Assembly: GCA_050010515.1 (NCBI GenBank)
Contig: JBEKKX010000027.1
Coordinates: forward strand, 1 to 32,131
From: Candidatus Bathyarchaeia archaeon
GTDB lineage: Archaea > Thermoproteota > Bathyarchaeia > Bathyarchaeales > Bathycorpusculaceae
Direction: 5' to 3'
Length of the DNA: 32,131 bases
In this document: positions 1-32,131 of the stretch, in pieces
Layout: every line of letters begins with the position of its first letter
Numbering within the stretch: the stretch's first letter is position 1
The notes under the pieces: generated by a model
Told to the model about the DNA's origin: nothing
What the model saw: the letters and a program-made list of their open reading frames with translations, nothing else
Databases searched by the model: none
Position numbers and translations under genes: made by a program

Positions 1-59
1 CAACCCTGCAGCCTCTTCTTTATAATCCACGCTTTCAGCTGATCTAAATCTCTATCCAA
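1..59 (-). CDS. 5' end of a gene running off the window (possible transposase N-terminus)
   Basis: TTG at 59 after a purine-rich GGAAAGGG opens MDRDLDQLKAWIIKKRLQG..., open to the window edge. It is reminiscent of helix-turn-helix starts of IS481-like transposases, but only 19 codons are visible. Confidence 0.3.
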   Translation of the reverse strand, partial: MDRDLDQLKAWIIKKRLQG

Positions 60-762
60 GCCCTTTCCACTCTTACGGTAGTATTAAGACGCGAGAGTGT
101 AAGGCATTTTCTAGATAGAACAGGGATTGCTATGGATAGTGCCTGTTGCTGTTGTCGTTATAGTAGTAATTTTCATAATTTTATATATGCTCAGTCACAG
201 AAAGAGTTAAGTTTCTAAGGTTTTTCAATATGCGGGGGGAGAGCTTTCTCCATGCATATTTTAAACTAAATTCTACAAATACTTACTTTTTAGCACTCTA
301 TTCTATCGTATAAATTATATTTAAACAGTTACGCTAATGTTTAAACCTAAAAAGCTTCAAAAAAAGAAGGAAAAATAGTATGGGAGATGAATCCACTTAG
401 GCATTTTCCACTTGAATATGACACACATGTATGCTGCAAAAAACTGAAGCCGTCAGTATCATCACAAGTAAGGTTGGCATGAGGTATTTACTAACTCGTT
501 TGAAGCTGCTCATGCTTAAACCTTACAATAGAGTGTCAATTTGCATATCCTTAATCTTTGTGATGAAGCATCCGCTTAGTGAATTCACTTGCAAAAAACA
601 GCAACAACTCTAAATTTAATCTGAGCATGTGCCGTTTAAATAAAGTTTATTTTTCACGATACTTGTTCATCGCTTTCATAGGAACTCTGGTAGACTTGTT
701 TTGTGAAGTCTTTTTTAAGAAGTCCTAGCATTAAACCAACCATAAAAAAGGAGAGAAAGAAA

Positions 763-1131
763 GTGGAACGCGCCAAAGTCGTGAAGGAAGAGTTACTTGA
801 ACAGGACACACGTTTTCTAGCCGTTTATGTGGAAGCAAAAAATTCATGCATGATAATGCTTAGCGAAAAAGAAGATAAGCTTGGAACCTTGGCAATCGCC
901 GTTCCAAAACCCGACATGGTTGGCGCAGCTACCTCATCAGTGCTTTTAGGAGATAAGAACGTTATTTCAGCGAGAATGTTCGCTGAGTATGTGGCTTCTA
1001 AGAAGGGAAAAATAGCCCTCGTTTCAGTTTATCTAGACAAACTTGACGAAATGCAAGCGCAAGCATTCTTCATGCACCTCGTAGAAAAACTGACTCAAGC
1101 TGAAAGCCAAAAGGAGCCCACTGCAACCTAA
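763..1131 (+). CDS. Proteasome assembly chaperone 4 (PAC4/PSMG4)-like protein
   Basis: LGTLAIAVP...SSVLLGD...ARMFAEYVASKKGKIALVS parallels the PSMG4 pattern LxxLAVAM...STSLLGD...LAQRLARKTxKQVFVS. Likely start is GTG 763 after AAGGAGA rather than 703. Confidence 0.65.
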   Translation: MERAKVVKEELLEQDTRFLAVYVEAKNSCMIMLSEKEDKLGTLAIAVPKPDMVGAATSSVLLGDKNVISARMFAEYVASKKGKIALVSVYLDKLDEMQAQAFFMHLVEKLTQAESQKEPTAT

Positions 1132-1174
1132 ACCTTTAACTCTAATTATATGGCAAAATTATGGAAAACCTGAA

Positions 1175-1669
1175 ATGATTAGCAAACTAACAACCGGCGA
1201 TTTTCAAGCAATCCTAACCGTGGTGAACAATGCCGCCATCGCCTATAAAGGCAAGATTCCCAGCGATAGGTGGAAAGAACCTTACATGTCAGCGCAAGAG
1301 CTTAAAGAAGAAATCCAAAGCGGAGTACAATTTTACGGCTTGAAGCACAACAATGTTTTGGTTGTCGTGATGGGAATTCAACCTGCCAACGATGTTACTT
1401 TAATCAGGCATGCGTACGTGTTGACAAGTTATCAGCGGAAAGGATATGGAGAAAAACTACTCAAACATCTACTCGGCTTAGCCGAAACATCCAAGGTTTA
1501 TGCGGGAACATGGGAAGCAGCAACCTGGGCAATAAAATTCTATCAAAGAAACGGATTCAAACTGGTTTCAACAGAGGAAAAGAATAAACTCTTAAAAAAA
1601 TACTGGAGCATTCCAGAACGCCAAGTTGAAACATCAGTAGTACTTGAACTAAAAAGGCAACTCCAATGA
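1175..1669 (+). CDS. GNAT family N-acetyltransferase
   Basis: Acetyl-CoA motif A YVLTSYQRKGYGEKLL and motif B AIKFYQRNGF. Its stop overlaps the sua5 start (ATGA). Confidence 0.9.
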   Translation: MISKLTTGDFQAILTVVNNAAIAYKGKIPSDRWKEPYMSAQELKEEIQSGVQFYGLKHNNVLVVVMGIQPANDVTLIRHAYVLTSYQRKGYGEKLLKHLLGLAETSKVYAGTWEAATWAIKFYQRNGFKLVSTEEKNKLLKKYWSIPERQVETSVVLELKRQLQ

Positions 1670-2727
1670 AAGAAACACTCCTCTTAAAAGTTGACTCAGA
1701 AAACCCAGACCCCGAAAAAATACAAATTGCTGCGCAAGTCATCCAAAAAGGCGGATTAGTGGCTTTTCCAACAGAGACAGTTTACGGTTTAGGTGCAGAC
1801 GCACTCAATCCAGACGCTGTCTTGGCACTTTTTGAAGCTAAAAAGAGACCCTTAGATAACCCGCCAATCGTCCACGTAGCAAACGCGAGCGAAGTCTACA
1901 GACTAGTACAAGAAGTCCCAGGGAAAGCTGAGTTGCTGATGAAAAAGTTTTGGCCAGGACCATTAACTCTCGTTTTCAAGCGCTCAAGCATAGTACCCAA
2001 CGTGACAGTTGCAGGCTTAGACACCATAGCGATTCGAATGCCAAAACACAAAGTCGCCTTGGCATTAATTAAACAAAGCAGTCTTCCCATCGCTGCTCCG
2101 AGCGCAAACCTTGCAGGCAAACCCAGTCCAACAACCGCCAAACATGTTTATGAAGACCTTAACGGAAGAATCGACGTCATCCTCGACGGCGGAGCCACAA
2201 GTATCGGTGTTGAATCCACTGTTGTAGACTTAACTGTTGATCCACCCATGGTTCTTCGTCCAGGAGGAACATCTTTTGAAGCATTAAAGAAAGTCCTCGG
2301 TGACGTGAGACTTCACCCCTTTGTTCAAGCTGAAGAGGAATTGCCGCTGGAAAAAATAAGGTCTCCTGGAATGAAACATAGGCATTATGCGCCTAAAGCA
2401 GAGGTTATTCTTGTTGAAGGAGGAGTTGCCGCCGTTACAAACAAAATAAAAGAGCTGTCAGAATCTTACAGGCTTAAAGGCGCAAAAGTAGGCATCTTAG
2501 CTACTGATGAGACACAAGCCGCCTACAAAGCAGACGTGGTTAAGTCTCTTGGTAGCCGCTTTAACTTGGCAGTTGTTGCTCAAAACCTATTCCGTTTATT
2601 GAGAGAAGTTGACGCAGAAAACGTTGACTTTATAATTGCTGAAGGCGTATCTTCCGAAGGAATCGGCTTAGCCATCATGAATAGGTTGCGTAAAGCGTCA
2701 GGTTACCACATTATCAAAGCAGAATAG
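1666..2727 (+). CDS. sua5: Threonylcarbamoyl-AMP synthase Sua5 (YrdC + SUA5 domains)
   Basis: VAFPTETVYGLGADA, KxRPxDNP, WPGPLT, APSAN, ESTVVD, SPGMKHRHYAP linker, C-terminal NRLRKA. Confidence 0.97.
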   Translation: MKETLLLKVDSENPDPEKIQIAAQVIQKGGLVAFPTETVYGLGADALNPDAVLALFEAKKRPLDNPPIVHVANASEVYRLVQEVPGKAELLMKKFWPGPLTLVFKRSSIVPNVTVAGLDTIAIRMPKHKVALALIKQSSLPIAAPSANLAGKPSPTTAKHVYEDLNGRIDVILDGGATSIGVESTVVDLTVDPPMVLRPGGTSFEALKKVLGDVRLHPFVQAEEELPLEKIRSPGMKHRHYAPKAEVILVEGGVAAVTNKIKELSESYRLKGAKVGILATDETQAAYKADVVKSLGSRFNLAVVAQNLFRLLREVDAENVDFIIAEGVSSEGIGLAIMNRLRKASGYHIIKAE

Positions 2728-2734
2728 CATTGGA

Positions 2735-3001
2735 TTATCTGTGGATGAGCGAAAGAAGGTTATCCAAACTTATTGTAGCTAAACAAAGGACGCTGTCAGC
2801 TGCGCCGTAATAAACAAAAAGACGATTATCCAAGATTACGTTACCACAACTAAAAACAACGTTGGGAACTTTGCCGAATCGTTCATAATCTTCTTTCGGA
2901 GCTAAAACGTGCTCTTTCGAGCGGTAAAGAACGTCTTCAGGATGATCCCGATCAAGCAAGGCAATGCCTAAAGAATACATCCGTTCCACGCTTACCCCGT
3001 G
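2735..3001 (-). pseudogene. 3' remnant of a GH130 (DUF377) glycoside phosphorylase/hydrolase
   Basis: HGV...YSLGIALLD...P...YERFGKVPNVVFSCG...YYGAAD matches the last blades of a GH130 propeller. The frame is closed by a stop four codons upstream of HGV, so most of the usual ~300 aa is missing. Confidence 0.85.
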
Positions 3002-3304
3002 GTGAAGGATTGCTTAGATTGCTACCAAACATGCACCGAAACTACAATAAGATGCTTGACGATGGGCGGCAAACATGCTGAACTCGAACACCTGAATCTC
3101 CTTATGGATTGCGCTAGAATATGTAATACAAATGCAGATTTTATGCTTAGAAACTCAACCTATTACCCACAAACCTGCGGCTTAACGGCTGACATCTGTG
3201 ACGAGTGTGCTGACATTTGTGACAGGTTTGATGATGGCTTCATGAAGGAATGCGCCAGCGTTTGCAGGCGATGTGCCGAGTCATGTAGAGAAATGGCAAG
3301 ATAA
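2999..3304 (+). CDS. Four-helix-bundle copper storage protein (Csp3/DUF326-like), probably 5'-truncated
   Basis: Repeated CxxC/CxxxC on helices: DCLDCYQTC, DCARIC, CDECADIC, CASVCRRCAESCREM. The start codon lies inside the GH130 remnant. Confidence 0.85.
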   Translation: MVKDCLDCYQTCTETTIRCLTMGGKHAELEHLNLLMDCARICNTNADFMLRNSTYYPQTCGLTADICDECADICDRFDDGFMKECASVCRRCAESCREMAR

Positions 3305-3597
3305 CCTATTTTTTTTCAATTCTGATTTTTGTTCCCGTATTACGTGTAAAGTTGTGATTTTTTGCCTCCAAGAAGTGTGGAAAGTTCAAAGCGAAAGCGG
3401 CAATATGATCATGTTAAGGAGTCAGAGCTTAAGCGGGGCGCATCTGAAGAGGATTCATAGCGCATTGCTGCAGCAACAACTAATAAAACTGTGCGAGAAA
3501 AAGGCGAAGAAAAAAGCTAAAGCGGCCTTCGCATAATTAATTTTACCTTTGCTATTCACAAGTAGAAACCAGTTAGTTACTTGTAGCGTTGCTCAAT

Positions 3598-3620
3598 GAG
3601 AAAAATTTATATTTAAATAT
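3598..3620 (+). promoter_or_regulatory. Putative BRE/TATA promoter of the thermosome gene
   Basis: GAGAAAAA followed by TTTATATTTAAATA, about 55-70 nt upstream of the likely start. Confidence 0.4.
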
Positions 3621-3672
3621 CTGATTGTTGAATTCCGTTTATAATAAAGAAAATAAAAAAATGGTGAAAAGT

Positions 3673-5349
3673 ATGTCTACAGGTGGAGGAACAGTCCCAA
3701 TTCTAGTATTAAGAGAAGGCACAGGCAGAACAACAGGCCGTGAAGCACAGAAAAACAACATCATGGCTGCAAAAATAGTGGCTGAAGCAGTGAGATCTAC
3801 GCTCGGTCCATGCGGCATGGATAAAATGCTCGTTACCAGCATGGGTGACGTTGCTATAACTAATGACGGTGCAACTATAATGAAAGAGCTTGACATTCAA
3901 CATCCAGCAGCAAAAATGCTTGTGGAAGTTGCAAAAGCTCAAGACAACGAGGTTGGTGACGGAACCACAACCGCAGTAATTTTGGCTGGAGAGTTACTCT
4001 CAAAAGCTGAAGGTTTGCTTGACAAAAACGTTCATCCCACAGTTATAATTGAAGGTTTTAAGAAAGCTAGTGAGAAAGCTCAGGAAATTTTGGATCAAAT
4101 AGCCATTCCCATTTCTATTGATGATGACAAAACCCTAAGGGATGTAGCCATCACATCTTTGGCTAGCAAAGGCATTAACGTTGCCGAAGAACACTTCGCA
4201 AAAATCATCGTTGAAGCAGTAAAACAGGTATCAGAAAAAATTGACGGCAAATACACAGCAGACATCGACCTAGTAAAAGTCGTTAAGAAACACGGTAAAA
4301 GCCTAGACGAAACAGAACTTGTCAAAGGCATGGTTATCGACAAGGAAGTTGCAAGCTCACAAATGCCTAAGATCATTGACGGCGCCAAAATCGCATTACT
4401 AAACGGCAAGATGGAGATTGAAAAAACAGAGTTCGACGCAAAAATAAACATTGAAAGTCCCAATCAAATGCAACTTTTCCTCGACGAAGAGGAACGCATG
4501 CTCAAAGACATGGTTAACTCAGTTACCAAGGCAGGCGCGAACGTTATCTTCTGCGAAAAAGGCATAGACGACATGGCATTACACTTTTTAGGCAAAGCTG
4601 GAGTCTTAGCAGTTAAAAGCTTAAGCAGTAGCGACATGGAAAAAATGTCAAGAGCAACAGGCGGCAAAATAGTTGCAAACGTAAAAGATTTGTCTGCTGA
4701 CGCTTTAGGCAAAGCGAAACGTGTTGAAGAAGTAAAAATTGGCGATGATAAGCTCATTTACATACGTGACTGCAAGAACCCCAAAGCCGTAACCATCGTT
4801 ATCCGAGGCGCATCCAACCATGTTATCGACGAAGCAGAACGCTCGCTACACGACGGCTTAAGCGTTGTAAGAAACGCTATCGAAGACGGCAAAATCGTTG
4901 CAGGCGGCGGCGCACCCGAAGCAGAACTAGCCAAAAACCTACGAGCCTACGCAGTTAAAGTCGGCGGACGAGAGCAACTGGCAGTGGAAGCTTACGCAGA
5001 AGCAGTCGAGGCGATACCGCTCACTTTAGCGGAGAACGCAGGCTTAGACCCCATAGACATCATGGTAGCGCTCCGAGCACAGCATGAGAAACCAGACAGC
5101 AAATACTTCGGCATCGAAGTTTCAACAGGCAAAATCAAAAACATGCTTGACCTGCTAGTCGTTGAGCCACTACGCGTGAAGCAGCAGGTAATAAAATCAG
5201 CCACTGAAGCAGCAAACATGATACTTAAAATCGACGATTTAATCAGCGTTAAAGGCGGCGGCAAAATGCCCCCAATGCCTCCAGGCGGAATGGGCGGCGG
5301 CATGGGTGGAATGGGTGGCATGGGCGGTATGGGCGGAATGCCCTACTAA
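3673..5349 (+). CDS. ths: Thermosome subunit (group II chaperonin)
   Basis: TLGPxGMDKM, [34 protein letters not shown] and a GGM tail. ATG 3673 follows GGTGA at 3663-3667. Confidence 0.98.
5284..5340 (+). repeat. GGM-coding repeats at the chaperonin C-terminus
   Basis: Encodes [19 protein letters not shown] with synonymous codon variation. Confidence 0.9.
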
Positions 5350-5355
5350 AAACCC

Positions 5356-5417
5356 TTCTTTATTCTTTTTTAGTTTCAAAAACAATTTTTGCGTTGGTTT
5401 TTTGTTCAAGTTTTTTT
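5356..5417 (+). terminator. Oligo-T archaeal terminator region
   Basis: Several T5-T7 runs immediately after the thermosome stop. Confidence 0.55.
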
Positions 5418-5473
5418 AAGTAAACTTATTATTCAAACGCATAGACATTATTCGATATCTTGGAGACCCTGCT

Positions 5474-6211
5474 ATGAAGCATGTTAAGATTACGGCATTT
5501 GACTGTCCTGAAGCTTGGGTTCAAATGTTAAATAATCTGCGAACTGAAGGAGAAGACTTCAAAGTAGGTTATGGATCGGAGATTTCGGAAACCAAAAAAC
5601 TAAACACAACGATTGAAATATTGCATCCCGAAAATAGACCACTGCTTAGCGACAAAGCCCCATGCGACATGAAATACGTTCAGTGGTATGCGCTCACTTA
5701 CTTATGGTGTGGGGAAGGCAAGCAAGACGAAACCTACACTTATGGTAGTAGGTTAAGAGAACCAGTAGACCAAGTTGAAGAGGCTATAAAAAGGTACTTG
5801 GAGGAGCAACAGGACAGGCAAGTAACAATGGTTATTAGGTTGCCTCAGGACATTAGTAAAACTAATCTCAATACACACGAACCCCATGAACCTCCTTGTT
5901 TAAGTTTGATTGATACGGAGATTCTGGAAGGGAAAGTACACATGACATGCTACTTCCGCTCTTGGGATGCTTATGCTGGTTTGCCTGCGAATATTGCAGG
6001 GATTCAGTTGTTTAATGAGGCATTTGTCTCAGAAATTAACAGTCGAGGGAATCTTAACTTGGAGACAGGCAAACTAATTTTTCACTCAAAGAACTGCCAT
6101 ATATACAAACGGCAATACAAACTTGTTGAAGATTTGCTTTCGCCTCAAAGCAAAGCTAATACTGTACCGCGAATGGCACAAATCATGAGAAAAGATTTTG
6201 AGGAAGAATAG
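5474..6211 (+). CDS. thyA: Archaeal-type thymidylate synthase (ThyA fold)
   Basis: YTYGSRL, catalytic PPCL, FRSWDAYAGLPAN (Asn typical of dUMP specificity), HIY. Confidence 0.85.
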   Translation: MKHVKITAFDCPEAWVQMLNNLRTEGEDFKVGYGSEISETKKLNTTIEILHPENRPLLSDKAPCDMKYVQWYALTYLWCGEGKQDETYTYGSRLREPVDQVEEAIKRYLEEQQDRQVTMVIRLPQDISKTNLNTHEPHEPPCLSLIDTEILEGKVHMTCYFRSWDAYAGLPANIAGIQLFNEAFVSEINSRGNLNLETGKLIFHSKNCHIYKRQYKLVEDLLSPQSKANTVPRMAQIMRKDFEEE

Positions 6212-6390
6212 AGATCGCCGAACCGTCTGATTCCACAAATAGAAATGCCGAGTTATTTAGTGATGATCTTCGAAAGGAAATGTGCATAAGAGCTACAATG
6301 TTAAGAGAAACAGGTTATGTGAATGCTGCAGAGTACCTTACGACAATATTTTATAGTTTCTCAGCCTTAACTATACCTCAAGGGAAAAGT

Positions 6391-6900
6391 ATGAGCCACA
6401 CAGCTACATGGAAAGTCCTAGAGGACCTGATGATAAGGCTTCGAAAAAAAGGCGTTAGCTTACCACCCGAAGTTCTTAACGATTTAAGAAGCGCCAAGCT
6501 TATGATTAAAATTTCAGAAGCGGAAGGCAGCAAAGGAGACGCATCACAGAAAGTTGAAGAGTACCTCGGAAGCGTTGAATCGAGTTTAATTACTGAAGCA
6601 CAAAAAGTTTTGAGCCCTGAAACCGTTGATCAGTGGCTTAGGCGCTTGGAAGAAGCCAGTTTAGAAATATGCGAAGAGCAAGTAGAAGAAAACAAATTCA
6701 TCACAGGCGTTCCCAGAGACCAGAAATGGGTCAGGGTTGAACCCGTCGGAAATCTGCCAACCGAGCGAATACAGCAGTTCGCCAAAGAAAGCAACCTTTC
6801 GGTCAACCCGCAAAAGGATGGGCGACTAGTAGTCTATGGTCAACCAGAATGCATCAAAGAATTCCTCAAAAAAATGACTGCAGAAGCAATTAAAAAATAA
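6391..6900 (+). CDS. DUF2096 family protein
   Basis: WKVLEDL...L+KKG...P.EV..DLRSAK..I and VES.LI pattern of archaeal DUF2096. ATG 6391 is more likely than 6280. Confidence 0.7.
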   Translation: MSHTATWKVLEDLMIRLRKKGVSLPPEVLNDLRSAKLMIKISEAEGSKGDASQKVEEYLGSVESSLITEAQKVLSPETVDQWLRRLEEASLEICEEQVEENKFITGVPRDQKWVRVEPVGNLPTERIQQFAKESNLSVNPQKDGRLVVYGQPECIKEFLKKMTAEAIKK

Positions 6901-6998
6901 ATGTCAAATAACCCTCCAATAACGCGAAACCATGTTTAGAAAATGATTTATACTAAAGATTTTTATGAAATTATTAACACATATAAACGGTGAGATTT

Positions 6999-7244
6999 AT
7001 GAAATTTGCTGAGATTGCTGTTTTGCTAAGGGAAATTGTTGACAGCTGCCCAAGTTTAGATGGAGCCACCATCACGTTGATACCGCAGAGGGCTATGTAT
7101 CCATTATTTCAGGGATACCACATTAATATTAAGGCGAATTTTACCAAGGAAAGCATGAGTTCTTTGAGGAAAATAGTGGAAGGGCATGATTTAGTGATGC
7201 AGATAAAGTCTGATTCAGTAATAGTGTATGAAACTAGATCATGA
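6999..7244 (+). CDS. Small hypothetical alpha/beta protein
   Basis: GGTGA SD at 6989-6993 before ATG 6999. Globular-looking 81 aa that fills the gap between genes. Confidence 0.7.
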   Translation: MKFAEIAVLLREIVDSCPSLDGATITLIPQRAMYPLFQGYHINIKANFTKESMSSLRKIVEGHDLVMQIKSDSVIVYETRS

Positions 7245-7381
7245 TAAGGAATTCACTATTTGAGGGCTAAAGAATTTTGTGAGCGCTAAAGTCAGCAGTT
7301 TTTGTTTAATGATTGTTTTTAGTGTTTTTTGTTTCGATATGTTTTTTACGATAAGTCGCTAGTGCAGTATTGGGAACCATT

Positions 7382-8629
7382 TTGGTAAAACTCAAAGGAT
7401 TCCAAAAATTAACATTAACTGACCAAGCACTACAAAGCTGGCTCAGTGCACTGCAAATTGGAGCGCCCAAAGCTGCTTCTGTGTCTTTGCAGGATGCGTT
7501 AGGCCGTGTTTTAGCCCAAGACGTAGTCGCCCAACAGGATTTGCCGCGGTTTGACAAGTCAGCCGTTGATGGGTACGCATTAAAATCCGCTGATTCCGTT
7601 GGTGCTTCACAGTTTAAACCACCAGTTTTCCAATTAACCGAAAACCAAGAAGTAAACGATAAGCAGGCTAAGCAGGTTTGGACTGGAAACCCCATTCCGA
7701 AAGGCGCAGACGCAGTAGTTATGCTTGAAAACACCAAAAAACGCGAGGGAAAACTGGAGGTTTGGAGTCAACTTGCGCCGGGCGACAACGTTTCAAAGAA
7801 AGGCGAGGACACCAAAAAAGGCGACGTCGTGGCTAAGGCTGGGACTCGCTTGAACCCCTACCACATAGGATTAGCCGCTGCATTAGGCTACAGCCAGCTA
7901 AAAGTTTCCGAGAAACCGAAAATTGGCGTTTTAGCTACTGGAAATGAGCTTGCGGAAGTTGGCACGCAGCTTTCCGGCAACCTAATTTATGATTCAAATA
8001 AAATTATGCTTTCAGCCATGTGCAGAGAACTTGGTGCAGAAACAACTGATTATGGCATAGCCAAAGATAATGTGGATGAAATTGCTGCTAAAATCCAAAA
8101 AGCCCTCAAGGCTCAGGATGCAGTAATCACCACTGGCGGGACAAGCGTTGGAGGATTAGACTTGGTGCCAGACGCAGTTAACAAGCTTGGAGAACCAGGC
8201 GTTATTGTTCATGGTGTTGCACTTAGACCAGCGATGCCGACAGCTGTTGCCATGTTGGAGGGCAAGCCCGTTTTGATTTTGTCAGGTAACCCTGTGGCGG
8301 CAATTATTGGTTTTGAAGTGTTCGGTAGGCCGATGGTTTGCAGGCTTCTTGGAATGAGCAAAACGGAGCCAAGGCCAATGTTGAAGGCTACTTTAACCAG
8401 AAGGGTTGCTGGTGCGCTTGGAAGAAAAACCTACGTTCGGGTCCGAGTGATTCTGAGGGGCGGCGAGTTTTATGCTGAGCCAGTTAGCGCGAAAGGTTCA
8501 GGATCTATATCCACCATGACGCAGAGCAACGGTTTCGTGGTTATTCCTGAGAATCGGGAGGGCGTAAGCGAAGGCGAAACGGTTATAGTTCACATGTTTG
8601 GCAGTTTGGAGGCTGATGCGGATGTTTAG
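7382..8629 (+). CDS. moeA: Molybdopterin molybdotransferase MoeA (copy 1)
   Basis: LGRVLA.D, P.FD.SAVDGYA, TG.PIP.GADAVVM.E, TGNEL, TTGGTSVG, SGNPVA. Likely start is TTG 7382. Confidence 0.95.
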   Translation: MVKLKGFQKLTLTDQALQSWLSALQIGAPKAASVSLQDALGRVLAQDVVAQQDLPRFDKSAVDGYALKSADSVGASQFKPPVFQLTENQEVNDKQAKQVWTGNPIPKGADAVVMLENTKKREGKLEVWSQLAPGDNVSKKGEDTKKGDVVAKAGTRLNPYHIGLAAALGYSQLKVSEKPKIGVLATGNELAEVGTQLSGNLIYDSNKIMLSAMCRELGAETTDYGIAKDNVDEIAAKIQKALKAQDAVITTGGTSVGGLDLVPDAVNKLGEPGVIVHGVALRPAMPTAVAMLEGKPVLILSGNPVAAIIGFEVFGRPMVCRLLGMSKTEPRPMLKATLTRRVAGALGRKTYVRVRVILRGGEFYAEPVSAKGSGSISTMTQSNGFVVIPENREGVSEGETVIVHMFGSLEADADV

Positions 8630-9872
8630 GAAGCTTATGACCTTTGATGAGGCGCAAAAAGCGATTGAAGACCAGTTTAAACCTGCTGTTTTAGGTGAAG
8701 AAGAAGCCGTGCTGCTTGAAGCTTACAATCGTGTTCTAAGTGAAGACGTAGTTTCAACGCTTGATATTCCACCTTTTAACCGTTCAACCGTTGACGGGTA
8801 CGCTGTTAGAGCCGAGGACACTTTTGGAGCAGAAGAAAATCAACCTGTAACCTTGAAAGTTTGTGGTATCGTGAACGTTGGTGAGCAGCCGAAAGTGGTT
8901 TTGGCGAAGGGTGAAGCTGTTGAGATTGTTACTGGCGCTCCGATTCCTGAAGGCGCAGACGCAGCAGTTATGGTTGAAGACACGGAAAGAGAAGATGTCG
9001 AGTTGCATGTTTTCAGCGCTGTCACCGTGAATGAGAATGTTATGAAGAGGGGCTCAGACATAAAGAGTGGCGAAGTGGTGCTTAGAAAAGGCCAAGTTCT
9101 GGGGTCTTCAGAGATTGGTGTTTTAGCTGCTTTGGGTTTGACTACAGCTAAAGTTTCCAAAATACCCATAGTTGCGGTTTTGTCTACAGGTGGTGAAGTG
9201 ACTGAGCCTGGTAAGGTTTTGCCTGCGGGAAAAATCTATGACATTAACGCTTACAGCCTAAGCACAGCAGTAATTGAAAGCGGTGCAAAACCAGTTTACT
9301 TCGGCGTTGTTCCAGATGACAAAGCTGCCTTGTCTAAGGCTTTGCAGACTGCTTTAGCTTCAGCGGATATGGTGATTACTTCTGGCGGCGTCTCTGTTGG
9401 TCCAAGGGATTATACTCCGCAAATCGTGGATTCGCTTGGTAAGCCTGGAATAGTTGTTTACGGTATTGCAGTTAAGCCGGGGAAACCTACGACTGTTGGG
9501 TTTGTGGGGGAAAAGCCTGTTTTTTCGTTACCTGGTCATCCCACGTCTGCTTTGCTGATTTTTTATTTGCTTGCTAGGCCTTTGATTCAGCGGTTGGCCG
9601 GTAGACCTGTGACTGGGATGAAAATGGTTAGGGCTGTTGCTGGCGCACGAATGTTTAGTGCTAAAGGTAGACGAACCTTTGTCATGGTTAAATTAGAATT
9701 TGATAAAGATTGCCGGTTGATTGCTGAACCTGTGGAAACTGGCGCTTCTGGCGCAATCACTACTTTGGCTAAAGCTGACGGATTTGTTGAGATCCCTGAG
9801 AATGAGCAGTTCTTGGATATGGATGAAGAGGTCGCTGTTGTGCTATTCCGAAATGTTTCAGGTAAGGTTTAG
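8622..9872 (+). CDS. moeA: Molybdopterin molybdotransferase MoeA (copy 2)
   Basis: PPFNRSTVDGYAV, TGAPIPEGADA, SGGVSVG, KPGKPT, LPGHP. Overlaps the end of copy 1, with GGAGG SD at 8608-8612. Confidence 0.95.
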   Translation: MFRKLMTFDEAQKAIEDQFKPAVLGEEEAVLLEAYNRVLSEDVVSTLDIPPFNRSTVDGYAVRAEDTFGAEENQPVTLKVCGIVNVGEQPKVVLAKGEAVEIVTGAPIPEGADAAVMVEDTEREDVELHVFSAVTVNENVMKRGSDIKSGEVVLRKGQVLGSSEIGVLAALGLTTAKVSKIPIVAVLSTGGEVTEPGKVLPAGKIYDINAYSLSTAVIESGAKPVYFGVVPDDKAALSKALQTALASADMVITSGGVSVGPRDYTPQIVDSLGKPGIVVYGIAVKPGKPTTVGFVGEKPVFSLPGHPTSALLIFYLLARPLIQRLAGRPVTGMKMVRAVAGARMFSAKGRRTFVMVKLEFDKDCRLIAEPVETGASGAITTLAKADGFVEIPENEQFLDMDEEVAVVLFRNVSGKV

Positions 9873-9950
9873 AATTTAAGCCAAAAAAATTAGTTGCCTT
9901 TGCGAAATTAAAAAAAAATTAAAAATTGCTTCCAAAAAGTTGGTTACAAT

Positions 9951-10307
9951 TTATTTTCTCTTTAACAACAAAAGGTATATTGCGAATACCCACGTGAGCA
10001 CTGCATAAACAGTCATGCTTATGCCTATTAGTAGATTGCTGAATCCTGCGACGGCTAAGGTGTAGATTGTAAAGGTTGATGCTCCAGCAAATAAGACGAA
10101 TAACAGCCATGGCGCCCAAGCTCTCTTTGTAAAGATGCCATAATCTGTTATTAAGCTGAGGACGCCGAGTAAAGCAAGCTGCGGCGGAAAACCAGTAAAG
10201 GGCAGAAATACCAAAAGGATTATTCCACTGATGGCATAGAAGGCTAATGCTGCCAATTCTATGCGGTTGAAACTTTTTAGTCTAGACGCTAATGATGCTA
10301 AAGACAC
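9951..10307 (-). CDS. Small integral membrane protein (about 4 TM helices), unknown function
   Basis: Four hydrophobic segments and a basic C-terminus (KRK). Confidence 0.75.
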   Translation of the reverse strand: MSLASLASRLKSFNRIELAALAFYAISGIILLVFLPFTGFPPQLALLGVLSLITDYGIFTKRAWAPWLLFVLFAGASTFTIYTLAVAGFSNLLIGISMTVYAVLTWVFAIYLLLLKRK

Positions 10308-10530
10308 TTTGTGCTCGCCTTTACCCTATGCAGTAGAGGTTTAATTAATAAATTTTTGGAGTGCAGCTCCAGTAATCTAAATAAAACTTAGGGAAAATGA
10401 CACCTAATGACTTCCAGATGGACAATCCTAAAGTTGTAAACATTCTTATCGTGTAGCCGCATTAAGTGGAACTGCCTAAAAGATTTTTGAACATCGGAAA
10501 ATTGATTAAAATTAAAACAATTTAGTTTTT

Positions 10531-11058
10531 TCAAAGTGAACTCAGTATTAATCCCATGTTAATGACATCATGGTAATTGCCGTCGCGACCATAGAAATTG
10601 TCTTTGCTTATCCCTTCAATCTGGAAACCACATTTCTCATAGAGATGTAATGCAATCTTGTTTTCCGCTACGACTTTTAACTCTATTCTATGCATTTTTT
10701 CTTTTTTTGCGAGTTTAAGAAGTTTTTTGGTCATTGCAGTTCCCAAACCGACATTTTGGAAATCGTCATGCAAATAAACAGCGAGGTCTCCTGTTCCCTT
10801 CCTGCGTTCATGAGGAAACTTGTGGATGACTGCATGACCGACAATCTTGCCTTGGTATTCCGACACAAGCGGAATCAAGTTTGGAAGGTCGTTCATCCAT
10901 CCTTCTATACGGTCTTTAGTATAAGGAGCCATACTCCATTCAAGAGCCTTCTCGGACATTGAGGAAAACATCAGAAAAAGGTTATTTGCATCATCAATTC
11001 TACGGAATCGAAGCGTGACCTCTTTACCGTTTTTCAGTTTCGCCTTCCACATCGGCAT
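10531..11058 (-). CDS. GNAT family N-acetyltransferase
   Basis: FQNVGLGTAM, N..ALHLYEKCGF.IEG, G.YHDV..M. ATG 11058 follows a GGTGA SD. Confidence 0.9.
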   Translation of the reverse strand: MPMWKAKLKNGKEVTLRFRRIDDANNLFLMFSSMSEKALEWSMAPYTKDRIEGWMNDLPNLIPLVSEYQGKIVGHAVIHKFPHERRKGTGDLAVYLHDDFQNVGLGTAMTKKLLKLAKKEKMHRIELKVVAENKIALHLYEKCGFQIEGISKDNFYGRDGNYHDVINMGLILSSL

Positions 11059-11210
11059 CGCTTTCACCTTTTCTAATACAATCTGAGATTTTTGACTATC
11101 GGAAAAGCGCTTAAAAAGAGTTGCAGAAAAGAGTTTATTATGCATCTTAGTTGAGCGAAAAAGTTTAGAGTAAGCTTAAGTGAATACCAAGAAGAGGATT
11201 GAAATTACCT

Positions 11211-12110
11211 ATGAGTTATCTTGAATTGTTCACTTCGCAAACTAACGTTTTCAGCGGTTTGCAGAAGCCGTTTGAGGAAGCGAAATACGTGATTTTTGGT
11301 GTCCCATTTGATGCGACAAGCACTTATCGGACGGGTGCAAGGTTTGGTCCAAACGCGATTAGGCAGGCATCTTTGAATATTGAAACGTACAGTTTCCGCA
11401 GCAAAATTGACCTTGAGGATTTAGCTTTGCATGATGCCGGAGACCTGCATGTTTCACCTGACGCTCAGAAAACGGTCGATATGACTAGGCTTGTGGTTGA
11501 GGATATTTTGGCGGCTGGAAAAATGCCTGTAGTTTTAGGCGGAGAACACACGATTACGCTTGGGATTGCCAAGGGATTGGGCGCTAGGGCAGCGAAAACA
11601 GCAATTGTAAGTTTTGATGCCCATTTGGATTTGCGATGCGAATTTTTAGGTTCAACACTGTCCCACACGACGTTTATGCAGCTAATAAGTGCGGAAGTGA
11701 AGCCCGCGAAAATCGTTGAGGTTGGCACCCGCTCAGCATGCAAGAAAGAGTTGGCTTATGCCAAGAAGGCTGGGGTGGAGTTTTTTACTTCTCAGCAAAT
11801 AATCAAGCAAGGCTCAGATCGGATTGCTGAACAGTTGAAACAGAAACTTCTACCTTACGAGAACGTGTACTTAACGGTGGATATGGATGTGCTTGACCCG
11901 GCGTTTGCTCCTGCAGTGCAGAACCCTGAGCCTGAAGGAATCACCACAACCGCCCTGCTAGACATTGCCTGTGCCTTGTGCGATAAACGCGTGATTGGCT
12001 TTGACGTGCTGGAAATTGCGCCAATTTACGACCAAGGCGTATCAGCAGTCGTTGCAGCAAAAGTAATCTTCGAGATGCTGTGCCAACTGGAAAAATCAAG
12101 AAAAAAATAG
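11211..12110 (+). CDS. speB: Agmatinase (ureohydrolase family)
   Basis: GARFGPNAIR, GGEHTIT, DAHLD, DMDVLDP metal-binding motifs, plus PEPEG. Confidence 0.93.
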   Translation: MSYLELFTSQTNVFSGLQKPFEEAKYVIFGVPFDATSTYRTGARFGPNAIRQASLNIETYSFRSKIDLEDLALHDAGDLHVSPDAQKTVDMTRLVVEDILAAGKMPVVLGGEHTITLGIAKGLGARAAKTAIVSFDAHLDLRCEFLGSTLSHTTFMQLISAEVKPAKIVEVGTRSACKKELAYAKKAGVEFFTSQQIIKQGSDRIAEQLKQKLLPYENVYLTVDMDVLDPAFAPAVQNPEPEGITTTALLDIACALCDKRVIGFDVLEIAPIYDQGVSAVVAAKVIFEMLCQLEKSRKK

Positions 12111-12337
12111 CTTAGGTTCTAACAATCGAGATAGTTTATACCTCATTTAAAGCATGGTGATTCGCCATCCTCACGCTTTAGCATTTTTAGGATCCTGCAT
12201 TCTTTCATTTTTTGTGATTGACTTTTCAGTTGATTAAAAGCAAAATTTCTGAGCGACTATTTTGATTGCATTATTTCGTTTTGACTTAATTCTTATATGT
12301 AAGGAAAACATTACCTATTATAAGAGCGCGAAGTATC

Positions 12338-12709
12338 ATGTCTGATGATCTAAAGTTTCATCTCAGGGCTGCCCAAGAAAAAAGGTTAGCGGCTTTGGAC
12401 GAGTACGCGAAGAAGAGAAACAGCGTAGTAGGCGATTTAGCCATCAAGGCTGTTGAACAGGCGATTGAAGTTCTGGCTGCATCTGAGGGAAAACACTTCC
12501 ATATAACACCAAGGAGTGCACATAGCAACAGAATCCGTTGGATAAAAGAAAAGTTTCCTTCTTTATCTAAGGATTTAGACGAGCTATGGGGAGCTTATGG
12601 CGCTTTAGGTTATGAGGGTCTCAATGGAGAAAGAGCCCAGAAAGCTATCTCTGCAATGGAGCGTGTTTTTGATGAGATTGAAAGAGCAGCAAAAGTTAGA
12701 CTTAAATAA
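12338..12709 (+). CDS. HEPN-like helical protein (partner of the adjacent MNT)
   Basis: Helical-looking 123 aa with AVEQAIE and H..R..W. Overlaps a nucleotidyltransferase gene. No canonical Rx4-6H near the C-terminus. Confidence 0.6.
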   Translation: MSDDLKFHLRAAQEKRLAALDEYAKKRNSVVGDLAIKAVEQAIEVLAASEGKHFHITPRSAHSNRIRWIKEKFPSLSKDLDELWGAYGALGYEGLNGERAQKAISAMERVFDEIERAAKVRLK

Positions 12710-13331
12710 AATCGTTAGTTCAGTGTCGAAAATTCAGAGTGTTGTAGGCATTGTTCTCTTTGGTAGTCAAGCAAGAGGAGATTATGATGAGTTTTCCGAT
12801 TATGACCTCTTAATACTGTTTGAAAATAAACCTCTGATGTGGGAAAATTGGGACGAACTTTTCCAAGTCGTTGGAAGTCTAAACATAAATTTGCATGCGA
12901 TTCCAGAAACACTTGAAGAACTTAAGAACGCTAACCCAGTCTTTTTAGATGAACTATTTAGATATGGAAAAGTGCTTTTTGCCAAAATGCCCTTAGAAGT
13001 TTACCTCCAGCCCTTAAACTTGAAATCTTTCTCCTTAATCACGTATGACATGCGAAACGTGAATTACGCAGACAAAATGAAGGCTTCATATTTCCTTTAT
13101 TCCAAGGGAGGTGCAGGCGCTGTAGCGAAGGCTGGGGGAACCAAAATCAGCGACGGCTGTATAATTGTTCCAAGCGATATGGCTGACGAAATAATCTTGG
13201 TCTTAACTTCTCTCGGTATTCAAACTATAAAGACAGAAATTTTCATAAATCCAGACGTGCCCAAGTCATGGCCAACTCAAAACAGAATTCAGGCTTCCAA
13301 GGTTCAAACTGAGAATCCTCAACATGGCTAA
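12672..13331 (+). CDS. Minimal nucleotidyltransferase (MNT) with an extra C-terminal domain
   Basis: LFGSQARGDYDEFSDYDL is the GS-x10-DxD Pol-beta superfamily motif. The MNT domain ends near GKVLF and a second domain starts at LITYD. Likely start is ATG 12672. Confidence 0.88.
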   Translation: MRLKEQQKLDLNKIVSSVSKIQSVVGIVLFGSQARGDYDEFSDYDLLILFENKPLMWENWDELFQVVGSLNINLHAIPETLEELKNANPVFLDELFRYGKVLFAKMPLEVYLQPLNLKSFSLITYDMRNVNYADKMKASYFLYSKGGAGAVAKAGGTKISDGCIIVPSDMADEIILVLTSLGIQTIKTEIFINPDVPKSWPTQNRIQASKVQTENPQHG

Positions 13332-13479
13332 ATCGCTCGCTTTTGTAAAAATAAGCTCGAAACAGCCTTTTCGGAAAAGCGGGGAGGTACTTTTTAGCGA
13401 GATCCAACCCCATAAATACGCATTATCGGGGCTGATAGGACGTTTTGAATTCATATATTATATCGCCGCATAGTAATTA

Positions 13480-14079
13480 ATGCTGAAGGCTAGTGTTTTG
13501 GCTAAAGAATCAGAATTAACTGTCTTCACAATAGGGCACTCAACAAGGACCTTAGACGAGTTCATCGTGTTGCTCAAAACTTACGGCGTCACCTTGGTTG
13601 TGGATGTGCGCACTGTTCCCCGCAGCAGACATAACCCACAGTTTAACAGGGAAACCCTGCCAAACACACTTAAACCCTGCGGCATAAAATACATCCACAT
13701 GCCAGACATCGGCGGCTTACGCAGACCAAAACACGACTCCATAAACTTGGCATGGCGCAACAGCGGCTTCCGCGGCTACGCGGACTACATGCAGACCAAA
13801 GAGTTCACAGATAACCTGCTAAAAATCATCGCCCTCGCACGGGAGAACTGTTTAGCTTTGATGTGTGCTGAAGCGTTGCCTTGGCGGTGCCACCGAAGCC
13901 TCATCTCCGACGCACTCGCGGTGCGGCACGTAAAAGTTGAACATATCATAAGCGCAACCAGCTGCCTCAACCATCAGCTAAACGAAATGGCACAGGTGGA
14001 AGGAACAAAAATAACCTACCCCTTATTCACTAAAGAAACGCCTCAAAGAACACTTGGCGACTTTGGAACCTTTACTTAG
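13480..14079 (+). CDS. DUF488 family protein
   Basis: TIGHSTR, DVRTVPRS, GGLR, MCAEALPWRCHRSLI. Confidence 0.9.
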   Translation: MLKASVLAKESELTVFTIGHSTRTLDEFIVLLKTYGVTLVVDVRTVPRSRHNPQFNRETLPNTLKPCGIKYIHMPDIGGLRRPKHDSINLAWRNSGFRGYADYMQTKEFTDNLLKIIALARENCLALMCAEALPWRCHRSLISDALAVRHVKVEHIISATSCLNHQLNEMAQVEGTKITYPLFTKETPQRTLGDFGTFT

Positions 14080-14092
14080 CTTTCTCGTTGCC

Positions 14093-15439
14093 TTATTCTT
14101 TCTGAAGCTTTGCTATGAAGAAGCCGTTGCAATGGTGAAGTTGCGGATAAAGCCGTTGACATTTTATTAATCCTCGCAGCCCAGGCAAGCCAATTTTCGG
14201 CACTATTTCCACCAATGAGAATTCAGGATGCCACTTCAAAAACCGCTCAATTATCATCTCGTTCTCTTCCACAGTTATGCTGCAAGTAGAGTAAGTTAAT
14301 GCCCCGCCAGCTGCGACTTTTTCGGCACAGCTGTTAATCATTTTCCACTGGATTGCCGCCATTTTCTCAATTGACTTTGGCCTTAGGCGCCATTTTGCTG
14401 AAGGCTGCTTGGCGAAGACACCTGTGCTTGTGCATGGCGGATCCAAAACCACCAAGTCAGCTTGCGTATTGAAAGGCAAAGTGGCGCATGCATCAGCTAT
14501 TACTGGCTCAGCAATACTGGCTCCCATGCGCACCGTTTCTTTTTTCCACACTTTCATTCTTCTATTTGAGAAATCAACCGAGCCTATGCTGCCTTCGTTA
14601 TGCATTAGCTGAGCCAAATACGTTGTTTTGGCGCCGGGTGCAGCGCAAACGTCAAAAACCACGCTGCCGGGCTTGGGGTCTGCGGCTTCTGTAGCGAAGC
14701 AGCTTGCTTTATCTTGGATGTAAAATAAGCCTTCTTTGTAGCTGGGTAGTGTGTTTAACGGCTTTTTCATTTCGCCGATTTTGTAGGTGTATTTTAACGG
14801 TTCAGCCTTTTCTATTTTAACGCCTTCTACCTCAAGTTTTTGCGCAATTTGTTCTTCTGTTGCCGCCAGCGTGTTCACTCGGATGTAGGTGGGCGGCGGG
14901 TTTACGCTTCCCTCCAAGAAGGCAACTGCTTCATTGCGCCCAAAAAGCCTGTAACAATACCTTACAAACCATGAAGGATGAAAGGTTTGCAGGCTAACTT
15001 TCTCTACATCGCTTGCCGCCTTCAGGATTGGCTCCAGCTGGCGCGTAAGCAAAAAGCCCAAAATCGGCTCAACTTCCCGCACGGTCTCCCAGCCCAAAAT
15101 GGACCTGCCAAGGCTCGCGATGCTTTCGGCTTCTTGCAAGTTAATTTTACCCCAGTTCTTGGCAACACGCGTCTGATAAACATAAAGCCGCAGAAAAGAT
15201 TGAATTCCCAAATTGTACTCGCCAATTTTCTTGGGCACAGCTACAGTGTTGACGAATTTGTCTATTAGGTTTCTGCGCCGTGTAGTCTCAACCACTAAAC
15301 CGTAAGCAAAGCGAATAGCGTTCGGGTCGCTTGCACCAAGCTGCTTGATTGTTCTTGCCAGGGCTAAGCGTTCGCTTAGTTTTTGCATCTCCATCCAGCT
15401 CAGGGTTTCGATAGCGACTGTCCAAGCATCCTTTAGCAA
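14093..15439 (-). CDS. RsmB/NOP-family RNA cytosine-C5 methyltransferase with NusB-like N-terminus
   Basis: IRVNTL, YIQDKAS, DVCAAPGAKT, DPPCT, YSTCS, EENE, GFFIAKL. Confidence 0.93.
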   Translation of the reverse strand: MLKDAWTVAIETLSWMEMQKLSERLALARTIKQLGASDPNAIRFAYGLVVETTRRRNLIDKFVNTVAVPKKIGEYNLGIQSFLRLYVYQTRVAKNWGKINLQEAESIASLGRSILGWETVREVEPILGFLLTRQLEPILKAASDVEKVSLQTFHPSWFVRYCYRLFGRNEAVAFLEGSVNPPPTYIRVNTLAATEEQIAQKLEVEGVKIEKAEPLKYTYKIGEMKKPLNTLPSYKEGLFYIQDKASCFATEAADPKPGSVVFDVCAAPGAKTTYLAQLMHNEGSIGSVDFSNRRMKVWKKETVRMGASIAEPVIADACATLPFNTQADLVVLDPPCTSTGVFAKQPSAKWRLRPKSIEKMAAIQWKMINSCAEKVAAGGALTYSTCSITVEENEMIIERFLKWHPEFSLVEIVPKIGLPGLRGLIKCQRLYPQLHHCNGFFIAKLQKE

Positions 15440-15598
15440 ATTAGTCCCACATCTAAAGACAAGGATGCAACGCTTCTAAATAAGAATTCAAAACGCCGCT
15501 GTTACTGCATATGGACAGCCACATATCTTTAAGAATTATTCATTCATGTTAATCCATCTGTGTTCTAAAACTGAGCTCCAAAAACGGAGGTGACATGT

Positions 15599-15742
15599 TT
15601 GTCAAGAAGGCGAAATGAAGAAATGAAAAACATGGGGAAAGGCAAAATGACCGTAAGCGAAGCAGGTAGAAGAGGCGGCGCAAGGGGCGGTCCAAGAGTC
15701 CGTGAACTCATAAGAGAAGGAAAAGAACATGAAAACGAGTAA
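15599..15742 (+). CDS. Small KGG/GsiB/Em-like general stress protein (47 aa, absent from ORF track)
   Basis: Strong SD GGAGGTGA at 15586-15593, then TTG: MSRRRNEEMKNMGKGKMTVSEAGRRGGARGGPRVRELIREGKEHENE. MTVSEAGRRGG and GG.RVRELI.EGK match this family. Confidence 0.85.
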   Translation: MSRRRNEEMKNMGKGKMTVSEAGRRGGARGGPRVRELIREGKEHENE

Positions 15743-15821
15743 ACAAGTGTGTAACAAATTGTCTGCACAAATTAGTTTATGTTACTTTTTTCCTTTTTTC
15801 TTAGTCATGAGAGATGAGTTA

Positions 15822-15959
15822 ATGAGTCAAGTGATTAAGCGCAGAAGTACCCCTGAAACCAAAGCGGGGCAATACATGTGTCCTGAGTGTGGTCAAATCT
15901 TCGATACCAAAAAAGAAGTCGATAGCCACCTCAATATGATGCATGAACCTCACCTTTGA
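15822..15959 (+). CDS. Small C2H2-type zinc finger protein (45 aa)
   Basis: YMCPECGQIFDTKKEVDSHLNMMH fits Y-x-C-x2-C-x3-F-x8-H-x4-H. Confidence 0.8.
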   Translation: MSQVIKRRSTPETKAGQYMCPECGQIFDTKKEVDSHLNMMHEPHL

Positions 15960-16118
15960 CCGGTACATGGAAAATTGCATCAGGATTAAACTTTATTTTA
16001 CGGTTTTCTGTTTATATGCATGTTATTTTGACCCCTATAATCTAAAGGTAAATCAGTAGTTTTTAGTAAGTAAAGATTTTAGTCTCCATGTACCATAAAG
16101 AGGCTAAGGTCAAAGGGG

Positions 16119-18881
16119 ATGGCGCGAACACTATTAGATTATTTCGGTAACGAACAAACTAAACTTCTGCCAAAAGAAGAAGTAAAAGCGGAAGCTCCCC
16201 CCTCGTCCTCTCCAGCTAAAAACAATGAAGAAATGAAACAGGAAGAAGCGAAACAACTAAAAAAGAAAAGACCTATCGCCTTTCCGCCAGTGGCGCCTGA
16301 AAACCTGCCCGCTTCCTATTTTGTTTCAGCATCCTACGATGGACGCCAAAAAAAAGTGGTTATCAAACTTTATGAGCCTGAATCAGGACAAATCTATTTT
16401 TGGTATGATAATACTGGTCATAAACCCTACTGCTTAACCAACTTAACTTTAGATAAATTAAAAAAATTCGATCGGATAATAAACCATGAAGGTTTTTATG
16501 GTTTTGAAACACAAAAAAAGTTCGACCCCTTGGAAAATAAAGATGTTGACTTAATCAAAATAGTGACAAAAGACCCATTAGCCATCGGTGGAAGACCAGC
16601 AGGCACAATCAGAGACATAATTCCTGAAGATTATCAAAGCGTTTGCGGATGCAAAATACAGGATAGCGATACTAAAGTTTGGGAGTCAAAAATAAAGTAT
16701 TATCAATCATACATTTACGACCGGCAGCTTTTGCCTGGCATGATTTACGAGATTATAGACGGCGACCTTGTTCCTAAAGTTCTTGAGGAAGCCACAGAAA
16801 ACCTAAACCAAATAAAAAACCTCTTCAAAGAATGCACTGATGAAGAACGTGAATACGCTGAAATGTGGGCAAAACTCCTTGAGTACCCAGCCCCAAAGTT
16901 CCGCAGAGTAGCCATAGACATAGAGGTATATTCGCAACTATCCACAAGAATGCCTGACGCTCGGGAAGGCGCGTGTCCAGTAATCGCTGTGTCGGTTTAT
17001 AGTTCAGACGGCGAAAAAAGGGTCCTTGTTCTTAAGCGCGAAGGCGTGCGGGAAGGCAGCCATCACTTAGCTGCAGACATAAAAGTAGAGTATTGCGAAA
17101 CCGAGGAGGAACTGCTTAGAAAAACATTCGATGTCTTGTGGGATTACCCGTTCATTTTAACTTTTAACGGCGACGACTTCGACCTCCGCTACCTAACCCA
17201 CCGAGCAATGAACTTAGGCTTTAGAAGAAGTGAGATTCCGATAGAAATAGGCAAACGGGTCTGCTTGCTAAAATATGGCGTTCACATTGACTTATACAAG
17301 TTCTTTTTTAACAGGTCAGTCCAAATCTACGCTTATAGCAACCGCTACCGCGACGTAACCCTCGACGACGTCGGTTACGCCTTAATCGGTGTGGAAAAAA
17401 TACATTTAGAAAAAACGTTCGGAGACTTAACATATTCTGAACTTGCAGCTTACTGCCTGCGGGACTCAGAAATAACTTACAAACTAACTAGTTTTGATAA
17501 CGATTCAGCAATGAAACTAATCCTGGTGCTTGCCAGAATCGCAAGTATGCCCATGGAAGACGTAAGCCGTCAAGGTGTAAGCCGCTGGATACGCAACTTC
17601 ATGCATAGAGAACATCGAAGAAAGAATATGCTGATTCCAAATGCGGAGGACATTCTTACAAAGAAAGGCAAAACTTCCACCACAGCCACAATAAAAGGGA
17701 AAAAATACAAAGGCGCCATAGTTGTTGAACCCACACCTGGTGTTCATTTTAACGTTTCAGTCATGGACTTTCCAAGCCTATACCCCTCAATAATTAAAGT
17801 GTGGAACCTAGGCTACCAGTCAATTGATTGCCAACATAACGAATGCAAATGCCACATGATACCGGACACGCCGCATTGGGTTTGTAGTGAGAAACGGGCG
17901 CTAGAAAGTTTACTGATTGGTTCACTGCGAGATTTACGGGTAAAATGGTATAAGCAGCGTTCAAAAGATCGAACCTTGCCACCTGAGCTTAGAAGCTGGT
18001 ACAACACCACGCAGGGAGCGCTTAAAGTCATTTTAAACGCTAGTTACGGAGTCTTTGGCGCCGAAAGCTTCGATTTGTATTGTCCGCCAGTAGCGGAAGC
18101 AACGGCAGCCATAGGCAGGTACTCTATCACCCAAATACTCAAGCACGCTGAAGCGGTTGGCATACAGGTTCTCTACGGCGACACGGACAGCTTATTTTTG
18201 AAAAACCCCTCTAAAGAGCAAATCGAAGAATTAGTCCGTTACACAGAACATGAATTAAACATGGGCATCGACGTCGACAAAGTTTACAGGTACGCTGTAT
18301 TTAGTTCACGCAAAAAGAATTATCTCGGCGTCTTGGAAGACGGCACCGTGGATGTGAAGGGCTTAACTGGTAAGAAAAAACACATCCCTGTCTTTATCAA
18401 AGATGCTTTTAACGAAATGAAAGAGACACTTGCACGAGTTAAAAATCCATCTGACTTCGAAAAAGCCAGAAAAGAAATTGCCGAAATAATCCGTGAACGC
18501 TACACACGGCTAAAACGTAGAGAATGGGTTGACATTAGTGAGCTTGCGTTTCATGTAGCTTTAGGCGATGAACTTTCAAGTTATACTAAAACTACGCCTC
18601 AACATGTGAAAGCCGCAAGAATTTTACAGAAAAGCGGCAAAGAGTTAAGAGCGGGGGACTTGATTAGTTTCGTTAAAGTTATACGCTCGTCGTCTCGTGG
18701 TAGTTCCTTGGAAGATTCCAACTCTGGTGTGAAACCCGTTGAGTTAACATCAAGAAACGAGGTAGACGTTGACAAATACGTTGCCTATTTGCATTCTACT
18801 TTTGACCAGGTTTTGGATGCTTTAGGCTTAAGTTTTGACGAAATTATCGGCTTAACAAAACTTGAAAGATTCCTTGCCTAA
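16119..18881 (+). CDS. polB1: Family B DNA polymerase, PolB1 type
   Basis: Exonuclease motifs DIE, FNGDDFD, YCLRD. Polymerase motifs DFPSLYPS, KVILNASYG, YGDTDS, KKNY. GHKPY/DPLA/WESKIKYY N-terminal domain as in crenarchaeal PolB1. No intein. Confidence 0.96.
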   Translation: MARTLLDYFGNEQTKLLPKEEVKAEAPPSSSPAKNNEEMKQEEAKQLKKKRPIAFPPVAPENLPASYFVSASYDGRQKKVVIKLYEPESGQIYFWYDNTGHKPYCLTNLTLDKLKKFDRIINHEGFYGFETQKKFDPLENKDVDLIKIVTKDPLAIGGRPAGTIRDIIPEDYQSVCGCKIQDSDTKVWESKIKYYQSYIYDRQLLPGMIYEIIDGDLVPKVLEEATENLNQIKNLFKECTDEEREYAEMWAKLLEYPAPKFRRVAIDIEVYSQLSTRMPDAREGACPVIAVSVYSSDGEKRVLVLKREGVREGSHHLAADIKVEYCETEEELLRKTFDVLWDYPFILTFNGDDFDLRYLTHRAMNLGFRRSEIPIEIGKRVCLLKYGVHIDLYKFFFNRSVQIYAYSNRYRDVTLDDVGYALIGVEKIHLEKTFGDLTYSELAAYCLRDSEITYKLTSFDNDSAMKLILVLARIASMPMEDVSRQGVSRWIRNFMHREHRRKNMLIPNAEDILTKKGKTSTTATIKGKKYKGAIVVEPTPGVHFNVSVMDFPSLYPSIIKVWNLGYQSIDCQHNECKCHMIPDTPHWVCSEKRALESLLIGSLRDLRVKWYKQRSKDRTLPPELRSWYNTTQGALKVILNASYGVFGAESFDLYCPPVAEATAAIGRYSITQILKHAEAVGIQVLYGDTDSLFLKNPSKEQIEELVRYTEHELNMGIDVDKVYRYAVFSSRKKNYLGVLEDGTVDVKGLTGKKKHIPVFIKDAFNEMKETLARVKNPSDFEKARKEIAEIIRERYTRLKRREWVDISELAFHVALGDELSSYTKTTPQHVKAARILQKSGKELRAGDLISFVKVIRSSSRGSSLEDSNSGVKPVELTSRNEVDVDKYVAYLHSTFDQVLDALGLSFDEIIGLTKLERFLA

Positions 18882-19754
18882 TTATAATAATTGAATAAGT
18901 ACACCAATTAGCGTAAAAATTCCAACTATCAAAGCTATTATTCCAACCACTTGCTTCTCAGTTAATGGCCGATGATAAGTTATCACTGTAATTAGACTTC
19001 TTCTATGGTCAGACGAAAGCTTTTCTCCATCAAACGAAACTTTAGCTTTTTTACGTGTAAAGAAAACCATCAACAGTATTATTGCAGAATTGAAAATGTA
19101 AGGCAGAATTGAAACTAGCAAGCTCAATTTTAAGTCAGAAATCACGGCGAATGACGCTATCGTTATTCCTATGGCGAAGGAGCCTGAATTTCCCACGAAA
19201 ACTTTACCTTGAAAGTTGAAGTAGGCTAAAATTAGCCAGAATATCAAGGGACCAACCATTAGACTGTATAATGGTGATACAGCCATTAACCCTAAGATAA
19301 CTATGGCTGGGCATATTGTTTCTAGTCCATTCAACCCACCCAGCTGGTTTACAGTATTTGTAACAATCATAACGATTAGTGGAATAATTACATAGAAGTA
19401 TATTGAACCGAACTGTATTGTTCCAATGAATGGTAACGCTATAGATGTTCTTGCGCCTGTTTCTTTTGCGTAGTATATGAGAGGTAATGCTGCAATTAAG
19501 GGCATGAATGCTTTGTAACGCCATTTCAAATCTATCCAGTCATCAAGCAAGCCCATGAAACCTCCGAAAAGAATGCATGCCGCTAGGATTAATGGTGCTG
19601 AAATGGGTGCGGAAACGTTTGCTGGGCTCTTTATGAGATCTGAGAAATAGAGAAGAAAAAGGTAAACAGTAGTGAATAGGACGTAAAGTACGCCTAAACC
19701 GTTGGAAATTAAAGGTTGCCCAACTTTATGCTGATCTGGAACCTTTGGAAACAC
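18882..19754 (-). CDS. aglH: Polyprenyl-phosphate HexNAc-1-P transferase (MraY/GPT/AglH family)
   Basis: D.HK...P, GLLDD, NTVNQLGGLNGLE, VFVGNSG and multiple TM helices. Lies 29 nt downstream of aglB on the same strand. Confidence 0.85.
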   Translation of the reverse strand: MFPKVPDQHKVGQPLISNGLGVLYVLFTTVYLFLLYFSDLIKSPANVSAPISAPLILAACILFGGFMGLLDDWIDLKWRYKAFMPLIAALPLIYYAKETGARTSIALPFIGTIQFGSIYFYVIIPLIVMIVTNTVNQLGGLNGLETICPAIVILGLMAVSPLYSLMVGPLIFWLILAYFNFQGKVFVGNSGSFAIGITIASFAVISDLKLSLLVSILPYIFNSAIILLMVFFTRKKAKVSFDGEKLSSDHRRSLITVITYHRPLTEKQVVGIIALIVGIFTLIGVLIQLL

Positions 19755-19783
19755 TGGTCGCTTCCCTGCTCTCTTGCAATATT

Positions 19784-22105
19784 TTAGCCTGTGCCTGTTG
19801 TGCCCGTCGCGCTATAGTATGCTGGGTAGTCAATTTTGTATATGGCTACTAACGGTACTAATCCGCCGTACTGGAATGGTGACGTATTTAGGCCAGCGAA
19901 GTAAGCTTCTGTGAAGTACGTTGGCGTTGTAGTTGTTGTGCTTGGCGTAATGCTAATTTGTCCTGTGGCAGTCCATTCGTTGCAATATGTTACCTCTGCA
20001 TAGTTCATCAATTCGTATATTGTACAGTTATCTCCTTGGTTGTTCCAGTTCCACTGTCCAGTTTGATTATTAGCGCTGCCGAAGTTTCTTTCATCCTTCC
20101 ATACTGTTGATGTTGCTGCATTCATGTAACCATGTTGTATATACCATTGCTCTATTGTTCCTGAAATGCTTGCCATCCACGGCCATTTTCCTTCATCTCC
20201 ATATCCGGAAGGAATTGCAGTGTATCCTGTGCCGCTGCTTGACGTTTGTAATTGGAGGACGGTGAAGACGAGGATGTAGTTGACCCGTCCAGGATTATTA
20301 TAGTTCTCATATTTAGACAGCATTTGCATTGACTGGTTTTCATTGCCCATCATTATGAAGCCTACGTTTTCGATTTGTGTGGTATTGTACGTAGTGTTAT
20401 CGCACAAAGTTGTTACGTTTCCAAGATTGGTTAACCAGTCGCCGTAGTCCCACCAAGCAACTACCACATTATTCGAGGGAACGTTGCTTTTCAGCCAACT
20501 TAACGCGTCAAGCCATGTACTCACTGGTTCAGTAAGGCTTGCGCCCCCTATTGGAAGGCTTGATGCACTAATTGCTGTTGGCACGAAAGATGAGTCGATG
20601 GCTCTTGGCACTCCGCCAGTTTGTGGTGAGAAAGCCACTTCCGTCATCAGAATAAGGAATATCAGAAAGACTGCGACACCGCTGTATTCCTTACTTACAC
20701 GTGCCATTCTACGTTTTGTTTTTGCCAGAGCATGTGGCGCTTCCTTCAGTAAAGTGTAAAACGGTTGTATTAGGCCCAGAACACCTATTCCTGCTATGAT
20801 GCAGAAGGCTGGAGCAAAAATTGCCAGTAAGCGAATCATTGAAGCAGCAAAGAAAAGCGAAGTTACAGCGAAAACTATTAGGAAAATGTTTCTGGTTGTT
20901 GGATTTTTTAATACAAAGTAAAAGCCAATGAGGAAGAATAGGATGCCTACGCCAAGCTCGACGTAAATGTTTCCCCAAGCTGTAATTTGCTGTTCAGCCA
21001 CTGAATTAATAATAGGTGAACTTGCCCGGATAAAGGGGTCTAAGACTGTACTGAATTTTCCTTGAAGGCCACTGCCAGTAATGAATCCAGTTGCATATAG
21101 TGTAGAAAAACCGCCGACAATTATAACCAGTGAGGCAATTGCGAGAAGCACCTTGCTCCTCAAAGTTATATTGTTTCTTAAAAGTTCTGCAATGAGAAGT
21201 AAAACGAATCCTACAGCGACTGGAATTACTGCACCTGACGTCAAGTAGGTAAGTCCCAGATAGGGAACTATTGCTGCTATGTATAATGCTAAGCCAAAAG
21301 TTATGCTGTAGCTAAGCAGAAGCCGTTGATTATACCTCTTCAATAGAACTACAACAAAAACGAATAGTACGGTCATGTCAATCATGTAGTATGCTCCGCC
21401 CCAACCTGCTATGAAATAAGCTAAGGCAGCAGCAGCGCTTAACGAGTACAATATGGATGCACGTAATGACCTATTGTTATCAATAGATCTTAGGAATAAG
21501 AATACAAATAATATAAGACCAATCGTACCCGGGACTTGTGTATCAAAGAATCCAAGAGATGTTCTTTCGATGATTGAAGGTTCTAACGCCAGGAATAACG
21601 CAGATATTAAACCGACCGTTCTTCCACCAATGTCCTTGCCTAAGAAATAAATTACCAGAACTGAAAGCACACCAACAATGGGCGGTACCATTGCGCAAAG
21701 TGTCATTAAATTAACGTTTGCTCCTAACGCTGTGATGACATCGTAGATTGCTGCTCCTGTTATAGGTATAGATGGCAAAGCGGTAGACATGTCAAGTCCG
21801 AAAGGATACCACAGCTGATGGTTGACCCAATGCGTCGGCCAAAAAGGTGAAAGCAAACCGTGAGTTACCATGTATTGTGTTACGCTGAATTGATAGTAGG
21901 GGTCAAACTCGTTAAGAAGTGATGTTCCTCCGGAGAGATTTTCCCAGCGTAAAGGTAAAATGCGGACAATAAAGGCGACGAAGAGTATTAGAGCTAACGC
22001 AGAATATGCGATTATTTGTCCGTGACTTAGTTCGATGCGTAATGGTGCCAGCCTTTTACTAAGCCGATCTTTAATTCCTTCCCCCACTTCAAGCCATCTC
22101 TCCAA
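19784..22105 (-). CDS. aglB: Oligosaccharyltransferase catalytic subunit AglB/STT3
   Basis: EFDPYY, GFFD, SVAE, WWDYG, DNTT, DEGKWPWM (DK motif) and many TM segments. Confidence 0.96.
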   Translation of the reverse strand: MERWLEVGEGIKDRLSKRLAPLRIELSHGQIIAYSALALILFVAFIVRILPLRWENLSGGTSLLNEFDPYYQFSVTQYMVTHGLLSPFWPTHWVNHQLWYPFGLDMSTALPSIPITGAAIYDVITALGANVNLMTLCAMVPPIVGVLSVLVIYFLGKDIGGRTVGLISALFLALEPSIIERTSLGFFDTQVPGTIGLILFVFLFLRSIDNNRSLRASILYSLSAAAALAYFIAGWGGAYYMIDMTVLFVFVVVLLKRYNQRLLLSYSITFGLALYIAAIVPYLGLTYLTSGAVIPVAVGFVLLLIAELLRNNITLRSKVLLAIASLVIIVGGFSTLYATGFITGSGLQGKFSTVLDPFIRASSPIINSVAEQQITAWGNIYVELGVGILFFLIGFYFVLKNPTTRNIFLIVFAVTSLFFAASMIRLLAIFAPAFCIIAGIGVLGLIQPFYTLLKEAPHALAKTKRRMARVSKEYSGVAVFLIFLILMTEVAFSPQTGGVPRAIDSSFVPTAISASSLPIGGASLTEPVSTWLDALSWLKSNVPSNNVVVAWWDYGDWLTNLGNVTTLCDNTTYNTTQIENVGFIMMGNENQSMQMLSKYENYNNPGRVNYILVFTVLQLQTSSSGTGYTAIPSGYGDEGKWPWMASISGTIEQWYIQHGYMNAATSTVWKDERNFGSANNQTGQWNWNNQGDNCTIYELMNYAEVTYCNEWTATGQISITPSTTTTTPTYFTEAYFAGLNTSPFQYGGLVPLVAIYKIDYPAYYSATGTTGTG

Positions 22106-22468
22106 ACATTAATTTCGATTTCTTGTTTAATTCTTAATTTATACACATTGGACGTTTATTTATGGCTTTCCAAAATGAACTAACATAGCTTGGTGGCTAA
22201 TGTAGTTTGATTATATTGCAATATAATCCCATAGCCAAACTATATAGCCTTTTTTTTAACCAACCTCTAAATTTCCAGCTTAAACAGGCAAAAAGTCGCC
22301 AGAAACCCTTAAAGGGCAATCAACAATAACCGTATTTTTCTTCGCTTTGAACCCTGTTTTGTACAGACGTTGCACAACTTACAGGAACTTACCATTCTGG
22401 TTTTGGTCGCTTTTTCTCAATGCTCTTCAGGTAGGTTTTATCGAAGCTTTTGGTGAGTGTTTCCTAGT

Positions 22469-22642
22469 CTATCGACGCTTGTATATGGGTTTAACTTCAA
22501 CATCTATAGGTAACAATGAAAGTTTCCTATCGCACTTTGGGCATTTTCCATTATTTTGCGAAATAATTTCGTCTGGCGGTTTAAGCTCACTGCCTTCATA
22601 TAAAACATGATTGCATCCATGGCAAATTACTCGTTGCGGCAT
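22469..22642 (-). CDS. Small zinc-ribbon protein (57 aa, absent from ORF track)
   Basis: MPQRVICHGCNHVLYEGSELKPPDEIISQNNGKCPKCDRKLSLLPIDVEVKPIYKRR has two CxxC pairs. Divergent from topA. Confidence 0.85.
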   Translation of the reverse strand: MPQRVICHGCNHVLYEGSELKPPDEIISQNNGKCPKCDRKLSLLPIDVEVKPIYKRR

Positions 22643-22799
22643 CCCAAATCCCCCAAATCCCCGATAATAACATGCTATGGCATATTTATTGGTTGCTAAA
22701 AAAAATTAACCTTTAGCTAAGACTGTGCTTGTCAAGTAACTGCAAAGTTTATTTTAAGAGGGACTATTTGGAATGTTAAAGCATGTGGTTTAACAGCCT

Positions 22800-24875
22800 T
22801 TGGAAAAATACAAGTTAATTGTTACTGAAAAACCTGATGCCGCAAACAGAATAGCTATGGCTTTGGACACCGATGGAAAAGCCAAAAAAATAGTTGATAG
22901 CGGCGTTCCATATTATCAAGCATACAGAAACGGCAATTTAGTTGTTGTTCCAGCAATTGGGCATCTATACACTGTTGCAAGCAAGGAAAAAACTAAACGG
23001 GATTATCCAGTTTTCGATTATCACTGGGTTCCAAGATACCTTGCTGAACGGGGCGCATCAAAGATCCGTGTTTGGCTAAATGTAATTGCTAAACTAGCAG
23101 AAAACGCTGAAGAGTTTGTAGATGCTTGCGACTTTGACATTGAAGGCAGCATCATAGGCTACTGTATACTCAAGTACGCTTGCGGTAGCAAGGAAAAAAC
23201 TGCCAAACGCATGAAATACTCCACACTCACAAAAGAGGAACTGCAAGAATCTTACGCTCACTTATTGCCGCATTTGGATTTTGCTCTTGTTGAAGCTGGA
23301 TTGACAAGGCATGAAATAGATTGGCTCTACGGCATAAACCTGTCTAGAGCCTTAACAATGGCTGTGAAAAGCAGCAGTGGACAATATGCTACACTCAGCA
23401 CTGGTAGAGTGCAAGGGCCAACCCTCAAATTTTTAGAAGATCGAGAAAAAACCATAAAGTGCTTCGTGCCCGTTCCCTACTGGAGCATAACCGCTAAAAT
23501 AATCATAAACGACACAGCATACGAAGCTGAATACGAAAAAATCCTCGAAAGCAAGCAAGAAGCAACGGCAGTAATGGATGCCTGTAAAACCAAAGAAGGT
23601 CAAATAGAAACAATAGCTGTAAAAGAGTTTGAGCAGAACCCACCGTTACCCTTTGACTTGGGCGCTTTGCAAAGTGAAGCTTACAGAAATTTCCGTTTTA
23701 TGCCGATGCGTACTTCAAACATAGCTCAGCACCTGTACTTAGATGCATTAATCTCTTATCCGAGAACAAGTAGTCAAAAGCTTCCGCCAGCAATCGGCTA
23801 CGAAGCCGTATTAAGAAAACTAGCTAAACTGCCTGCTTACGGAAAACAGGCAGCTGACCTGCTCTCTAAACCAGTTTTGAAGCCAAATGAAGGAGAAAAA
23901 GCCGACCCAGCGCATCCAGCCATTTACCCGACTGGGAACCTGCCTGAAAAACCCCTTGGCACAGTTGAAAGAAATATTTTCGATCTTATCATACGCAGGT
24001 TTATGGCTGTTTTCGGTGAGCCTGCCATTCGCCAAAGCACGAAAGCAACAATTAGCATCAGCGGGAATCTTTTTCACTTGAACGGAACGCGAACGTTAAG
24101 TGAAGGATGGCTTCGATTTTACAAACCTTATGTTCAACTGAAAGATGTGACTTTGCCCTCCTTAACTCAGGGACAAAAAATCGCTGTTAAACGAGTAGTT
24201 GTGAAAAATAATTTTACTAAACCGCCGGCAAGGTATAACCCTCGCAGTTTACTTTTGAAAATGGAAAAAGAGGATATAGGAACCAAAGCGACGAGGGCAG
24301 CAACCATACAAACGTTGTACGACCGCAAATACCTCTACGGAACCGATAGTCTTGCCGTTTCTGACCTTGGCTTTGAAGTCATCGACATCCTGGTAAAGTA
24401 TTGTCCAACCGTTGTCTCACCTGAACTAACTAGAAAGCTTGAGGAGAAGATGAATGAAATCCAGCAAGGAAAAGAAACAAAAGAAGCTGTATTGCAAAAC
24501 GCCGTTGAAATCTTAAAGCCAGTCCTATTAGAGCTCAAAGAAAAAGAATCAGTTATAGGCGAACAATTAAGTCAAGCGTTGAAAAAAGCTCGGCTTGAAG
24601 AAAGAATAGTTGGTGCATGCCCGAAATGTGCTGATGGAAAACTAGTTATTTTGCGCTCCAAAAAAACTGGTAAACGTTTTGTTGGCTGTACAAACTATTT
24701 CGAAGGTAAATGCAACGTGACTTTTCCGCTACCTCAAACTGGCAATGTAAAACCGTTAAATACCACTTGCAAAAGCTGTGGGTGCCCCATATTGCGTGTG
24801 TACCTGAGAGGGAAGAGGTCTTGGAAATTATGCCTAAATCCTAACTGCCCCTCAAAAGGAGCGAGCAACCAGTGA
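22800..24875 (+). CDS. topA: Type IA DNA topoisomerase (archaeal TopA/Topo III) with C-terminal zinc fingers
   Basis: TOPRIM motifs EKP, GHL, DFDIEG. Also GRVQGPTL, catalytic ISYPRT, HPAIYPT, GTKATR and C4 zinc fingers. Confidence 0.97.
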   Translation: MEKYKLIVTEKPDAANRIAMALDTDGKAKKIVDSGVPYYQAYRNGNLVVVPAIGHLYTVASKEKTKRDYPVFDYHWVPRYLAERGASKIRVWLNVIAKLAENAEEFVDACDFDIEGSIIGYCILKYACGSKEKTAKRMKYSTLTKEELQESYAHLLPHLDFALVEAGLTRHEIDWLYGINLSRALTMAVKSSSGQYATLSTGRVQGPTLKFLEDREKTIKCFVPVPYWSITAKIIINDTAYEAEYEKILESKQEATAVMDACKTKEGQIETIAVKEFEQNPPLPFDLGALQSEAYRNFRFMPMRTSNIAQHLYLDALISYPRTSSQKLPPAIGYEAVLRKLAKLPAYGKQAADLLSKPVLKPNEGEKADPAHPAIYPTGNLPEKPLGTVERNIFDLIIRRFMAVFGEPAIRQSTKATISISGNLFHLNGTRTLSEGWLRFYKPYVQLKDVTLPSLTQGQKIAVKRVVVKNNFTKPPARYNPRSLLLKMEKEDIGTKATRAATIQTLYDRKYLYGTDSLAVSDLGFEVIDILVKYCPTVVSPELTRKLEEKMNEIQQGKETKEAVLQNAVEILKPVLLELKEKESVIGEQLSQALKKARLEERIVGACPKCADGKLVILRSKKTGKRFVGCTNYFEGKCNVTFPLPQTGNVKPLNTTCKSCGCPILRVYLRGKRSWKLCLNPNCPSKGASNQ

Positions 24876-25102
24876 AATGCAAAATTTGCAGTAGAGAAGC
24901 ATAAGAAAATGTTTTCTGCATATTGCATTTTAGGGCTTACCAAAATGTTATTGAGAAATTTGATATATGGATGATGAAAGCTTCTGGTATGTTTTTTTTG
25001 GGTTGATTATTTAGTTGAGATTCAGAAAAATTCATTAACTGGAGAATGGGCTAAAGATGTAGTAAACACCTGATCAAGGAGGACAATGGAAATGGCAAGT
25101 AA
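24872..25102 (+). pseudogene. Disrupted small CxxC...CxxH protein translationally coupled to topA
   Basis: GTGA overlap with the topA stop. Reads MKCKICSREA*ENVFCILHFRAYQNVIEKFDIW..., then after a frameshift in T8 (24992-24999) WVDYLVEIQKNSLTGEWAKDVV, then after a second shift HLIKED. Confidence 0.65.
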
Positions 25103-25517
25103 AATAAAGAAGCGATCTTCGTCTGTATCCTTTTCGCTGAGTCGATGGTTCAGCAAAATTTCAACAGCTACTCCTTCAGCACTCTTAATTACTGTTGCAG
25201 GAATTTTATACTGTGTATTTCTCTTCGGCGGTGGCTTGTATACTCTTATTACCCGTCCTGCTCCCTCAGCCTACGTTAATGGAAATTTCTATTTCCTCTA
25301 TCCAAATCTCAGTTCGCAATTCATATCTGACACTGTGATCTCGGTAATATTGTATGGTTTTGGTTTTCTCGGTCTGTTTGTTATTTATCAAAGTACCAAG
25401 AGCGCTTATAACCCAAGGCAAGCTTACATGATGCTAATCATAGGCGTAGCATTTTTGCTTCTTTCATACATATTCTTGGAAGGCGCGATTGCTTTCAAAT
25501 CATCCGGCGGAGCTTAA
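25086..25517 (+). CDS. OSTC/DC2-like (OST3/OST6 family) three-TM membrane protein
   Basis: PSA...GG..Y..I..P...FL.....QFI.D.....L...G.LG...S...IG...LLS...K is collinear with eukaryotic OSTC/DC2 as I recall it. AGGAGG SD at 25077-25082. Confidence 0.75.
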   Translation: MEMASKIKKRSSSVSFSLSRWFSKISTATPSALLITVAGILYCVFLFGGGLYTLITRPAPSAYVNGNFYFLYPNLSSQFISDTVISVILYGFGFLGLFVIYQSTKSAYNPRQAYMMLIIGVAFLLLSYIFLEGAIAFKSSGGA

Positions 25518-25546
25518 CTCTGTCTTTTTTCCATAGGTTTTTCTTT

Positions 25547-26056
25547 TTACCACGGGTTTCTTTTTAGTTTCATTTTGTATGCTAAGAAATTTGTTAATAA
25601 ATGAATAGGCGGAGTAATCAGCAAAACTGTAACTGCCAATTCCCAATTTACAATGGCTAAAGGAACCGAAAACACGATTGCACCAATGGCAAAGTCAACT
25701 TGATCAACTATAGGAAGTAAACCCCCTGGAGCAATCCCTATCCTTCTCTTTAAAAAAGCGCCTGCCAAATCGCCTAAAAGTGCCCCCAAAGGAATCAACA
25801 TGCTAAACAAGATTGGAAAACCAAAAAGTACGCACTCAATTAATCCAACTAATACGCCGATTGCTAAGCCGAAAAAGAAGCCCCTGAAAGTTTTGTTATT
25901 TCCAAAGATTCGTTTTCCATCATAAAAGTTCTTTCCGAAATCCATCTGCGTTCCCCCGCCAGCAAGCACTGGCGTGGCGTTTGCGCAGTAGGCTGGAAAA
26001 ATAAATTTTAATGCTTCAACGATCAGCTGAGTTATTTCCATGTGGTCAACCATCAT
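25547..26056 (-). CDS. carS: CDP-archaeol synthase
   Basis: PAY.AN..P, DFG...DG.RIFG..KT.RG, GDL...F.KRR.G, DQ.DF. ATGA overlap with the upstream RadB-like gene. Confidence 0.93.
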   Translation of the reverse strand: MMVDHMEITQLIVEALKFIFPAYCANATPVLAGGGTQMDFGKNFYDGKRIFGNNKTFRGFFFGLAIGVLVGLIECVLFGFPILFSMLIPLGALLGDLAGAFLKRRIGIAPGGLLPIVDQVDFAIGAIVFSVPLAIVNWELAVTVLLITPPIHLLTNFLAYKMKLKRNPW

Positions 26057-26748
26057 TTTTGGAATTCAGTATCTTTTATTCCGGTTTCGCCTATTTGTAC
26101 ATAACAAGTGACTTCTTGCTTGTTTTCCCGTGTTTCAAGAACAGCTTTGATTGTTTGAGGATAGCCGGTAGGTTTCATAGCGATTATTGTGTCAGCCCAG
26201 AATTTTAAAACTCTGTTTGCAACGGGCGCGACGCTGACGTTTGGGTCATCAAAAACGCTTCTTACTTGGCTTACTATTATAACTGGGATTTTTCGGATTT
26301 TTGCTGTTTGCGCTAAAATTGCTAATTGCCTGTTCAATTCACGGTTTACGCTGAAGGCTTTGCCAGAGGACTCAGCAACTTCTGCTCCATACAAAGATGT
26401 GAAGGTGTCAATTACTATTAACCCAAAATTTTTTGCTGTATAATCTTGAATGCGGTCTATAACCGCCGTTTGTTCATTGAAATCCTTAGGTTTAATTAAA
26501 ATGACTTGCTCAGCAACCTGGTCGAATTTATCGCCTGAAAGTTGTGAAAGCCTTTTGGTCGAGAAAGTGTTATCGCAGTCAACAAAGAGTGTCTTGTAGT
26601 TTTGTAATGCACAACTAACGGTGCATTGTATCGCAAACGTTGTTTTTCCAGTTTCGGGTTCACCATAAATTAAAGTAACGCTTTCGGGTGAAATGCCCCC
26701 GCCAATGTTGCTATCGATGCATCTGCAGCCTGTGTGGATTGTGACCAT
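26053..26748 (-). CDS. radB: RadB-like RecA-family ATPase
   Basis: Core-only RecA fold: TG...D...GGG, Walker A GEPETGKT, Walker B LIVID, SQVR. Confidence 0.8.
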   Translation of the reverse strand: MVTIHTGCRCIDSNIGGGISPESVTLIYGEPETGKTTFAIQCTVSCALQNYKTLFVDCDNTFSTKRLSQLSGDKFDQVAEQVILIKPKDFNEQTAVIDRIQDYTAKNFGLIVIDTFTSLYGAEVAESSGKAFSVNRELNRQLAILAQTAKIRKIPVIIVSQVRSVFDDPNVSVAPVANRVLKFWADTIIAMKPTGYPQTIKAVLETRENKQEVTCYVQIGETGIKDTEFQK

Positions 26749-26833
26749 ATTTTACCCTTTTTCGCGTCAAGATTATAAACCTGAAACTAGTAAAGTGTTC
26801 TGCACTTAAACGTATACTATTAAGGTTGATTTA

Positions 26834-27481
26834 TTGAAAGAAAAAGTTGCTGTAGCCACAGTAGAGGGGAAAGCGTACTTTCTAATCGTAAACGTGTTAA
26901 GAGAGCAAAATATCTCCTTCATAAGTTTGGTTCCGGGCGAGTCAGTGCCTGCCGAAGTGAAAGCGGTAATAACAACTGAGAAGGAAAAGCATTTGGTAAA
27001 AAACGAAAACATACTAATCTTAGCAAGCGAAAATGAAGTGGACAATTTGGTTAACGAGGTAAAGCGAATACTTCAAGGAAAAGAAGCCTACGAAAAAATT
27101 TTAATCGGCATTGACCCAGGTGAAGCAATTGGGCTGGTAGTGATTGCCGATGGAAAAGTTATTGAGGAAGGCAACTGCTTTAGCTCGCAAGAGGTAATTA
27201 ACAGCATAATTAAGACAATAAGAAACGTTAATTCCACAGTGACAAGCGTTTCCGTTAAAATTGGGAATGGTGTTCCTGTTTACAAGGAGTTAGTCGAAGC
27301 CTTAGATGATGCTTTGCCGTCTGCAGTGGTGCTGGAAGTGGTGAGTGAGGCAGGAACCAACCGACCCCTAAAAAAGAACGAGCGCAGCCGAAGAATCAGG
27401 CATATTTCTTCAGCCATACGGATTGCTGGAAGAACAGGCTATACTATTCCAAGGAGGAAGATGATTGCAACAAACAGTTGA
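26834..27481 (+). CDS. Archaeal hypothetical protein with RNase H-like (YqgF/RuvC-type) IGIDPG domain
   Basis: LIGIDPGEAIGLVV, KIGNG, V.E.GT. Overlaps clp1 by 17 nt. Confidence 0.7.
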   Translation: MKEKVAVATVEGKAYFLIVNVLREQNISFISLVPGESVPAEVKAVITTEKEKHLVKNENILILASENEVDNLVNEVKRILQGKEAYEKILIGIDPGEAIGLVVIADGKVIEEGNCFSSQEVINSIIKTIRNVNSTVTSVSVKIGNGVPVYKELVEALDDALPSAVVLEVVSEAGTNRPLKKNERSRRIRHISSAIRIAGRTGYTIPRRKMIATNS

Positions 27482-28553
27482 ATCCAATAGGACACTGCTA
27501 GTGGATGGTCCAGCATCTGTGTGTGTTGTTTCTGGCAAGGCTGAAATGTTCGGTTATCAATTAAAACAAGCAGTAAGAATTGTTGTTCGTGAAGGAAAGC
27601 GCCTGCCATTTTTTGTCCTTGAAAAAGCAGTTTTTGATGTTTCATTAGGACCAAACGCAAGCATTGAAGAAGTTGAGGGCGGCACAATTCCAGAGTCATG
27701 GAATAAACCTCTTGAAGCAATTTTGAGCGTGCAGAAGAAGCCAGTTGTTGTTTTGCTTTTGGGGAAAATTGATTCTGGAAAAAGCAGTTATTGCACTTAT
27801 TTAGTAAACAAGTTGGTTAACGGAAAATGCAGGGTTGCTGTTTTAGACGGCGATTTAGGTCAATCAGACATTGGTCCCTCAGGAACCGTGGGTTATGCGA
27901 TAATTTCCAAGCCAGTAACAGAATTGGACAATTTGAAGTTGCAGAACGCTTTTTTTGTGGGTGATACCTCGCCGATGATGGCAATAGCCAAAATAATTGA
28001 AGGCTTAGCCGCTATGAAGGCTGAGATTTTACAGAGACCCATTGATTTTGTGGTAGTTAATACTGATGGTTGGGTTACAGACGATATTGCTGTAAGCTAC
28101 AAAACGCAATTAGTCAAAGAATTAAAGCCAGACATCATAGTTGGCATACAAGTTGAAGATGAACTTACGGCTCTTATTGCTAACTTGGAAAACACTTCAG
28201 TGATTATGGTCAAGCCCTCTTCTTCTCTTAATCAGCGGAGCGCAGAAAAACGCAAAAGCCTGCGCGAAATGACTTATGCAAAGTACATGAAAGACGCAAA
28301 ACTTCAGTGCTATCCATTAAGCCAAGTGACAATTGAACCAAGAGAGGCTCTTCCAAAGTATCAAGAGCCAGAAAAGGGGCTACTTGTCGGGCTATACGGT
28401 TCTGGAAGCAAATTCTTAGGGATCGGTGTCTTGCGTGAAATTAACCAGATGCGGAAAGCGTTAAAAGTTCAAACTGCAGTTTCAGCTAAGCCGCAGAGGC
28501 TTGTTTTTGGAAAAGTCATCCTAAACGAGAAGTTACAGGAAATTCAAGACTGA
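27465..28553 (+). CDS. clp1: Clp1/Grc3/Nol9-family polynucleotide 5'-hydroxyl kinase
   Basis: Walker A GKIDSGKS, DGDLGQSDIGP, NTDGW clasp, R...RK..RE lid. Confidence 0.9.
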   Translation: MQQTVESNRTLLVDGPASVCVVSGKAEMFGYQLKQAVRIVVREGKRLPFFVLEKAVFDVSLGPNASIEEVEGGTIPESWNKPLEAILSVQKKPVVVLLLGKIDSGKSSYCTYLVNKLVNGKCRVAVLDGDLGQSDIGPSGTVGYAIISKPVTELDNLKLQNAFFVGDTSPMMAIAKIIEGLAAMKAEILQRPIDFVVVNTDGWVTDDIAVSYKTQLVKELKPDIIVGIQVEDELTALIANLENTSVIMVKPSSSLNQRSAEKRKSLREMTYAKYMKDAKLQCYPLSQVTIEPREALPKYQEPEKGLLVGLYGSGSKFLGIGVLREINQMRKALKVQTAVSAKPQRLVFGKVILNEKLQEIQD

Positions 28554-30478
28554 ATTTTAAAGAAATTGCTGATTTCGCTGGCTAAAACATTTTTTTCGTT
28601 AGGTAACGTTTTCATTCCATTACTTATCCATGACGGGAGGAAGCCACGACAGTAATTTGTGGCAAAGCGATAGTCTAAAAAGACTATGGCTCCTCGGTCA
28701 TCCAATGTCCTGATTGGTCTTCCTGCGGCTTGAGAAGCCTTTTTCATAGCGGGCAAAACATAACCATATTCACGCCCAAACCCCGGAAAACATTTCTCGT
28801 AATAATCAATCTGCGCTTTCACCCTCGGCGTCGGCGTGGCATACGGAACTCCCACGACTATTACGGAGTTCATTTGGTTGCCTGGAAAATCCACGCCTTC
28901 CGAGGTTCTTCCGCCTTGAACGCCAAGGAACACGGCGCCGTTTCGGTCGCCGCATGCTTTGAAGTCTGAGACCATTTTCTCGTTTGCTTTAGAAGTCATG
29001 CCTTTTCGCTCGTGGAACAGCGGTTTATCTATTACGTTTTCTAAGCCTTCGTCAAGTAGCGCTTTCAGTACTTCGAATGAGGCAGCGAAAATTCCAGTGT
29101 TCGTGGGAGTATTCTGTGCAACCTCGTTTATCCGTTGATTGATTGTCTGGTACATGGTGGGGGTTCTTTTTTCCATGGCTGTTGTGACGCCGAGGCAAAC
29201 GGCTGAGAACACGTGTTCTTTCGGAAACGGCGATGGCACAATGCATTTCACGGTGTTTTCTGGGAGTCTTGTGATGCGTGCGTAGGCTTCCAGCGGCTGA
29301 AGTGTACCTGACATTATAACGTTAGCGTAAGTTGATGAGAAAACTGGTTCAGTGATTTTCGAGGGGTCCAGCGAAACTATTTCGAGCTTTGCTGTTTTAT
29401 TGTTTTCTTTGTTGAAGTATCTGCTTGCGACATTGATGAATGAAGCGTCGCCTAGGTTGTCCAGCCACTTGAGCATGAATTCGCTCATTGCATGAATGTA
29501 GGAACGTGGGTTTTTTCCCTCAGCCAATAAACTTTTCCTTACAGAATTGCCGACTTCGTGGAATTGCTCAAAGAATTCTCTAGGGTCGGTTATGTTTCCT
29601 TGTTTTTGAATAATTTCAATAATGCGGTCTGGAGGAATTATTTCCTCTCGACTAATTTGGTCGGTTAATTTTTCCACTTCAATCCTAAAAAAATGTGCGA
29701 AATCCTCAATGTCCTTATTGCCGAACCTGTTAGCTTCCAACTCTGCCTGTTTCATCACGAATAGAGATAGGGTGCTGCTTGAGATGTCAATAGCTGTCTC
29801 AGGCAAGTTATGTGCTTCGTCAACGACTAGAATGATTTTCTGTAGCTCTGTTTCAAGATTCTTCAAAAAAGCTGTGCGTATCACGGGGTCAAAAACATAC
29901 AGGTAGCTTAGGGCAACGACTTTAGCGTCAGATAGGGCAGATTTGACAAGTTCATATGGGCAGACTTCTCTTTTCTTGCAGATGCTTAGGATTTCAGACG
30001 CCATGTACGGTCGAGCAGCTATTTGCCGTTGAAGCAAAAGGTAATCATATGTTCGCTCATCCACGTTAACGTAGTACGGGCATCTACTTTTCGCCTTCAA
30101 TAACTCACAAACTTCCATAAGAGACTTTGAATCAAAAGCGCCTCTGGTAGCGAAAACGTTAAGGCACATTTCATTGCGTCCTCGAATGGAAACGCCTGTA
30201 ACTTGATGTTTTCTAAAAACTGCTCTTAACTCTTCAATCACGCGGTCATGCTGGCGGTGAGTCCGCGCAACATATAATATTTTCAGGTTTTTCTCTATGG
30301 CTACAGGTAAACAAGCAGAAAGGGCAGAAATTGTTTTTCCAAGACCGTTGCTGCCTTCAATCAGAACAGAACGTCTATCGTGTACGGCGTTGAAAACTGT
30401 GCTTATGAACTCGTCTTGGTGTGGCCGCACACTATTGTAGGGGAAATACTCTGTAACTTGGCTTGGCAGTTTAATCAT
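28544..30478 (-). CDS. xpd: XPD/Rad3-family Fe-S DNA helicase
   Basis: Q motif RPHQ, GSNGLGKT, four Fe-S Cys (EMC, EVC, CPYY, CPYE), DEAH, SGTL, SEGVDF, QAAGRPIR, LDYRF. Confidence 0.93.
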   Translation of the reverse strand: MIKLPSQVTEYFPYNSVRPHQDEFISTVFNAVHDRRSVLIEGSNGLGKTISALSACLPVAIEKNLKILYVARTHRQHDRVIEELRAVFRKHQVTGVSIRGRNEMCLNVFATRGAFDSKSLMEVCELLKAKSRCPYYVNVDERTYDYLLLQRQIAARPYMASEILSICKKREVCPYELVKSALSDAKVVALSYLYVFDPVIRTAFLKNLETELQKIILVVDEAHNLPETAIDISSSTLSLFVMKQAELEANRFGNKDIEDFAHFFRIEVEKLTDQISREEIIPPDRIIEIIQKQGNITDPREFFEQFHEVGNSVRKSLLAEGKNPRSYIHAMSEFMLKWLDNLGDASFINVASRYFNKENNKTAKLEIVSLDPSKITEPVFSSTYANVIMSGTLQPLEAYARITRLPENTVKCIVPSPFPKEHVFSAVCLGVTTAMEKRTPTMYQTINQRINEVAQNTPTNTGIFAASFEVLKALLDEGLENVIDKPLFHERKGMTSKANEKMVSDFKACGDRNGAVFLGVQGGRTSEGVDFPGNQMNSVIVVGVPYATPTPRVKAQIDYYEKCFPGFGREYGYVLPAMKKASQAAGRPIRTLDDRGAIVFLDYRFATNYCRGFLPSWISNGMKTLPNEKNVLASEISNFFKIQS

Positions 30479-31145
30479 GCTTATCCCCTAAACAATTCGA
30501 TGGACAGTAAGCGTTAACTGGACACTCTGGACAAAGCGGCTGCCTTGCCTTGCAGTATCTTCTACCGTGCGCAATAAACAGCAAATGGACCGCCAAGTAA
30601 TCTTTCGGGTCAAAAAGTGACTGGAGACTCAAGCGCACCTCCTCGTAACCGCCGTTTGCAGGCGCTAAACCAAGCCGTTTCGATACACGATTCACATGCG
30701 TATCCACAGGAATGGTGGGCTGATTTGCTGCGAAGAGCAAGACAACATCCGCTGTTTTCGGTCCAATTCCAGGCAGTTCAGTAAGCGTTTTTCTAGCCTC
30801 TTCAAGAGGCAACGATAAAACAGGCTTTAGTGAGCCCTGAAATTTTTCCAGAATGATTTTTGAGACTGTTTGTATTGTTTTGGCTTTGCTTTTGTAGAGA
30901 CCGCCAACGTGAAGGCAAGCTTCAATCTTGCTTGTTTCGGCTTTTGATAGTGCTTGAGGCGTTACTTCGAACTGCTTCGAGAGGTTTTCGAAGGCTCTCT
31001 CAGTATTGCGGTCAGCGGTGTTTTGTGAAATAATCGTTATAACTAAGGTTTCGAACGGGTCGTTTATTGGTTTAACCAATTTAGGCACAGCTACCGTGTC
31101 CCGTAGTATTTGCAAGATTATTGCCGCATGACTGTCAGCCATCAT
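30471..31145 (-). CDS. nth: Endonuclease III (HhH-GPD glycosylase/AP lyase)
   Basis: ISQNT, LPGIGPKTA, VDTHV and Fe-S loop CKARQPLCPECPVNAYC. Overlaps the xpd start by 8 nt. Confidence 0.95.
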   Translation of the reverse strand: MMADSHAAIILQILRDTVAVPKLVKPINDPFETLVITIISQNTADRNTERAFENLSKQFEVTPQALSKAETSKIEACLHVGGLYKSKAKTIQTVSKIILEKFQGSLKPVLSLPLEEARKTLTELPGIGPKTADVVLLFAANQPTIPVDTHVNRVSKRLGLAPANGGYEEVRLSLQSLFDPKDYLAVHLLFIAHGRRYCKARQPLCPECPVNAYCPSNCLGDKHD

Positions 31146-31242
31146 CGTGCCTTCATAGGTCTCGAAAATATTAACCTCCAACTATTGATTTGCCAAGTTA
31201 TAAATATCCTTTCAATTGATAATTAGGTCTTACTGAGTACAT

Positions 31243-31376
31243 CTTAAGACCTTTTAATGTACTCTGGAAACTTCAAAGTGAAAAGACTGTAATTCTTAAT
31301 ACTAAATTGAGAGAGAAGAGAATAGACTTTAGAAGAGAAAAGTCCTTAAGACCTTCTTAATGTACTCTGGAAACTT
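31243..31376. repeat. Two-copy 31/32-bp direct repeat
   Basis: CTTAAGACCTT(C)TTAATGTACTCTGGAAACTT at 31243-31273 and 31345-31376, differing by one inserted C and 71 nt apart. Confidence 0.9.
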
Positions 31377-31380
31377 AACG

Positions 31381-31650
31381 TTATTGCTTTTTAATTTCTT
31401 TCTTCAGAGTCTCAATATCGTCTTTATTATTTTTTATATCGTCTTTAATCTTTTTTAATTCTTTATCACTCTCACTATTTTTGTGTGTTTCAGAAAGAAA
31501 AGCCCAAACCGCAATTATTACAAAAGACGCAAAGAAAAGAGCATATAGAGAAGAATCAAGAACTTGTGTACCTACCACTAAAAGACATACGATACCAAGA
31601 AGAAGTAACAAAAAATTAATTTTTGAAAACCTCAATTTAGTTTTCTCCAT
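31381..31650 (-). CDS. Small two-TM protein with coiled-coil tail
   Basis: Two hydrophobic helices followed by heptad-like LKKIKDDIKNNKDDIETLKKEI. AT-rich. Confidence 0.7.
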   Translation of the reverse strand: MEKTKLRFSKINFLLLLLGIVCLLVVGTQVLDSSLYALFFASFVIIAVWAFLSETHKNSESDKELKKIKDDIKNNKDDIETLKKEIKKQ

Positions 31651-31719
31651 TCATTTTTGTTTTCCTTGTTTAGTCTATTTCTACGCTGAGCAGATTTAAG
31701 ACTTATCATCCATGAAAAC

Positions 31720-32103
31720 TTAGCTATGCGCCAAGACATATTCGTTTATTAATCTTAATTCGTCATCTGATAAAGGCATATAGCCTTTATACGCTTCTGT
31801 ACCATCGTATTTTTTGTCGCTGTCAATGGTTTCCTTAAAAGCTTTTAATATCCATGGGTCACCTGTCAAATCTTTTTCGGTATAAGGTTTCAAAATGCCT
31901 AGTTTTCTTGATATTTCTAAAATGAAGTCCTTATTTTCCTCAACTAATGGTCTTGCATCAGTTATGTCCTTCGTAATTTCTTTCAGTTTTTCTTTATCGT
32001 TTGCATCTTTAACCATTTTTATTAGGTCTTCATGCCTACTTTTGGCGATTATCTTTCCCCAAAAGATGAATGCTCCTATTGTTTTAAGCGTTATTAACGG
32101 CAT
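31720..32103 (-). CDS. Hypothetical protein (AT-rich, start uncertain)
   Basis: 127-codon ORF, charged and helical-looking, with no motif I recognise. Confidence 0.6.
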   Translation of the reverse strand: MPLITLKTIGAFIFWGKIIAKSRHEDLIKMVKDANDKEKLKEITKDITDARPLVEENKDFILEISRKLGILKPYTEKDLTGDPWILKAFKETIDSDKKYDGTEAYKGYMPLSDDELRLINEYVLAHS

Positions 32104-32131
32104 GAATTCACCTGATTTTTCCTTTGGAATA

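Follow-up and report, generated by a model that had tools for sequence, protein, structure and literature searches.

A DC2/OSTC-like protein of the OST3/OST6 family encoded near aglB in Bathyarchaeia

Does an archaeon outside the Asgard group encode an accessory subunit for its oligosaccharyltransferase (OST)? This question is raised by a small membrane protein gene in a stretch of 32,131 nucleotides from a Candidatus Bathyarchaeia archaeon (contig JBEKKX010000027.1), called the window below. An original prediction, made from the sequence of the window, had compared this protein with human OSTC/DC2 and had proposed that it works with AglB in a eukaryote-style, co-translational OST. Characterised archaeal AglBs act as single subunits. 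The archaeal enzyme is generally regarded as consisting of one subunit, and the accessory subunits of OST are usually discussed as Asgard-to-eukaryote innovations.

Ost1 and Ost3 were reportedly found in Asgard archaea by Zaremba-Niedzwiedzka in 2017, the latter as the "OST3/OST6" eukaryotic signature protein. An excerpt of Lombard (2016) states that the non-catalytic OST subunits have no prokaryotic homologues. Further OST subunits in Asgard archaea are described in the available part of Eme (2023). Carilo et al. (2024) modelled the OST of MK-D1, and one sentence in the accessible text of that paper places OST1 and OST3/6 in eukaryotes, TACK archaea and Asgard archaea. The original prediction was thus right to warn that the family might already be known. 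In addition, the available part of a 2025 Panguiarchaeum paper describes a tree of OST3/6-like proteins based on PF04756 matches in 966 archaeal genomes. Our literature search for OSTC/DC2 with archaea or Asgard returned no paper describing an archaeal protein as DC2-like.

A three-TM protein with the DC2/OSTC architecture

The gene lies at 25086..25517 on the forward strand, and the translation of this 143-aa ORF was identical to the three-TM protein quoted in the original prediction. A GGAGG Shine-Dalgarno-like motif was read in the sequence at 25078..25082 (+), 9 nt before an ATG at 25092. As most of the homologues in the alignment start at the position of this second Met, the true start of the gene is probably the ATG at 25092, which would give a protein of 141 aa.

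A hydropathy scan placed the TM segments at residues 33-51, 83-101 and 113-131. The AF2 model, obtained with the alignment A2 described below, had a mean pLDDT of 92.9 and a pTM of 0.76. It contained an amphipathic N-terminal helix (12-27), TM1 (32-56), TM2 (80-105) and TM3 (110-139), with a short beta-hairpin (62-69) between TM1 and TM2. The N-terminus is cytoplasmic, the C-terminus is external and a thioredoxin domain is absent, which is the architecture of DC2/OSTC. In the Bathyarchaeia homologues, the N-terminal helix is basic and strongly conserved (KIKK..SSS.SFSLSRWF). It lies on the cytoplasmic side, where, speculatively and by analogy with human DC2, it might touch SecYEG, the ribosome or lipid.

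The Pfam family PF04756 (OST3_OST6) matched the protein with 27.2 bits, just at its cutoff of 27 (E = 3.2e-6). Residues 21-140 aligned with positions 169-290 of the 294 positions of the profile, i.e. with its TM module only. Neither the NCBIfam search nor the thioredoxin families of Pfam gave a match to the protein. We used two profiles: A1, of 37 Bathyarchaeia homologues, and A2, of 82 diverse archaeal members of the family. When A1 was compared with PDB, the best solved relative was human OSTC/DC2 (E = 2.4e-5). With A2, human OSTC (6s7o_H) was matched at E = 3.8e-17, profile positions 27-140 aligning with residues 26-144 of 149. The predicted collinearity with human OSTC is therefore real and extends over almost the full length, and the proposed check against the profiles of OST3_OST6 and OSTC gave a positive answer for both. 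A2 also matched MAGT1 (E = 3.3e-7) and yeast Ost3 (E = 0.28); the other matches listed (E >= 2.2) were unrelated proteins. PF04756 itself was matched at E <= 0.01 by 65 of the 82 diverse members.

In the alignment of these 82 members, G49 was invariant and Q78, G96, G120 and K138 were each conserved in at least 90% of the sequences. According to the A2 alignment, they correspond to the GG, the Q..E, the Gly and the terminal Lys of human OSTC. According to an extract of Shrimal et al. (2017), DC2 fails to assemble into the STT3A complex when its C-terminal lumenal tail is deleted. The near-invariant K138 falls in the part aligned to this tail, which is suggestive only.

A Foldseek search of PDB with the AF2 model gave 381 matches at E <= 10, including four at E <= 1e-3. 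The four best matches were all human OST-A/translocon entries with OSTC (9n9j_J, 8b6l_J, 6s7o_H and 8pn9_H), and ranks 5-11 were yeast Ost3, human MAGT1 and a chain of the Ost6 complex; the identities of chains 9n9j_J, 8b6l_J and 7oci_C were deduced from the content of the entries and the chain lengths. For the OSTC chains, the TM-score on the target was 0.64-0.83, the rmsd 1.9-2.8 Å and the identity about 22-24%. The top 11 matches all belonged to the OSTC/Ost3/Ost6/MAGT1 class with probabilities of 0.87-1.00, and from rank 12 the probability was 0.2 or lower. Since the PDB on which AF2 was trained already contained structures of yeast OST, the agreement in fold does not count as fully independent of these. 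Sequence profiles and fold both show that the DC2-like protein is homologous to the OST3/OST6/OSTC family.

Which member of this family it resembles can be judged from its architecture. Its fold, in which three TM helices pack together and a short external loop joins TM1 to TM2, is that of the OST3/OST6/OSTC superfamily. The lumenal CxxC thioredoxin domain and the fourth TM helix that define Ost3/Ost6/TUSC3/MAGT1 in the strict sense were not found, and the protein was therefore not assigned to Ost3/6 proper. It agrees with DC2/OSTC in all the features considered: it has about 150 aa and three TM helices, it lacks a thioredoxin domain, and its closest solved relative is OSTC. Orthology to DC2 aside, the higher score to OSTC may reflect no more than the shared architecture or slower evolution.

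Two other readings of the protein have to be weighed here. A chance ORF, or mere likeness in hydrophobic composition, might be suspected because the single-sequence Pfam score was just at the cutoff and because the narrow profile A1 also gave matches to other TM proteins, e.g. a claudin at E of about 0.3. However, of 1,946 candidates, 1,896 proved to be homologues at E <= 1e-3, and 52 columns were invariant across the 37 Bathyarchaeia homologues. With the broader profile, the match to OSTC improved from E = 2.4e-5 to 3.8e-17, while claudin-3 was gone and claudin-9 was left at E = 7.8. Together with a fold search that was specific to the Ost3/DC2 class, these results refuted the suspicion, and we give it practically no credence. 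The old annotation of MagT1/TUSC3 would make the protein a transporter of Mg2+ or another cation. PF04756 is indeed described as "OST3 / OST6 family, transporter family", and JGI so names two homologues. Yet the three TM helices have no polar pore-lining pattern, and most of the conserved residues are Gly, as is usual where helices pack. MAGT1 itself was solved as a subunit of OST-B (6s7t_H), and OSTC, the best match, has no transport role. Transport is thus a very improbable function of a protein that we regard as an OST-family homologue.

Distribution of the family and of an Ost1/ribophorin-I homologue

Clustering of the homologues at 50% identity left 220 representatives at E <= 1e-3; with thresholds of 1e-10 and 1e-30 there were 70 and 16. 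Their length was 100-190 aa in nearly all cases. The named close homologues came from Candidatus Bathyarchaeota/Bathyarchaeia, in line with the predicted non-Asgard host. Among the best 80 loci of the 234 relatives in named genomes, 75 were labelled Bathyarchaeota/Bathyarchaeia, one MCG and three "uncultured archaeon". The remaining one was labelled "Limnocylindrales bacterium" and is probably a mislabelled bin.

We surveyed 301 genomes sampled from the GTDB phylum of the window and found the DC2-like gene in 176 of them (E <= 1e-3), including all 45 sampled genomes of the same class as the host. Certain families were almost devoid of it: f13 (1/44), f14 (0/14), f21 (0/20), f22 (0/6) and f29 (0/11). 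Named carriers beyond Bathyarchaeia were Methanosuratincola (f18), Ca. Terraquivivens (f25), which belongs to Wolframiiraptoraceae in Nitrososphaerota, and a Thermofilaceae-type genome (f32) whose AglB is 81% identical to that of an Infirmifilum MAG. Our survey covered this phylum; the restriction of the family to TACK archaea, Asgard archaea and eukaryotes rests on the accessible text of Carilo et al. (2024).

The family also has Asgard members. A Heimdallarchaeota protein of 155 aa (P0315) is 61% identical to the representative P0238, and a cluster of 163-aa Promethearchaeota proteins from the Atlas was among the nearest clusters. Both are short; therefore, the Asgard "OST3/6" is the same short form. 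Our results suggest DC2-like as the better description of the "OST3/6" signature protein of archaea. No thioredoxin domain was detected in the nine longer prokaryotic members that were scanned. One longer prokaryotic member has a cytoplasmic Zn-ribbon and HEAT repeats. A weak search for longer or fused forms among 7,999 candidates gave none at E <= 1e-3. We also considered a split Ost3, as the N-terminal part of PF04756 had a match on another contig of the genome (C34). This match was weak and unlinked, and the protein was a plain 108-aa thioredoxin (WCGPC), so the candidate was rejected. In the tree of the 82 members, 39 of the 79 forks stayed open, a resolution too poor for claims on transfer or rooting.

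A second OST homologue was found on another contig (C3) of the same genome. The ORF at 15409-17250 (G000:C3:15409-17250) encodes a protein of 613 aa with a signal peptide, an ectodomain rich in beta structure, a single TM helix and, on the cytosolic side, a helical tail of about 170 aa. The Pfam model Ribophorin_I gave it 24.9 bits, just short of the cutoff of 25. The profile A5, built from 21 archaeal relatives, matched human RPN1 at E = 2e-36, query positions 10-565 aligning with residues 8-607 of the 607-residue chain. It also matched yeast Ost1 (E = 4.2e-14) and a crystal structure of MK-D1 OST1's cytosolic domain (8WHN, E = 3.7e-18), a domain that binds ribosomes according to the available part of Carilo et al. 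(2024). The 613-aa protein thus has the architecture of ribophorin I/Ost1 and matches RPN1 over its full length, and the search for ribophorin I that the original prediction had suggested was successful.

With A5, the Ost1-like gene was found in 158 of the 301 genomes of the phylum; the eukaryote-built Pfam model finds it in 61. Both genes were present in 143 genomes, the DC2-like gene only in 33, the Ost1-like gene only in 15 and neither in 110, counts which, like the synteny counts below, come from related genomes that are not independent and therefore overstate the support. Among the 15 genomes with the Ost1-like gene only, 10 were weak matches near 1e-7 to 1e-9. Across the phylum, the DC2-like gene co-occurs with the Ost1-like gene. 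As several families have neither accessory gene, AglB does not generally need them. Around the Ost1-like gene no consistent partner genes were found, the nearby ones encoding histone deacetylase, ThiF, DUF354 and GcvP.

The search for other subunits was less productive. The original prediction had also proposed looking for OST48 and DAD1. In the genome, which is 98.5% complete, neither these two nor ribophorin II were matched (PF03345, PF02109 and PF05817), although such eukaryote-built models may miss divergent forms. Ost4 and Ost5 (PF10215 and PF05251) gave only matches below the cutoff, and the same searches gave hits in 7 and 9 of 14 control genomes. For TRAP alpha, beta and gamma we obtained only sub-cutoff noise in the genome. 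The eukaryote-type subcomplex III and the small subunits (OST48, DAD1, ribophorin II, Ost4 and Ost5) were thus not detected in this genome. According to the accessible part of Eme (2023), Asgard archaea have several OST subunits that were undetected in this Bathyarchaeia genome.

The aglB gene and its linkage to the DC2-like gene

The window carries the only STT3 gene of this genome. This gene, aglB, lies at 19784..22105 on the reverse strand and encodes an AglB/STT3 oligosaccharyltransferase of 773 aa (PF02516, E = 2.5e-34). The protein has the motif WWDYG at residue 551 and the double sequon DNTTYNTT at residues 569-576. In 52 AglBs from carrier genomes, D569, N570 and T572 were invariant, and N574 and T576 were conserved in at least 90%. 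The available part of an eLife 2022 paper attributes the double sequon to eukaryotic, Asgard and TACK STT3, and by its motifs the AglB of the window is of this eukaryote/TACK-type, double-sequon kind. In one metatranscriptome run (share 0.05), the contigs of a 90-95% identical relative covered 20272-22089 of aglB and some short pieces elsewhere. Nothing in these contigs covered 25086-25517, which says nothing either way about expression of the DC2-like gene.

Directly downstream of aglB is a GT4 (AglH/Alg7-like) glycosyltransferase gene (18882..19754, -; PF00953, E = 6.5e-22). The 5′ end of aglB is 2,980 bp upstream of the DC2-like ORF, and between them, as context only, is a type IA DNA topoisomerase gene (22800..24875, +; PF01131, E = 1.3e-116). 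Because of this topoisomerase gene, aglB and the DC2-like gene are separate transcription units in the window. On the other side, the convergent gene of the CDP-archaeol synthase CarS (25547..26056, -; PF01864, E = 1.1e-44) is 29 bp from the stop of the DC2-like gene, and upstream of carS, again as context, is the gene of a RadB/KaiC-like RecA-family ATPase (26053..26748, -; PF08423, E = 1.2e-20). The predicted placement, about 3 kb from aglB-aglH and beside carS, was thus correct.

In the best 80 Bathyarchaeia-type loci, the neighbours were CarS (79), RadB (79), topoisomerase (73), AglB (69), XPD (69), AglH (67) and PolB (64), with aglB counted when it lay within 10 kb. In these counts, carS adjoins the DC2-like gene, and the topoisomerase gene holds the place that it has in the window. 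The Bathyarchaeia block of about 20 kb is wholly collinear, including PolB and XPD, so the proximity of aglB says little at that depth.

Among 46 loci from about 35 families of the phylum, aglB lay within 10 kb in 21 and was absent there in 25, against a chance proximity of about 1% per genome (20-kb window in a genome of 1-2.4 Mb). In 8 of the 46 loci, aglB was the immediate upstream divergent neighbour, separated by 76-468 bp. These divergent pairs were found in three Terraquivivens-type loci (Wolframiiraptoraceae) and in families f23, f24 (two), f30 and f49. Family f17 resembles Bathyarchaeia in that a topoisomerase gene separates aglB from the DC2-like gene. In all three Methanosuratincola-type loci, no aglB was found within 10 kb. 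The most constant neighbours were different ones: radB adjoined the DC2-like gene in 34 of the 46 loci and carS in 23, always downstream and convergent. The synteny survey envisaged by the original prediction therefore had a mixed outcome: the link to aglB recurs in unrelated lineages, but carS and radB are steadier. The synteny may reflect ancestral gene order and not function.

Proposed role and comparison with known OSTs

DC2 and TM2-4 of Ost3 sit on STT3 in the eukaryotic structures. We think that the DC2-like protein is somewhat more probably than otherwise an accessory subunit that assists AglB. It would be the prokaryotic form of the Ost3/Ost6/DC2 class of OST subunits. Its Gly-rich TM helices would pack onto the TM domain of the single AglB, where the protein would serve as a non-catalytic accessory subunit. 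We infer both the binding to AglB and the docking site, the latter by analogy with DC2/Ost3 on STT3. AglB, the Ost1-like protein and the DC2-like protein would then make up a minimal three-subunit OST in the cytoplasmic membrane. A co-translational link to SecYEG and the ribosome is suggested only by the role of human DC2 and by the homology of the Ost1-like protein to the ribosome-binding domain of RPN1/MK-D1 OST1.

A true OST3/6 homologue might also act apart from AglB, as an adaptor for lipid synthesis on the CarS side or for membrane insertion by SecYEG/YidC. The gene neighbourhood gives this explanation its main support, as RadB and CarS adjoin the gene more often across the phylum than AglB does. 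In Methanosuratincola the order is DC2-like > carS < radB < XPD with no aglB within 10 kb, and in one Thermofilaceae-type locus a putative UbiA-type ORF lies directly upstream of the DC2-like gene. The 33 genomes in which a DC2-like gene but no Ost1-like gene was detected also point this way. However, carS and radB are convergent with the DC2-like gene and so not co-transcribed with it, and the lack of a membrane role for radB speaks for an inherited gene order. All solved relatives of the protein are OST subunits on STT3, the divergent adjacency to aglB occurs in at least five families, and the phyletic pattern of the DC2-like gene follows that of the Ost1-like gene. We therefore consider a role apart from AglB rather unlikely and keep the accessory subunit of AglB as the preferred reading.

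Taken as a whole, the original prediction stood with respect to the homology to OSTC, the non-Asgard host, the presence of ribophorin I and the recurring link to aglB. It fared worse in that OST48, DAD1 and ribophorin II were not found and that carS and radB proved to be the steadier neighbours. The presence of the family in TACK archaea was already in print in one line, so the gain of this study is in detail and testability. It adds that the form found in archaea is specifically of the DC2 kind, that this form goes together with a full-length homologue of ribophorin I in Thermoproteota and that its gene is repeatedly divergent to aglB. Homologues of the DC2 type and of ribophorin I are common in Thermoproteota, namely in Bathyarchaeia, Methanosuratincolia, Wolframiiraptoraceae and Thermofilaceae-type genomes, where the two are gained or lost jointly. 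A core of several OST subunits would thus probably have its origin deeper than Asgard. Thermofilaceae and Methanosuratincola are lineages with cultured members. Such carrier lineages are places to seek a native AglB complex.

It is conceivable, although we lean against it for now, that an OST of three subunits worked beside the Sec translocon as early as in the common ancestor of TACK and Asgard archaea, consisting of STT3/AglB, a ribosome-binding Ost1 and a DC2-type protein. The DC2 form would then be ancestral, the Ost3/6 with a thioredoxin domain would be a later eukaryotic form, and the module would have been lost jointly in several lineages of the phylum. If this is true, translocon-coupled multi-subunit N-glycosylation is older than the Asgard archaea.

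Among the known systems, the closest is human OSTC (DC2), the STT3A-specific subunit of OST-A (6S7O chain H; also 8B6L, 8PN9 and 9N9J), which has 149 aa compared with 143 here. DC2 bridges to Sec61 and has KCP2 as its partner. The archaeal and the human protein have three TM helices and no thioredoxin domain in common, and they share the GG in TM1, the Q..E after the loop, glycines in both TM2 and TM3, and a C-terminal Lys. Their settings differ, as the archaeal host has one AglB and no STT3A/STT3B split. In Ost3/Ost6 and TUSC3/MAGT1, a class represented at Foldseek ranks 5-8, 10 and 11, the C-terminal TM module is homologous to the DC2-like protein, but these proteins add a lumenal CxxC thioredoxin domain and an extra TM helix, both of which are absent here. 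The Asgard "OST3/OST6" signature protein belongs to the same family, has the same short architecture and occurs with OST1 and STT3. Unlike the Asgard case, the protein described here comes from Bathyarchaeia, that is, from TACK/Thermoproteota.

Gene order around the DC2-like gene

The three-TM DC2-like gene (25086..25517, + strand) faces carS and radB convergently, in the order DC2-like > < carS < radB (window positions 25517-26748), and this order is kept in many families of the phylum (loci L085-L140). Among the 46 neighbourhoods compared, radB adjoined the DC2-like gene in 34 and carS in 23. The arrangement with carS and radB was steadier across these loci than the linkage of the DC2-like gene to aglB.

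Two individual loci deserve mention. A Thermofilaceae-type genome (G205) had a 298-aa multi-TM ORF resembling UbiA-type prenyltransferases directly 5′ of the DC2-like gene (L085:575-1471, + strand), with aglB following roughly 1.7 kb downstream in the same orientation. A complete Bathyarchaeia syntenic block (RsmB, PolB, AglH, AglB, Topo, DC2-like, CarS, RadB and XPD) was found in L020 (DATHCJ010000012.1), labelled 'Candidatus Limnocylindrales bacterium'; this record is probably mis-binned or mislabelled.

AglB motifs and other ORFs of the window

Residues 551-576 of AglB (19784-22105, - strand) include WWDYG and, after it, a double sequon, DNTTYNTT. Across 52 aligned AglBs from genomes carrying the DC2-like gene, D569, N570 and T572 were invariant, and N574 and T576 were at least 90% conserved. 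A gap of 700 bp separates aglB from the topoisomerase gene; it contained a zinc-ribbon-like 57-aa ORF with two CxxC pairs (22469-22642, - strand), and a metatranscriptome contig of a relative covered 22412-22638 in this region. Elsewhere in the window (7370-9872, + strand) lies a tandem pair of MoeA paralogues, 419 and 424 aa long, whose reading frames overlap slightly.

A fused family member and an Ost1 homologue

In the metagenomic family member P0235 (341 aa), the DC2-type TM module was preceded by a fused cytoplasmic N-terminal part made up of a Zn-ribbon and HEAT repeats. The fusion hints that the cytoplasmic N-terminus is an interaction platform.

The genome that holds the window also encoded, outside it, a 613-aa homologue of ribophorin-I/Ost1 (contig C3:15409-17250, + strand; L003:769-2610), which was full-length and included the helical cytosolic domain. 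This domain is homologous both to the domain with which human RPN1 binds ribosomes and to OST1 of the Asgard archaeon MK-D1, whose cytosolic domain has a crystal structure (8WHN).
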